Source: Candidatus Latescibacterota bacterium
GTDB lineage: Bacteria > Latescibacterota > UBA2968
Direction of reading: 5' to 3'
Assembly (NCBI GenBank): GCA_965207885.1
Contig: OZ242311.1
Span: 4,416,001-4,480,000, forward strand
Length of the DNA: 64,000 nt
Shown: positions 1-64,000 of the stretch, in pieces
Layout of the letters: each line of letters begins with the position of its first letter
How positions within the stretch are numbered: position 1 is the stretch's first letter
Made by a program: the position numbers and the translations under genes
The notes under the pieces: model-generated
Told to the model about the DNA's origin: nothing
Seen by the model: the letters and a program-made list of their open reading frames with translations, nothing else
Database searches by the model: none

Positions 1-340
<340 letters not shown>

Positions 341-342
341 TC

Positions 343-371
343 AATATAACATCCCGTCTCTTATGCGTCAA
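343..371 (-). promoter_or_regulatory. putative sigma70 promoter for tgt
   Basis: TTGACG-17 nt-TATATT on - strand. Confidence 0.55.
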
Positions 372-386
372 GGATGGGTGGTCCTC

Positions 387-1631
387 TCACTCCTCACTTC
401 CCACTTCTTTCACCGCTTCTTCAGCCAGCACAAATACAAACCCCTGTTCTGTCAATTCGGGTAACATGCGTTGCAGTGCATGTAGTGTATTGGGTTTTGC
501 ATGCCCAATACCTATCACAGTGCCTTCATGCCGTGCGTGTGCAGCGAGCCTGTATAGTCGCTTGACCACCGCGTCCTCATCTTCGACGATATCCAAAAAC
601 ATCGCATTGCGACCACCTGGAATACCCATATCCCGTGCAATTGCATAAGCCACTGATTCAGGTGACGTGACACTGTCTATAAAAAAGAAATTCCATCGTT
701 TTACGACCCGCAACACCGATTTCATCGCTTCAAAATTTTGTGTTAAGCGAGACCCCATGTGATTATTCATCCCCTTTGCATGGGGCACAGATGAGAGAGC
801 ATTCTGAGTCAACTCCGCGATCTTTTCCGGCGCGTAATCCAAAAAAATCGCATTGGGACCTGGATCGCGCGCTGGATAGCCTATCGGCTCCATAGGCAAA
901 TGAACCATCACGCCGTGATTTTTCTCAATCGCCTGTTGCGCTATCCAGGCCGTATGCTTCTCGCCGGGAAAAATGGAAAACGTAATCGGCTGTGGCAACT
1001 CACAAAAAGACAGAATCAAATTCTGATCCTGATATCCAAAATCATCGATCACAATGGCAATGCGCCCCGCAAGTCGCTCGAGTTCTTCACTCTGCTCGAT
1101 CCTGAACAAATTGGTCTGCTTATCATTCAACCCCACGCGAAGCCACAACTTATTACCCTGTCGGTCTTCGCTACCTTCAATTACCGCCCCACCCAATTGA
1201 TGCGCCAGATGGGTCAAAGACAGATTGCAAAGAGCCAGCGGCAAAGCATCGGGCACTTTCGACTGCACTTCCCAACGCAAATGGGGATCCCCATCTTTGG
1301 ACAAACGCACCTCCACAATCACTTCAGGAGGAACGCCCAGACCGATCAACACATCTTTTGCCCGCACAACCATCGTATCGGCAAATGCGACAATATCCTC
1401 TGGACCGGCTTTCCATCTGGTTGTCTCTTCGACGGGAAGTGCATATTCGACCGACTGTGGTCGCCAAAAATACGACTTTAGTAGCCAAAAATACGATCGC
1501 GGTAGCCAAAAATAGGTGGCCAATCCACCAGCGATCAGAATTATTATAACACAGGGCACAACCCATAACCGACGAGATCGCCGCTTGCGAGCCATTTCCA
1601 ATGGTCTTTTTTCGGACAAACGTTTCGCCAT
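387..1631 (-). CDS. divergent polysaccharide deacetylase family protein (YibQ-like), N-terminal membrane anchor
   Basis: IAIVIDDFG, HLPMEP, GMNNHMGS, FFIDSVT, IGIGH motifs. Confidence 0.88.
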   Translation of the reverse strand: MAKRLSEKRPLEMARKRRSRRLWVVPCVIIILIAGGLATYFWLPRSYFWLLKSYFWRPQSVEYALPVEETTRWKAGPEDIVAFADTMVVRAKDVLIGLGVPPEVIVEVRLSKDGDPHLRWEVQSKVPDALPLALCNLSLTHLAHQLGGAVIEGSEDRQGNKLWLRVGLNDKQTNLFRIEQSEELERLAGRIAIVIDDFGYQDQNLILSFCELPQPITFSIFPGEKHTAWIAQQAIEKNHGVMVHLPMEPIGYPARDPGPNAIFLDYAPEKIAELTQNALSSVPHAKGMNNHMGSRLTQNFEAMKSVLRVVKRWNFFFIDSVTSPESVAYAIARDMGIPGGRNAMFLDIVEDEDAVVKRLYRLAAHARHEGTVIGIGHAKPNTLHALQRMLPELTEQGFVFVLAEEAVKEVGSEE

Positions 1632-1640
1632 TTTGCAGAC

Positions 1641-2621
1641 TCAATAAATCTGAATCGGATCGGGAATAAAACACAATACAAAAATAGCCAGCGACGCGTA
1701 CCCAATCCATCGCCGGGCGGGATCCAGTTCAACATCGGGATTTACAGGCGGCGGATGATGCCGCCCCATCAGCGCAGCCAAACCCAACCACACCAACCAA
1801 CCAACCCAGCGGGAATCATACCAGGCCCTGAACACGGATTGTGCATCCCACCAGTGGTAAGGCGGTGCCAATAACCACATCAGAGCTAATCCCACCATTG
1901 TCGCCCGAGAAATTAACCGGTGCTTCTTGCCAAAAATCGCATAGACAATATGCCCGCCATCAAACTGTCCCATCGGCAACAAATTTAACACCGTCACAAA
2001 CAACCCCAACCAGCCAGCAAAAGCCACCGGATGCAACATTATCGTGTAGCCCTCAGGCAGATCGCCAATAACCCAGTTGCCCAACCAGCCCGACAACAGG
2101 GAATGACCCAGCGCGAGTGTCCCTGCTGACACATCCCGAGCTTCCACAATTTTCGACATATGCAGACCAGCACTCCACGCAATCACCGACATCACAAATC
2201 CGGCAATAGGTCCGGACGCGCCAATATCGATAAGCGCCCGTCGGTTCGGAATTTGAGATCGCAATTTGATCACTGCGCCCAGGGTGCCTATAAACGATGG
2301 AAAGGGAATAAAATAGGGCAATGACGCGCGCACGCCCCAGCGGCGCGAAGTCACATAATGCCCCATCTCGTGTACGACCAAAATAATCAGCAATGTCGTG
2401 GAAAATGGCAAGCCATAGACCAGATAACGCGGATCAATCAAAATGCGCCAGTCATCGATCACGGGCATAGAGGCCAATTGTGGCGACATGAACATACCCG
2501 CTACCGTCGTCGTGTACGCAGTTGCCAAAAATAGCCCAACATGCAATCTCAAATTCTCCTGCGTCCTGGGCAAGGCTGTCTGCGTGGGAAAATACCGATT
2601 ACCATTCAAATCGTCTGACAC
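1641..2621 (-). CDS. site-2 protease family (M50) membrane metalloprotease
   Basis: HEMGH, GPIAG and NLLPMGQFDGG motifs; multiple TM segments; GTG start after GGAG. Confidence 0.9.
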   Translation of the reverse strand: MSDDLNGNRYFPTQTALPRTQENLRLHVGLFLATAYTTTVAGMFMSPQLASMPVIDDWRILIDPRYLVYGLPFSTTLLIILVVHEMGHYVTSRRWGVRASLPYFIPFPSFIGTLGAVIKLRSQIPNRRALIDIGASGPIAGFVMSVIAWSAGLHMSKIVEARDVSAGTLALGHSLLSGWLGNWVIGDLPEGYTIMLHPVAFAGWLGLFVTVLNLLPMGQFDGGHIVYAIFGKKHRLISRATMVGLALMWLLAPPYHWWDAQSVFRAWYDSRWVGWLVWLGLAALMGRHHPPPVNPDVELDPARRWIGYASLAIFVLCFIPDPIQIY

Positions 2622-2639
2622 AATCACTCCTTATCCTTT

Positions 2640-3524
2640 TCACCTTATCCCCACAGCAATGCGATGCGAATCGCCCAACCCCTGTGATGCAGGCACAAAA
2701 GCGTAATCCACCCTCCAGTTGCGCCGTGTAATACCCATTCCAAACGACAACATGCGCGTATCGTGCCCGGTTTGAATCCCACCGCGCAAAAACAACCTGC
2801 CCATCACCCCGTATTCCAAACCAAAATTAGCACCTCTATTGCCCACCGCTGGCAGGCGAAAATCGGCTGTTGCTATCCACGTGTGCCAGAACCACGCCGC
2901 CCCCACGCGAAACACCCGGGGCAAAGGGGTGCGCACCCGGTCTAACTGCGTCATTCTTCCCCAATTTCGATACGCCGCCCCCAGCATCAAGTTCTCAGAC
3001 AGACGATACAATACGCCCCCATCCGCGCTCATCCCCCACGCACTCTCTGGCCCGATATTTTCATGCAATGCCCGAACCGAAAACCCCACATAAATTCGCT
3101 GCCCTATCTTCTGTGCATAAGATAGCCCTGCATTGAGATCGTAAATACTAAACGTGCCCGCAGGTGTTGCAGTCGGAGCCCGTCGCGCTTCCAATCCTCC
3201 AGCTCCATAAACGCCTAAACTCAGCGCAAGCCCCCGTCTATCATTGCCATAAGCCCAGCCGCCATACCCCTGCTTGATCCCCTGAAACGATCGGTGGTGC
3301 GCCAGAATAAAATGTTTGCCCTGCATAGCCGCCACACCTGCCGGATTCCAAAACGCAGCAGTCTGCTCGCCCACCACAGCGGTCTGCGCCTCACCCATCG
3401 CAGCAGCACGCGCACCAACTCCCTCACGCAGCAGCACAAAACCGGCCTTGTGTGCCGAAGTACTGGCCTCAGCGGAAAATAGGCAACATGTCGCAATAAA
3501 AATGCCAAAAATAATGCGCTTCAC
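2640..3524 (-). CDS. PorV/PorQ-family outer-membrane beta-barrel protein
   Basis: Signal peptide then GARAAAMGEA..AFWNPAG motif, C-terminal VDYAF..LGDSHRI; GTG after AGGAGG (alt. ATG 3539). Confidence 0.8.
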   Translation of the reverse strand: MKRIIFGIFIATCCLFSAEASTSAHKAGFVLLREGVGARAAAMGEAQTAVVGEQTAAFWNPAGVAAMQGKHFILAHHRSFQGIKQGYGGWAYGNDRRGLALSLGVYGAGGLEARRAPTATPAGTFSIYDLNAGLSYAQKIGQRIYVGFSVRALHENIGPESAWGMSADGGVLYRLSENLMLGAAYRNWGRMTQLDRVRTPLPRVFRVGAAWFWHTWIATADFRLPAVGNRGANFGLEYGVMGRLFLRGGIQTGHDTRMLSFGMGITRRNWRVDYAFVPASQGLGDSHRIAVGIR

Positions 3525-3570
3525 AAAAACCTCCTGCATACAAATGCTCCAAAACCCAGTGCATTTTACA

Positions 3571-3665
3571 AGATTAAGCAAACGGACAAAATGTGTCAAC
3601 CGCCCATTCGTAAAATAGACCATCTCAAGCGCGCAATTGACAATATCCATTCTCCTGTTTACATT
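3571..3665. promoter_or_regulatory. divergent sigma70 promoter pair
   Basis: - strand TTGACA-17-TAATCT (3599-3571); + strand TTGACA-17-TACATT (3637-3665). Confidence 0.6.
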
Positions 3666-3691
3666 GTTCAGACGCTCATAAGGGAGGCATT

Positions 3692-4126
3692 ATGGCACAA
3701 GCAGAAACAGGCGACCGCGTCTTGATTTATTACAAGGGAATCCTGGAAGACGGAACCATAGCCGAAGGCACACCAGAGAATGAACCATTTGAATTTACAG
3801 TGGGAGACGAATCTGTAAAAGACATATTCACGCGTCTTGTAAACGGATTAGAAGAAGGCGATTCCCGCACGGTGATCCTATCTCCAGAAGATGCGTTTGG
3901 CCCCTATAATCCCGACTTTGTTATCGAAGTTGCGCGATCGAAATTTTCTCCCGATGCACTTCTCGAAAAAGGAATGCGTATGGAAGTACAGTCCGACCCC
4001 ACAGGTACACCCGTCGAAGTGTCCGTGAAAGACATAACATCCCAAACCGTGACATTAGACGGCAACCATCCCTTTGCGGGAGAAGAAATTACCATGACGA
4101 TTCAATTGTTAGAGATAGTAGTATGA
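3692..4126 (+). CDS. FKBP-type peptidyl-prolyl isomerase (SlyD/FkpB-like)
   Basis: PEDAFG, VTLDGNHPFAG motifs; GGAGG RBS. Confidence 0.9.
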   Translation: MAQAETGDRVLIYYKGILEDGTIAEGTPENEPFEFTVGDESVKDIFTRLVNGLEEGDSRTVILSPEDAFGPYNPDFVIEVARSKFSPDALLEKGMRMEVQSDPTGTPVEVSVKDITSQTVTLDGNHPFAGEEITMTIQLLEIVV

Positions 4127-4147
4127 CCGTTACAATAAGGTAAAAAC

Positions 4148-4669
4148 ATGTGGCGTCAATTGGGAATCATCGCGATTGGTATCGCGCTATCTGCGTGTGG
4201 ACCCGATGTTCAATTGGTAAAAGATGGACACGAAGAATACTATGTGTATTGGGATGACGCCCACAAAAGGTATTTCAGACATGGGTTATACCAGTCATTT
4301 TACGAAAGTGGTCGCCAGCGTTCGGTTGGCAAATACGAACAAGACATAAAAGTGGGCGTTTGGACACACTGGTATGAAAACGGACAAAAACAGGGAGAAA
4401 TGGACTGGGTAGATGGCAAGCCCGAAGGCGTAGTGACAGAATGGTACAAAAACGGACAGCAAAAAAACATGGGGACGTGGGAAAACGGTGGGCGACATGG
4501 TCTCTCGACCTGGTGGTATGCAAACGGAAAAAAAGAAAAAGAAGTGAATTACATAGAAGGAGAACCCGACGGAATCTGGACATATTGGGACTCGACGGGT
4601 GTCATAACAAAAAAGCAGTATTGGGATCGCGGTGCATTTTTGCGGGTTGAAGAGGAAATGAAACGCTGA
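4148..4669 (+). CDS. MORN-variant repeat (YwqK-like) lipoprotein
   Basis: Lipobox LSAC; repeated G..T.WY.NG.K units. Confidence 0.75.
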   Translation: MWRQLGIIAIGIALSACGPDVQLVKDGHEEYYVYWDDAHKRYFRHGLYQSFYESGRQRSVGKYEQDIKVGVWTHWYENGQKQGEMDWVDGKPEGVVTEWYKNGQQKNMGTWENGGRHGLSTWWYANGKKEKEVNYIEGEPDGIWTYWDSTGVITKKQYWDRGAFLRVEEEMKR

Positions 4670-4680
4670 AAGGATCAGAA

Positions 4681-7446
4681 ATGGCAGACAAAACCCTGTA
4701 TTTATTAGACGGCATGGCACTGGTCTATCGAGGACATTTTGCGCTGATACGCAGTCCGAGGATGACGTCAAAAGGACTGAACACCTCGTCGTTATTCGTT
4801 TTTGCCAATACCCTATTGGATATTTTGGGCAACACAAAGCCCTCGCATTTGGCCGTAGTCTTCGACACGCCAGAGCCGACGTTTCGGGACGAGATATACA
4901 AAGAATACAAGGCACAACGGGAAAAAATGCCCGAAGACATAAGTGGCGCGCTGCCCTACATCGACCAAATGTGTGAAGCGTTCAACGTGCCCGTCATCCG
5001 CAAACCGGGTTATGAAGCCGACGACGTAATCGGCACACTGGCAAAAGAGGCTGAAAAATTCGGGTTTACAACATATATGGTAACCCCCGATAAAGACTAC
5101 GCACAACTCGTCTCAAACAAAACATTCATCAGCAAACCCGGACGCACGGGCGACGGCGCTGAGATCCTGGGCGTTCCAGAGATACTGGAACAATGGGAAA
5201 TTGAGCGCGTAGATCAGGTAATCGACATGCTGGGGCTAATGGGCGATTCGAGTGATAATGTGCCGGGCGTACCGGGCATAGGGCCAAAAACTGCACAAAA
5301 ATTAATCGCGCAGTACGACAGTGTGGAGGGATTGCTCGATCACGTCGATGAATTGAAAGGCAAACAAAAAGAAAATGTAGAGACATATAGAGAACAGGCA
5401 TTGTTATCAAAGGAACTGGTCACCATCCACCTCAACGTACCGTTGGACTTTGGGCTGAATGATCTCGCAGTGAAAGAACGAGACGAACAAAAATTGAAAA
5501 CCCTGTTCGCAGAATTGGAATTCAGCACACTGGGCAAACGGCTATTTGGAAATGATTTTAATATAGATCAGCAACAAATCTCGCTCTTCGGCGATGAAAC
5601 AGCGCTGGAAGGCGTATCAGCACACAAAACCATAGCGGATGTCGAACACACATATCACCTCGTGGATACCCCGGAAAAGCGCGCAGCATTGATCGAAAAA
5701 TTGGCACAGCAAAAGGCGTTTTGTTTTGATACAGAAACAACGGGACTAAACCCGAGAACGTGTGAAATGCTCGGTATCGCCTTTTCATTTCAACCGCACA
5801 CGGGATATTACGTACCAATGCCAGAAGACCCGGATAAAAATAAGGCCGTATTGGAAGAATTCCGCGGAATTTTGGAAAATCCGGACACCGAGAAAATCGG
5901 ACACAATCTCAAATTTGACCTCGCCGTATTATTGTGGCAAGGCATCAGAGTTCAGGGACTGGCTTTTGATACCATGCTCGCCGCTTATGTGACCGCACCC
6001 GAAATGCGTCGCGGCATGGATGCTCTATCGCTGGCATTATTGGGTTATGAACCCATTAAAATTGAGTCTTTAATCGGCGAAAAAGAAAAGGGCAAAGAAC
6101 AAAAAACCCTGCGCGAAGTCCCCCTGGACAAAGTAGCAGAATACGCAGCCGAAGATGCGGACATCACCTTGCAACTGTCCGAAGCTCTACGCCCCAAAAT
6201 CAAAGAAATGGGACAAACGCGCGTATTTGAAGACATAGAATGCCCGCTGGTATCTGTACTGGCGCAAATGGAATACGAAGGCATTCGCATGGAAGCATCT
6301 GTAATCGAAGCACTTTCGGAAGACCTGCAGGATGAATTAGTCGCCATCCGACAGCGCATTTACGACCTGGCTGGTGAAACATTTAATTTAAACTCCCCCA
6401 AGCAATTGGGCGATATCCTATTTGAAAAATTGAAACTCGATCCCAATGCGCGGCGCACAGCTAAGACAAAGCAATATCAAACAGGGGAATCAATTTTGCA
6501 GCGGTTGGCTTATAAACACGAAATAGTAGAACAAATTTTGGAATATCGAACATATTCAAAACTGAAATCCACCTATCTGGATATGTTGCCGGGCGCGGTA
6601 TTTAAGAGTACCGGACACATCCACACGCACTACGAGCAGGCCGTCACTGCCACCGGACGGTTGCAATCGCACGGACCAAATCTGCAAAATATTCCCATTC
6701 GCACGGAAAAGGGGCGCGAAATTCGCAAAGCCTTTGTACCTCGCAATGAAAATTACACCCTCTTGTCAGCAGACTATTCGCAGATAGAATTGCGCGTAGC
6801 GGCTGAACTGAGTCGCGATGAGGAGATGCACAGAGCATTTCGGGAAGGGCTGGATATCCATGCGGCAACCGCAATGAAAATTTACGGATTGGACGAACGC
6901 GATGTAACCGACGACATGCGCCGGCAGGCAAAAACTGTAAACTTTGGCATTATTTATGGAATTTCTGCCTTTGGCCTGGCGCAACGCCTGAATATTCCGA
7001 GATTTGAAGCCGGTAATTTAATCGAGCAATATTTTGAGCAATTTCCCGGCGCAAAAAAGTACATGGATGACACCATTGACTTTGCGCGAGAACACGGATA
7101 TGTGGAAACCATGACGGGACGCAGGCGATATCTGCGGGATATCCACTCGCGCAATGCCACCACGCGCAAAAGTGCCGAGCGCAACGCAATCAACTCGCGG
7201 ATTCAGGGCACAGCGGCCGACATGATTAAAATTGCGATGCGCCGCGTCCAGGATGCCTTGTTTGAACGGGACTTAAAAACGCGCATGCTGCTACAAGTAC
7301 ACGACGAACTCGTCTTTGACATGCACAAAGACGAAGCCGATATCGCGATGCCCCTAATCGAAGACGCCATGAAGAATGCCCTGCCAATGTCCGTGCCAAT
7401 TGTCGTGGAAATGGGCATGGGAAATACCTGGCTGGAAGCGCATTAA
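4681..7446 (+). CDS. polA: DNA polymerase I
   Basis: 5'-3' exo (YEADD, GDSSDNVPGVPGIG), 3'-5' exo (FDTETTG), pol motifs (DYSQIELR, KTVNFGIIYG, QVHDEL). Confidence 0.99.
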   Translation: MADKTLYLLDGMALVYRGHFALIRSPRMTSKGLNTSSLFVFANTLLDILGNTKPSHLAVVFDTPEPTFRDEIYKEYKAQREKMPEDISGALPYIDQMCEAFNVPVIRKPGYEADDVIGTLAKEAEKFGFTTYMVTPDKDYAQLVSNKTFISKPGRTGDGAEILGVPEILEQWEIERVDQVIDMLGLMGDSSDNVPGVPGIGPKTAQKLIAQYDSVEGLLDHVDELKGKQKENVETYREQALLSKELVTIHLNVPLDFGLNDLAVKERDEQKLKTLFAELEFSTLGKRLFGNDFNIDQQQISLFGDETALEGVSAHKTIADVEHTYHLVDTPEKRAALIEKLAQQKAFCFDTETTGLNPRTCEMLGIAFSFQPHTGYYVPMPEDPDKNKAVLEEFRGILENPDTEKIGHNLKFDLAVLLWQGIRVQGLAFDTMLAAYVTAPEMRRGMDALSLALLGYEPIKIESLIGEKEKGKEQKTLREVPLDKVAEYAAEDADITLQLSEALRPKIKEMGQTRVFEDIECPLVSVLAQMEYEGIRMEASVIEALSEDLQDELVAIRQRIYDLAGETFNLNSPKQLGDILFEKLKLDPNARRTAKTKQYQTGESILQRLAYKHEIVEQILEYRTYSKLKSTYLDMLPGAVFKSTGHIHTHYEQAVTATGRLQSHGPNLQNIPIRTEKGREIRKAFVPRNENYTLLSADYSQIELRVAAELSRDEEMHRAFREGLDIHAATAMKIYGLDERDVTDDMRRQAKTVNFGIIYGISAFGLAQRLNIPRFEAGNLIEQYFEQFPGAKKYMDDTIDFAREHGYVETMTGRRRYLRDIHSRNATTRKSAERNAINSRIQGTAADMIKIAMRRVQDALFERDLKTRMLLQVHDELVFDMHKDEADIAMPLIEDAMKNALPMSVPIVVEMGMGNTWLEAH

Positions 7447-7460
7447 AAGATGGAAAACAC

Positions 7461-8030
7461 ATGTTCAACTGGCTCAAAAAACTATTCGCCCCTCCTGTCG
7501 AACACCTGCCGCAACTCGAAATGTTTCGCGACCACCTCAATAACCTGCCCGAAATTCAGCAAATTACCGGTTATGCCACACGTACCTATCGTTCGGGTGA
7601 CGAAGCCGCCTGGTGTCGCATCATGGAAGGCAATGTAGGCAGCAACTGGACAACGGAGAAATGCCGAGCACAATTGATTCGCGATCCCCGCTTCCAGACA
7701 GAGAACCTCTTTTTCATCACCCACAACGACGACCCTATAGCCAGTGCGTGTGCCTGGAAAACACCCGGCCAATCGCCGGAAACAGGTGAAGTTCACATGG
7801 TCGCCGCGCACGCAGACCACCGCGGCAAAGGACTCGGGCATTTGCTCAACGCCCTCGTCCTCCATCGCTTAAAAGATCTGGGCTATCAAAAAGCACATCT
7901 CAAAACCGATGACTGGCGCCTACCGGCTATCAAAACCTACCTCGACGCGGGCTTCCAGCCCCTCAACACCCACGAAAGCCACCCCGAACGCTGGGAAGCC
8001 ATCTTCGCCCAGCTAAAAATTAAAAAATAA
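7461..8030 (+). CDS. GNAT family N-acetyltransferase
   Basis: HRGKGLG acetyl-CoA motif; AIKTYLDAGF. Confidence 0.85.
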   Translation: MFNWLKKLFAPPVEHLPQLEMFRDHLNNLPEIQQITGYATRTYRSGDEAAWCRIMEGNVGSNWTTEKCRAQLIRDPRFQTENLFFITHNDDPIASACAWKTPGQSPETGEVHMVAAHADHRGKGLGHLLNALVLHRLKDLGYQKAHLKTDDWRLPAIKTYLDAGFQPLNTHESHPERWEAIFAQLKIKK

Positions 8031-8035
8031 CCTCC

Positions 8036-9034
8036 TCACCCCATCAACGCATTATACCCCATCCCCATCACCTCCTTGACGTGTTCCAGTGTGCGTTGCC
8101 CTTCAATACGCGCCCTCGAACCGCCCAGATTCAAAATATCGCGCACCAGATCGGACTGTTCTTCAAAACCCTTGCGACGTATCCGAAACGGCGTCATAAA
8201 ATCATTCAGCACATCTGCCAACGCGCCTTTACACGTCGTACAGCCAACCGAACCACTGCGGCAGTCCCTTGCCACCTGCTCGGCATTCTCTTCATCAAAC
8301 ACCTCTCGATAGTGAAATGCCGAACACACACCGGGATTTCCCGGATCAGTTGCCCGCACCCGCCCCGGATCGGTAACCATATTCATCACCTTTGCCCGCA
8401 CAGACGTTTCTCTATCCGACAAATCAATAGCATTGCCGTAGCTCTTCCCCATCTTACTCTGACCATCTGTGCCCTTCAAGCGCGTGCCATAAACGCCATC
8501 GGGAATGGGAAACACCTCGCCATAAATCCGATTAAATCGCGCAGCCACTTCCTGCGCCAGTTCAATATGGGGTCTTTGATCTGGCCCCACCGGCACATAT
8601 CGCGGACGAAAAAGCAAAATATCCGCCGCCTGAGACACCGGATATCCCACAAACCCGTAAGGCACCCGATTCCCCAACCCCATCTTACCCATCTCTTCCT
8701 TAACCGTTGGATTCCGCAACAAACGCGGCAACGTCACCAAATTGGAAAAAATCATGGTTAACTCTGCCAGTTGCGGCACCTGTGATTGCAAAAAACAAAC
8801 GCTTTTTTTGGGATCAAATCCCGCCGCCAGATAATCCAGCACCATTTCTCTGACGTGATGCTCCAGATCTTCTGTCCGATCCCGATGCGTCGTCAGCGCC
8901 TGATAATCGGCAATCATAAAAAAACACTGAAACTCATCCTGCATCTCAAACCGATTCTTCAACGACCCGACATAATGCCCCAAATGCATTTTACCCGTCG
9001 GGCGATCACCTGTTAAAACAATTGTGCGACTCAT
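8036..9034 (-). CDS. trpS: tryptophan--tRNA ligase (TGDRPTG type)
   Basis: TGDRPTGKMHLGH (HIGH), YPVSQAADIL, VPVGPDQ, KMGKS; ATG 9034 after AAGGA. Confidence 0.97.
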   Translation of the reverse strand: MSRTIVLTGDRPTGKMHLGHYVGSLKNRFEMQDEFQCFFMIADYQALTTHRDRTEDLEHHVREMVLDYLAAGFDPKKSVCFLQSQVPQLAELTMIFSNLVTLPRLLRNPTVKEEMGKMGLGNRVPYGFVGYPVSQAADILLFRPRYVPVGPDQRPHIELAQEVAARFNRIYGEVFPIPDGVYGTRLKGTDGQSKMGKSYGNAIDLSDRETSVRAKVMNMVTDPGRVRATDPGNPGVCSAFHYREVFDEENAEQVARDCRSGSVGCTTCKGALADVLNDFMTPFRIRRKGFEEQSDLVRDILNLGGSRARIEGQRTLEHVKEVMGMGYNALMG

Positions 9035-9225
9035 GTCTGTTCCTTTCTTTGAACTATTAAAAATCCATAATTTCCAAAAAAAAAGCGCGCCACCTTCCGG
9101 TAGCGCGCGGTGCAAGCAAACAAAGATCGCCAGATATCCGGTGGTGGACATACATCTCCCATTGCGCCTGTCCACCACCAGCGTCTGCCAACATTAAACA
9201 GCTCTGTCATCGCACTCAAAAACAT
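9031..9225 (-). CDS. Trp leader peptide 2 (RRWWW), stop overlaps trpS start (ATGA)
   Basis: Three consecutive TGG codons at 9180-9172 lying in the 5' arm of an 11-bp stem; AGGT 5 nt before ATG 9225 (alt. ATG 9210). Confidence 0.7.
   Translation of the reverse strand: MFLSAMTELFNVGRRWWWTGAMGDVCPPPDIWRSLFACTARYRKVARFFFGNYGFLIVQRKEQT
9076..9108 (-). terminator. attenuator terminator 2 of trpS leader
   Basis: GCGCGCTACC-GGAA-GGTGGCGCGC followed by T9 on - strand. Confidence 0.85.
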
Positions 9226-9239
9226 CGCATACCTACTAC

Positions 9240-9272
9240 AAAAAAAACCGCCGTCAAAAAGCCGACGGCGGT
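9240..9272 (-). terminator. attenuator terminator 1 of trpS leader
   Basis: ACCGCCGTC-8 nt-GACGGCGGT followed by T7 on - strand. Confidence 0.85.
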
Positions 9273-9303
9273 CAATTCAGAATTCTCAAATAAATACAAT
9301 CCG

Positions 9304-9414
9304 TCAGCAAACCCACACAGCGGCACGCCACCAACCACGGACGGTTTCAGACACACGGGGAGCCAGCACCCTATCGGGCGTCGCATCAGTCAAAATGTGA
9401 TCGCGCATAATCAT
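9304..9414 (-). CDS. Trp leader peptide 1 (36 aa, ...RGWWRAAVWVC)
   Basis: GGGAG 6 nt before ATG 9414; TGG TGG at 9333-9328 and TGG at 9315-9313; stop ~30 nt before terminator. Confidence 0.75.
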   Translation of the reverse strand: MIMRDHILTDATPDRVLAPRVSETVRGWWRAAVWVC

Positions 9415-9442
9415 AACAAACTCCCGTGAAATATCGCCAATG

Positions 9443-9471
9443 AAAATAACGACTTCCACACCTCGTGTCAA
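9443..9471 (-). promoter_or_regulatory. sigma70 promoter of trpS leader
   Basis: TTGACA-17 nt-TATTTT on - strand. Confidence 0.65.
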
Positions 9472-9488
9472 GCCGTTTGCTCTTCTTT
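9443..9488. repeat. direct repeat, left copy (partner 12937-12982)
   Basis: GTCAAGCCGTTTG(C/A)TCTTCTTT 21/22 identical at 9467-9488 and 12961-12982, extending degenerately through the promoter. Confidence 0.85.
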
Positions 9489-10952
9489 CCGCACAAACCG
9501 GAACGAGTACAGCTTTGCCGACCGCATCACGACGCGAAGCCGCAGCGGTCCTCGATCCGTGGGGATCCGGCGGCCAGCCCCCTGCCACGACACGCCTGCC
9601 TTGATTGCATTGGCGACAATCGTCTCGCACGTCTTCAGCGTGTAGCCTTCCACGGGGCGCCCCTCTTCGTCCTGCAGTTCGACCAGCAACCAGCCGCCCC
9701 CGCCACAATCCACATTCAATTCGAGCGCCTGGCCGTCGAACGCCAGCGGCGGTGTCACAAACTCTCCGCCAGAGAGAGACGCATCCGCCGAGATAAAACC
9801 ATCCCGCCTCAGGATCGCCCGGAACAGACCGGTGTTCCAACCGTCGCGCACCTCATCATTGTGCCGACTTCCCCTCCCCGAATAGTAGATCCACATCTCG
9901 GTCTCGGTAAGCACGGGCCAGACATTGGCCATCACCATACCACCCGATGGTCCCCCATCCAGCCCCCGGCGGATAAACGGCTCCCGGTCTCCCTGACGCG
10001 ACCATATGATCCCGTCACGGCTCGTGAGGAGCCGGACATCCATTGTGGCCGGGAAATCAGAGGCTTCCCAGTGGTAGTAAGCGGCGGGCATCATAAAGTA
10101 CGCATCATCCGCCTCGGGATGTTTGTAAACCGCGTTCGTGTAGTAGTCAACCTGCGGCCTGTCCATTGACCGGGGAGGCAGAGGGGCTTCCAGGTCCAGC
10201 GCATCTCCCTCCAGAACGATCAGCGTGGGCTGCGACCAGGTCTTAAAGTCGGGCGACGTGATCCGGCCAACGGACCGGTACCGCTTTCCGAGCTTCATTT
10301 CCGCCGCCTCGTCCCGTCGCTGGGTCTCGTGTACCCGCGTATAGCCGACGTAGAGGTCCAGGCTGTCATCCCAGAAAAAAACATTTTGAGTGTCGCACAT
10401 CTGGTTGGGCGGATTCGGCTGGCCCTCATCATACGTCCAATGGATCCCGTCGGGCGAATGCATGGCCCAAAGCCCCGGCAGAACACCGGCCTCGATCTCA
10501 TCATCCCTGGGATAGTACTTCGACCAGAGCCGGTAGCGCGAATCGGCGGGCGCGCGTTCGTCTATATAAACCGTCGCGCCCTGCATACTCTGACGCTCAT
10601 CCAGCGGGGCGACGATGTTGTTGGCGGTGCTACCCTGGAACGTGACGAGGTGCATCTCCGGCTTCTGCCAGGAGACCCCGTCTTCGGACTCCGCATAGCA
10701 GAGACGAACCGCCCCTTCCTGCGGACCTCCCGATTTCATCTGTGCGCCGTACCAGAGCCGGAAGTGCCGCTCCCCTTCCCGGATCACCGTGTTGTACGCC
10801 CCAATCCCGAGCTTCTCCCACGGCTTGTCCGCCCGGAGCACCGGCTCGGGGGACTGCAAAGGCGGATTCATACGGAGATTGACACCAGAGACTCGATCAA
10901 AGAAGCGCGCGTCAATGAAAAGCTGTTTCCGGCTCCCAACCTGGACGGCCAT
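9468..10952 (-). CDS. beta-propeller glycoside hydrolase-like protein (GH32/43/130-like fold) with C-terminal beta domain
   Basis: RKQLFID, CYAESEDGVSWQKP, SPDGIHW, SRDGIIW repeats, LRRDGF; ATG 10952 after AGGAAGGAG. Confidence 0.7.
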   Translation of the reverse strand: MAVQVGSRKQLFIDARFFDRVSGVNLRMNPPLQSPEPVLRADKPWEKLGIGAYNTVIREGERHFRLWYGAQMKSGGPQEGAVRLCYAESEDGVSWQKPEMHLVTFQGSTANNIVAPLDERQSMQGATVYIDERAPADSRYRLWSKYYPRDDEIEAGVLPGLWAMHSPDGIHWTYDEGQPNPPNQMCDTQNVFFWDDSLDLYVGYTRVHETQRRDEAAEMKLGKRYRSVGRITSPDFKTWSQPTLIVLEGDALDLEAPLPPRSMDRPQVDYYTNAVYKHPEADDAYFMMPAAYYHWEASDFPATMDVRLLTSRDGIIWSRQGDREPFIRRGLDGGPSGGMVMANVWPVLTETEMWIYYSGRGSRHNDEVRDGWNTGLFRAILRRDGFISADASLSGGEFVTPPLAFDGQALELNVDCGGGGWLLVELQDEEGRPVEGYTLKTCETIVANAIKAGVSWQGAGRRIPTDRGPLRLRVVMRSAKLYSFRFVRKEEQTA

Positions 10953-11016
10953 GAGATACTCCTTCCTATTGTCGATGCCAACTACAAAAAGTTTGCCTGA
11001 TCCATCCTGTACATCC

Positions 11017-11964
11017 CTACTCACACGCAAGAGCGGCCAACAAAGCTTTGATATACCCGACTGAGTAGGCGAGCGCATGGGTATTGCCAGCAGGCCCATC
11101 TCCTTCAAGCGTCGGATAGTGATCGGGATTCAGACAGCCGTCGTAACCCACCCGCTTCAGTTCGCGCAGGATCTTGAACATGTTCATGTCCCCATCGTCG
11201 AGCAGGACCTCTTCGAACGCACCGGCAGTTGCAAAGCTCGCCCGTACATTTCGAAAGTGAACCTCGAAGAGACGTCCCTTTCGCCCGTAGTTGTGAATCT
11301 CGTCCAGGACGAGTGGGAGTCCTCCAGCCTCCGCGCGTGTCCCACAACAGTAGAGGTAACCGACACACGGGTTCGGAAAGGCATCGATCACCCGGTGGAA
11401 TCCCAGCCCGCCGAAGAGCGCATCCTGCGTCGGCGGATCGGAGGGATGCATCATCAGTCTGACGCCTGCGGCTTCCGCGACGGGTACGAGCCGTTCGTAA
11501 GCCGCACAGACACGTCCCCACCGCTGCTCCCGCACTGCTATGGCCGGCGGCTCGTCCCCTTCTGCGAGTGACAGACTATCCCCTCGAGCCAGGTATCCGC
11601 CACGGTGCGATGCCCGATAGTGTCCAATCATCCAGGGATCTGTGGAATAGTCGAAGTGCACCCGTCCGAGAGGATAGCCTGCTTCGCCAAGGACCTGGAC
11701 GGACTCGCACGCGACATCGAGCTCTTCCTCAGCCCCATCCTCTTCGTCCATGAACCGCTTCGATAGACCGGGCAAACTGATGCGATTCACCTGCAGACCC
11801 CAGGAATGAACCTGTTTCTTCATTTTCAGTGCCTCGTCCAGATCGAAAACGCCACGGTCATCGGTCGGCAATGGCAGGGCATCAACGCAATCGACGCCCA
11901 GCTGGGTTAGCTGGCGCAACGTCGCGTCGGACGGGTCTTGACACCAGGCAGCTACTTTGATCAT
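11017..11964 (-). CDS. uxuA: mannonate dehydratase family protein
   Basis: HPSDPP, VHFRNV, DGDMNM, PDHYP, AYSVGYIKALL. Confidence 0.8.
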   Translation of the reverse strand: MIKVAAWCQDPSDATLRQLTQLGVDCVDALPLPTDDRGVFDLDEALKMKKQVHSWGLQVNRISLPGLSKRFMDEEDGAEEELDVACESVQVLGEAGYPLGRVHFDYSTDPWMIGHYRASHRGGYLARGDSLSLAEGDEPPAIAVREQRWGRVCAAYERLVPVAEAAGVRLMMHPSDPPTQDALFGGLGFHRVIDAFPNPCVGYLYCCGTRAEAGGLPLVLDEIHNYGRKGRLFEVHFRNVRASFATAGAFEEVLLDDGDMNMFKILRELKRVGYDGCLNPDHYPTLEGDGPAGNTHALAYSVGYIKALLAALACE

Positions 11965-12029
11965 GGGGAACCTCCAGGAAAAGAAGATGAACCAGGAACA
12001 GCGAGGAAAAAACGAATGTGGATGAAGCG

Positions 12030-12875
12030 CTACCCTCCTTCTGGATGGCGGCCGCCGAGCAATTGAAGCAGGCGATCGCTGGCAGACACCCGCGCATCTT
12101 CGGGAATGGGCACCCGGTTCATCCATCCAAACCGCCGGAACGCCCAGTCAACCGCGTACTGAGATTGCATCAGGTACCGCGTGCGATCGGACCTGTTCGG
12201 CGCCCCCCGGTGCCAGCACTGCGGATCCTGCACATAGATGTCTCCTGCCTTGCAGAAAACGGATACGGGACCTTGCCCCTCGAACTCTGGATTCTCCTGA
12301 CTGTTCGGATCCTTGCCCGAAAGGTGACTTCCGGGGACGTACTGTGTGGGCCCGTGTTCGATCCGCTCGATATCACTCAGCGCCATTTGCACGGTAATCC
12401 AGAGCACTGGCGGCCGAATCCGGGGATTGTGACGGGGCACACTCTCCGGGACGGGGAAGTGGACCGCACCATCCACGTGCCACCTTTCGATCGCCACGCC
12501 GGACTGGTTTCGCAGCACGTTCTGTCCACAGAACCGGCAATTGGGTCCGACGATCGCCTCAGCGAGGCTCAGGATCGGTTCCCGAAGAAGCATCTCCCTG
12601 AAAATTCCGTCCAGCGCGATCGTGTTTCGCAGGATAAAAGGTTGATCCCCCTCGCCGTGCATTTGCACGTAGCGGCGGTCGTGCAAGCCGAGGTCTTCCT
12701 CTTCCGCAAGCAGGGGATCGTCGAGAAGCGCATCCGTTCGGTCTCGCAGCGCCTGCATTTCACCTGCTTCGAGCACACCGGGGATATGCGCGAAACCGTC
12801 TCTGTGGAATCGGTCGATGATCTCCCGGGTGGTCTCTTCTCCGAAAGGCTCGCCGGATTGGATCGGACTCGACAA
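12030..12875 (-). CDS. phytanoyl-CoA dioxygenase (PhyH) family 2OG-Fe(II) oxygenase
   Basis: FHRDGF, WHVD, GPTQYVPGSH, WHRG..N.S..R. Confidence 0.9.
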   Translation of the reverse strand: MSSPIQSGEPFGEETTREIIDRFHRDGFAHIPGVLEAGEMQALRDRTDALLDDPLLAEEEDLGLHDRRYVQMHGEGDQPFILRNTIALDGIFREMLLREPILSLAEAIVGPNCRFCGQNVLRNQSGVAIERWHVDGAVHFPVPESVPRHNPRIRPPVLWITVQMALSDIERIEHGPTQYVPGSHLSGKDPNSQENPEFEGQGPVSVFCKAGDIYVQDPQCWHRGAPNRSDRTRYLMQSQYAVDWAFRRFGWMNRVPIPEDARVSASDRLLQLLGGRHPEGG

Positions 12876-12936
12876 TGGAATCCTCCTTGAGATGGTCCGG
12901 AAGGACGTTAGAACACCTCTCTAATGTATCATCAAA

Positions 12937-12982
12937 AAAATAGCGACTCCAAAAACTCACGTCAAGCCGTTTGATCTTCTTT
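12937..12982. repeat. direct repeat, right copy, containing a putative promoter for the cassette
   Basis: - strand TTGACG-17-TATTTT; 22/29 identical to the trpS promoter. Confidence 0.8.
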
Positions 12983-13384
12983 TTTCTCTACTACGCGCTC
13001 CCCATAAGACAATTCACACGTCCCCGTATCGCACGCCACGCGACCTGAAAGGTGGCGATATCGCGCAATCAGCGCATATCCCGCCCGAAAAACGAGATGC
13101 AAAACCGGCACGCGGTACAACCAGGCAAACAGATGGAAAGGCGGCAGCCTGCGATAGATTTGATACACGGCATCCGCACCCACGTAAATATCCTCTTTTC
13201 CCACCACCAGACGCATACCCGTATTGAAATCCGACGACGCCAGCTTTGGAAAATGGTCTTCAATCCCCTGCGTCTGCCTGGGCAAATAATCAAACTGACT
13301 GCGTTTGTCTTTCTTTTTCATACGGCGAACGCTCCAAATACAAAAACGACATTCGCCATCATATACAACAATCGGTTTTTCCAT
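12962..13384 (-). CDS. DCC1-like thiol-disulfide oxidoreductase (DUF393)
   Basis: YDGECRFC motif; Y..IARYRH; GGAGG RBS. Confidence 0.88.
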   Translation of the reverse strand: MEKPIVVYDGECRFCIWSVRRMKKKDKRSQFDYLPRQTQGIEDHFPKLASSDFNTGMRLVVGKEDIYVGADAVYQIYRRLPPFHLFAWLYRVPVLHLVFRAGYALIARYRHLSGRVACDTGTCELSYGERVVEKKEDQTA

Positions 13385-13403
13385 CACGCCTCCGCGAAAA
13401 AAC

Positions 13404-14594
13404 CTAACTCCTCGGATAAAACACATCCACCAGAGTCTCCACATCATCCCATGCACACAAAAATCGCTCTTCAAATCCGCGATGGATATTGTGCTCAACC
13501 TCTGTCTCGTCGGGCAGCGGGAACACAATCGTCTCTCGATCGGCCTCAATTGACGCATTCACCGCCAGACTCATCTCCTGATCCAACCGCCCCATCGCAG
13601 CACCGTAATCCGGCTCGCGATCTTCTCGAACAGCATTGGCAATACTCAACAACTCATCTGCCACAGCCACTTGCCCTTCACTCAGCGCATAGTTTGCAAA
13701 TGGATTCTCCCACGCAATCGCACCGCCGGGCAACTCATAGCGAATCTCGCGCAACACATTTACCCCATCTACTGTTTCCGTCACGCGCACGGGTTCATAA
13801 GCCACACCCTGTGCGCCGGTTTCCAATTCGTCCTTTGGCACAACATACACATTGCCATCCACAATGCTGCCCGCTGTCCCGTCAATCTCATCCATACCCG
13901 CTTGCTTGCGCCCGAGTGAACGCGCGTGAATCACATTGGAATACACCATCAGCGCGGCCACATCATTATCAAATTCCAAAAAACTCAAACTCCATCTTTC
14001 CAACTCGTGATGCCGCTTCATGCGATCTATATGCGGAATCACGGGCGTTGTATGGCTCAACCCAATCACCTGCCTGGGATTGCCACCGGCCAACACGCGC
14101 AACAAACTCATCCCGTGATACCCACCCTCGTGGCATATCCGATAGATCCGTCCAATCTCTCCGATAACATCTGATACGAGTACCTTCTTCTTTAACCGCT
14201 CAATCGGCGCGCGATAATAATTCTCGGCGACCTCCAGATAAACGCCCGCATCTCGCGCAGCTCGAATCATCATATCTGATGCCGGTCGAGTCATAGCAAT
14301 GGGGGTCTCCACAACCTGATGCACACCTGCTTGCGCCAAAAAACAGCAAATCGCATGGTGTGCCACACCTGGCACTACCACATCGGCAACATCGATATCT
14401 TCATTATCGACCAGGTCCCGCACACTCGTATAAGCCTTTACCCCGTGTTCTGCTGCCAAACTCTGGGCTGTTTCCTCATCCTTATCGCAAATGGCGACAA
14501 AGTCAAAAACATCTGCCAACTGCACAATCACAGGCAAATGCGCCCCTGCGCCGCGCCGCCCGGCACCCACAAGTGCAATTTTGAGACGATCCAT
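13404..14594 (-). CDS. Gfo/Idh/MocA family oxidoreductase
   Basis: IALVGAGRRG Rossmann fold, VETPIA (EKP variant), VAENY. Confidence 0.85.
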   Translation of the reverse strand: MDRLKIALVGAGRRGAGAHLPVIVQLADVFDFVAICDKDEETAQSLAAEHGVKAYTSVRDLVDNEDIDVADVVVPGVAHHAICCFLAQAGVHQVVETPIAMTRPASDMMIRAARDAGVYLEVAENYYRAPIERLKKKVLVSDVIGEIGRIYRICHEGGYHGMSLLRVLAGGNPRQVIGLSHTTPVIPHIDRMKRHHELERWSLSFLEFDNDVAALMVYSNVIHARSLGRKQAGMDEIDGTAGSIVDGNVYVVPKDELETGAQGVAYEPVRVTETVDGVNVLREIRYELPGGAIAWENPFANYALSEGQVAVADELLSIANAVREDREPDYGAAMGRLDQEMSLAVNASIEADRETIVFPLPDETEVEHNIHRGFEERFLCAWDDVETLVDVFYPRS

Positions 14595-14726
14595 AACATC
14601 CCTCCAATAGAAATGGTGTTTTCGCCATTCTGCCAATGGTCTAACATCAATCTGCTTGCGGAATTTTTATCTTAACCTATCTTTGCGATAAATCAAACAA
14701 TAATCAACACAAAAGAGGAGCAGGTC

Positions 14727-15143
14727 ATGTCGCAAAACAAAACCATTGGGGGTGGGGGCTTTCACCATGTTGCAATTCGCGCCCACGACTTTGAAGCATC
14801 CGTAAAATTTTATACTGAAGCGATGGGATTTCAAAAAAAAATCTCCTGGGGTGAAGGCAAAAGACGCGCCATCATGCTCGACACTGGGGATGGAAATTAC
14901 CTCGAAATTTTCGCCAATGGCACAGATGAACCCAAACCGGAAGGGTCCATCATCCACTTTGCTCTGCGCACCAGCGATTGCGACGCCGCCATTGAACGCG
15001 CCAGAGCAGCCGGGGCCGAAGTCACCATAGAACCCAAAAGCCTCGAAATCCCCAGCGAACCCCACAAAACCCCTGTACGCATCGCCTTTTGCAAAGGTCC
15101 CGACGGCGAAATCATCGAATTTTTTCAAAACGAATTGACTTGA
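14727..15143 (+). CDS. VOC/glyoxalase family protein
   Basis: FHHVAI..FY...GF, HFAL, GPDGEIIEF. Confidence 0.9.
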   Translation: MSQNKTIGGGGFHHVAIRAHDFEASVKFYTEAMGFQKKISWGEGKRRAIMLDTGDGNYLEIFANGTDEPKPEGSIIHFALRTSDCDAAIERARAAGAEVTIEPKSLEIPSEPHKTPVRIAFCKGPDGEIIEFFQNELT

Positions 15144-15231
15144 TCGATTGTCTGAGGAACCTCGCTTTGTCCCCAAACGTCTTACACGGGACATCACAGC
15201 CATTTACACCTGCCGGGGAAAAGGAAAAATC

Positions 15232-15654
15232 ATGAACAAAATTATACCTGTTTTGTGTCTGATATTCGCAATCGCCGCATGCGGTGACGACAATCCTGCC
15301 GATTCGGGCCAACCCGTCGTCAATCAAACATTTAATCTGCCGAGCGGAACAAGTGAAGACTTTAGCTTTACCATTGACACAGATATACAGCAAAACGTCA
15401 TTCTTCAAGGCGAATTTAGCGTTGAAAATGGCAGTGTTCAGATGGCTGTTGTGACCGAATCCGAGTATCAAATCTGGCGAGCAGGGAGCACGCCCACCGT
15501 GATTTATAGCACGGACATAGTATCTGAAGATACCTTTAGCTTTTCCATTGATGACAGTGACACCTACTACATCGTTTTTCTCAACAATGGACCAGATACC
15601 GTAACAGTCAACGCAGAAATTTTCCTGCTCAGTACCGCTGAACAAGAGATTTAG
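15232..15654 (+). CDS. hypothetical lipoprotein
   Basis: Signal + lipobox IAAC; acidic beta-rich domain. Confidence 0.7.
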   Translation: MNKIIPVLCLIFAIAACGDDNPADSGQPVVNQTFNLPSGTSEDFSFTIDTDIQQNVILQGEFSVENGSVQMAVVTESEYQIWRAGSTPTVIYSTDIVSEDTFSFSIDDSDTYYIVFLNNGPDTVTVNAEIFLLSTAEQEI

Positions 15655-15729
15655 ACTACCCCCAAAAATGCCCGTCTGTGCTTATCAGATATGCGGTGCC
15701 TGAAACGCATATCTATCCCAATTTTCCGA

Positions 15730-15758
15730 TTGACGAGACAAGAAGAACAAGTTATAAT
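15730..15758 (+). promoter_or_regulatory. sigma70 promoter of frd operon
   Basis: TTGACG-17-TATAAT. Confidence 0.7.
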
Positions 15759-15798
15759 TACTCCTATTCATTATCAATCACAGTTAAACGAGGTATTT

Positions 15799-17505
15799 AT
15801 GAACATCCCCAAACACGATGTGCTCTTAGTAGGTGGAGGGGGTGCAGGCCTGCGTGCTGCAATCGCCGCATCTGAAACATATCAAGGCGCAGATATTGGC
15901 GTAGTCTCCAAAGTCTATCCCATGCGAAGTCACACCGTTTCTGCCGAAGGTGGCACGGCTGCGGTCCTGCGAGAAGACGACAATCTGGATTTGCATGCTT
16001 ATGACACCATCAAAGGCAGCGACTACCTCGGCGATCAGGATGTGGTAGAAGCCTTTGTCAAAGAAGCCGTTGATGAAGTCATCCAATTAGAACACTGGGG
16101 GTGCCCCTGGAGCCGCGACGAAGACGGTCGCGTAAGCGTTCGCGCATTTGGTGGCATGAGTGTTAAACGCACGCTCTATGCCGCCGACAAAACCGGCTTC
16201 CACATGCTGCACGCCCTCTTTCAAACCTCTCTCAAATACGATGCCATTACCCGATACGACGAATGGTTTGTCACCTCTTTACTCGTCGAAGATGGCAGGG
16301 TATGCGGCGTCACGGCTCTCAACATCCGATCCGGCAACATTCACGCCATTGGCGCAAAATCCGTTATTATATGCACGGGTGGCGCGGGCAAAATTTTTCC
16401 ATTTACCACCAATGCCGCCATCAAAAACGGCGACGGAATGGCTCTGGCCTACCGCATTGGCTGTCCTCTAAAAGACCTCGAATTTGTACAATATCACCCC
16501 ACGGGCTTGCCCGGCACGGGAATCTTAATGACCGAAGCCTCGCGCGGCGAAGGCGGCCACCTCGTCAACAGCCAGGGCGAACGCTACCTCAGTGAATATG
16601 TACCCGGCAAAATGGAACTCGGTCCGCGCGACATCTTATCTCGCTCCTTTATTCACGAACAGCACAAGGGCAACGTCTTTGAAGGTCCCGATGGCAGCTA
16701 TGTACACCTCGACCTTCGGCACTTGGGTGAAAAAATCATTGACGAAAGACTGCCCTTCGTACGCGAACTCACCCGCAATTACGTCGGCATTGATCCGGTC
16801 CACGAACCCATTCCCGTGCGTCCGGTCGTCCACTACTGCATGGGCGGTGTGCATACCGACATCGATGGCGCAACACCCATCCCCGGTCTTTATGCCGCAG
16901 GCGAAGCGGCTTGTGTCAGCCTCAATGGAGCCAATCGCCTGGGATCCAACTCACTGAGCGAATGCCTCGTCTTTGGCGCACGCGCAGGCCAGGTAGCCGC
17001 GCAACACGCCACCGACACCGACTTTGCAGATTCGGCCTCAATGGCCAAAATGGCGCAAGACGAACAAAAACGCATTGAAACCCAATTCTTTGGCGACAAC
17101 GGCAAAGAGCGCGTGGCCAATATCCGCGATGACCTCCGCAAAACCATGGAAGAAGGCGCGGGCATCTTCCGAACCGAAGACGCGCTCCAAACCACATGTG
17201 ACACCATTCGCACCCTCAAAGAACGCTATGAAAATATCGGCATAGACGACCACTCGCGCGTCTTCAATACCGAACTCGTCAACGCCCTCGAACTGGGTTA
17301 CATGCTCGACGTCGCCGAAGGGCTCGCACATTCAGCCCTCTTGCGACGCGAATCTCGAGGCTCTCACGCGCGATCAGACTATGAAGAGCGCGACGACGAA
17401 AACTTCCTCAAACACTCTCTGGCTTATCAAACCGAGGGCGACCCCCGCATCGAGTACCTGCCCGTAACACTCACGCGCTGGGAACCCGAAGAACGAACCT
17501 ATTAA
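15799..17505 (+). CDS. frdA: fumarate reductase/succinate dehydrogenase flavoprotein
   Basis: [16 protein letters not shown] (covalent FAD His), [22 protein letters not shown]. Confidence 0.93.
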
Positions 17506-17515
17506 AGGAAAATTT

Positions 17516-18268
17516 ATGAGCGATCTCAGAACCATAAAAATCACGGTATTGCGCTATCGTCCCGAAGAAGAGGACGAGCCAACCGAACAGACTTACGAAG
17601 TTGAATTTCGCGACGACTGGGTCGTTCTCGACGCGCTCAACCACATCAAAGACCACATCGACGGCACGCTTTCATTCCGCTGGTCTTGTCGGATGGGCGT
17701 ATGCGGCAGTTGCGGCATGATGGTCAATGGCGAACCCAAACTCACCTGTGCCGCGATGTTGCGCGACTATTATCCCAACGAAGTGCGCGTGGACCCCCTG
17801 GTCAACTTCCCCATTGTGCGCGATCTCGTCACTGACATGACCGACTTTATGGACAAACTCAAAGCGGTCAAACCCTGGATCATTCGAGAAGAAGAAAAAC
17901 CCGTATCCGAAGGAGAATATCTCCAGACACCGGATCAGCTCAAAGATTACAAGCAATTCAGCCAGTGCATCAACTGCATGCTCTGTTACGCGGCCTGTCC
18001 AGTCTATGGCCTCGAACACGACTTCGTCGGTCCGGCCGCAATTGCCCTGGGCCACCGCTACAACCTCGATTCCCGAGATGAAGGCAATCAACAGCGTCAA
18101 CACGTCATTGCCAGCAAAGAAGGCATCTGGGAATGCACGTATATCGGTGAATGCTCCGTCGTTTGTCCCAAACACGTCGATCCCGCAGAAGCCATTCAAC
18201 AGACCAAAGTGGCAACCACAACCAACCGCGTCAAATCGCTTGTCATGCCCTGGGGAAAGAAAACATGA
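17516..18268 (+). CDS. frdB: fumarate reductase iron-sulfur subunit
   Basis: [34 protein letters not shown]. Confidence 0.93.
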
Positions 18269-18699
18269 TGCTCGACTCCGAAACGACCAAAACCTATACG
18301 CGCCCCATATCCAAAGCCTGGTGGCTACGCGACCGCGGACATTTTAATCGCAGATATTTCATGTTCTTGCTTCGCGAACTCACAAGCGTATTCGTCGCCC
18401 TGTACGTCGTGCTCTTTATCTACGAAATTTTTCTCCTGACAAAAGGGCCAGACGCACACGCAGCCTTCCGCGAATCCCTGAGTTCAGGTCCCTGGATCGC
18501 ATTTCACGTCATCGCCCTGCTCTTCGCCCTGTACCACAGCTGGACCTGGTTGGGGCTAACGACCAAAATGCAAGCAGCTGGACGTGGCCTCGTCAAAATT
18601 GGCACAAAGACCCTGCCACCCATCTTTATTGCACTGGGGTCTTACGGCGCCTGGATAGTTGCAACAATCGTCATCGCCTACCTATTCCTAACTCTATAG
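18265..18699 (+). CDS. frdC: fumarate reductase subunit C
   Basis: Y.RP...WW, RELTS, 3 TM helices, operon position. Confidence 0.85.
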
Positions 18700-18714
18700 A
18701 CCGAGGATATCGCC

Positions 18715-19077
18715 GTGAATTACAAAGAACACAAAAGCGAACCCTTCTGGTGGGGCATGTTCTCGCAAGGCGGTGTTATTGCCGCACTCCTCATACCCAT
18801 CCACATTTTCCTAGGCGGCATCGCCGTACATTTGGGACTTATAGACGCCGACCTCATGTCACATGAACGTCTGACCGGACTGCTCCAAAATCCGTTAGTC
18901 AAACTCTATCTCTGTGTCCTGCTCATCTTCCCCCTCTACCACGCGGCTCACCGAATCCGCTTCACCCTCGCTGAAATCGGATTGCACAGTCTCGCCAAAG
19001 TCCTGCCCTTTCTCTGTTATGGCGGCGCATTGGTAGGCACAGTGGTAGTCCTCTACATCTTGTGGGTATTGCTCTAA
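18715..19077 (+). CDS. frdD: fumarate reductase subunit D
   Basis: EPFWWGMFSQGG, HAAHRI, operon position. Confidence 0.88.
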   Translation: MNYKEHKSEPFWWGMFSQGGVIAALLIPIHIFLGGIAVHLGLIDADLMSHERLTGLLQNPLVKLYLCVLLIFPLYHAAHRIRFTLAEIGLHSLAKVLPFLCYGGALVGTVVVLYILWVLL

Positions 19078-19091
19078 GCCATCTCAACAAA

Positions 19092-19142
19092 AAAACAAAA
19101 GCTCGGATGATTCTGAAGAAGTTCATCCGAGCTTTTGTTTTG
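19092..19142. terminator. bidirectional intrinsic terminator
   Basis: AAAACAAAAGCTCGGATGA / TCATCCGAGCTTTTGTTTT inverted repeat between convergent genes. Confidence 0.75.
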
Positions 19143-19159
19143 CGACAAAAAACCAATTT

Positions 19160-20233
19160 CTATTTTGTCTTCTTTATCCTTCTAACCTTCCTGACCTTTC
19201 TAATGATCCCACCTTGCTCATCACAATCTAATAGAGACTCCAACCGCCCCGCAACGCGCTCTCCCATCTCGATCATCCCGTGATCCCCTGGATGAATCAG
19301 ATCCACCGTCAACCCACCGATATTGCTCAACATTTCTGTTCCCTCAATCAAATGTGCATTTTCGTGGGGACAACCATCCACCGCATCTCGCAACGCTTGC
19401 CTGAAAGCCGCCGTCCTTTCGCGTTCTTCGGCATCGCCACAAAATTCTCTAAAATGCGGATAAATCGTAATACACCCCACGGGCCGGTCGGGATTTGCAC
19501 CTGCAACCGCATTTACCATATACGTCACGCGCTCGGAAAATTCCGACAGAGAAAATCCCGCACCCATCATATTGACCGACAAAGCCAGCGTCGCCACATC
19601 CCAATCGTCGCGCGCGGCAATATAATCTGCCAATTCGCGTTCGCAATAAGCCGATCCCCCCACGCCCAAATTGATCAAATCCGCTCCCAAACGCCACGCC
19701 ACCTGACTCACATAGGTCAAATGCATCGCCGTAGCCGACGCGCCGTGTGTAATCGACGTGCCATAGCTCAAATACCGCCGCTTTGGCAATTCGTCAGCCG
19801 TGGGCGGGCGAAGCCCGTCGCCCTCGATACTGTGATAGTGCAAACTGGTATTTCTCAGGATCAACCGCCATACATTGTGCGAAAAAGGCAAATCCCTCAC
19901 CGCTTCAGATTCAATCGTCTTTAATCTTGCAGGATAAGTCAATTCCAGCGTCCTTGGCTCTTTCCCAATTTGAAAACGCTCTTTCTCTTGAAAAGGGCCA
20001 AAAAACGGAATCACTTCAGCCGATCCGCCCGGGCTGGACAGCGTCACATTGACCTTATTGCCCGCGCTCACAAAACGGATCTCCGACCCCGCCGGACTCA
20101 ACATGCGTTCCTGGGCACCCGCATTCAAACACAACCGCACATCTTCGGGCACACGCTGTACCCGAAGTCCATCTCTCCCCTCAACTTCTCGCAATTCAGC
20201 TACATTGTGAAATTCGACATTGTCGTGAATCAT
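19160..20233 (-). CDS. SGNH/GDSL hydrolase
   Basis: YGTSITHG, NLGVGG, DLIHP. Confidence 0.88.
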   Translation of the reverse strand: MIHDNVEFHNVAELREVEGRDGLRVQRVPEDVRLCLNAGAQERMLSPAGSEIRFVSAGNKVNVTLSSPGGSAEVIPFFGPFQEKERFQIGKEPRTLELTYPARLKTIESEAVRDLPFSHNVWRLILRNTSLHYHSIEGDGLRPPTADELPKRRYLSYGTSITHGASATAMHLTYVSQVAWRLGADLINLGVGGSAYCERELADYIAARDDWDVATLALSVNMMGAGFSLSEFSERVTYMVNAVAGANPDRPVGCITIYPHFREFCGDAEERERTAAFRQALRDAVDGCPHENAHLIEGTEMLSNIGGLTVDLIHPGDHGMIEMGERVAGRLESLLDCDEQGGIIRKVRKVRRIKKTK

Positions 20234-20260
20234 AAAAAAACTCCTGTTTTGCGTTAAGAT

Positions 20261-21796
20261 TTACTCTGCCTGAGGGACCAGAACGGCTCCATCGGCTGTT
20301 GTGGCCCGGAAAGCAAACGCCCAGCCGCCGTGATTGGAGCCCCGGTCGTTACTGAGCTTGAGCACGATGGAATTGGCACCTGCCCGAAGCGTCACCGGAA
20401 TGCTCTGGGCTCGAAAGGCGTAGTGGTGACCCAGATCGAAAACCTCATCATTTACGCGCAGAATCAAAGCGTCATCCCAGGCCACACGCAGATTTGCCGT
20501 CATATCTGCAGGTGCATGTAAGACGCAGCGGGCAAGCGCTGCGCCCACATCGGTATTGCCCACACCCGGACCCCAGGGCCGAAACACATGGTTAAAATCG
20601 ACAAAGCCGTGGTGAGCGGCGCGTTTGACCCAACGCGCTACGTCCCGTCCCCGTTGTCGTGAGCCAGCGGTCAACCAGGCCGACTCTTCACCGTGCAAAC
20701 CATCAAACGTCGGTTCTATCTGAAAGGCCGTCTCCGGGGGCAAGGCCGTTTCCATCGCTTGACCATTGTGATTGGCGAAAGGGCCGCATAGCCACCATTC
20801 GCCGCTGGCTGGCAGCGGCAGATCATGGGTCCCGCGCGGCAGTTCGACACCGGGCAGCAGCTGCGACCAATCGGGCATAGCGAAGAACGGTCGCACGGCG
20901 TCCTCCTGGTACCAATAGACGGTAGAGCAGATATCGTTTGCCATACAGCCGAAGCGCATGTGAATCGATTGCTGGAAGGGAAGAGAGTCCTTTTCGAAGA
21001 AGCGGTAGCCCACCAACCGTTGCGCCGGGCGCGCCTGTCCCACATCCTCATGCACATAGTAAGGCATTGCGGCGTAGTGATGGGTTTCGGGTGGATGCAA
21101 GGCTCCCCCGTAGCCAGCCCCAAAGGTATCCTCACCCCCAATACCGCGCAAAAAGGCCGGGTGTTCGCCCTCTCCATCGATGTAGATATTTTCAGCCCCG
21201 CCGTGGCTCCAGCGATCGACATCATCGAGCAACCGCACGCCGTACACAAAGCCCAACAACTCTCCTGGCCCGTCGGCATCCAGCATCAGAAAGTCTTCAC
21301 CGTAGCGCTGGGTCGGCATTTCTCGCCGCCAACGGGCGCAGAAACGTCGCCTCTCACTCAGAGTCTGATTGGGGTAACGGTGCCAATCCACCTGCAGGTA
21401 GGCGCGGTTCTCTTCGGGTCCGGCTTCAAACTCAACCCGTGCGGATCGGGCGAAGGGCATCTGGAAGTAGCAGTTGTAGCCAATCCAGGCCTTGACCGAT
21501 AGGAAGTGGGTATCTATCGGATACCAGCCCTGGCCATGCATAACCCCAAAAAAGTCACCGACGGGCGCCTCAACATAGGGGATCGGCTCATCATCAAAAT
21601 AGATGCGGATAAGCACTTTGCGGCTGGTCATGGGTATGCGCTCTGGCCATGACAGTACGACCCAAAGGTGCTGAATACAGCCTGGCCCATCGAGTTCGGC
21701 ATAGACGGCTTTTTGGTTGGCCGGCAAAGGTCCGGTCATACTGACGCGATCGGGGATACCAACTTCAGGGAGTTGTAAATCCATCACAGACTCCAT
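20261..21796 (-). CDS. DUF2961 (GH172-like) protein with C-terminal extension
   Basis: GPGCIQHLW, APVGDFFG, NCYFQMPF, GGEDTFG. Confidence 0.82.
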   Translation of the reverse strand: MESVMDLQLPEVGIPDRVSMTGPLPANQKAVYAELDGPGCIQHLWVVLSWPERIPMTSRKVLIRIYFDDEPIPYVEAPVGDFFGVMHGQGWYPIDTHFLSVKAWIGYNCYFQMPFARSARVEFEAGPEENRAYLQVDWHRYPNQTLSERRRFCARWRREMPTQRYGEDFLMLDADGPGELLGFVYGVRLLDDVDRWSHGGAENIYIDGEGEHPAFLRGIGGEDTFGAGYGGALHPPETHHYAAMPYYVHEDVGQARPAQRLVGYRFFEKDSLPFQQSIHMRFGCMANDICSTVYWYQEDAVRPFFAMPDWSQLLPGVELPRGTHDLPLPASGEWWLCGPFANHNGQAMETALPPETAFQIEPTFDGLHGEESAWLTAGSRQRGRDVARWVKRAAHHGFVDFNHVFRPWGPGVGNTDVGAALARCVLHAPADMTANLRVAWDDALILRVNDEVFDLGHHYAFRAQSIPVTLRAGANSIVLKLSNDRGSNHGGWAFAFRATTADGAVLVPQAE

Positions 21797-21805
21797 TCTT
21801 GTTTA

Positions 21806-23791
21806 TCACTTTCGCACCCATGCCTCACCCGAAGATAGATCTCGCCCAAGCGTCCAGGTCTTCTCAAAAGCCTCAACAGTCAATTCAACGCGGTCATCCC
21901 CAGCGCGTAATACATCGGGCAATTCGGCTACAACGCCAGGAACATCTGTCCTGCGATAGGGCACAACCACAGTCAAAAACGCTGTCGGTGACTGCTGGTT
22001 CAGCGCAAAACGAAATGCTTTGCGCGGCACACGCGAACCATAAGTCCATGCAAACCATCCCTCTTCTTCCGCCATAGATACCGCGCAATTTGCACCAGCC
22101 TGCACCAGCACATTTGCATCGTCAAATTGCGTAAAAGCACGCCTTCCCGCCTCGTCAAACACCACATCGCCCGGTGCAAATTGGAAATGCAAATCCAGTT
22201 GACCGGGAACATCGCCAATCGCCTCGTCCAAAAACGCGAAAAATTGTCGATTGACAAACCACACCGAACGGCGGTGAACCAATCCCGGATACGACCCATT
22301 CTCCACGACCAGCACATCGCTATCCGCCCCTTCTGACACCCACAACAAATGCCGCCCATCATCGGACGTATCCCCACCGTCCAATGTCAGAGTCTGATGC
22401 ACTGTCGTCTGCCGGTGCCACGCGCGGCCTTCTGCATCGTGACCATAAGTATAAAAACCCGTATCAGACATCAACCAGCGCCCATAAGCGTACAATTCAA
22501 ACGTCCCATTATCCGGTTGATCGTGACTCGAAATAGCGGGCGGCGAACAATGCAGCGCCATGTGAATCTGATCGGGTCCCCAATCATCGCGCATCACATA
22601 CAAACCAGCCTCTTGAAATGCACGACTCTTTTGCTCGGGCAAAAATTCCCGATCCAGAGTCGCCCGCGCAGCGTATTTGGGATCGCCCAGCAATTCTGTA
22701 GCTTCGACAAGTGAGTCATAAAGTCCCCACTTTGAGCGATCATCCGTCTCATGCAACGCACGCGATCCATCCCCAAACATCGGCGGACCCAGATCGGGCG
22801 ATGCAATCCAGAAAATATAGTCGTGCATCAACCGCACGCGCTCTCGAAACGCCTCTGAAATCTCAATACCGAAGGTATCCATGCGTCCAAAAATTTCCAC
22901 AGCATCCCCCAACACCCCCACATGATACCCAAAAGACCACTCCCGCTGAACGCCATCTGTTGTTGTCTGCGCCAGAAAATTCTCTTCAACCCGCTCCAGT
23001 GCCAATTCCATCCATTCACGCGATTCCGCAAACTCGCGGAACGTATAGGCAATATTGATAAATCCCCGCTGTTCAAACACGGCCTTATTGTGAATCACTC
23101 CCATCGGAATCAGCTTTGTCTTAACCTGATGATCGTACAGACTTGCCAGCAACAGACCGAGGAACTCGGGCGTAAATGCCTCGGCATGAACCAAACTGCG
23201 AAATGCCGAACAGATATTCGTGGCTCGAATACCCGTCTGAATATCCAGCCAGACAAATCCCTTCCAGTGCGTATAAACGGAATGGGTTTTGGTGTGATTT
23301 TCCAGCGGATGTTTTGAAATCCAATCGGTCGTCATCTCCACAAATGTCTGGGCGTATTTCTCATCGCGCGTTGCAGCATAAGCCTGTGCGAGCGGTGCAG
23401 CCCAATAAAAACGGTACACAGCCGCGACCCATTCAATATCGCCGCGGGGATCCCATTCCCAGTCAAAATCATCGCCATAATGCGCCTCTTCATAAGGTCC
23501 CCATTGAATAATGCCCTGACAAATATTATCGGCTGTTTCAAAAGTACCTTCAGGTACTGCACCCACAAAATCGTCTTCCCCAGACGCTTCATCCAGCGGA
23601 TATTTCGCCCGATAATAATCGCGCAAAGCTGCAAGTGTGCCACTTCGATTCCCAGCATCCGCAGCCCGTTCTGCCGCCTCCAAACCCGTCAGATCTAATT
23701 TTTCCAAAATTCGTCCAGGATCAAACGACTCCAAAGGCATCTCGTGATCAATTTGATCCGCGCCTGCTGGATACTCCACTACTGAACTCAT
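21806..23791 (-). CDS. heparinase II/III family protein
   Basis: DGVQREWSFGYH, HDQPDNGTFEL, DTGFYTY, HQTLTLDG. Confidence 0.85.
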   Translation of the reverse strand: MSSVVEYPAGADQIDHEMPLESFDPGRILEKLDLTGLEAAERAADAGNRSGTLAALRDYYRAKYPLDEASGEDDFVGAVPEGTFETADNICQGIIQWGPYEEAHYGDDFDWEWDPRGDIEWVAAVYRFYWAAPLAQAYAATRDEKYAQTFVEMTTDWISKHPLENHTKTHSVYTHWKGFVWLDIQTGIRATNICSAFRSLVHAEAFTPEFLGLLLASLYDHQVKTKLIPMGVIHNKAVFEQRGFINIAYTFREFAESREWMELALERVEENFLAQTTTDGVQREWSFGYHVGVLGDAVEIFGRMDTFGIEISEAFRERVRLMHDYIFWIASPDLGPPMFGDGSRALHETDDRSKWGLYDSLVEATELLGDPKYAARATLDREFLPEQKSRAFQEAGLYVMRDDWGPDQIHMALHCSPPAISSHDQPDNGTFELYAYGRWLMSDTGFYTYGHDAEGRAWHRQTTVHQTLTLDGGDTSDDGRHLLWVSEGADSDVLVVENGSYPGLVHRRSVWFVNRQFFAFLDEAIGDVPGQLDLHFQFAPGDVVFDEAGRRAFTQFDDANVLVQAGANCAVSMAEEEGWFAWTYGSRVPRKAFRFALNQQSPTAFLTVVVPYRRTDVPGVVAELPDVLRAGDDRVELTVEAFEKTWTLGRDLSSGEAWVRK

Positions 23792-23845
23792 AGCCATGCC
23801 TCCCAATTACTTCACATTTTAATAGTCCACACAGGACTCGCCATC

Positions 23846-26004
23846 TTATTTTTCACTTCTAAACGCATGTGCTGGAACGGTGTTATTCAGTATCAACTTT
23901 ATCACCACACTTTGAAGGGGTTGCAATTTCATCGACACACCTTCATCCGTCAACGCGATGCGACCAGAATCCGATCCATCAAAAAATTGGTATGTATCGT
24001 ACGCGGGAACCCGGTCTATACGCAATAGCGAAACATCTGGCAAAAGATGAATTGGACAGACAACCTCTCTAAAAAAACGCGCATCCAGATTATGCGCCAC
24101 CAACAATCCCGAATGCCGGGTATAGCGCGTATAGGCAAAAACGCGGTCTTCAGAGTCGGTATTGCGGTAAAAATAAACATGCCCGGTTTGCAACTCAGGC
24201 CGCTGGCTCACAAACTCGTGCAAAGCCTCATAAGCAGCAACAAGCTGTGAATGGGGTTCTCTATCGGCCCACTCTGGATGCAACAATGTAGATGCCTCAA
24301 AATCAGTACGCGTCTCCTCGCCCCATTCTGAACCCCACTCCAAAGCATACGCCAAATTCACATAATGTGCCGTACCCGCCGTCGCATTGATAAGCGAACA
24401 CTGGATATTGCGCAGCAGTGCCAGCATCCGGGACTGATAGCGATCCCGCCAGATCTTTGTCGCGCGCGGGCTATCGTGATTCTCAAAATAAGCCATCGCC
24501 ACAGTGCGAGGTGCAAACGCGCCAGAAGTGCGCTCTAAAAAATCGGCATACTGATTTCCGTATTCCGCATCCCGATGAAAATCCACCAGCAATGCGTAAA
24601 TCATATCCACCGGAATATCCACTGCCTCACCTAACTCGCATAGCGTTTCGCCCAAAACGAGCGCATCGGGTTTAACCGCATTGATGCGGTTTTTAATCTG
24701 CTTCAAAAATGGCCGATCCACAGTCTGGCTCGCGTCAATACGCACCCCATCCAGATCACAAGTACGCATCCAAAAAGGCGCGATTCCCGACAGATAATTT
24801 TGCAAGGGCCTGTTAAAAGGCAAGTCGAGCAACGCCACATCCGAATAAACCAGCCATGCAATCTGATGAATTTTGGGCTGCCCGTGCTCATCCATCACAT
24901 ACCAATCGGGATATTGTTCAATCAACGGACAATCGCGACTGGTTTGCATCAACACCAGATCGAAAATCACCTGCTTGCCCAGCGCGTGTGCCCGCCGTGT
25001 TAGCGCGCGCAATTCCGCACGCCCAATCAACTGTATCAGCGTATCGCGCCCGACCCAATCAACCAATTCTTTGAATGTGCGAAAATTGTTAAAATCATCG
25101 ACCTTGCGCAATCTCGACAATTGTCGTTCGTGCAATAAAGTCTGCAAATCCAAGTCGGTAATCAACCCATCCGACACCAGCGCGAGAAAATCCACCTCTT
25201 CTGGCGGCGTGACCAGAGCGGGATCAATCCGATAAAAATCCCGCACGGCATAAACACTGCCCAGCGCGCCTTTGCGCACATCCTGTCCCGTATGTAAATC
25301 GCCAAATCCAGGTTCAAAAAAAGGGAGCAAATACACCACATCTGTCTGCATCTCTCCAAGGCGCGATGTCACATCGCAAAATGTACCACTCACAAATTGC
25401 CCATCTGCATCCAGACGCGCGCCAACTTTTCGCACACAGACTTCGGTAATTGAAAGACAACGGCGAACCCGTTCTGGGCTGATCGCGATTACCCCATCTC
25501 GATTCAGTGCAATATCATTGACCGATATCCACGCCTTTGAAGCATCTGACACTGCCTTATCATCAGCCGAAAACTCGACCGTATAGTGAAAAACACCCGT
25601 CTGATCGATCTGTATCACATCCGATTCGAAAATCAGATTATTCCCCGAAAGAACGGGTTGCCTTGATCTATCTACAACGATATGCATAGAAACGTAAAAG
25701 CCTGTACCTGTGCGAAACTCCCCCCGCTCATCTACAAAGCCGCGATCATTCACATCGGTCCACAAACGCGCTTCCACATCGCCTGTGCGACAGGTGGCAA
25801 AATCGATATCCGCAACAAATAACTCAGCTCGAACACGCGCTTCTACCGCACTATCAGGCATCAAAAATGCCCGAGCCATCACTGCATCATATCGAATGCC
25901 ATCCACTCAACCGTCAGATTACCGGCCCAGACATCCGCATTGTCATACGCCTGCACAGCATATCGCTCGTGCAATTTGTATTTAAATTCCAAACGCTTAT
26001 CCAC
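23846..26004 (-). pseudogene. alpha-amylase (GH13) family protein with a 1-bp frameshift near the 5' end
   Basis: GSVYAVRD, LDGVRIDAS, LGE, ENHD motifs; SD-led GTG at 26004 is out of frame with the main ORF (25906) by 1 nt. Confidence 0.6.
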
Positions 26005-26179
26005 ATACTCTCCCCGTAAAATGTACTCCAGACAATATACGAAAATTTATGGGAAAATCTCAATAAACGCACTGATATGTAATACACATTTAACAGATAA
26101 GAAACGGTAAAGAAATATACACCTAATATATTCAACCGTCAGTTTACGCCACCCCAACTATCTCAGGGAGGAATTCAGT

Positions 26180-26518
26180 ATGAAACTCATCACAGCAGTC
26201 ATCCAGCCCCACAAGCTGGACGATGTGCGCGCAGCACTCGGCGACATCGGCATCCAGGGCATGACCGTCACCGAAGCGCGTGGCTTTGGACGCCAAAGAG
26301 GACACCGAGAAGTCTATCGCGGTGCTGAATACATCGTCGATTTTCTGCCCAAAGCCAAGCTGGAGATCGCCGTCAATGACGATGAAGCTGACCGCGCTAT
26401 TGATGCGATAGAGCATGCAGCCAAAACCGGCAATGTAGGCGATGGAAAGATATTCGTTGCGGATTTGGGACAAGCAGTTCGCATTCGAACGGGCGAAACC
26501 GGGCCCGATGCGCTATAA
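26180..26518 (+). CDS. glnK: P-II nitrogen regulator, copy 1
   Basis: GFGRQ, YRGAEY, TG..GDGKIF; upstream of amt. Confidence 0.97.
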   Translation: MKLITAVIQPHKLDDVRAALGDIGIQGMTVTEARGFGRQRGHREVYRGAEYIVDFLPKAKLEIAVNDDEADRAIDAIEHAAKTGNVGDGKIFVADLGQAVRIRTGETGPDAL

Positions 26519-26543
26519 CACAATCATATCTCAGGAGAATACA

Positions 26544-27872
26544 ATGATTAAACGCCATAAAATCTTTACCCTGCTCATCGGCCTGGCATTGTTGCTCGCC
26601 TTGCCCAACATCGCGCTTGCCGACGCACACGAACCCAACTCAGGCGACACAGCCTGGATGCTTACCTCAACTGCCCTGGTGCTATTTATGACCATCCCCG
26701 GCCTCGCCCTCTTTTACGGCGGCCTCGTACGCACCAAAAATGTTTTGTCTGTTCTCATGCAGTGTTTCGCTCTCACCGCCATCATGACCCTGGTCTGGGT
26801 CATCATCGGCTATAGTCTCGCCTTCAACACCGATGGCATGGAAGGCGGCGTGACCAACATAAACTCCTTTGTCGGCGGTTTAGGCACTATGTTCTTATCC
26901 GGTGTAACCGCCAGCAGCCTGTCTGGCACCATTCCCGAAACAGTTTTCATCACCTTCCAGATGACCTTTGCCATTATCACCCCGGCCCTCATCGTCGGTG
27001 CTTTTGCAGAACGCATGAAATTCTCGGCCATGATTCTGTTCTCGATCCTCTGGTCCATCGTAGTCTATGCGCCTATCTGCCACATGGCCTGGAGCGGCGA
27101 CGGTTCCTTCTTTGGCGACATGGGCGTACTCGACTTTGCAGGTGGTACGGTTGTACACATCAACGCAGGCATCGCAGCACTTGTGGCCTGTATTGTCATT
27201 GGCAAACGCCAGGGCTATCCCGATACACTTATGGCTCCTCACAGCCTGACAATCACCGTTATAGGCGCGTCCATGCTGTGGGTCGGCTGGTTCGGCTTTA
27301 ATGCCGGAAGTGCTGTCGCAGCCGACGGAGCCGCAGGCATGGCCATGCTCGTCACGCAGGTCGCCACTGCATCTGCAACATTGGGTTGGATGGCCGCCGA
27401 ATGGATCAAACTCGGCAAACCCAGTATCCTGGGCGCAGTCACGGGTGCTGTTGCCGGTCTCGTCGCCATCACCCCTGCTTCGGGCAGCGTAGGACCGATG
27501 GGTGCGATAGTCGTTGGTCTGGCATCTGGCGTCCTCTGCTTCTGGGCCGCCACCAGCCTCAAGCGAGCATTGGGTTATGACGACTCCCTCGATGCTTTCG
27601 GCGTTCACGGTATAGGCGGTATTGTGGGTGCGCTCCTTACGGGCATCTTTGCCGCTGAAAGCCTCGGTGGACAAGGACTCAGTGCCGATTCTATCGGCGG
27701 ACAATTCGTCGTACAGCTCATCGGCGTCGTCTTCACCATCGTCTATTGCGGCGTCTTATCCTTCATCTTGCTCAAAATCGTCGATGCCATCGTCGGTTTA
27801 CGGGTCTCACAAGACGAAGAAACCGAAGGACTCGATATCTCGCTCCACGACGAACGCGGCTACAATTATTAA
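26544..27872 (+). CDS. amtB: ammonium transporter, copy 1
   Basis: FQMTFAIIT, DFAGGTVVH, GWFGFN, DAFGVHG. Confidence 0.97.
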   Translation: MIKRHKIFTLLIGLALLLALPNIALADAHEPNSGDTAWMLTSTALVLFMTIPGLALFYGGLVRTKNVLSVLMQCFALTAIMTLVWVIIGYSLAFNTDGMEGGVTNINSFVGGLGTMFLSGVTASSLSGTIPETVFITFQMTFAIITPALIVGAFAERMKFSAMILFSILWSIVVYAPICHMAWSGDGSFFGDMGVLDFAGGTVVHINAGIAALVACIVIGKRQGYPDTLMAPHSLTITVIGASMLWVGWFGFNAGSAVAADGAAGMAMLVTQVATASATLGWMAAEWIKLGKPSILGAVTGAVAGLVAITPASGSVGPMGAIVVGLASGVLCFWAATSLKRALGYDDSLDAFGVHGIGGIVGALLTGIFAAESLGGQGLSADSIGGQFVVQLIGVVFTIVYCGVLSFILLKIVDAIVGLRVSQDEETEGLDISLHDERGYNY

Positions 27873-27903
27873 AACTGTCAGCCAAACCAAACATTTACCC
27901 CAG

Positions 27904-27936
27904 GCGCACTTCTCCACGAAGTGCGCTTTTTTTTTT
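27904..27936 (+). terminator. intrinsic terminator
   Basis: GCGCACTTC-TCCAC-GAAGTGCGC + long T run. Confidence 0.85.
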
Positions 27937-28030
27937 CTTTGTAATTCAAAAATCGGGTTTTATAATACACGACTTGGAAATGGATCGAAAAGCGATCCCG
28001 ACCACACACCTTATGAAGGAGGAGTACAGT

Positions 28031-28369
28031 ATGAAACTCATCACAGCAGTCATCCAGCCCCACAAGCTGGACGATGTGCGCGCAGCACTCGGCGACATCG
28101 GCATCCAGGGCATGACCGTCACCGAAGCGCGTGGCTTTGGACGCCAAAGAGGACACCGAGAAGTCTATCGCGGTGCTGAATACATCGTCGATTTTCTGCC
28201 CAAAGCCAAGCTGGAGATCGCCGTCAATGACGATGAAGCTGACCGCGCTATTGATGCGATAGAGCATGCAGCCAAAACCGGCAATGTAGGTGATGGGAAG
28301 ATTTTTGTCACAGATTTGGGACAAGCTGTTCGCATTCGAACAGGCGAAACCGGACCCGACGCACTTTAG
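28031..28369 (+). CDS. glnK: P-II nitrogen regulator, copy 2
   Basis: Differs from copy 1 at a single residue; AGGAGG RBS. Confidence 0.97.
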   Translation: MKLITAVIQPHKLDDVRAALGDIGIQGMTVTEARGFGRQRGHREVYRGAEYIVDFLPKAKLEIAVNDDEADRAIDAIEHAAKTGNVGDGKIFVTDLGQAVRIRTGETGPDAL

Positions 28370-28405
28370 AACTAAAAAATGAAAAACTCTGGAGGGAACA
28401 CAAAT

Positions 28406-29727
28406 ATGAAACGCCACTTTTACATCTTAGCAAGTCTCATGCTCGTCTTAGGACTGCCAGACCTCGCGCTTGCCGATGGACACGAACTCAACGGCAGCGA
28501 CACAGCCTGGCTACTCACCTCAACTGCGCTGGTGCTATTTATGACCATCCCTGGCCTCGCCCTCTTTTACGGCGGCCTCGTACGCGCCAAAAATGTACTC
28601 TCCGTCCTCATGCAGTGTTTTGCACTCACCGCAATATTGAGCGTCGTCTGGGTCATCATCGGCTATAGCCTCGCCTTCAACACCAATGGCATGACAGCAG
28701 GTACTACCAATTTCAACTCCTTCATCGGTGGTCTGGGCACCGCGTTCTTATCCGGTGTGACAGCCGATAGCCTATCTGGTACAATTCCAGAAACGGTCTT
28801 CATCACCTTTCAAATGACCTTCTTCATCATCACACCTGCGCTCATAGTCGGTGCTTTTGCCGAACGCATGAAATTTTCAGCCGTACTCTTATTCTCTGTA
28901 CTCTGGGCATTCTTGTTTACGCGCCTATCTGCCATATGACCTGGGGTGGTGACGGCTCCTTCTTTGGCGACATGGGCGTGCTCGACTTTGCAGGTGGACT
29001 TGTTGTACACATCAACGCGGGTGTCGCGGCACTCGTCGCGTGTATTGTCATTGGCAAACGTCAGGGCTATCCCGACGCACAAATATTGCCACACAGCCTC
29101 AGCCTTACAGTTGTTGGCGCGTCCATGCTGTGGGTCGGCTGGTTCGGCTTTAATGCCGGAAGTGCTGTCGCAGCCGACGGAGCCGCAGGCATGGCCATGC
29201 TCGTCACACAGATATCTGCTGCAGTCGCCACCTCCACCTGGATGTTTATCGAATGGATCAAAAACGGCAAACCCAGTATTCTGGGTGCAGTTACAGGCAC
29301 CATTGCCGGATTGGGCGCCATTACACCAGCTTCGGGTAGCGTAGGGCCCATAGGAGCAATTGTCATCGGCCTTGCTGCCGGTGCGATTTGCTTTTGGGCA
29401 TCCACCACACTCAAACGCAAATTGGGCTACGACGACTCCCTCGACGTCTTCGGCGTCCACGGCGTGGGCGGCATTATTGGCACCCTGCTATGTGGCATTT
29501 TTGTCGTCAAAAGTTTGGGTGGTCAGGGCTTGGCCGAAGGCATGACCATGGGCAGTCAATTCACCGCGCAACTGATAGCGGTCATTATCACCATCGTCTA
29601 TTGCGGCGTGGTATCCTTCATCCTGCTCAAAATCGTTGACGCCGCCGTTGGCCTGCGCGTCTCGCAAGAAGAAGAAACCGGAGGACTCGATATTGCCCTC
29701 CACGACGAACGCGGCTATAATTATTAA
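28406..29727 (+). pseudogene. amtB: ammonium transporter copy 2, frameshifted at ~28912
   Basis: Two ORFs covering N- and C-halves; one base missing relative to copy 1 (W-S-I-V-V-Y-A-P-I-C-H). Confidence 0.85.
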
Positions 29728-29750
29728 TACCCGCTTGACAAAGCGGACTA

Positions 29751-29781
29751 AAAAAAGCGGGCACATTGTACCCGCTTTTTT
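29751..29781 (+). terminator. intrinsic terminator
   Basis: AAAAAAGCGGG..CCCGCTTTTTT. Confidence 0.8.
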
Positions 29782-29857
29782 TATTGTTGCAATTATTTTC
29801 CAGACACCTTTATTTCTCACCGACAACCGTCATAATCCACCACAGAAAGGAACAAAG

Positions 29858-30817
29858 ATGAAAATTGTTTTACACCCCCCTGTCGATGAAGACCTTTGCC
29901 AACAAGTGCGAGACACGGCTCCCAACGCCGAAGTTGTCATGGCAGATGGCAAAAATGTCATTGAAGCTGTCGCAGATGCCGAAATTATATTTGGAAATTT
30001 TTCGTCTGAAATTGTCAATGCAGCTCCCAATCTCAAATGGATTCAATCCACGAGTGCTGGCATGGACAAAGCACTGATCCCCGAAGTCGCCAACAGCGAC
30101 ATCACACTATGCAATGCCAGCGGCGTCCATGCCGTTCAGGTCGCCGAACACGCCTGGGCACTCACCACCGCCCTCACGCGCGGACTACACGTTTCTTTTC
30201 GCCATCAACTCGACCATGCCTGGACGCGCCCACCACTCGCCGACTTATTGGAAGCCACCATTCTCATCGTCGGATTTGGCGGCATTGGTCAATACTATGC
30301 ACAACTCGCTCAGGGCTATGACGCGCGTCTGATTGCGCTGGATATACAGGGCGGAGACAAACCCGATTACGTCGAAGCGATCTGGGACATGGATCGCCTG
30401 GATGAAGGTCTGCAAATAGCAGATGTCGTATTTATCGCCGTACCGTACACACCCGAAACCGAAAAACTCATCAATGCCCGCACTCTGGGCCTGATGAAAA
30501 ACACCGCCTTTTTGGTCAACACCGCACGCGGTCCCATCGTCGATGAAGCCGCTTTGGCCGAGGGCCTCAAAAACGGCGAAATCGCCGGTGCTGGCCTGGA
30601 CGTGTTTGAAAAAGAACCCCTGTCTCCCGATAGCCCGCTCTGGGACATGGAAAATGCCATTATCACCCCACACGCTGCCGGTGGCTCTCCCAATCGACAC
30701 AACCGAACCATTGGATTCTTCTGCCAAAACCTGAAACGCTACCAGACTGGCGAGCCGCTCTTTAACGAAGTTGACAAATCCCTCGGATATCCAAAACGGG
30801 AACGGCGCGTCACATGA
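29858..30817 (+). CDS. D-2-hydroxyacid dehydrogenase
   Basis: GFGGIG, NTARG, LDVFEKEP, TPH. Confidence 0.92.
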   Translation: MKIVLHPPVDEDLCQQVRDTAPNAEVVMADGKNVIEAVADAEIIFGNFSSEIVNAAPNLKWIQSTSAGMDKALIPEVANSDITLCNASGVHAVQVAEHAWALTTALTRGLHVSFRHQLDHAWTRPPLADLLEATILIVGFGGIGQYYAQLAQGYDARLIALDIQGGDKPDYVEAIWDMDRLDEGLQIADVVFIAVPYTPETEKLINARTLGLMKNTAFLVNTARGPIVDEAALAEGLKNGEIAGAGLDVFEKEPLSPDSPLWDMENAIITPHAAGGSPNRHNRTIGFFCQNLKRYQTGEPLFNEVDKSLGYPKRERRVT

Positions 30818-32412
30818 AAAAACCCAATATCATCGTCATTCTCGTAGATGACATGGGCTATTCGGATCTCGGTTCTTATGGTGGCGAGATCCGAACGCCC
30901 AATCTGGATCGCCTATCGGCAAATGGTTTGCGATTCACGCAAAGTTACAACTCTGCCCGCTGTTGTCCCTCGCGGGCTTCGCTACTCACAGGGCTTTATT
31001 CCCACCAGGCTGGCATCGCCAATTTTACGGGACCTGACCGAATCGCCGAATGGGGACCGGCCTATTTGGGCAGGCTAAACAACAACTGCGTGACATTGGC
31101 CGAAGTCCTCAAAACCGCAGGCTACAGCACCTATGGCGTTGGAAAATGGCACGTTGGCGATCAAGTTAACCCAACAGACCGGGGATTTGACGAATACTAC
31201 GGATTCATCAAAGGCCACAGCGCACCGCAATGGGATCCGTCTTATTATCATCGCTATCCCGAAACTCGAACGCCCGAACTTTCTTTTGCCGACGATGCAT
31301 ACTACGCAACAGAAGCATTCAATGATTACGCCGTAGAATTTATCGAACAGGCGCAACAAAAAGACAACCCCTGGTTTCTCTATCTCGCCCACTCGGCTCC
31401 GCATTTTCCCTTACATGCCCCGGCAGAAACCCGCGATTCATATCTCGATATATACCGCCGAGGTTGGGATGTATTGCGCCGAGAACGCTACGTGCGCCAG
31501 CAAGAATCTGGCCTGGCAACGGAAAACTGGCAATTCACACCGCGCTCACTTGTCCCCATCGAAGAAAATGATGCCATCGCAAACGGGTACAGCGGCAAAC
31601 AGAATCCCGCGTGGGAGGATCTCTCCCAAGACCGACAGGAAGACCTCGCCTACCGCATGGCGGTCTTTGCCGCCATGATCGAACATATCGATCGCGGCAT
31701 AGGCAGAATCATTGACCGCCTGGAAAAAGCAGGAGAGCTGGACAACACACTCATCCTGTTTACAAGCGACAACGGCGCGTGTTACGAATGGGGACCATTT
31801 GGATTTGACGAACGCAGCAGATTGGGAGTCACCCATCTCCACACAGGTGACGAACTCAAAAAAATCGGCGGGTCGGACACGTATCACTCTGTGGGCAGCG
31901 CGTGGTCGTGCCTGAGCAACACACCGTTGCGCATGTACAAACACTACAACCACGAAGGCGGAAATTGCAGCCCCTTCATCGCCTATTGGCCCGAAGGAAT
32001 TGCACAACCCGACCGCTGGGTTCGCACCCCCATACACCTGTTTGACATCATGCCGACTATATGCGAAATTACCGGAGCCGAATATCCCAAAACGCACAAT
32101 GGAGAACGCATTCACCCGCAAGAAGGAACGAGCCTTGTTCCCCTATTCAACGCGCAAAACCTGCCCGAACGCAGCCTGTGCTTCGATCACTTTGAAGCCA
32201 GTGCCATACGCAGGGGAAAATGGAAATTGCTGAAGGGCAATACCCGATATCCCAACAAAAATTGGGAACTCTACGACATGGAAAAAGACCGCTGTGAAAC
32301 CAGCGATCTATCAGCAGAACATCCCGAATTGGTAAAATCACTCGAGCGAGAATGGACCGAATGGGCCGTGCGGGTTAAGGTACACCCTTACCACCAAGAA
32401 GTGGCAAAATGA
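30814..32412 (+). CDS. arylsulfatase (formylglycine-dependent, Cys type)
   Basis: KPNII..DDMG, CCPSRASLLTG, GKWH, SDNG. Confidence 0.95.
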   Translation: MKKPNIIVILVDDMGYSDLGSYGGEIRTPNLDRLSANGLRFTQSYNSARCCPSRASLLTGLYSHQAGIANFTGPDRIAEWGPAYLGRLNNNCVTLAEVLKTAGYSTYGVGKWHVGDQVNPTDRGFDEYYGFIKGHSAPQWDPSYYHRYPETRTPELSFADDAYYATEAFNDYAVEFIEQAQQKDNPWFLYLAHSAPHFPLHAPAETRDSYLDIYRRGWDVLRRERYVRQQESGLATENWQFTPRSLVPIEENDAIANGYSGKQNPAWEDLSQDRQEDLAYRMAVFAAMIEHIDRGIGRIIDRLEKAGELDNTLILFTSDNGACYEWGPFGFDERSRLGVTHLHTGDELKKIGGSDTYHSVGSAWSCLSNTPLRMYKHYNHEGGNCSPFIAYWPEGIAQPDRWVRTPIHLFDIMPTICEITGAEYPKTHNGERIHPQEGTSLVPLFNAQNLPERSLCFDHFEASAIRRGKWKLLKGNTRYPNKNWELYDMEKDRCETSDLSAEHPELVKSLEREWTEWAVRVKVHPYHQEVAK

Positions 32413-32422
32413 GCATCATCCG

Positions 32423-33469
32423 TCACCTCACTTTTTCAACAAACGGCCACATAAGATCGCTGTAGAAGCGGTGTCCCGCGGCGCCGTAGTGGTGTTCAAT
32501 GCGATCGGGCACACCAGCGATCTCGTAGAGACGCGCGATACCTTTCACCGCGCGATCGACTTCGGGCACGGGGAATAGCGTATCCTGTTTCCCATTCACA
32601 ATACAGAGATGGCGCGGGGCAATAAGACCCGTAACATCCCAGATCTCGCCAAAGCGCAAAATGCCAGGCACGCCATTGCAATCGCAATGGTGAATCAAAC
32701 CACTGGTGCCCACAAGCGTACAAAAAGAGCAACTCGGCACAGCAATAGTAATGCGGGGATCAACCGCGGCGGCATAACAGGTGATAACTCCCCCCCCCGA
32801 GTTGCCCATAACCAGAATCGTAGAAGTATCAATCTCGGGAATATCCTGTGCCCAGTCAATAAGACGCATCACATCCCACACGCGCTCACCCGTCGCAGTG
32901 CGCCCGGCGAGCAAAGCGTGCATAAATTGACTGCGGCAATCGCGGTTATCGTGACGCTTGTTAATATCGGGAATAGCCGTAGTACTCGTACCGCGTGCAG
33001 CGGGTGCAATCGCGGCAAACCCACGCCTGACCGCCTGAACAGCAACATCGCGGTCTTCGGCCTCAATCTTTTTGCGGTGATCGTCATCGCGCGCTTTGCC
33101 AATATACGTATCCATTCCGTATTTGTCGTGCCCGTGTGGCAAAACAGCGAGCGGAAAAGGACCATCTCCCCTGGGTTGGAGATACCAGAATGGCAAACCA
33201 AAACGCGGCTCGGTAGTAATAACACCGGGTTGCAACGTATAATCGCCCATATCTTGCGCTACACCGAGTTGCACCTGAATCGTGTGATCGCCCAGAGACG
33301 CGCCAATACTTTCAAGACCCAGCAGATGCTGAAGCACAGGACGCGCCTCCTCTTGCCAGTAAAAAAAAGATTCGCGATCAGTTGCCCGACACGCGACATA
33401 GCGCAGTTCATCGGCATAAAGAGCGTCGAGATAGGTGCGAACCGCACCGCTGTGTTCGGGATGTTCCAT
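32423..33469 (-). CDS. alpha/beta hydrolase (dienelactone hydrolase-like)
   Basis: HGH, GNSGGG nucleophile, D and GH triad residues. Confidence 0.82.
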   Translation of the reverse strand: MEHPEHSGAVRTYLDALYADELRYVACRATDRESFFYWQEEARPVLQHLLGLESIGASLGDHTIQVQLGVAQDMGDYTLQPGVITTEPRFGLPFWYLQPRGDGPFPLAVLPHGHDKYGMDTYIGKARDDDHRKKIEAEDRDVAVQAVRRGFAAIAPAARGTSTTAIPDINKRHDNRDCRSQFMHALLAGRTATGERVWDVMRLIDWAQDIPEIDTSTILVMGNSGGGVITCYAAAVDPRITIAVPSCSFCTLVGTSGLIHHCDCNGVPGILRFGEIWDVTGLIAPRHLCIVNGKQDTLFPVPEVDRAVKGIARLYEIAGVPDRIEHHYGAAGHRFYSDLMWPFVEKVR

Positions 33470-33494
33470 ATTGAATACCTTTCAAGGAAAAAAA

Positions 33495-34259
33495 ATGGCA
33501 GATACACTGCGAGAAGTATTGGATTTTGCAACAGATGCCGCCTGGCAAGCCGGACGCATCACACTGCGATATTTCCAGACCGGAGTCGAAGTAGAGGAAA
33601 AGGATGATGAATCACCTGTAACGGCCGCAGACAAAGGAGCCGAAACAAAATTGAGAGAATTGATTGAAGCGCGTTTTCCCGACGACGGCATTGTGGGAGA
33701 AGAGCACGAAGACAAACAAGGCACAACCGGACGACGGTGGATTTTAGACCCCATTGACGGCACAAAATCATTCGTACACGGCGTACCCTTATACGGGGTA
33801 CTGATCGGCGTGGAAGTCGAGGACGAACCCACTGTTGGCGTCGTTCATTTTCCAGCACTAAATGAAATGATTTGTGCTGCTAGTGGATTGGGCTGCACCT
33901 GGAATGGTCGCCCCACACAAGTATCTGACATATCGGATATTCAGGACGCGACCGTGATCTTGACCGATTTTGTGAATGGGCATAGTCGGGGCGAAGCCAT
34001 AAACCGGATTTGCTCACGCGCCAAACTCGTGCGCGGCTGGGGCGATTGTTATGGCCACATGCTCGTCGCAACCGGGCGTGCAGAAATCATGCTCGACCCC
34101 ATTATGAGCGTATGGGACTGCGCCGCCCTCGCGCCCATCCTGAAAGAAGCGGGCGGCACATTCACAACGTGGAGCGGCGAAGCAACCATCTGGGGTAACG
34201 AAGCCGTGGGCACAAACGGAGCGTTGTTCGAAGAAGTAATGCAATTGATAAAAGGGTGA
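33495..34259 (+). CDS. hisN: histidinol-phosphatase, inositol monophosphatase family
   Basis: SPVTAAD, GEE, DPIDGTKSF, WGDCYG, WDCAA. Confidence 0.85.
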   Translation: MADTLREVLDFATDAAWQAGRITLRYFQTGVEVEEKDDESPVTAADKGAETKLRELIEARFPDDGIVGEEHEDKQGTTGRRWILDPIDGTKSFVHGVPLYGVLIGVEVEDEPTVGVVHFPALNEMICAASGLGCTWNGRPTQVSDISDIQDATVILTDFVNGHSRGEAINRICSRAKLVRGWGDCYGHMLVATGRAEIMLDPIMSVWDCAALAPILKEAGGTFTTWSGEATIWGNEAVGTNGALFEEVMQLIKG

Positions 34260-34263
34260 TCTT

Positions 34264-35463
34264 TTACCCTGCAAATATCGAGCGATTTGATATGCCACAG
34301 ATGTGGTCTTCGCGCATGAATCCGGGCACAAATTGGGCGGTTCGGCCAGAAGGTGCCACGCCTGTATAGTAGCCCGAAAATTGTTCATTAAACGTAGTCA
34401 AACGGTCGCGCGACGCCTCACTACTCTCCGCAGCCACAATGTACGCATTGTTAAAAACCCCATTTTCTTTCAACCCTGCGCCGCCTGCTGCTACGATATG
34501 CCCGTCAATCGTATTGAGAATAGCATCTGCATCATCGCCACCAACACCGCTCACGAGCACCTCGGATATCCCCTGTCGCCGGATGGCAGTCCATGTACTG
34601 AACCCATCCACAATCTCCCCCGAGCGATCAATGGCGACATCGCCGGTAACACAGCGCGGTTGGGGTTCAACAATGCCATCGAGATTGGGAATACGCGAAA
34701 CCGCATAAATTCTACCTGCGGGGCGGTGGTCACCAAAATAATCGGCAATCACTTCGCGCACAGTTTCAATGCGCGTCCAGGTCGCCGAAGGATCGTCATC
34801 AATCGCCACGAGCACCTCGAGATGCGCGGTTTGCGTTTTGAAATCCACATTGTCAGCCGCGAGCTTTTTTTCGTACTGATCTACGAGCACAAATTCCATC
34901 TCTTGTTTGAGATCATTACCGAGTGTCGTAACAGTATTGCCCTCAGTATCGGTGTGCATCACCGACGCGCCACTGGGCTGGTGGTCGGTCCATGCACCGT
35001 ATTCGATCTTCCCATCGCCAAAGGAAATATCCTCGCCCTTAACAGCTTTAATTTCCACCTCAAAAAGCGCTACTGGATCTGGAAACCCTTCTCCATGGGT
35101 AAAACGCGCCATGCGATTGGATTTGAGTTCACAATCCGTCACAGCATCAATCACAGGTCCATATACGGCATTGAACGCATCTCGGTAAGCCTCACAGTCG
35201 TCACGACTATCAGATGGCGTCGTCCACAGGACATCGGTTTTGTACACATCGCCCCAGTTCGCGCCCCCACGCGCAAGCCCCAGACTCAGGTTCTCAATGG
35301 TGCCAAACCACTCTGATCCGAGTTCATTGGGATACTGCGTACCCACATTGCCGCTGGGTTCAACGAGGCGCACGACCTGATCGTCGTTGTATGTCATAAC
35401 GACTTCGGCTGTGCTACAAAAAATGGGAATGGGCTTATGACGGATAATATTGACGCTTGCCAT
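34264..35463 (-). CDS. protein with tandem RidA/YjgF-like domains
   Basis: Three segments ending in Rid-like strands (FEVEIKAV; RPAGRI..VEPQ; APSGRTAQFV). Confidence 0.55.
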   Translation of the reverse strand: MASVNIIRHKPIPIFCSTAEVVMTYNDDQVVRLVEPSGNVGTQYPNELGSEWFGTIENLSLGLARGGANWGDVYKTDVLWTTPSDSRDDCEAYRDAFNAVYGPVIDAVTDCELKSNRMARFTHGEGFPDPVALFEVEIKAVKGEDISFGDGKIEYGAWTDHQPSGASVMHTDTEGNTVTTLGNDLKQEMEFVLVDQYEKKLAADNVDFKTQTAHLEVLVAIDDDPSATWTRIETVREVIADYFGDHRPAGRIYAVSRIPNLDGIVEPQPRCVTGDVAIDRSGEIVDGFSTWTAIRRQGISEVLVSGVGGDDADAILNTIDGHIVAAGGAGLKENGVFNNAYIVAAESSEASRDRLTTFNEQFSGYYTGVAPSGRTAQFVPGFMREDHICGISNRSIFAG

Positions 35464-35552
35464 AGTGAAAAATCCTTTGTGTTGAGGTTACCAAAAATTC
35501 GGTTTTCTAAAAGATAGAGCCTGAAATACACAATGTCAATGCGCGAGGATGA

Positions 35553-36293
35553 TCAGCGATCTTTGGATTGAAAAAACGCCCGCGCTTCGGCCAGAGATTC
35601 GCGGTTGCCAATATCGAGAACACCGCCTTCAATATCGTACGCATAAACGGTTTCGCATATATGCAACCACTCCAAAAAATGTCCGGGCGCGTCGGGATTG
35701 CCTCCGTTGGCGATATATTCCTTAAAACGGGACAGTATCGATGCCGGGTAAATATAAACGGGTGATGCCGACCACTCGGAAATGGGTCTATCTGGTTTTT
35801 CAATAAATTGCAAAACGCGATTATCTTTATCTAACCGGACATTGCCCCTGCGCTTGCGATCATCGTAATCGGGATTGTGGCGCACGGCAATATGGGAGAC
35901 GGGATTGGATTTGAATATATTGACCAATTTGGAGAGAGAAAACAGCAGAATATTATCCGCAGCGAAAACGAGAACATCATCGGCAATATCGCGCGCTTCA
36001 ATAGCAAAATGGATATCGCCCACAGCCCCCAAACGATTGTCGTTGGAAGTCGTGCCATCGTCGAGTATCTCAGTCTGTATCGCTCTATTTTCACGCGCCC
36101 AGTCGGCAAAGTGCCCGTAAAATCGGCGATTGGTCACCACATAAACACCATCGATATCTGCAATAGCTTTAATCTGTTCAAGCAGGTGATCGAGAATCGT
36201 CTTGCCCCCCACTTTGAGCAGAGGCTTGGGAAAATTTTTTGTAAGAGGATACAGCCGCGTAGCGTATCCCGCCGCGAGAATAATAGCTTTCAC
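35553..36293 (-). CDS. sugar-1-phosphate nucleotidyltransferase
   Basis: ILAAGYATRLYPLT..PKPLL, EKP, DIG; GTG overlaps upstream stop (GTGA). Confidence 0.9.
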   Translation of the reverse strand: MKAIILAAGYATRLYPLTKNFPKPLLKVGGKTILDHLLEQIKAIADIDGVYVVTNRRFYGHFADWARENRAIQTEILDDGTTSNDNRLGAVGDIHFAIEARDIADDVLVFAADNILLFSLSKLVNIFKSNPVSHIAVRHNPDYDDRKRRGNVRLDKDNRVLQFIEKPDRPISEWSASPVYIYPASILSRFKEYIANGGNPDAPGHFLEWLHICETVYAYDIEGGVLDIGNRESLAEARAFFQSKDR

Positions 36294-37471
36294 AGAATCC
36301 TGACTCCATCGTCGGGTTGACAAATAAAGACCGGGGCATTTTTTGACAAATCGGGATATTTGGCGCGATAAGCCGATTGAATCTGTTCAATCGCCGCACT
36401 GGACTTTTGGGGATTCACCAGTGCAACACAACAGCCCCGAAACCCGGCACCACTAAAACGAGCACCGTAAACCCCATCGGTCTCAATGAGAATATGATAG
36501 AGATCAATGAGGGGCTTGCTACCACATTCGTAATTATCAATAGAACTGCGCCCCGATTCGGCGATCAGCCTGCCAAAAGTCATGAGATCGCCGGCACGCC
36601 AGGCATCAATACCCAGACGCACGCGTTCAGATTCCGTAAAAAAATGACTGGCGCGTTTGGCAGACGCACCGCTCAACAGGTTTTTATGCATATCGTATTC
36701 TTCAAAGGCAATATTGCCAAGCAGAGGTTCTCGGTCGGAACGCCCCACGGCATTGAGCAATATTCCCGCAGCACGGGCGCATTCATCTACCCGCGTGTTA
36801 TACCCCGTCGAAACCAGCGCCTCGCGCAAGCCCGATTGGGCAATCAGAATATCAAAGTCTGGCATAGTATTGGACCGGGGAATCAATTCGTGCGTGACAG
36901 AAGCGCAATCGATCACCGTGAGAAATCTCTTTTGCGATAACAGGATAGCCGATTGATCCAGAATGCCATTTTTGAGACCGAGGTAGCCATTTTCAATCGC
37001 CTGATCGAGCCGAATATTATCTGCGGGCGACAGGGACAAATCATTGGCCTCTTCATAAGCGAGCAAATACGCCACACCAATAGCAGCCGATGAACTCAAA
37101 CCCCCTTCGTTCATCCTGCCCGCTGTAAGTCCCATAATCCCGCGCGTGAGTTTATGGCCCTCTTGTTGCAACGCGCGTACTGCGCCGCGCGGAAAATTGC
37201 CCCAATCCCCATCTCTTTTGTCGGGCACATCGCTCAGTGCAAACGAGACCTCACCCTCAAAAGTACGGCTCTGAAGATGCGTATTTCCATCCTCCGATGG
37301 CGCGAAAGCCAGGTACACAGCCTGATCAATAGCCATAGCCGTAACCTGTCCGAGTTGGTGATCAATATGCGCACCGAGAAGACATATCCGATAAGGCGAT
37401 TGCACAACGCGCACATCGGCAGGCGCAACACCAAATCGGCGATTCATTTCAGTTTTGAGTTGATCTATCAT
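36290..37471 (-). CDS. GHMP sugar kinase, galacturonokinase-like
   Basis: PYRICLLGAHIDHQ, GLSSSAA, NGILDQ, GARFSGAGFRGCC. Confidence 0.85.
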   Translation of the reverse strand: MIDQLKTEMNRRFGVAPADVRVVQSPYRICLLGAHIDHQLGQVTAMAIDQAVYLAFAPSEDGNTHLQSRTFEGEVSFALSDVPDKRDGDWGNFPRGAVRALQQEGHKLTRGIMGLTAGRMNEGGLSSSAAIGVAYLLAYEEANDLSLSPADNIRLDQAIENGYLGLKNGILDQSAILLSQKRFLTVIDCASVTHELIPRSNTMPDFDILIAQSGLREALVSTGYNTRVDECARAAGILLNAVGRSDREPLLGNIAFEEYDMHKNLLSGASAKRASHFFTESERVRLGIDAWRAGDLMTFGRLIAESGRSSIDNYECGSKPLIDLYHILIETDGVYGARFSGAGFRGCCVALVNPQKSSAAIEQIQSAYRAKYPDLSKNAPVFICQPDDGVRIL

Positions 37472-37472
37472 G

Positions 37473-37507
37473 AGCAGTCAGTAGTCAGTGGTCAGCAGTC
37501 AGCGATC
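37473..37507. repeat. heptamer tandem repeat (AGYRRTC x5)
   Basis: AGCAGTC AGTAGTC AGTGGTC AGCAGTC AGCGATC. Confidence 0.8.
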
Positions 37508-37539
37508 AACAACATTACAAAAAAAGGAGAACAACCGCA

Positions 37540-38568
37540 ATGCCACAAATCAAAATAGGCAAAGGTATTGGCGATATTTCAGAGCAAACATTGCGATTTT
37601 ATCGGCAAATTGGGGTCGATGCGGTATCGATACCAACGCGATGGCGCACAGAACCGGGAACGGGCGAACGCAAACTGGTACCGCCAACACAGACGGGGCC
37701 AAAAGGCGCGCAGGGTGGGATATGGGACGAGCGGGAATTGCAACGCATCAAAGCCAGAATCGAATCGTATGATCTAATGCCTCTAATCGCGGGATTGGGT
37801 ATTTCAGGACGCGTATTAATGGGCCAACCGGGTAGAGAAGACGATCTGAAAATTATAAAAACCAATATCGAAATCGCAGGACGGCTGGGACTTCGAGCAT
37901 TGAACTACAGTTTCACAGCCCTCAGAGCATCAGAGGGATATGCGGCGCAGCGAGGTGCGGGACGCGGCGGCGCAGATTTGCGGGATTTTGACAACGAGCG
38001 GATAGCCAATCTCCCTCCCCTCAATTCAATCGGTCGAATTGGAATGGATGAAATGTGGGACAATCTGACCTATTTTTTGGAAAACGCGGTCCCAACAGCA
38101 GAAAAAGCGGATGTACAGTTGGCCGCACACCCCAATGATCCACCGGTTCCAGAATATCGCGGCGTTGCCCAACCCCTGGGCGATATCGAAGGCATGCAAC
38201 GGTTGATCGAAGTGATAGACAGCCCATCAAATTGCATTTTTTACGACACCGGCGTAATGACGGAAAAAGGCGCAGATGCAGTCGAAATGATTCGCTATTT
38301 TGGATCGCGGAATCGCATTGGAACCGTACATTTCCGAAATGTGAAAGTAGAAATACCTCGATTTAAGTATATCGAGACCTTTCACGATGACGGCGAATGC
38401 GATATGTTTGCCTGCGTACAGGCATTTCACGAGGTGGGTTACAACGGCATGATCGACCCCGACCACACGCCGGGCATTCTGGGCGATACACCAGATACGC
38501 GCATTGGCTGGGCGTATGCCATTGGTCAAATGGTAGCGATGCGAAATGCCGTGGAAAAAAACAAATAA
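37540..38568 (+). CDS. uxuA: mannonate dehydratase family protein
   Basis: WDNLTYFL, HPNDPP, VHFRNV, DPDHTP, AYAIG. Confidence 0.88.
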   Translation: MPQIKIGKGIGDISEQTLRFYRQIGVDAVSIPTRWRTEPGTGERKLVPPTQTGPKGAQGGIWDERELQRIKARIESYDLMPLIAGLGISGRVLMGQPGREDDLKIIKTNIEIAGRLGLRALNYSFTALRASEGYAAQRGAGRGGADLRDFDNERIANLPPLNSIGRIGMDEMWDNLTYFLENAVPTAEKADVQLAAHPNDPPVPEYRGVAQPLGDIEGMQRLIEVIDSPSNCIFYDTGVMTEKGADAVEMIRYFGSRNRIGTVHFRNVKVEIPRFKYIETFHDDGECDMFACVQAFHEVGYNGMIDPDHTPGILGDTPDTRIGWAYAIGQMVAMRNAVEKNK

Positions 38569-38619
38569 AAAAAGCCCCAACGCTTTTCAGCGTTGAGGCT
38601 GTCTGTGATATTGTATGCA

Positions 38620-38745
38620 TTAGAAACTGAGAACACTATAAACCAGAGTAACCGCAAAAATTACGCCTATAATGCCCATAGCGACTTTGAATTGTAAGCT
38701 GATTCTATCCTCTTCCCGGTCGCGCAATTCGTTGAAAGTCTGCAT
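38620..38745 (-). CDS. 41-aa small membrane protein (not in ORF track)
   Basis: MQTFNELRDREEDRISLQFKVAMGIIGVIFAVTLVYSVLSF; AGGGGGA RBS; TTGACT..TATTAT upstream. Confidence 0.65.
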   Translation of the reverse strand: MQTFNELRDREEDRISLQFKVAMGIIGVIFAVTLVYSVLSF

Positions 38746-38908
38746 GGCTTTCCCCCTTTGAGTAGTGCGGACGGATATGGTCTATATAAATAATACTAAT
38801 TTTTTATATTAAGTCAATAGACAAAATACGACTCTTGACAATTCGTGCAGATAAATCTATCGTTTGCGATAGACTTTGTATGGATATCATACCCGGAGAG
38901 AAATACCA

Positions 38909-39883
38909 ATGAAGTGGGTGGTCGTGACTGTAACTGTTATAGTGGCACTCGTAATTGTGGGTGCGCTGGGCGTTGCTTACCATCTGAAAACCAATTTTCC
39001 CAAAGCAGATCCGCCTTATAATATTCGCGTGTCGGGAACACCCGAACAGGTCGCGCGGGGACGTTATTTAGCCAATCACGTCACGGTATGTCTCGAATGC
39101 CATTCAACGCGGGATTGGGCGCATTATTCTGCGCCACCGCTGCCGGGCACCGAAGGCAAAGGCGGCGAGATATTTCCGGAAACAGCGGGATTTCCAGGCA
39201 CCTTGATCGCCCCCAATATTACACCGGCAGCTCTGGGAGATTGGACAGACGGCGAAATCATTCGGGCTTTTACCAGCGGCGTAAATAAAAACGGCGATCC
39301 GCTTTTTCCACTGATGCCCTATCGCGCATATCGAAATCTCATGCCAGCAGATATTGACGCCATTGTCGCTTATGTGCGTACCCTATCTCCCATTGACCAT
39401 ATCCCACCGCGGTCCAAATTGAATTTTCCCATGAACCTGCTTGTACGCACAATGCCAGAACCCTATAAACTCCCCAAGCCGTTTGATCGTTCAGATCCCG
39501 TTGCTTATGGCAAGTATTTGGCGACCATTGCCGGATGTGCCACTTGCCATACGCCTCATAATCAACAGAGGCAGCCAGTTGAAGACATGCAATTCGCCGG
39601 AGGATTTCAATTTCGATTGCCCAGTGGCAAAACCGTGCAATCGGCCAATATTACACCCGACATAGAAACGGGAATTGGGCATTGGAAAAAAGAGTACTTC
39701 ATCGGGCGTTTCAGGCAATTTGCCGGGGAAAACGCAAAGCACATTCCATTGCAGGATGGCATGAACAGCGTAATGCCCTGGACCATGTACGCGGGCATGA
39801 CAGACGAAGACTTCAGCGCCATCTACGACTATCTGCAAACCGTCGCGCCAATCCGAAATGCTGTTGAACGGTTTATAGAATAA
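38909..39883 (+). CDS. membrane-anchored diheme cytochrome c
   Basis: CLECH and CATCH; APNITP/SANITP repeats; N-terminal TM. Confidence 0.9.
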   Translation: MKWVVVTVTVIVALVIVGALGVAYHLKTNFPKADPPYNIRVSGTPEQVARGRYLANHVTVCLECHSTRDWAHYSAPPLPGTEGKGGEIFPETAGFPGTLIAPNITPAALGDWTDGEIIRAFTSGVNKNGDPLFPLMPYRAYRNLMPADIDAIVAYVRTLSPIDHIPPRSKLNFPMNLLVRTMPEPYKLPKPFDRSDPVAYGKYLATIAGCATCHTPHNQQRQPVEDMQFAGGFQFRLPSGKTVQSANITPDIETGIGHWKKEYFIGRFRQFAGENAKHIPLQDGMNSVMPWTMYAGMTDEDFSAIYDYLQTVAPIRNAVERFIE

Positions 39884-39896
39884 TAAAGGGGAAAGA

Positions 39897-40673
39897 ATGA
39901 ACACGGGTTCCGGAGCATTTAATTTTGATCGCGTCAAAGTATGGTATCATTGTCCCCAGGACCATCTTACCGACCTGCCAGTAGTATTTGCCCTGCACGG
40001 GGCCTCGCGCAATGCCAGCACCTATCGCGACACCTGGGCCAGCCATGCCGATACGCACGGATTTTTGTTATTGGCCCCGGAGTTTTCACAGGATAATTAC
40101 CCCGATGAAACAACATTTAACCTGGGCAATGTATTTGCCGAAGATGGAACGCGAAATGCCATAGCCGATTGGTCTTTTCAAATAATTGAAGGCATTTTTG
40201 ACCACGTCAAAAAACGAGTGGGACTCCGAGCATCGTCCTACGGGTTTTATGGGCATTCGGCGGGCAGCCAGTTTGTACACCGATTTTTGTACTTCATGCC
40301 TCAGTCACATGCACATATCTTTATAGCAGCCAACGCCGGGTGGTACACTATGCCCACATTCAAACAGACCTATCCCTATGGATTGGCCGAATCGGGTCTG
40401 ACTGTCGCGGATTTGAAACGATCACTGAGCCAGCGGATTGTGGTACTCCTGGGAACTGATGATGTAGATGTGAACCACCCCAAATTGAGACGCACGCCGC
40501 AGGCGATGATGCAGGGCGCACACCGCTTTGAGCGCGGCCACACATTTTTTGAAACGGCAAAACGAGAAGCCGAAGCACTCAATGTGCCATTTAACTGGCA
40601 GTTGGACACAGTACCCAACGTGGGACACAACAATGCGGGAATGGCAAAAGTGGGTGTTGCGTATTTGGTGTGA
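39897..40673 (+). CDS. alpha/beta hydrolase (esterase/depolymerase-like)
   Basis: LHGASRNA, GHSAGSQFVHR, VGH. Confidence 0.8.
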   Translation: MNTGSGAFNFDRVKVWYHCPQDHLTDLPVVFALHGASRNASTYRDTWASHADTHGFLLLAPEFSQDNYPDETTFNLGNVFAEDGTRNAIADWSFQIIEGIFDHVKKRVGLRASSYGFYGHSAGSQFVHRFLYFMPQSHAHIFIAANAGWYTMPTFKQTYPYGLAESGLTVADLKRSLSQRIVVLLGTDDVDVNHPKLRRTPQAMMQGAHRFERGHTFFETAKREAEALNVPFNWQLDTVPNVGHNNAGMAKVGVAYLV

Positions 40674-40682
40674 TACGCAAAA

Positions 40683-40745
40683 AAAAACGCGAGTGAGCGG
40701 TGTACAACTGGCCGACTCTCAGGCCAGTTCATTTGAGCGTTTTTC
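40683..40745. terminator. long hairpin / terminator after esterase
   Basis: AAAAAACGC..GCGTTTTTT enclosing AACTGGCC/GGCCAGTT. Confidence 0.6.
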
Positions 40746-40804
40746 GCAGATGAACGCAAATAAAAAAGAGGACTGGGGGCTGGATAGGCTAATCTTGCTT
40801 ATAA

Positions 40805-41185
40805 ATGAAAGAATGGCCGCGATCCCTGTTATCGCGGCCATTTATGTACTACAAGTCATGGAACCTCCTATGTCAGCCGATCGGGGGAGAGGTCCTAACA
40901 CCCGACCGCTGGATACAGATTGGTGGCATAGTAACCTCCTCTTGTGAGTGCTGCGGCCCGTCACACCCACTCGCGGTCCAATGAACTCTCTATGCTCTGT
41001 GTGTTTGCGCGAAGGTCTAAAGAACGGTATCCAGGTCGGGTTACCGAATGGCGGCAACGAGTCCGACGAAAAAAAAGACCAGATGTAAAAACACACGGGC
41101 GAGAACCTTTTCGAGCGGAATGCCGCCTGACGATTCATATCGCCTGTTATTTTGGAATATAACCCGATAAATTGCGGGATGTCAA
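40805..41185 (-). ncRNA. putative structured transcript with two micro-ORFs (40929-40873, 18 aa; 40859-40842, 5 aa)
   Basis: TTGACA-18-TATATT promoter, several long complementary segments, two AGGAGG RBSs, 12-bp terminator stem 40812-40842. Confidence 0.45.
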
Positions 41186-41295
41186 GACCTAATTTGAAAT
41201 TTTTTTATAGGTATCTTTAGATAAGATTATATACTATATATCAGTACCCAATCCGCGCTAATCATTTTAGCGCCATAGAACAGGAGAACACAGAT

Positions 41296-42891
41296 ATGGG
41301 ATATGGCAGACGAGAAGACCCGAAATTGTTTAACGATGAACAAATGCGTCAATATATCGCAGATGGATACGTGGTTTTTGAGCCAGATGTCCCCGATGAC
41401 CTGCACGAGACAATTCGGCAAAAACTGCAATTTATGGTCGATGAAGAATTCAATTACGGCAACAACGTGCTGCCTCGCGTCCCCGAGATGGATCGCATCT
41501 TAAACAGCCCAGAAGTACAGGGCGCGCTCATCAGCGTACTCGGCCCGGGATATATCGAACACCCGCATCGGTTTTGTCACTACATCTCGCCCGACGCAAC
41601 ACAAAGAACACTCGCCCAAAATTGTCATCAAGATTCTTACACCCCCCTGGGACGCCCGCGCCAACACTACCCGCGCTTTGCGCGCATCATGTACTATCCA
41701 CAGGACTCACCCGTTGAAATCGGTCCCACACACGCGATTCCCGGCACACAGTATCACAGGCGATTGACCGATCAAGACCGCCAGAACGCCATTCCAATAG
41801 CCGGTAAAGCTGGCACAGTATCAATCACACACTTTGATATAGGACACGCCGCAGGCATCAACGCGCTTCGCCAACCCCGGCATATGATAAAATTCATTTA
41901 CGTGCGCGCCGAAGAACCGACCGCCCCCTCGTGGGATTGTCGGGATCACATCTGGCGAAATCCCGAAACATACAAAACACCGCATGATCTGCACCTGGCC
42001 TGGTCGCATATATGGGATTGGCTATGTGGCAAAAAGGATCAATACGAAAGTTTTCGCGCATCAGCCCCCGCAACTTGCAGATTGGAAGACCTGCATCACG
42101 ACAACCTGGACAAACGACTCGCAGCCCTGCACTCAATAGCCGCGACAAAAAACACCGATGCAATTCCCGCGCTGATTCGCAAGCTCAATACCGACGACCA
42201 GTGGACGCGCCTCGCGGCTATATATACTCTGGGCGCAATAGGCCAACCCGCAGTACAGCCCCTGATAGAAACACTCTTAGACACTGCCACACACAAAGAC
42301 GAGAACCCCGTACCCACATCCTGGAATGAAGGCGCCATATCGATGGAAGATGCTGTCCATGCCCTCGTTGCCATAGGCACACCTTCACTGGATCCTCTAA
42401 TTGGACTGCTGGAAAACTCAAGCGAATGGGCACGTATCAACGCGGCCTTCGCGCTCGGTGAAATGGATACTCTGGCGGCACAAGCCGTACCTGCACTCAC
42501 GCGCTGTCTGGACGATGCGTCTCACTGCGTTGTGCGAACAGCCACAGATGCACTGGGCAGCATTCGGAAAGATAGCGAAGAATTTATACCCGTACTCGAG
42601 CGACTGCTCAAAGTGGGACGCCCTGAATGGCAAATGCCCGACCGACGCGACTGGACGCCCTATGACCAGGTCCGCGTCAACGCCGCAATGGCATTTACGC
42701 GCCTGGGCAAAGACGCCACATCTGCCGAAGCTCTTCTACTCGATACATTATCCGACCCCAACGGTCACGTCGCTGCATTTGCCCTGGAAGCATTGCGGCG
42801 GATAGGCACGTCCTCGGCAATGGATGGCGTCATGGAATATCTGATGACCCGACGGTGGGATGAAAGCATAGAGAAAGGAAGACTATTTTGA
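41296..42891 (+). CDS. PhyH-family dioxygenase fused to HEAT repeats
   Basis: HQD, GPTHAIPGT, DIGH; C-terminal R..AA.ALG repeats. Confidence 0.85.
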   Translation: MGYGRREDPKLFNDEQMRQYIADGYVVFEPDVPDDLHETIRQKLQFMVDEEFNYGNNVLPRVPEMDRILNSPEVQGALISVLGPGYIEHPHRFCHYISPDATQRTLAQNCHQDSYTPLGRPRQHYPRFARIMYYPQDSPVEIGPTHAIPGTQYHRRLTDQDRQNAIPIAGKAGTVSITHFDIGHAAGINALRQPRHMIKFIYVRAEEPTAPSWDCRDHIWRNPETYKTPHDLHLAWSHIWDWLCGKKDQYESFRASAPATCRLEDLHHDNLDKRLAALHSIAATKNTDAIPALIRKLNTDDQWTRLAAIYTLGAIGQPAVQPLIETLLDTATHKDENPVPTSWNEGAISMEDAVHALVAIGTPSLDPLIGLLENSSEWARINAAFALGEMDTLAAQAVPALTRCLDDASHCVVRTATDALGSIRKDSEEFIPVLERLLKVGRPEWQMPDRRDWTPYDQVRVNAAMAFTRLGKDATSAEALLLDTLSDPNGHVAAFALEALRRIGTSSAMDGVMEYLMTRRWDESIEKGRLF

Positions 42892-44138
42892 ACACACGAC
42901 ACCTGATTTCAACGCAGGGATCAGACCGCGGAACCGGATATAACATGAGCGGGAAACTGATTCGGCGCGATGGCAAATTATTCATCGGATGGTTGGATGC
43001 CCCATCAGAAAAAGGCACACAGGCGAGGATCATGATAGGCGTTTGTGACGAAGTATCCGGCGAGATGCACCGGACATTTCAAATTGGCGAAGGCATTGAC
43101 AACCACTGTGGACCCGCCCTGATACTGGACGACAACGGCCGATTGCACGCCCTCGTCGGAGCGCACCACGGTCCATTTTTTTATCGATGGTCGGACAACC
43201 CAGAAGATCCAAATACCTGGAGTGAAGCAGAGGCATTGGGCGCATTGAGCACATATCCCAGTTTCGCAGTGGATCAGGAGGGAACACTTCACCTATCGTA
43301 TCGCGAGAGCGGGGACAGATGGGCTATGTGGTATCGGCGAAAAAAAACCAACCAGAGTTGGGAACCACCGCGTTCAATTGCAGTAAGCCCGGTCGCGGGA
43401 TACAATCATTTCATGCAATCTCTGACCACGGGACCAGACGGAACCCTGCATCTAATATTTCAATTTCACTTTGCGGAATCTGGACACGCAGCAGATTGCC
43501 GGGGACGCGCAGCAGTACATGTGTATTCAGAAGACGGCGGCGATACGTGGTTTAACGAAGGCGCGCGCTTTGGAGACCCATTAACAATGGAAACCATGCG
43601 AGCCATTTGCCACGATCCGCAGGGCGGAGATGGCCAGCACAGCGTGCGCGTGGGCAATCACGTAGTAGATGCAAACAATCAACCGTGGTTCTTCTGCTCA
43701 TATCCCGGGTATCAAAGCGGTGTATTGTGGCATCGCAGCGACGCGGGATGGGAGCCTGTGGATCTATCTCCGATCCTCAATGGCTTAAACATGGAAGGTG
43801 GACGCGCGACATCGCTATCTCGAGATCACAAAGGCAGATTGCACTTTGCATTTGCAACACACCCGCACAAAAAGCGGTGTGAATGGTTCAGCCCCGAACT
43901 GGAATTATTTTATGCAATACTCGACGAAAAAGGCGCGTTAATCTCTTTAGACCAACGCACCGGAACCGACAGAGCGGCAGCGAACTGGTTACCCGCACTG
44001 GAGCAATGGGATTGGACGCGCCCCGATCAACGGTTTGGCGGTGGTCACTGGATGATGTACACACGTGGCTTAAATGCCGGCGGAATTGGCGGCGACAACA
44101 AAAGTGCATTGAAGACAGAAATTTATTTGACCCGATGA
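42888..44138 (+). CDS. BNR/Asp-box repeat beta-propeller protein
   Basis: DNHCGPAL..D.NGRLH, TYP, SEDGGDTW. Confidence 0.75.
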   Translation: MNTRHLISTQGSDRGTGYNMSGKLIRRDGKLFIGWLDAPSEKGTQARIMIGVCDEVSGEMHRTFQIGEGIDNHCGPALILDDNGRLHALVGAHHGPFFYRWSDNPEDPNTWSEAEALGALSTYPSFAVDQEGTLHLSYRESGDRWAMWYRRKKTNQSWEPPRSIAVSPVAGYNHFMQSLTTGPDGTLHLIFQFHFAESGHAADCRGRAAVHVYSEDGGDTWFNEGARFGDPLTMETMRAICHDPQGGDGQHSVRVGNHVVDANNQPWFFCSYPGYQSGVLWHRSDAGWEPVDLSPILNGLNMEGGRATSLSRDHKGRLHFAFATHPHKKRCEWFSPELELFYAILDEKGALISLDQRTGTDRAAANWLPALEQWDWTRPDQRFGGGHWMMYTRGLNAGGIGGDNKSALKTEIYLTR

Positions 44139-44184
44139 ATTTATCAAATCCTTCCTGCTGAACCTCCAATAATGAAAAAAATGA

Positions 44185-44244
44185 TTGACATCTGAAATCA
44201 TTTACTCTATTTTCCTAAGTAACTCTAAAAAATAGAGAACTCTA
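44185..44244 (+). promoter_or_regulatory. sigma70 promoter with operator-like repeats
   Basis: TTGACA-17-TATTTT; CTCTA-AAAAA-TAGAG palindrome 44223-44237; ACTCTA x3. Confidence 0.6.
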
Positions 44245-44267
44245 AAATCCATCAAAGGAGAAATCAA

Positions 44268-44837
44268 ATGCAACCCACACAAAAATTTGAAGAAGACGTA
44301 GCCTTCGTCCGCGAAGCCGTTGAAAAACGCGATCGGAGGCAATACAACTCCATTGCCATAGTCGTGCTCTGGGCCATCATCCTCGTCGCCGGTTATATGA
44401 TCAACGATTTTCGTCCCGAAATAAGCCACCTCTATTGGCCCATTGCGACCTCCATTGGATTCCTGATCAGCATCTGGATCGGCGTGCGGGCAAAGCGGGC
44501 GGAAGGCATCGCAAAACGCAGCGATGGGGCTAAACACAGCCTGCATTGGGGCAGTTTGTTTTTTACGATTGCCGCTATTGTGTTCATCGCCCTGCGACAC
44601 GGCCTGGATGGCTGGGTAATGGGTCAGTACATCACTCTAATTTCTGGTGTCACCTGGTACCTGGGCGGTCTGCACCTGGACCGTCGCTTTCTTCTCCCTG
44701 GTGTCGTATGCATCGTGAGTGCCCCTGCTGTTGACTATCTCGCTCCCTACCCCTGGACCATGGCCGGCATGGCCATCGCCGCCAGCCTGATCATCAGTGC
44801 CTTATGGATGAAACCTCATGAAAAAAGCACCGTCTAA
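44268..44837 (+). CDS. multi-pass membrane protein
   Basis: About 6 hydrophobic segments; AGGAG RBS. Confidence 0.75.
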   Translation: MQPTQKFEEDVAFVREAVEKRDRRQYNSIAIVVLWAIILVAGYMINDFRPEISHLYWPIATSIGFLISIWIGVRAKRAEGIAKRSDGAKHSLHWGSLFFTIAAIVFIALRHGLDGWVMGQYITLISGVTWYLGGLHLDRRFLLPGVVCIVSAPAVDYLAPYPWTMAGMAIAASLIISALWMKPHEKSTV

Positions 44838-45144
44838 CACCTCCGATAGTCTTGCCCAACTGGACAAACTGCTGGAACACCGGTCTCGACTCGGCGCCTG
44901 CGTGCTCCTCGCCGACACTGACGCCATGACCTTTACCAGTTTGAAACAACTGCTAAAAGAAACCGACGGCAACATGGGCGCGCACCTGCGAAAACTGGAA
45001 GATATGGGCTACGTCAATGTTGACAAGCGATTCGAAAACCGAAAACCCGTCACCTGGTACAGCCTCACAGAAAAAGGCCGCGAGTCTTTAACCACACATG
45101 TAAAAGCCCTGCAAACAGTAATCCGCAGTGCCGGCATTGACTGA
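44818..45144 (+). CDS. winged-helix transcriptional regulator (MarR/ArsR-like)
   Basis: TDGNMGAHLRKLE..GYV..K.F..RKP.TWY.LT.KGR. Confidence 0.88.
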   Translation: MKKAPSNTSDSLAQLDKLLEHRSRLGACVLLADTDAMTFTSLKQLLKETDGNMGAHLRKLEDMGYVNVDKRFENRKPVTWYSLTEKGRESLTTHVKALQTVIRSAGID

Positions 45145-45157
45145 TAGGCGTACAAAC

Positions 45158-48100
45158 ATGAAACATCTCCCCACATCCACAACGCAATGGGCAATGGTCC
45201 TCCTCCTTCTGTCTTTCGCTATGCCCACCTTTGCACAGAATCACGCCTTTATTCAGGGACAGGTACTCGACGAAACAGATCGTCCAGTAGCCTATGTCAA
45301 CGTACAAATCACGGACACGCTCGACGGCGCAATCACTGATCGCGACGGCCGCTTTGCCTTCTCCACGCAGCACATGGGCAAATGCAAATTGCACGCATCC
45401 TCCATCGGCTATGAACCCGCTCAGCAGACCCTGTATCTAACGCCCGGCGATACCACAACTGTTCGCCTCATCCTGCGCCTCGTCCTCATCCAACTCGACG
45501 AAACCACCGTCACGGCAAGCACCTATACCACTGGGGAAGAGGAAACCGTAACCCTCTCTCCCCTGGATGTCGTGACAACACCTGGCGCTTCTGCCGATAT
45601 ATTCCGCGCATTCAAAACCTTTCCAGGCGTTGCAACCGTCGATGACGGCGCTGGCCTCTTTGTGCGCGGAGGCGACGTAAGCGAAACCGTCATATTGCTC
45701 GGACAAGCTACAGTCGTGCATCCCTACAAATACGAATCGCCCACAGGCGGCGTCTTCGGCACCATCTCTCCCTTTATGGTACAGGGCACCGTCTTCTCCA
45801 CAGGCGGATTTCCCGCGCGCTATGGCAACGCACTCTCCGCAGTCCTGTCCATGGAAACCCAGAACATGCCCGCGCAAAAAAGCTACACACTCAACCTGGG
45901 CCTCGCCGCTGGCTCTCTGGGCCTCAACCTGCCCCTTATGTCCGACAAATTGGGCGTACGCTTCACCGGCAACCTCAGCTTTACTGATCTTCTGTTTCGC
46001 GTCAACCGCCACAGCAGAGCGTTCACCACCACGCCGCGCGGACACGACGGCAACCTCAATTTGATCTACCAGTACTCGCCAACCGGACGCCTCAAATTCT
46101 TCAGCTTCAACGCGAGCGACCGCCTGGGCGTTCGCGTCACAGAACCCTCCTTTGACGGCATTTACAAAGGCAGCACCAACAGCGCATTGCACAACCTCGA
46201 GTGGATGGAGGTATTCGCCAATTGGGTCATGCAGACCAGCGCCTCGCTCAACCACCACACAGCGCGGAAACAACTGGGCAATCTGGATTTCTCGCCCCGC
46301 GACCTGACCCTCAAACTCCGCACAGACATAGAACGCGCCCTCACCACATCTGCGTTCTTGCGCCTGGGCGGCGAAATCGAACACACGGATAATCAATTCG
46401 TGGGCAGTATTCCTCAAGGCGATATATTCGACCCCCAGGCAGAGATATTTGAACTCGATACATCCTACGGTGCCCGGCGCGCGGGTGCCTACTTTGAAAT
46501 CGACTTTGAACCTGCCCGCCGCCTCGTCGTCAATCTCGGCACACGCGCCGACCACCACAATCTAGGTAGTGTCTGAAAAGTCGTAAAGTATGTATTTTAG
46601 TTGCAGCATACGCCCTAAACCAAGGAGTATGATATGCAACGGAGATATGAACTGCGCGACGAGGCTTGGCATCTGATCCAAGACCTGTTCCCACCGCCGA
46701 AGAAGATGGGTCGTCCCCGTCGGGATGATCGTACATTATTCAACGGGATCTTCTGGATATTGTGTTCAGGTGCAGCTTGGCGCGACCTGCCAGAACGATA
46801 TGGTCCTTGGCAGACAGCCTTTGACCGATTCTGCAAATGGAAACAGGATGGCACCTTTGATCGCATTGTAGAAAAGCTACATCTCAAATTGGGTGAAGAT
46901 GGTCTTTTAGATTATGCGACCTGGATGATGGATGCAACCCATATTCGAGCCACACAAGCCGCGGCAGGAGCGAAAAAAAAAGGGCAAAAAGGGTGAAGAA
47001 GAGCCCCCAGATCACGCTTTAGGACGCTCTCGTGGCGGTTTGACCACGAAAATCCATCTTCTTTGCGATGCAGTCGGGCATCCTTTAGCAGTGGATCTTC
47101 TCCCTGGTAACCAGTCAGAATCCACACAGGCTGAAAGGCTACTGTCAAAGGTATGCATACCCACCAAACGAGGGCGTCCAAGAAACCGACCCAAGTATCT
47201 GGTAGCTGATAAATCTTATGATGTCTCACGCATCAGAGTCTATCTACGCAAACGGGGTATCAAGGCTGCTATCCCAAACAAGGCGATTCCCAAAGGCAGA
47301 AAACGGCGTAAGAGAGGACCACGGCCTAAGTGTGATAAAAGATTATATGCCAAACGCAATATCGTGGAGCGTCTCTTTGGTTGGCTTAAACACTGCCGAC
47401 GGATTGTGACCCGATTTGAAAAAAAGGCGACTCATTTTCTCACTATGGTCAAGCTGGCCTGTATCAGACAACTCTTCAAAGCTTACTTTTCAGACACTAC
47501 CTAAGCGACCGGTTTGCCATAGACCCGCGCGTATCTGCGCGCTACCAGTTTACCGAACACACAGACGCACGCCTCGCCTGGGGCATCTACCACCAATTTC
47601 CCGGCCCGTCCAAATACAACGCCACCAGCGGCAATCCCAATATAGGACCTCAACGCGCCCAGCACAGAATCATCGGCCTGCACCACGAACGCGACCAGTT
47701 CATGATGCGCCTGGAGGCATACCACAAACCCTACCGCAACCTCGTACTGGATCATCCCGACCTGAACCTCTCCAACGATGGCAAAGGCAGCGCCTCTGGC
47801 TTAGATCTCTTCCTCAAACGCGGCGATTTTCTCAGCACGCGCTTCAGCGGTTGGATGGCCTACAGCCTGCTGAGATCCCGCCGCTTGCAGGTGCGCCACA
47901 TCGGATCAGAGATGCACTACGAAGAAGCCCCATCGCCTTATGACATCACACACAACCTGACACTCGTCGCAAAAATGCGGCTCATTGACGACCTCAGCGG
48001 CGGCCTGACCGTGAAGTATGCCACGGGTCGTCCCATCACCCCAATCGTGGGTGCAATTCCCGTAGCAGACCAGAACTACTATCTCCCCATAGAAGGGCGC

Positions 48101-48331
48101 GTCGGCTCAGAACGGCTGCCGTCCTTTCGGCAAGTAGATGGGCAACTGAGCTATTTGCTGCCCTTTGGCGCGAATCACCAGACCGTCTTCTATTTGGCGA
48201 TCAACAACCTGCTCAACCGCGCCAACGTACTCGACTACGACTACTCTATAGACTACAGCCAACGCCAGCCCCGCACCACCACCTTTAGCAGATCCATCTA
48301 CTTCGGTGCCACCGTCACCTTGAACCCATAA
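45158..48331 (+). pseudogene. TonB-dependent receptor interrupted by IS
   Basis: Carboxypeptidase-regulatory-like N-term, plug (PGV..LFVRGG, GGFPARYG); frame resumes at 47504 (SDRFAIDPRVS); removing IS plus one TA gives a 744-aa ORF. Confidence 0.92.
46565..47501 (+). mobile_element. IS5-family (IS427-like) insertion sequence, copy 1, 937 bp
   Basis: 17-bp TIR GGTAGTGTCTGAAAAGT; TA duplication; orfA 46634-46996 (WRDLPERYGPW) and orfB to 47504 (GRSRGGLTTK, ADKSYD, RNIVER). Confidence 0.96.
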
Positions 48332-48347
48332 ACTCAGGAGAACAGCC

Positions 48348-49208
48348 ATGCAATACATTTTACTCGCACTCATCGTCTCTCTCATCATCTTCACACAAAA
48401 AGGATATGCGGTTGCACAGCAACCAACGGATGGACAAAATCCCGACCAACCGACTATCAAACCTGACGAACCCGCACAATCCGCCGCCAGCCTCCTCACC
48501 AGCGGCAGAAATATCCTTCAACAGAGTATAAACGAGAACAATCTCGACGCCATGTACGCCGCCCGGGCGACATTTGAGCGCGCTCTGGCCGATAAAAACC
48601 TCTCGGCATGGAGCCATTACTACATCGCCCTCACCGACTACCGCATCGCCAACTATCTCTTAGCTCAAGGCAAAAAGAACAAAGACCGGGCCTCTGACCA
48701 CCTCAAAGAAGCGGCTGAGCATCTGGAAAAAGTCACTCGGGAAGACATCACCCGAGAAGATGCCAAAACGATCGCTGCCGAAGTCTATGCACTGCTCTCG
48801 AGCGTGTACGGACGGCAAATCAGCCTGAGTGGAATCAAAGGCATGTTCCTCGGACCCAAATCCGGCAATCTCCTAAAAAAATCCGAACAACTCGCACCCG
48901 ACAATCCGCGCGTAGTCCTGAGCGCGGCCATCAGTGCTTTTAACACACCCAAAATGTGGGGCGGGAGCAAAGAGAGAGCGATAGAAGGATTCCAGCGCGC
49001 CGCACATCTCTTTGCACGAGAAAAACCAACCGATCCCATCCATCCCGTTTGGGGACACAGCGAGACCTATGCCTGGCTGGGCATCGCGTATATGGACCGC
49101 GATGAGGAGAATTCAGCGCGAGCAGCTTTTGAAAAAGCGCTCGAAATTGATCCAAATAATGGCTGGGTCAAATACGATCTGTTGCCGAAGATGAAAAAGG
49201 AGAATTAG
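48348..49208 (+). CDS. exported tetratricopeptide repeat protein
   Basis: Signal peptide; LAPDNPR..TPKMWGG; KALEIDP. Confidence 0.8.
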   Translation: MQYILLALIVSLIIFTQKGYAVAQQPTDGQNPDQPTIKPDEPAQSAASLLTSGRNILQQSINENNLDAMYAARATFERALADKNLSAWSHYYIALTDYRIANYLLAQGKKNKDRASDHLKEAAEHLEKVTREDITREDAKTIAAEVYALLSSVYGRQISLSGIKGMFLGPKSGNLLKKSEQLAPDNPRVVLSAAISAFNTPKMWGGSKERAIEGFQRAAHLFAREKPTDPIHPVWGHSETYAWLGIAYMDRDEENSARAAFEKALEIDPNNGWVKYDLLPKMKKEN

Positions 49209-49308
49209 GTCACAGAGTATCTGTTTGTTACGTTTGATATGAAAATGTCAGCAGAAAGTAGAAAGTCATTTTGAGTCTGTTCAAGCCAGACTAAGCCTGG
49301 AGAAAAAA

Positions 49309-51717
49309 ATGTTCAAAATATACTTTAAGACAGCTCTGAGGATTCTGATTAAGTCCAGGACTTATACATTTATTAACATCATCGGGCTTGCACTGGGTAT
49401 GGCCTGCTGTTTGCTCATTATGCTTTATGTTAAAGACGAATTGAACTACGACGGATTTCATAGGCAAGCCCACAGGATTTACCGTATTACCAGCGAAGTG
49501 CTTCACAAAGGAATGGGGGTCACTCGGTCAGCTACCACGCCCGCACGACTTGCCCTGACCCTCCAAGATACCTACCCCGAGATTGAGGAAGTTGTTCGTC
49601 TATATCCCAAAAACTCTCTTGTTGCGCGGGGTGTACAGGCAGAATTTCAAGAGGAACGCTTCTTTTATACTGATCCTGCTTTTTTTAAAGTTTTTTCATT
49701 TCGAATTCTCGAAGGTAATCCCGCCGAAGTTTTGAAAGCACCCTTCTCGGTAGTACTGACTGAATCGACAGCTAAGCGGTACTTCGGAAATGAAAGTGCG
49801 ATTGGCCAAGTACTCAATATAGACCGGAAATTTGATTGCAAAATAACGGGCATTGTTCAGGATCCACCTTATAATTCACATATCCAGTTTGATTTTCTGG
49901 CGTCTTTTGCAACCGCTGAATCCGTGGATCCGTGGATTGTAAACTGGGAATGGCCTCCCATGTACACATATATCCTGCTCCATGAGGATCATGACATAGT
50001 TGAAATTCGAACCCAGATGCCAAAATTTATCGCGCAAAATATGCCTTCGCATATAAGCGGACAGGTGAGTTTTAGGGTTCAAGCTTTAAAACGCATACAT
50101 CTATATTCTCATCTCGAAAGAGAACTGACCCCCAACAGTGATATTGTCTATGTATATATTTTTTCCACCATTGCTTTTTTTATTTTGCTCATAGCCTGCA
50201 TCAATTTCATCAACATGACGACAGCCCAGTCAGCTCGACGTGCCTTGGAAGTCGGCATGCACAAAGTATTTGGTGCACACCGCAACCAGCTTGTCAGACA
50301 ATTTCTGTGCGAATCCCTACTTGTCGCAACACTGGCTTTTGTGCTTGCACTGGGGCTTGTAGAATGTCTGTTGCCAATATTTAACTCTGTTTCACAAAAG
50401 CAAGTCGTTTGGCAGGATTTGGGATATCTGACAGTTTTTCTCATCTCAGTGGGGTTGGTATTGGGGGTAGGTGTGATAGCCGGAAGCTATCCGGCATTTT
50501 ACCTTTCGAGATTTACACCTGCCAGAGCTGTAAAAGGCGTCTTATTTACGCCTCATAGCCATTCTGCCTGGCTGCGCAAAGGGTTGGTGATCTTTCAGTT
50601 CGCGATATCGAGCATTCTAATCATCGGTACGGTCATTATTTATAGCCAGCTTGATTTCCTGCAACATGCACGTCTGGGATTTGATAAAGAACAGATGGTG
50701 ATTGTCCCTTTACGCGAGATTGACGATCAAAAAAATTACAGAGTACTCAAACAGAAATGGAGTGAAGGAGCCAGCGTGATAAGCGTAACAGGTTCTTCAG
50801 GGGTGCCGACTCAAGTGGGGCTTTATGAATTTCATATCTTTCCCAATAATGCTCGAGACGACAGTTTGGAAATTTTTACTTTAACTGTGGATAAAGATTT
50901 TGTCGAGACCTATAATATGGAAATTCTCAACGGCCGTGACTTTTCTGAACATCATATCAGTGATGCGGCTCAAGCATTTCTCGTGAATGAAGCTGCGGCG
51001 AAAAAATTAGGCTGGCTGCAACCGACTGGAAAGGAACTAACGCTTAGATATTGGAGAGATAAATGGGTAAGAAAAAAAGGCCGCATCATCGGCCTTGTAA
51101 AAGATTTTCACTACCATTCTTTACATAGATCTATTGAACCCATCTTATTTCACATTGATACTATTGAAAAGTCTTACTATTATGCTTTTTTGTCAGTACG
51201 GATTTCAGGATCAGATGTTCAGAATGTACTAAGTTTCCTAAAACGCAGATGGAAAGAATTTAACCCCAATCGGCCATTTGAATTTTTCTTTTTAGACGAC
51301 CGGTTTGATCAACTGTATCGCGCTGAAGAAAGACAGGCACACATTATAGGCACTTTTGCCTTGATCGCGATTTCTATTGCTTGTCTGGGGCTATTTAGCC
51401 TTGCAGCTTTTTCCACAGAAGAAAGAACAAAGGAAGTGGGCGTGCGAAAAGTCCTCGGTGCTTCCGGTATCAACATCGTGGTATTACTCTCGAAGGAGTT
51501 CTCAAAATTGGTTATATATGCAAACTTGCTTGCCTATCCTATATCTTATTATGTTGCGGAGGTCTGGCTCCAGAGCTTTCCATATCGAATCCATCTGGGT
51601 GTTAGTCCTTTTCTCGTTGGAGGACTGCTCACCTTGACAATTGCTTCTGTAACTGTAGCCTATCACGCCTTCAAAGCCGCAACTTCCAATCCGGTTGAAG
51701 CCTTGCGGTATGAATAA
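49309..51717 (+). CDS. ABC transporter permease (duplicated MacB/FtsX domains)
   Basis: INIIGLALG, LIACINFIN, EVGVRKVLGA, NPVEALRYE. Confidence 0.92.
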   Translation: MFKIYFKTALRILIKSRTYTFINIIGLALGMACCLLIMLYVKDELNYDGFHRQAHRIYRITSEVLHKGMGVTRSATTPARLALTLQDTYPEIEEVVRLYPKNSLVARGVQAEFQEERFFYTDPAFFKVFSFRILEGNPAEVLKAPFSVVLTESTAKRYFGNESAIGQVLNIDRKFDCKITGIVQDPPYNSHIQFDFLASFATAESVDPWIVNWEWPPMYTYILLHEDHDIVEIRTQMPKFIAQNMPSHISGQVSFRVQALKRIHLYSHLERELTPNSDIVYVYIFSTIAFFILLIACINFINMTTAQSARRALEVGMHKVFGAHRNQLVRQFLCESLLVATLAFVLALGLVECLLPIFNSVSQKQVVWQDLGYLTVFLISVGLVLGVGVIAGSYPAFYLSRFTPARAVKGVLFTPHSHSAWLRKGLVIFQFAISSILIIGTVIIYSQLDFLQHARLGFDKEQMVIVPLREIDDQKNYRVLKQKWSEGASVISVTGSSGVPTQVGLYEFHIFPNNARDDSLEIFTLTVDKDFVETYNMEILNGRDFSEHHISDAAQAFLVNEAAAKKLGWLQPTGKELTLRYWRDKWVRKKGRIIGLVKDFHYHSLHRSIEPILFHIDTIEKSYYYAFLSVRISGSDVQNVLSFLKRRWKEFNPNRPFEFFFLDDRFDQLYRAEERQAHIIGTFALIAISIACLGLFSLAAFSTEERTKEVGVRKVLGASGINIVVLLSKEFSKLVIYANLLAYPISYYVAEVWLQSFPYRIHLGVSPFLVGGLLTLTIASVTVAYHAFKAATSNPVEALRYE

Positions 51718-51871
51718 CAAAAGACGCGGATTAGCCGCGCATCACCTATAAAGTAAAGACCACGAATCGAAATATCTCGCGGTCTTTCTTTTTTTAGAAA
51801 TCGGTTGATAGGGGATTATATACAATAGTGCCAAACTTAGATTGTCAATCCGTACAATATTACATCTCAGC

Positions 51872-51900
51872 TTGCTTAAAAAATAAAAAGTGAGTATAAT
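51872..51900 (+). promoter_or_regulatory. sigma70 promoter of TA pair
   Basis: TTGCTT-17-TATAAT. Confidence 0.6.
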
Positions 51901-51953
51901 CAGGAGGATTGCCTGTAAGCGGTAGCCTGTTAGATGTAGTGAAAGGAGATGGC

Positions 51954-52184
51954 ATGGCGGATCATCTGGAAGAAGTTTATAAAAAATATGTTAAACCTTT
52001 ACCTGCATCAGAGCGTTTACGCTTGTTAGAGATGACGGTTCATGATTTGGCACTTACCGCTCCTCAGGACACCAAAAAACGGAGTATCCTGGAGTTGCGT
52101 GGCTTAGGCAAAGAAATTTGGAAAGGTGTAGATCCTCAAAAGTATGTTGACAGTCTTCGAGAAGAATGGGATCATCGACAGTGA
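51954..52184 (+). CDS. putative VapB-type antitoxin
   Basis: SILELRGLGKEIWKGVD..YV..LREEWD; overlaps PIN gene (GTGA). Confidence 0.8.
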   Translation: MADHLEEVYKKYVKPLPASERLRLLEMTVHDLALTAPQDTKKRSILELRGLGKEIWKGVDPQKYVDSLREEWDHRQ

Positions 52185-52669
52185 TCACACTGGATGACGC
52201 ATTGGCAGATGTGACAATGTTGGGATGCGATACGCCGCTTATCATTTATTTAATCGAAATGCATCCCGAATACGATGTATTGGTTACGGAGATTTTTCGG
52301 AGGATTGAGCAAGGAATCATTACAGGATTTACTTCAGCTATTACCTTGACGGAAGTTTTAACTCAGCCTCTGAAACAAGGACATATTCATCTACAAAAAG
52401 AATATCGCGATTTGTTGCTTCATAGTGCCAACTTTTATATGTTACCTGTCAATATAGAGATAGCCGAGCAAGCCGCTGTTCTTCGAGCGCAGTATGGGTT
52501 ACGTACACCTGATGCACTGCAAGTTGCTGTTGCTAAAACGGCGAACTGCCAGGTCTTTCTGACCAATGATAAAGCTCTTAAACGAGTAGAGGATGTGAAA
52601 GTACTGGTCCTCGATGAATTAGTATTTAAACAAGAAGATGAAGCAGATAAAGGTATGGTAGATGTTTGA
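52181..52669 (+). CDS. vapC: PIN-domain VapC toxin
   Basis: DT..IIY, ITLTEV, LRTPDA, LTND. Confidence 0.88.
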   Translation: MITLDDALADVTMLGCDTPLIIYLIEMHPEYDVLVTEIFRRIEQGIITGFTSAITLTEVLTQPLKQGHIHLQKEYRDLLLHSANFYMLPVNIEIAEQAAVLRAQYGLRTPDALQVAVAKTANCQVFLTNDKALKRVEDVKVLVLDELVFKQEDEADKGMVDV

Positions 52670-52768
52670 ATGACAATGGTAAAATAGAAGAAGCGATTCC
52701 TATTGGGAATCGCCTTTTTTATTTTCTCAAATAGAAATACCGAAAACTCAACTCACAAAGGAACGCAC

Positions 52769-53857
52769 ATGTCCAACAACAACATCATTCGCGTCGCCAT
52801 CGGCGGTCAGGGTCGCAGTGGATACAACATCCACGCCAAACAATTGAATCAGATGCCCGACAAATTCAAAATTGTAGCCGTAGCCGACCAATTGCCCGAG
52901 CGCAGGCGCGATGCCCGCGAACAATTTGGAGCCGAAGCTTATGAAGACTGGCAAGACATGATCAAAGCGGGTGGATTTGATCTCTTTGTCAACGCCCTGC
53001 ACCAGCCCCTGCACCCCGTCGCCAGCATTGCCGCTCTCCAGGCGGGTGGCCATGTCGTATGCGAAAAACCCACCTGCAAAACCGTGGCGCAATTCGACGA
53101 CATCGTTCAGACAGCCAGAGACAACAACCGCGTCTTTGCCCCCTTCCAAAACAACCGGTTGCAGCCCTACTTCGACAAAATCCAGGAAATCATCAACTCG
53201 GGCGTCCTGGGCAAAATTGTGTACATCCGATCCTCCTGGGGCGGTTTTTCGCGGCGCTGGGACTGGCAAACCCGTCAGGAAAACTGGGGCGGTGGCCTGC
53301 TCAACACAGGTCCCCATCCCGTCGATCAAGCCCTCTGCCTCTTCGGCTTTGACCGCACCCCCAGCGTCTTTGCCCGAATGGACTGCAACAACCCCTTTGA
53401 TGGCGATGCCGACGATCACTGCACCGTCACATTGTACGACCCCGAACGACAAGCACCCCAAATCGACATCGTCGTGAGCAACTACCTCCATTATCCGCAA
53501 AACGATACCTACACCATTAACGGCACCTATGGCGGTCTCACAGGAGGATCATCAGCACTCAAATGGCGTTATTTTGATCCCGAAAAAGCACCCAAACACG
53601 ACATGTGGACCTGGTCGGTAAACCGACAGTACACCCGCGAAGAACTCGACTGGACCGAAGAAACGTGGACACTCGAAGAGGAAAAGAAAAACAACACCCC
53701 CTCCGTCTCACTCGAAAGCGGTCCCGAACGCTTCTACAACAACATCTACGACGTCCTCAAAAACAACGGCGAACTCCTCATCACCCCCGCGCAAGTACGC
53801 ACACAAATCGCCGTGATAGAAGAATCTCATCGGCAAAATCCGCTTCCGAAAAAATAA
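52769..53857 (+). CDS. Gfo/Idh/MocA family oxidoreductase
   Basis: GGQGRSG, CEKP, GGGLLNTGPHPVD. Confidence 0.9.
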   Translation: MSNNNIIRVAIGGQGRSGYNIHAKQLNQMPDKFKIVAVADQLPERRRDAREQFGAEAYEDWQDMIKAGGFDLFVNALHQPLHPVASIAALQAGGHVVCEKPTCKTVAQFDDIVQTARDNNRVFAPFQNNRLQPYFDKIQEIINSGVLGKIVYIRSSWGGFSRRWDWQTRQENWGGGLLNTGPHPVDQALCLFGFDRTPSVFARMDCNNPFDGDADDHCTVTLYDPERQAPQIDIVVSNYLHYPQNDTYTINGTYGGLTGGSSALKWRYFDPEKAPKHDMWTWSVNRQYTREELDWTEETWTLEEEKKNNTPSVSLESGPERFYNNIYDVLKNNGELLITPAQVRTQIAVIEESHRQNPLPKK

Positions 53858-53878
53858 AGCACAACAAAGGAAAACCCC

Positions 53879-54730
53879 ATGAGCATCCCCATCTTAGATA
53901 CCCATCAACACCTCATCTATCCGGACAAATACCCCTATTCGTGGACCGATGACCTCGCGCCACTCAAAGGCAATGCCTTCCACATCGAAGACTATTTGAC
54001 CCTCACAAAAGGCAGCGGCATCACGCGCACCATTTTCATGGAAGCCTCGCCCGATGACCCCCACTGGCATGACGAAACGCAATTTGTTTATGAACTATCC
54101 GAACAACCCAATGCCATAATCGAAGGCATCATCGCCAACTGCCGTCCCGAATCCCCCTCTGGATTTGAAGCCTATATCGAATCTGTCCAGCACCCCAAAC
54201 TCGTCGGCTTCCGCCGCATCCTGCACACCATGCCCGACGACCTCTCCCAATCGGATCACTTCGCGGCAAACATCCGACTGCTCGAAAAATACGACCTCAC
54301 CTTCGACCTCTGCTTCCGCGCCGACCAACTACCCATCGCCCGCAACCTCGCGCAAAAATGTCCAGACGTCCAATTCATCCTCGACCACTGCGGCGTGCCG
54401 GATATTGCAAACAGCGAGACAGATCCCTGGCGAGACCACATCGCGCAAATAGCCGCCCTCCCCAATGTCGCATGCAAAATCTCGGGCGTCCTCTCCTATT
54501 GCGCCGAGGGAAATGCCACCACCGGAGCGGTACGCCCTTATGTCGAACACTGCATCGCCAGCTTTGGCTGGAATCGCGTGGTCTGGGGCAGCGACTGGCC
54601 CGTTTGCAACACGCGGTCCGATATCCAAACCTGGGTCCAAACATCGCGCGAAATCGTCGCCAACGCCGACGTGTCGGACCAGGAAAAACTCTTTCACAAA
54701 AACGCAGAACGCATCTATCTGAAAAAATAA
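53879..54730 (+). CDS. amidohydrolase_2 family (L-fuconolactonase-like)
   Basis: DTHQH, LDHCG.P, CKISG, WGSDWPV. Confidence 0.88.
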   Translation: MSIPILDTHQHLIYPDKYPYSWTDDLAPLKGNAFHIEDYLTLTKGSGITRTIFMEASPDDPHWHDETQFVYELSEQPNAIIEGIIANCRPESPSGFEAYIESVQHPKLVGFRRILHTMPDDLSQSDHFAANIRLLEKYDLTFDLCFRADQLPIARNLAQKCPDVQFILDHCGVPDIANSETDPWRDHIAQIAALPNVACKISGVLSYCAEGNATTGAVRPYVEHCIASFGWNRVVWGSDWPVCNTRSDIQTWVQTSREIVANADVSDQEKLFHKNAERIYLKK

Positions 54731-54786
54731 TAACGGTCCCTCATAGAGAGAGACCGTCTAATCGTGACACATCTCAATTTCTATCT

Positions 54787-55017
54787 CTAACTCTCCTCTC
54801 CCCCATCTGTGCGATCTTGCTCAACCTTCTGAGTATCGGACATCCCGTCCTTTTTACCCATATTATAAGCGCGATATGATGCGGGTATCACCATCGCAGC
54901 CATAATCCCTGCCACAACAGCAGGCGATATATTAATATCCATAATAAACCGCAGTACGACTACAGCCACCAAACCAGATGCGATATATCCGATTCCCACT
55001 CCAATAGCCTTATACAT
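54787..55017 (-). CDS. small 2-TM membrane protein
   Basis: AGGAGG RBS; two hydrophobic segments. Confidence 0.65.
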   Translation of the reverse strand: MYKAIGVGIGYIASGLVAVVVLRFIMDINISPAVVAGIMAAMVIPASYRAYNMGKKDGMSDTQKVEQDRTDGGEES

Positions 55018-55029
55018 AATCCCTCCTAT

Positions 55030-55827
55030 TTAACCAACACGCGCGCTCAACCCCCCATCCACCGGGAGTAAAATGCCCGTAATATACTTCGCCTCATCTG
55101 AAGCGAGAAACACCGCAGCGGCAGCCACATCCCACGCCGACCCCATTTTTTGTTCAAGGGGCACCTGTGCAGCGCGCTCATGGCGAAGCGCATCCCGGTT
55201 GACACCCTGATCTTGAACGCGGGATTCAATCGCCATCGGCGTATCCATCAAACCGGGCAAAATCGCATTTACGCGCACGCCATAAGGCGCGTTTTCAAGC
55301 GCGAGATTCTGCGTAAGTGCATTGATCCCCGCCTTGGCAATTTTGTACGCAAGCGTCCTGGGGCGAAAACACATAGCTGCCGTAGAAGAAATATTGACGA
55401 TAACACCACTTCTCTGTGCACGCATAACGGGAAGCACATATTTACAGGTAAGAAACAGCCCCTTGAGATTGATATCCATAAGTCGCTGCCAGCCTTCACC
55501 ACTCAAGTCAACAGAACCACCGTCACCCCTCAGCGTGCCGACATTATTGTGCAAAACATCGATACGCCCATAGCGCTGGCCACAAGTCTCGGCAATAGCC
55601 CGACAATCATGTTCAATTGTAATATCTGCGCCGAGCACCGACGCGCTCCCATTCTCCTGTGCAATCATCCGCGCAGTCTCTTCGGCAGACGCGACGTCTT
55701 TATCCACCAGAAGCACCTGCGCACCCGCTCTGGCAAAGCGAATAGCCGTTGCCCGCCCATTCCCAATAGTCTCGCCCGCTGACTGCCCTGCGCCAACAAC
55801 AATCGCTATTTTATTTTTAAGCTGCAT
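55030..55827 (-). CDS. SDR family oxidoreductase
   Basis: IGNG, HNNVG, YKIAK, VNAILPG, VDGG. Confidence 0.92.
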   Translation of the reverse strand: MQLKNKIAIVVGAGQSAGETIGNGRATAIRFARAGAQVLLVDKDVASAEETARMIAQENGSASVLGADITIEHDCRAIAETCGQRYGRIDVLHNNVGTLRGDGGSVDLSGEGWQRLMDINLKGLFLTCKYVLPVMRAQRSGVIVNISSTAAMCFRPRTLAYKIAKAGINALTQNLALENAPYGVRVNAILPGLMDTPMAIESRVQDQGVNRDALRHERAAQVPLEQKMGSAWDVAAAAVFLASDEAKYITGILLPVDGGLSARVG

Positions 55828-55833
55828 ATACCC

Positions 55834-57060
55834 TTACTCTCCCGCACACGCATGCACAATATCCGATTGCATATTGACAAACGTATTCCCCTCAATCACC
55901 GTTCCGCGTGCTTCGCGCTCAATCGCAATCCCCACCTTCTGCTTTTCTCCTCCCGAATCCTCAATCCGATTATCTCGAATCTCCACATCGTACGTCGTAC
56001 CGCGAATCTCAATCCCATACCCATTCTCGGCAAAACCATTATCGCGGATCACACACGAATGAATCGCATTTCTGTGCGCCCCTCGAAACTCGGATAACGG
56101 CGTCCGGAACAAGATCCCAACCTTGTGATTGCCAGCGATCTCGCAATTGACAATCCGGTTATCCGTATCTCTGTGCCCAATTGAAATGCCAAAATCCCGG
56201 TTGTCCAAACACGCGCAATCCTCGGCAATGCCATCCGACACACCCCAACAAAAGAAAATACCCTGACTATTGCCCGTTGACCGGCAATTGAGAAACTGCG
56301 GCCGCTGCGATCCACTACCCGGATGAAATCCCAGATTGGCATTGTTCTCCGACACACAATTTTCAAAAACAAAATCATCGCAAACCTGAAAACTGAACCC
56401 ATCGCCATTGTAATTGCGCGCCATCACATTCCGAAAAGTATAGCGGTGGCAGCGCTGCAAAAACACCGCACCCGAATAATTCCCATTAATCTCTTCATTC
56501 TCCTCTTTGTTGCCATCCAGAACGATATTCTCAATCGCAACATCGCAAACCCCCTCCTCCGCCGTCAAAATGGGAAAAATCGTCGCCAGCGTCGCCCGTT
56601 CATCCAGCCACATATTTTTGTACACGCGCTTACTAAGCGAAATCACCCGTCCCTCAATCGCCGTCACAGTATCTTTCACCACCGTCATCCCGGACTTGCC
56701 ATAAGACCGCAACATCACCCCGCATCCCACGCCAAACCCACGAGCATCTTCCACCTCGACCCGCGCCTCATACCAATCGGAATCCCGCACCAAAGGGATA
56801 ACAACATCCGCAGCCTTCTTCAAAACCGTTGCACTACCCGACCCGCGTACAGTCAAATTTGGATGCAGATAAAGCGCGTTCTGCATCGTATATATCCCCG
56901 GCAAAATCTGCAAAATACCACCACCCAGGCGGTGCAAATAATCTGCACCAGCTTGCAAAACCCGATCATCGCCCCCCTGCAAATCCCCCTCGCCCTGCCC
57001 CACTGTCAACACCATCTCCCGCCGCTCTGTCATAGGCCGATTAGCAGAAAAATCCGACAT
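55834..57060 (-). CDS. right-handed parallel beta-helix protein
   Basis: Repeated N..G.GI/F units, pectin-lyase-like N-term. Confidence 0.8.
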   Translation of the reverse strand: MSDFSANRPMTERREMVLTVGQGEGDLQGGDDRVLQAGADYLHRLGGGILQILPGIYTMQNALYLHPNLTVRGSGSATVLKKAADVVIPLVRDSDWYEARVEVEDARGFGVGCGVMLRSYGKSGMTVVKDTVTAIEGRVISLSKRVYKNMWLDERATLATIFPILTAEEGVCDVAIENIVLDGNKEENEEINGNYSGAVFLQRCHRYTFRNVMARNYNGDGFSFQVCDDFVFENCVSENNANLGFHPGSGSQRPQFLNCRSTGNSQGIFFCWGVSDGIAEDCACLDNRDFGISIGHRDTDNRIVNCEIAGNHKVGILFRTPLSEFRGAHRNAIHSCVIRDNGFAENGYGIEIRGTTYDVEIRDNRIEDSGGEKQKVGIAIEREARGTVIEGNTFVNMQSDIVHACAGE

Positions 57061-57167
57061 ATCAACGCTCTTTTCTATTTTTGTCGTGTGCCTGAGTCAA
57101 TCTCAAAATTCTCCGCATCCGAACTCATGTTAGGGACTCTCCTACATGGCATCCAGTCCCTGGAGCT

Positions 57168-59681
57168 TCAACGGGTCGGCTGATAGTTTGTCAAGTTACC
57201 CGCGGGTATGCCCCCATAATCCTCCACCCGTTTGTTGTCCCGATCGCTCTCGTGATGCGGAGGCGTGTACGTTAGCATCACATCTTGAGCCGTGAAGGTC
57301 GCCCCTGCCTGACCCGTCCAACTCAGGTCTATTGTCACCGTGTTCCTGTCATTGGCGAGGTAATTTTCTCTTTGAGGACGGACGCCTTCGATCATTATCG
57401 CACCCTGCACACCCTGTATCGAGACCGCGTAGGCGTCAGAAGGGACCTCTGTGATCGGGTTCAGTTTCTCGTTGTAGATCAACTTTAGTTCCCCAGTATA
57501 AGAGCCTGCGCTTATCTCCTCTGTTTCCAGCCTCATTCCTATTAGCGTTGGCGGTGTTCGGTCTGGTGGCAGAAAATTTGGCAGTGGCGTGTTGCGAATC
57601 GTTTCCCATTCCGTGCGAAGGGCTTTGAGCCAATCCGGGATGGCGCCGAGCCGCAGTTCGAGTTGTGCGTCGAAAAGCGATTCTGGCGCAACCGCACTGC
57701 CCTGGGATTCGTTAAGCTGGACAGTGTTTTCATCAATGGTGGCTGGATTGCCGTGCAATCCGATGATGATGGGTTTTATCACGACGCGGCCAGTCCCATT
57801 CCAAAAATTGTAATTTGGCGTACCTTCTCCCTGATGAAAATTATAGGCCACAAAATGTCCGAGGTGATGAGGGCAATTCCGTGAGCAGACACCGCTGCTG
57901 CCACTCAGGTTGCCTCCCTTGGCGCGATCAAACAGGGTAGCAATAGGTTCTCCGCTTTTTTGAGCGTGAAAATCAAGTGACGCGGGATAATCATAACGAT
58001 AATACACGTTTCCAGAGCGTGGTCCCTGTATATTTGGACCGTGTTGATGTCCTGCGAGGTCTTCTGAAAGACCGATCCACGAGTGGTCCGTGCTCCCCAA
58101 GAAAGCAAAATGACCCTTATTTCCCGCCAGTGTGACGTGATAAACCGACATGGCTGATCCATTAATGCCCAGTGCAATACTGGTGTTGATAAACGAGACG
58201 CGCCGAACCCAGGAATTGACACAGCCACTGAATTGGAGCATATACCAGCTATAATCGTGAATATAATTCTTATGATGGACAAAATCACCTGTCCACGATC
58301 CATGAAAACTGATGTCTTCAACGCCAACTTCCTCAAGGAACTTGTATTCGTGTACCTTCCAATTATAGTTGCTGTTGACATTGGCGTGCAGGGGTTCATG
58401 AAAGCGCATCCGATTGTTTTGGATTTCAGCAATGCGGTGCGTTTCATCCACGACAGCCCCCCTATCACCACTAATTTCCCAATTGGAACGTGGTGTGAAC
58501 CCGCCCATAAAATCAGCGACTGCCGCCTTGTCTTCCAGCTTCAGTGTAACCCAATCACCCACTTTAAACATGGAAGCATCTGCGACTGTGATCCAAAAGG
58601 TTTCGCGGGTAGCATTTTCTGTAACAGAGGTGCTTGTTCTCGAGTTGCCCCTATACCTGAACCGAAACATGGCAGGCCAACCCCGGCCAGAGTAGTTTTC
58701 GTACATGCTGTTCACCTGCCGGATGACTGTGCCTCCGGCTCGGCTGCCGCTTCCTCTGAGGACGATATTGCTGTTGCGAATCACGATGGGTGTGAACACA
58801 CCCGCTTCGGTTGTATCGGCATCGGTATTGACGAGAAATTCACCTGGTGGAAAGAAGATAATGCCGCTACCGTTCTGTTCCGCAGCAGCAATAGCAGCTA
58901 TAATGGCGGCCTGGTCAGACTGATCATCACCGGGGATGGCACCATAAGTTGTGACATCATATATCGGTGCCATAATTTCATTGCTATGAGGAACGGGTTG
59001 GTTGGCGTTGTGATAGCCCGCGTAGGAAAAATCGGGTAGGATAGGTTCTGTCCCATTCTCTTTGGCCTCCACAAATTGTCGATAGGTACTCGAGGTCTGT
59101 GGGGAACGGACACTGATCCTCACCGCGATGCTGTCAGTACCTCCATGACCATCGCGTACGTTCACCGTCACCGAGTAAACACGCCTGATTTCGTAATCGT
59201 AAGAGACCCCTTCCCGTGTCAGAAGTTGACCGTTGTCTGGGACAATTGTGAAGGCACTCGCATCCGGTCCTCTCAGGCTGTATGTGAGGGCGTGATTATC
59301 GGCATCGGTGGCAGAAATAGGTTTGCCGATAGGCGTTTCTGCCGAGGAGTTCTCATCCACTGAGCGTATAACAGGAGACGCGAAGGAGAATACCGGCACC
59401 TGATTTACCGCTTTGCCAAAGCTACTGGCAAAGATCAGAAAATCGTCAAATCCAATCGTGCCATCGCCAGTTAGATCGTATCTTGCCTCATACTTCGTTT
59501 GCCCCTCCTGAGATCCAAACGCCCCTACAAACAGCAAAAAGTCGGGAAAATCGACAATCCCACTCCCGTCAAAGTCGGGGGAAGGTTCCGCAGCGAGAGA
59601 TAAGGGATGACTCAACAGAGCGGTGAGTATAATAGCAAAACTCAAAGCATATGTTGATCGCACGTGAAGCAGCCTGGACAT
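57168..59681 (-). CDS. secreted multidomain protein: dockerin/EF-hand-like + cadherin + pectin-lyase-fold DUF4955-like domain
   Basis: DFDGSGIVDFPDF repeat pair; DEN..ATDAD..LTY..DYE cadherin; ILPDFSYAGY, PESLFDAQL. Confidence 0.8.
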   Translation of the reverse strand: MSRLLHVRSTYALSFAIILTALLSHPLSLAAEPSPDFDGSGIVDFPDFLLFVGAFGSQEGQTKYEARYDLTGDGTIGFDDFLIFASSFGKAVNQVPVFSFASPVIRSVDENSSAETPIGKPISATDADNHALTYSLRGPDASAFTIVPDNGQLLTREGVSYDYEIRRVYSVTVNVRDGHGGTDSIAVRISVRSPQTSSTYRQFVEAKENGTEPILPDFSYAGYHNANQPVPHSNEIMAPIYDVTTYGAIPGDDQSDQAAIIAAIAAAEQNGSGIIFFPPGEFLVNTDADTTEAGVFTPIVIRNSNIVLRGSGSRAGGTVIRQVNSMYENYSGRGWPAMFRFRYRGNSRTSTSVTENATRETFWITVADASMFKVGDWVTLKLEDKAAVADFMGGFTPRSNWEISGDRGAVVDETHRIAEIQNNRMRFHEPLHANVNSNYNWKVHEYKFLEEVGVEDISFHGSWTGDFVHHKNYIHDYSWYMLQFSGCVNSWVRRVSFINTSIALGINGSAMSVYHVTLAGNKGHFAFLGSTDHSWIGLSEDLAGHQHGPNIQGPRSGNVYYRYDYPASLDFHAQKSGEPIATLFDRAKGGNLSGSSGVCSRNCPHHLGHFVAYNFHQGEGTPNYNFWNGTGRVVIKPIIIGLHGNPATIDENTVQLNESQGSAVAPESLFDAQLELRLGAIPDWLKALRTEWETIRNTPLPNFLPPDRTPPTLIGMRLETEEISAGSYTGELKLIYNEKLNPITEVPSDAYAVSIQGVQGAIMIEGVRPQRENYLANDRNTVTIDLSWTGQAGATFTAQDVMLTYTPPHHESDRDNKRVEDYGGIPAGNLTNYQPTR

Positions 59682-59731
59682 GTTGAACTTTCCACAAAAG
59701 GCAGTCGTCAATCTTTTGACGGCGTAAACCT

Positions 59732-60559
59732 TTACACCTGAGCACTGACCTTATGCACCTTCAAATTCGCATATTCGCCAATCAAAGGTGCCATCTGTCG
59801 AAAACCGATCTTGCCATCGCCCAACAAAGGCCCATACGTCTGACCATCATCAAACCAGTGGAAAATCTTCAAATCGCGAATATAAAAAACAACCTCAGCA
59901 CCGCATTTGATCAGCGTAATCGGGTATGGCGGTCTGGCATCGACAACAGAAGGCAGGGGATCAGCTCCCTGACTGACCATGTGAAAACCATAACTCTTGC
60001 GCAAATTGCAAACCTGAAAAGCGCGTTCTTTGAGTGCCTTCCGCCGAAAATAAGACACGTGCAACGCATTGATATCGCTGCTGTGATACTGCTTGTATTC
60101 GCCAGCCCGAGGCACCAATGACGAATCAAATATATCTTCACCGCCTCGTCCCAAAGCAGAAAAAAACAGAATGCACAACCCCGGCTCGCGCACCGGCCAA
60201 AAATCCCACGTCACGGCAATATCCGCTGGAAAATCTTCGGGACACCAAAAAACAAAATTTGCCGCCTGCCCTTCCCCGGGATCGCGGCGATTTTCCATTC
60301 GCATGCGACCATTTGGAAAGGTCACTTCGGCATCCCCCTCCAGCCGAAACCCTTCAATATCTGACGCGGAAGACAGCGGATTGTCATAAAGCAATTCGCC
60401 AAATTCAAAATTATCCATAACACCTCTCCTGATGCGTTGACGTATCGGGTTCTTCGCCGCATGGACAGCCTGTCTCAAAAACAGCGGCGCACCGCCAAAA
60501 GATACTGAAAACAACGCCATCTTGCTGCATTTTATGAACGCCCTGCGAGTCCATTCCAT
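59732..60559 (-). CDS. DUF1961 (YesU-like) protein with in-frame Tat-like leader; internal start at 60418
   Basis: ANFVFWCPEDFP, NALHVSYFRR, NLRKSYGF, GKIGFRQM; TRRAFIK. Confidence 0.8.
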   Translation of the reverse strand: MEWTRRAFIKCSKMALFSVSFGGAPLFLRQAVHAAKNPIRQRIRRGVMDNFEFGELLYDNPLSSASDIEGFRLEGDAEVTFPNGRMRMENRRDPGEGQAANFVFWCPEDFPADIAVTWDFWPVREPGLCILFFSALGRGGEDIFDSSLVPRAGEYKQYHSSDINALHVSYFRRKALKERAFQVCNLRKSYGFHMVSQGADPLPSVVDARPPYPITLIKCGAEVVFYIRDLKIFHWFDDGQTYGPLLGDGKIGFRQMAPLIGEYANLKVHKVSAQV

Positions 60560-60575
60560 CACTTTAGTCTCCTGT

Positions 60576-62213
60576 TCACTTTGGAAGCGAGATTTTGCGA
60601 AGCGATTCCCATTCTGCACGCAACGTATTCAGCCAGATGGGCAGCTTTCCAAGACGCAACGCGAGTTGAGCCTCAAAAAGAGATTCCGGCTCAACCGGGC
60701 TACCATTGGATTCCAGAACCTCAAGCGCACTTTCATTGAAAGTGGCGGGATTGCCGTGAAATCCCACAACAATCGGATGCAAAAATCGGAGATACCCCTG
60801 CCAAAAATCGTAGCGCGTATCATCCCCCCCGTGGTTGAAATTCCAGAACACAAGACGCCTGAGATGATGCGGCTGAACGCCGGCACCACTGCTGCCATAT
60901 AGCCTGCCATTATTCACGCGATCGTACAAATTGGCATAACTCGGTTTGGTCTTATGGATATCGAGCGACTGTTTGGACCCCATATCAAAGCGATAGACCA
61001 CATTGCCTGTCGTGCTATGGCTCATACCCACGCCATGTAACTGGCTTGCAAGGTCTTCCGACAGACCCACCCATATCCCATAACTGCCCTGACTCTTAAT
61101 CGCATAATGCCCCTTATTACCTGCCACCGTAACTTGATAAACAGATACGGCTGCACTGCTGAGTATATCAAGAGCACAACTGACATTGACAAAAGAGATG
61201 CGCCGAACCCACGAATTGACACATCGGTTAAATTCGACCAAACTATAGCCCCCATCGTGGATGGCATTTTTGTGATGGACAAATTTCTCCAAAAACGAAC
61301 CGTGAAAACTAATGTCTTCAACGCCGACTTCCTCGAGATGTGGATAGACACGCACACGCCATTTATGTGCGGAATTGACATGCGCGTGCAGGGGTTCATT
61401 GAGGCGAATGCGATTGCCCTGAATCTCGGCAATACTGTGTTCTTCATCAATGGTAATCCCCTCGTCGAACAGTTTTTTCCAGCGTCTTTCAGGTGAACGC
61501 GGAGCCAGGAACTCATCAATTGCCTCGGGACTCCTCATATAGACCTTGACCCACTGACCAACTTCAAGCCTGGAAGCATCTGCCACTGTAATCCAAAACG
61601 TCTCTCTATCTGCACTCTCTGTAATACGCGTTATATTTGGAGAGCGTGTCGTGCTGGGTTTAAAAATGAACATATAGGGCGTTGAAAACAGTTGATTGGG
61701 ATTTCTTGGAGGCAGATGGGTAACCTGTCGAATGACCGTCCCTCCCCCTCGGCTACCGCTGCCTCTCAGAACAATATGGCTGCTATGGATATAGATAGGC
61801 TCATTGTCATCAGCATCTGTATTGACGAGAAATTCACCCGGCGGGAAAAAGACAATGCCCCTGCCATTGGCCTCTGCTGCGGCAATGGCTGCCTGTATAG
61901 CCTTCTGGTCAGACAGATCATCATTGGGGATTGCACCATACTTTGTGACATCGAAAATGGGATGTGCGACATCGGGAACAGGCTTGTTGAAGTAGTGATA
62001 TCCCGCGTAGGAAAAATCAGGTAAGATAGGTTCTGTCTCCTTCTCTTTGGCTTCCACAAACTGTTGATAAGTAGTCGAGATGCGTGGCGTTCCCGCTGGA
62101 ATGGCAACATCTCGGTCTCCTTCTGAACCATCCATCAGAGATGGAATCAACAGCAAGATAACTGCAAAGATCCAAACACAGGCGAAACGCCTGCGATGTA
62201 GCAACTCGGGCAT
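60576..62213 (-). CDS. DUF4955-like pectin-lyase-fold protein (paralog of 57168-59681)
   Basis: ILPDFSYAGYH, EEVGVEDISFHG, FVHHKN, PESLFEAQL; signal peptide. Confidence 0.82.
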   Translation of the reverse strand: MPELLHRRRFACVWIFAVILLLIPSLMDGSEGDRDVAIPAGTPRISTTYQQFVEAKEKETEPILPDFSYAGYHYFNKPVPDVAHPIFDVTKYGAIPNDDLSDQKAIQAAIAAAEANGRGIVFFPPGEFLVNTDADDNEPIYIHSSHIVLRGSGSRGGGTVIRQVTHLPPRNPNQLFSTPYMFIFKPSTTRSPNITRITESADRETFWITVADASRLEVGQWVKVYMRSPEAIDEFLAPRSPERRWKKLFDEGITIDEEHSIAEIQGNRIRLNEPLHAHVNSAHKWRVRVYPHLEEVGVEDISFHGSFLEKFVHHKNAIHDGGYSLVEFNRCVNSWVRRISFVNVSCALDILSSAAVSVYQVTVAGNKGHYAIKSQGSYGIWVGLSEDLASQLHGVGMSHSTTGNVVYRFDMGSKQSLDIHKTKPSYANLYDRVNNGRLYGSSGAGVQPHHLRRLVFWNFNHGGDDTRYDFWQGYLRFLHPIVVGFHGNPATFNESALEVLESNGSPVEPESLFEAQLALRLGKLPIWLNTLRAEWESLRKISLPK

Positions 62214-62277
62214 ATTGTACTCCTCCCGTAGATAAAATCAGCCATCAATCTAAGTCCAATGCTCGCTGGAACATCTA

Positions 62278-63214
62278 GGTAGTGTCTGAAAAGTCGTAAA
62301 GTATGTATTTTAGTTGCAGCATACGCCCTAAACCAAGGAGTATGATATGCAACGGAGATATGAACTGCGCGACGAGGCTTGGCATCTGATCCAAGACCTG
62401 TTCCCACCGCCGAAGAAGATGGGTCGTCCCCGTCGGGATGATCGTACATTATTCAACGGGATCTTCTGGATATTGTGTTCAGGTGCAGCTTGGCGCGACC
62501 TGCCAGAACGATATGGTCCTTGGCAGACAGCCTTTGACCGATTCTGCAAATGGAAACAGGATGGCACCTTTGATCGCATTGTAGAAAAGCTACATCTCAA
62601 ATTGGGTGAAGATGGTCTTTTAGATTATGCGACCTGGATGATGGATGCAACCCATATTCGAGCCACACAAGCCGCGGCAGGAGCGAAAAAAAAAGGGCAA
62701 AAAGGGTGAAGAAGAGCCCCCAGATCACGCTTTAGGACGCTCTCGTGGCGGTTTGACCACGAAAATCCATCTTCTTTGCGATGCAGTCGGGCATCCTTTA
62801 GCAGTGGATCTTCTCCCTGGTAACCAGTCAGAATCCACACAGGCTGAAAGGCTACTGTCAAAGGTATGCATACCCACCAAACGAGGGCGTCCAAGAAACC
62901 GACCCAAGTATCTGGTAGCTGATAAATCTTATGATGTCTCACGCATCAGAGTCTATCTACGCAAACGGGGTATCAAGGCTGCTATCCCAAACAAGGCGAT
63001 TCCCAAAGGCAGAAAACGGCGTAAGAGAGGACCACGGCCTAAGTGTGATAAAAGATTATATGCCAAACGCAATATCGTGGAGCGTCTCTTTGGTTGGCTT
63101 AAACACTGCCGACGGATTGTGACCCGATTTGAAAAAAAGGCGACTCATTTTCTCACTATGGTCAAGCTGGCCTGTATCAGACAACTCTTCAAAGCTTACT
63201 TTTCAGACACTACC
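62278..63214 (+). mobile_element. IS5-family insertion sequence, copy 2
   Basis: Same TIRs, TA duplication and identical ORF translations as copy 1. Confidence 0.96.
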
Positions 63215-63268
63215 TAATACCATATCCACAAGATACTATACTCCATTGTATAGTGTCAGCAAAAAACA

Positions 63269-63297
63269 AAAAGCTCTGGCAAAACACCAGAGCTTTT
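63269..63297. terminator. hairpin terminator
   Basis: AAAAGCTCTGG-7 nt-CCAGAGCTTTT. Confidence 0.65.
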
Positions 63298-63422
63298 CTG
63301 TTCCATTTGGAGAGCCACGGGTTTTCCACTTACCGATCTGCCAAATCCCTCTGCAAAAATCATGATCCATCGTTGCAAGTTCATTATATACTCCTGTTAT
63401 TTTTTACTTTTCACTACTGACT

Positions 63423-64000
63423 CTATTCTCCAAACAGGACGAGCGAAGTGCCCACGGCAGTCTGGATGCCAACGTAGTTCGCCGGTAATGAAGGTGCTGT
63501 TCCCAGACTAACGGTGGTCGATGTTGTCCCGCTCTGCGTCACTGTTATGGGTTCGCTTTGGATATTGCCCTTTGAAATTGTGACTTCTGTGATCGCATTG
63601 CCATCCCCATCGGTCAGTGTGCCGTCTGTTGCCGATAGCTCAACAGTCATATCAAACGGTGCACCCTGAGCAATACTGACCACAACAGTGGCGGGTCCCT
63701 GTGCTGTCAAGTCCGCATTGTCTATGCGTTTCAATTCCAGCGTGAGGGTGAAGGGCGCACCCGTATTATTAGATACATCCAGATTACCCAGATTGGACAA
63801 TCCATAGAACAAACTATCGGGAAGCGTACTCAACGTGTTGTTCTTAAGATTCAAGGTTCGCAGGTTGGACAAATCAGCGAACACCCTGTCGGGTAATTGG
63901 CTCAACTGATTGCGTTCAAGACGCAGGACTTGCAGACTGGTCAGACCAGAGAACACGTTATCTGGCAGTGCGCTCAACTGGTTTCTGTCAAGCTCTAACC
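63423..64000 (-). CDS. leucine-rich repeat protein, 3' part (runs off window end)
   Basis: 24-aa LxxLxLxxNxLxxLPxxxFxxL repeats. Confidence 0.88.
   Translation of the reverse strand, partial: LELDRNQLSALPDNVFSGLTSLQVLRLERNQLSQLPDRVFADLSNLRTLNLKNNTLSTLPDSLFYGLSNLGNLDVSNNTGAPFTLTLELKRIDNADLTAQGPATVVVSIAQGAPFDMTVELSATDGTLTDGDGNAITEVTISKGNIQSEPITVTQSGTTSTTVSLGTAPSLPANYVGIQTAVGTSLVLFGE

Follow-up and report, generated by a model that had tools for sequence, protein, structure and literature searches.

The window, the whole 64,000-nucleotide stretch of Candidatus Latescibacterota DNA that was analysed, carries a tryptophanyl-tRNA synthetase gene (trpS, ATG 9034) on its minus strand. Read along this strand, a promoter (9471-9443) is followed by leader ORF 1, terminator 1, leader ORF 2, terminator 2 and finally trpS. 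A sequence check recovered in place, all on the minus strand, each of the elements that a first-pass annotation of this DNA had named. The features are:

9471-9443, minus strand: promoter-like site for the whole leader, TTGACA 9471-9466, 17 nt, TATTTT 9448-9443 (motif scan)
9304..9414, minus strand: leader ORF 1, ATG 9414, 36 codons plus UGA 9306-9304, ending RGWWRAAVWVC (ORF listing)
9323..9406, minus strand: long-range helix of the ORF 1 start (9406-9397) with the Trp codons and next bases (9331-9323) (RNAalifold)
9261..9308, minus strand: module 1 antiterminator, GCUGACGG 9308-9301 with CCGUCGGC 9268-9261 (masked folds)
9240..9273, minus strand: intrinsic terminator 1, stem 9273-9246 (12 pairs by scan), T run to 9240 (terminator scan)
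9031..9225, minus strand: leader ORF 2, ATG 9225, 64 codons, RRWWW, three TGG at 9180-9172 (ORF listing)
9138..9181, minus strand: module 2 hairpin 1:2, CUGGUGGUGGACA 9181-9169 with UGUCCACCACCGG 9150-9138 (folding and alignment)
9090..9147, minus strand: module 2 antiterminator, CCACC 9147-9143 with GGUGG 9094-9090, CCGG 9141-9138 with CCGG 9100-9097, UGGCG 9132-9128 with CGCUA 9105-9101 (masked folds and pair counts)
9076..9108, minus strand: intrinsic terminator 2, stem 9108-9085 (10 pairs, GGAA loop), T9 at 9084-9076 (terminator scan)
8036..9034, minus strand: auxiliary tryptophanyl-tRNA synthetase gene, 332 aa, TIGR00233

The protein matches the TIGR00233 equivalog with 272.2 bits (cut-off 176.75), which identifies it as a tryptophan--tRNA ligase. 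It has KMGKS at residue 194 and four Cys in the region from about residue 236 to 270, and its closest solved chains are 2a4m ('Tryptophanyl-tRNA synthetase II'), then 1yi8 and 2g36. A second, housekeeping-type trpS copy, 46% identical, is located elsewhere in the genome. The gene behind the leader encodes an auxiliary paralog of TrpRS and is not the genome's sole trpS. In 11/21 genomes of the genus, an in-frame deletion removes the KMGKS loop of the regulated gene, and such in-frame loss of the catalytic loop has taken place on no fewer than three separate occasions. A Trp/Tyr/Phe-rich leader ORF and a terminator are also present at the trp operon of this genome.

Among the 39,828 ATG ORFs of 20-70 codons in the genome, WW appears in 717 (1.8%) and WWW in 28 (0.07%). 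Folding of the 413-nt leader gave z = -4.13 relative to shuffles, and 0/100 shuffles folded equally well. The tandem Trp leader arrangement is not due to chance.

Two modules with alternative folds

For the comparison we used a first set of 23 related loci, with module 2 in 23/23 and module 1 in 22/23, and an extended set of 37 loci. The sequences are mostly close kin and the covariation is correspondingly thin.

Module 1 has the parts of a classical attenuator. Leader ORF 1 is preceded by a Shine-Dalgarno sequence (GGGAG 9425-9421, 6 nt before the ATG), its adjacent Trp codons are codons 28-29 (9333-9328), and a third Trp codon lies at 9315-9313. The ORF with its WW is kept in 22/23 loci of the first set, and its TGGTGG columns are invariant in the alignment. 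The terminator arms ACCGCCGTC (9272-9264) and GACGGCGGT (9255-9247) have 98.8% paired cells in the alignment of 22 sequences. The antiterminator strand GCUGACGG contains the UGA of leader 1, which places the stop codon where a ribosome would mask that strand, and its partner CCGUCGGC combines the end of the 5' arm of terminator 1 with the loop. The 8 core pairs of this antiterminator are intact in at least 21/22 sequences, with no compensatory pairs in the pair count among what are mostly close kin. In L007, L009 and L020 the stop comes 9 nt earlier.

The first-pass annotation had drawn two further pairings of module 1 besides the terminator. The 2:3 pairing, GCUGACGG with CCGUCGGC, stands. 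The 1:2 pairing of CCGTC (9344-9340) with GACGG (9305-9301) is lost in L010, L011, L023 and L024, and we dropped it. The long-range helix within ORF 1 has 96.8% paired cells and changes on both sides at 2 pairs (6 cells); it is possibly a pause or synchronising hairpin. The Rfam model Trp_leader (RF00513) matches module 1 weakly over its full length (9241-9339, minus strand, E = 0.43), with a score of 18.8 bits that is below the gathering score of 41 bits for membership.

Module 2 is built differently. Its leader ORF has a weaker ribosome-binding site in the window (AGG, 8 nt before ATG 9225) than in L010, L011 and L013, where GGAGG/AGGAG is clearer. The TGGTGG columns are again invariant. The three TGG codons fall in hairpin 1:2, which has a folding energy of -24.1 kcal/mol and 95% paired cells (23 sequences); the 11-bp stem GGTGGTGGACA 9179-9169 / TGTCCACCACC 9150-9140 annotated earlier is present there. 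Terminator 2 (-21.7 kcal/mol) shows compensatory changes in its lower stem, and its loop and top are unusually conserved.

For the module 2 antiterminator, the strand proposed in the first-pass annotation (CCACC.CCGG with CCGG..GGUGG) was right and its extent was not, because the proposed pairs alone amount to -11.1 kcal/mol and engage just the loop and 3' arm of the terminator. The form with the added UGGCG/CGCUA pairing is better supported. Since UGGCG pairs with CGCUA, the antiterminator can form ahead of the 3' arm. Its alignment cells are 97.5% paired, compared with 29-56% when the pairing is slid, and it has one compensatory pair, a count matched by 57/500 shuffles.

We folded the leader with and without ribosome constraints, as had been suggested, and in each module a stall on the Trp codons gave the antiterminator and a ribosome further along gave the terminator. 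In module 1, partial transcripts had the antiterminator as their minimum-energy fold when the ribosome sat on UGG (4/4 loci), and a ribosome at the stop codon gave the terminator instead (4/4 loci); for L001 the antiterminator also forms at 179 nt with no ribosome. In module 2, a ribosome on UGG gave the antiterminator as the minimum-energy fold in 3/4 loci, L012 being the one where it did not. Before the 3' arm is complete, the antiterminator energies are -16.9 then -19.6 in L001, -21.9 then -24.3 in L011, and -20.5 then -25.2 in L013. Without a ribosome, L001 and L013 form hairpin 1:2 plus the terminator in module 2, as L011 does only once the transcript reaches 152 nt. These models predict that a stalled ribosome would free the antiterminator in both modules. 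In the complete transcript of either module, the terminator conformation is energetically favoured (-31.3 kcal/mol for module 2 when the ribosome is stalled); therefore antitermination must be kinetic.

Leader ORF 2 passes through terminator 2, and its closing TGA overlaps the trpS ATG. The ORF is conserved only as far as about 9136. In 23/23 loci of the first set there is no stop before terminator 2, and the frame over the terminator varies by locus. Elsewhere the stop lies 32-38 nt ahead of the T run (L088, L094) or inside the terminator loop (L089). The stop position thus ranges from before the terminator to inside trpS, and module 2, unlike module 1, has no stop codon at a fixed place to mask its antiterminator strand. 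What is conserved on this strand is a peptide. Read in frame, it encodes V-C-P-P-P-D at 9153-9136, and across loci V-[C/R]-P-P-P-D. According to the codon table, the Val is found in 35/37 sequences with all four GTN codons used. Among the 37 sequences, the first Pro is CCA, CCG or CCT, the second is CCA or CCT (with one CAA), and the third is always CCG; the codon after PPP is GAT in 34/37. The loop from WW to PPP varies in length only by 3 nt. This pattern of codons shows that the antiterminator strand of module 2 is evidently translated, with codon-level selection on the peptide.

The same translation bears on whether the leader could instead be an RNA bound by a protein or by tRNA-Trp, of the T-box or TRAP kind, with the ORFs incidental. 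In principle, tRNA-Trp could base-pair with UGG-rich segments through its CCA anticodon or its 3' end, and such binding might explain the unusual conservation at the top of terminator 2. The synonymous-site variation nevertheless indicates a translated region, and start codons and Shine-Dalgarno sites are kept. The Rfam search of 8900-9600 up to E = 10 returned sub-threshold matches only, with no T-box, riboswitch or other cis-regulatory family apart from the weak Trp_leader match. A TRAP-type array of (G/U)AG triplets with 2-3 nt spacing is also absent, as the 9 triplets present are unchained (longest chain 1). We regard RNA binding as very improbable.

The missing stop raises a different alternative. 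With ORF 2 still open at the terminator, a ribosome close behind the polymerase might itself suppress termination, which would give module 2 the opposite sign: a stall at UGG or PPP would cause termination, or the module would mainly report on proline and EF-P. The absence of the stop throughout the first set and the conserved PPP-D motif fit this idea, and the available part of one paper (PMC5021804) states that closely following ribosomes prevent terminator hairpins. On the other hand, the helix of the UGG arm with its complement is conserved, and coupling alone would not require it. Translation through the terminator is not conserved either, given the stops in L088, L094 and L089 and the frame that differs by locus, and module 1 would be cancelled by a second module of opposite sign. 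We consider this alternative quite unlikely, and retain Trp-dependent read-through for module 2.

Distribution among related loci

Aligning the upstream regions of related trpS genes, another check suggested by the first-pass annotation, showed that the two Trp-rich ORFs and their stems recur. The tandem arrangement is found in 24/37 related loci, and the remaining 13/37 have module 2 alone. Within the genus, 21/21 genomes have both modules, and so do members of three other genera. Start codons are kept in 23/23 loci for module 2 and 22/23 for module 1, and WW in leader 1 or WW(W) in leader 2 is found at every locus having the respective module. Shine-Dalgarno sequence, ATG and in-frame WW are retained amid otherwise diverged sequence. 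The two modules had been said to be no recent duplicates, which agrees with our comparison; their sequences share no more than 7-8-nt matches (the T run, for example), and we rejected an origin by duplication. Module 2 is the older and more widespread element.

That module 2 occurs alone and is older raises the possibility that it is the only regulator of trpS, module 1 being a separate leader RNA or peptide unit (perhaps trans-acting) or a relic whose leak feeds module 2. Two further observations would suit this reading. There is a promoter-like match between the modules in 4/22 two-module loci (L008, L010, L013 and L015). Insertions of 26-224 nt are also tolerated, giving gaps of 85-283 nt compared with the usual 59 nt; the 77-nt insertion of the L007-type loci has no copy in the genome of the window (E <= 1e-3), which gives no ground for calling it a mobile repeat. 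Against it, the other 18/22 two-module loci, including the window, have no promoter-like site between the modules. In the window, the motif scan found no sigma-70-like site there, so that module 2 is reachable only via terminator 1, and TTGACA-17-TATTTT is the sole sigma-70-like match upstream of trpS on this strand within 7000-12000. The same hexamers with the same spacing are found in 18/22 two-module loci (600 nt examined). The distance from the end of terminator 1 to the WWW codons is just 59 nt in 13/22 two-module loci. Module 1 is moreover complete in its attenuator parts, Trp codons included. Its place is always immediately in front of module 2 and trpS, even though the gene on its other side changes; a 546-aa gene is there in just 16/23 loci. 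Control by module 2 only is therefore unlikely in our judgement, and we continue with two modules acting in series.

Relatives are present in sponge and coral metatranscriptome libraries. Logan contigs from four runs are 90-99% alike over 9077-9232 and 9277-9488; transcript ends, strand and level are unreadable from them, and DNA carry-over is possible.

Proposed control and its relation to known systems

What the data show directly is the anatomy of the leader, its conservation, the mutually exclusive folds and the codon-level selection on the peptide; in which direction the leader regulates, what PPP does and what is gained by two modules are inferences beyond this. The leader of about 410 nt, read from one promoter, probably consists of two serial and independent attenuators that sense charged tRNA-Trp and gate the auxiliary TrpRS. 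The first-pass annotation had proposed serial, non-homologous, ribosome-mediated Trp attenuators before trpS, and the 24/37 tandem loci, the varying upstream genes and the masked folds back this proposal.

Module 1 would work in the classical manner. A ribosome stalled at UGG UGG would leave GCUGACGG free to pair with the terminator-1 5' arm, giving read-through; a ribosome that reaches the UGA would mask this strand, and terminator 1 would form. In module 2, the three UGG codons would make up the 5' arm of a 13-bp hairpin, and the antiterminator strand would consist of its 3' arm and the next 10 nt, read as the V-C-P-P-P-D peptide. When Trp-tRNA is scarce, a ribosome held on UGG would let this strand pair with the top of the terminator-2 5' arm and later with GGUGG of the 3' arm. 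When Trp-tRNA is ample, the ribosome would be on the slow polyproline stretch and cover the strand while terminator 2 is synthesised, which would make a stop codon unnecessary. The motif V-[C/R]-P-P-P-D thus probably parks the ribosome in place of a stop codon. Polyproline pauses favour termination at intrinsic terminators downstream, according to the available part of PMC5021804.

A full-length mRNA would require passing both terminators. Because read-through is needed twice, two low leak rates would be multiplied, and expression would respond more steeply as Trp-tRNA is depleted. An AND-type filter formed by the paired attenuators is thus a reasonable inference. We put forward more tentatively, as an idea that may well prove wrong, the fuller reading in which module 2 is a stop-less attenuator, with the pausing peptide at the position of the stop codon, placed behind a second and unrelated Trp attenuator to form a two-stage ultrasensitive switch.

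In Streptomyces, the genes trpS/trpS2 and leuS have been predicted to lie behind trp-type leader-peptide attenuators (Seliverstov et al. 2005, PMC1262725). As far as the available part of that paper describes them, they share with our locus a translated ORF, adjacent Trp codons, a terminator and an exclusive antiterminator before a tryptophan-related gene, and there too the regulated synthetase can be a second gene copy. Our locus differs from that description in having two units in series, and in a module 2 with no conserved stop and with the conserved V-[C/R]-PPP-D on its antiterminator strand.

Tandem leader-ORF attenuators per se have already been described. A study of the Salmonella mgtCBR leader describes tandem attenuators with two short ORFs, each of which governs elongation into the coding sequence, one through proline codons (Lee and Groisman 2012, PMC3641672). 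In that account, one ORF answers to ATP and the other to Pro-tRNA, their effects add up, and intrinsic terminators are absent. Here, a canonical terminator follows each of the two ORFs, both of which contain Trp codons, and their effects would have to multiply.

Other serial or overlapping leaders resemble parts of this design. Two terminator-based sensors on one leader are familiar from trp operons preceded by tandem T-boxes and from tandem riboswitches for the same ligand, where lower leak and a sharper response are expected as well; in those the RNA senses the ligand or tRNA directly, whereas here the sensor would be the translating ribosome. The pyrBI operon senses UTP via polymerase pausing and ribosome coupling, and like our module 2 it leaves the leader ORF unclosed before the terminator; module 2 differs in placing Trp codons within a hairpin that has an alternative antiterminator. 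A metE tandem riboswitch and the overlap of a pyrBI-type leader ORF with its attenuator are both mentioned in the available part of PMC3641672. The erm genes with two leader peptides are described as likewise having serial leader peptides that answer one signal, but they use translational attenuation by an antibiotic-bound ribosome, with no amino-acid codons and no transcription terminators.

A serial pair of leader-peptide attenuators sensing one amino acid was not found in the literature searched, mainly papers outside subscription journals and without their supplements, and neither were leader-peptide attenuators in Latescibacterota. What we did not find described before is the conserved serial pair in a sponge/coral-associated Latescibacterota lineage, as a variant of classical attenuation.

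Leader-peptide attenuation is a textbook mechanism that is known in few phyla and nearly always as a single unit. The locus extends it to an uncultured, sponge/coral-associated phylum. A serial pair for the same amino acid provides a natural test of whether stacked ribosome sensors give less leak and a sharper response, the advantage argued for riboswitches arranged in tandem. The leader also points to a possible design with a polyproline pause where other leaders have a stop codon, open to testing in E. coli strains that have or lack EF-P. If this design is real, a single leader would integrate Trp-tRNA charging (for read-through) and proline/EF-P-dependent elongation (for termination). As predicted from the sequence and its modelled folds, the auxiliary TrpRS would be under unusually tight Trp control, and the deletion of its catalytic loop under such control hints at a role beyond plain aminoacylation.

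Anatomy of the trpS leader and its gene

Overall, every element named in the first-pass annotation was recovered on the minus strand where it had been placed. Leader 1 and terminator 1 form module 1, and leader 2 and terminator 2 form module 2.

Features of the trpS leader and gene
9471-9443, minus strand: promoter-like site TTGACA-17-TATTTT, the sole sigma-70-type match that a scan of 7000-12000 gave on this strand upstream of trpS
ATG 9414, stop UGA 9306-9304, minus strand: leader 1, 36 codons ending RGWWRAAVWVC, with GGGAG 6 nt before the ATG
9273-9246 plus T run, minus strand: terminator 1, intrinsic (terminator scan)
ATG 9225 (9031-9225), minus strand: leader 2, a 64-codon ORF with RRWWW as codons 14-18
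9108-9085 plus T run, minus strand: terminator 2, intrinsic (terminator scan)
9034-8036, minus strand: auxiliary trpS, tryptophan--tRNA ligase (TIGR00233, 272 bits vs cut-off 176.75)

A feature absent from that annotation is that leader 2 reads through terminator 2, its TGA overlapping the trpS ATG at 9034. The 413-nt leader folded better than 100 of 100 shuffles (z = -4.13). Among 39,828 ATG ORFs of 20-70 codons in the same genome, WW was rare (717, 1.8%) and WWW occurred in 28 (0.07%). Around trpS lie a DNA polymerase I-like ORF of 921 aa (4681-7446, plus strand), an ORF of 189 aa convergent with trpS (7461-8030, plus strand) and, upstream of the leader, an ORF of 546 aa without NCBIfam match (9468-11108, minus strand).

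The genome, a single contig of 6.2 Mb, carries a second trpS that is 46% identical and has no leader. This second, housekeeping type was present in 41/41 genomes searched in the order, and the copy studied here was limited to one family among them; the window trpS is therefore an auxiliary paralog. The solved chains nearest to its product are 2a4m (named TrpRS II), then 1yi8 and 2g36. A four-Cys pattern, C-x20-C-x6-C-x2-C (8236-8329, minus strand; residues ~236-266), does not occur in 2a4m in the alignment and may be a metal or Fe-S cluster site. One bacterial TrpRS has an Fe-S cluster. In 11 of the 21 genomes of the genus (loci L014-L024), an in-frame internal deletion of ~84-87 residues takes out both the KMGKS loop and the stretch holding the four Cys, with the ORF and both leaders intact. 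Its boundaries are of three kinds (the 248-aa form, L023 and L024), indicating at least three separate events.

Conservation of the two modules

We compared the 600 nt upstream of auxiliary trpS in 23 loci, from 21 genomes of the genus plus a single genome from each of two other genera; these are related sequences, with small differences between most of them. Module 2 was found in 23/23 loci and module 1 in 22/23, the exception being L012, where module 2 alone lies directly behind an upstream gene. The TGGTGG columns did not vary in either module's alignment, and the promoter hexamers were found again in 18 of the 22 two-module loci. Between the modules, no promoter-like site was seen in 18 of these 22, the window included; L008, L010, L013 and L015 have one each. 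We also considered terminator 1 as merely the terminator of the 546-aa gene. This was ruled out, since that gene occurs in only 16/23 loci, yet module 1 is kept independently of it in L010, L011, L013, L023 and L024. Similarity between the modules was limited to 7-8-nt matches, so they are not a duplication; the first-pass annotation had excluded a recent one.

An inserted segment of ~65-75 nt separates terminator 1 from leader 2 in L006, L007, L017 and L020; searching the window's genome for it at E <= 1e-3 gave no copy. In metatranscriptome RNA data, consisting of assembled contigs only, contigs ended at 9077 and 9232, and one had letters resembling the inserted segment after terminator 2.

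Predicted folds and the leader 2 peptide

All folds of both modules are thermodynamic. For module 1, the CCGTC/GACGG pairing proposed in the first-pass annotation was missing in L010, L011, L023 and L024. The conserved alternative to terminator 1 pairs GCUGACGG (9308-9301) with CCGUCGGC (9268-9261), the latter being the end of the terminator 1 5' arm and its loop. Eight core pairs were kept in 21 or more of the 22 sequences, with no double-sided changes within fixed columns in these 22, and the most divergent locus, L013, retains the pairing in shifted form (GGCCGAC with GUCGGCC). When the second UGG was masked by a ribosome, partial transcripts had this antiterminator as their minimum-energy fold in 4/4 loci tested (-14.3 kcal/mol in L001). 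The UGA stop of leader 1 lies inside its 5' strand; when the ribosome was placed on that stop codon, the antiterminator could not form and terminator 1 appeared. A further helix joins the Trp codons plus the bases after them (9331-9323) to codons 3-6 of leader 1 (9406-9397); it was 96.8% paired, with two pairs changed on both sides, and our guess is that it could serve pausing and synchronisation.

In module 2, a 13-bp hairpin (-24.1 kcal/mol) has the UGG codons as its 5' arm, and terminator 2 reaches -21.7 kcal/mol. The antiterminator first proposed here, invasion of terminator 2 by the freed 3' arm, fell short by itself (-11.1 kcal/mol); duplex searches and masked folds upheld a larger version. 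In it, CCGG (9141-9138) and UGGCG (9132-9128) pair with CGCUACCGG, the top of the terminator 2 5' arm, followed by CCACC (9147-9143) with GGUGG (9094-9090). With a ribosome masked on UGG and the 3' arm incomplete, it was the minimum-energy fold in L001, L011 and L013; with UGG masked in L012, it was not. Without a ribosome, L001 and L013 formed the hairpin and terminator 2, as did L011 once the transcript reached 152 nt. The antiterminator had 97.5% of its cells paired over 23 sequences, vs 29-56% for slid partners. The one compensatory pair (GC to AU, L013) was equalled in 57/500 shuffles, which makes the support from covariation weak. In full-length transcripts the terminator state was more stable in every case, and under this model the choice must be kinetic, like that of classical attenuators.

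No ORF 2 stop precedes terminator 2 in the 23 loci, where the frame over the terminator and the stop position vary. Up to the antiterminator strand, by contrast with this variable part, leader 2 is conserved as protein, with the motif V-[C/R]-P-P-P-D over 37 sequences. Val (35/37) uses all four GTN codons. The first Pro is CCA in 27, CCG in 9 and CCT in 1; the second position is CCA in 34, CCT in 2 and CAA in 1; the third is CCG in 37/37, and Asp is GAT in 34/37. C-to-U changes, which would keep G-U pairing and alter the amino acid, were not seen in this strand. The loop from WW to PPP differs in length by 3 nt only between lineages. Strong stalling motifs include PPP, PPD and PPG. The PPP-D stretch might keep a non-starved ribosome on the antiterminator strand, replacing the stop codon. 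Polyproline pauses are reported to favour termination at intrinsic terminators further downstream (PMC5021804). In 8/23 loci, ORF 2 shares the trpS frame with no stop between, and an N-terminally extended TrpRS would result from its start; in two loci, the window and L023, the ORF 2 stop and the trpS ATG overlap.

Distribution and likely mode of action

A covariance model of module 2 was run on 151 genomes of the phylum, and 14 further loci were then retrieved (37 in total). It matched 36 genomes, including 26/29 in family f1, 8/19 in f2, 1/2 in f4 and 0/64 in f3, with a single match in the window's own genome. The claim of two Trp leaders in series held in aligned upstream regions of related trpS genes: 24/37 loci are tandem, and TGGTGG is invariant in the first-set alignments. 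L085 has both modules, with a leader 1 recognisably akin to that of the window; in L086, which belongs to another family, a promoter-like site is followed by a W-Q-W leader ORF, a terminator like L013 terminator 1 and then module 2. In f2, the element has the housekeeping-type trpS on one side and a divergent second copy of trpS on the other. Its leader reads RWW, eight residues, then PPPD, with a stop before, in or beyond the terminator. In f2 loci L088-L096, module 2 directly follows the housekeeping-type trpS, and the second copy is 35-43% identical to the window's; L092 and L094 keep the attenuator without that copy, the terminator being degraded in L094. Module 1, with its own promoter, goes with a trpS copy no longer behind the housekeeping gene, and of the two units module 2 seems the older.

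Attenuators of the classical kind were predicted in 2005 upstream of trpS or trpS2 in Streptomyces (PMC1262725). In 2010 the known leader peptides were said to come from Proteobacteria and Actinobacteria alone, apart from new cases in Firmicutes (PMC2965389). Tandem attenuators with two leader ORFs are described in mgtCBR (PMC3641672). The mgtCBR ORFs sense different signals without intrinsic terminators, whereas both trpS leaders here would sense Trp, each with a terminator; erm genes likewise have two leader peptides upstream. The literature searched, covering few subscription journals, held nothing relevant on leader-peptide attenuators placed in series for a single amino acid or on leader peptides in this phylum.

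Outside the window, the trpE upstream region (C1:1305760-1306010, minus strand) has a promoter-like TTGACA site, a leader ORF of 33-34 codons rich in Phe, Trp and Tyr (YFWYFW, YYY), and a hairpin with T run just before trpE. It looks like a single aromatic attenuator of the trp operon, suggesting that attenuation is in use in this lineage.

Module 1 might instead be a separate unit, module 2 might work by coupling with the opposite sign, or the switch might depend on a protein or tRNA. All three fit less well, being harder to square with the conserved helices, start codons and codon-level selection. The locus is best read as a series of two ribosome-mediated Trp attenuators, with sign and strength as predictions of the model. 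Full-length mRNA would then need two read-throughs, which would give less leak and a steeper response.
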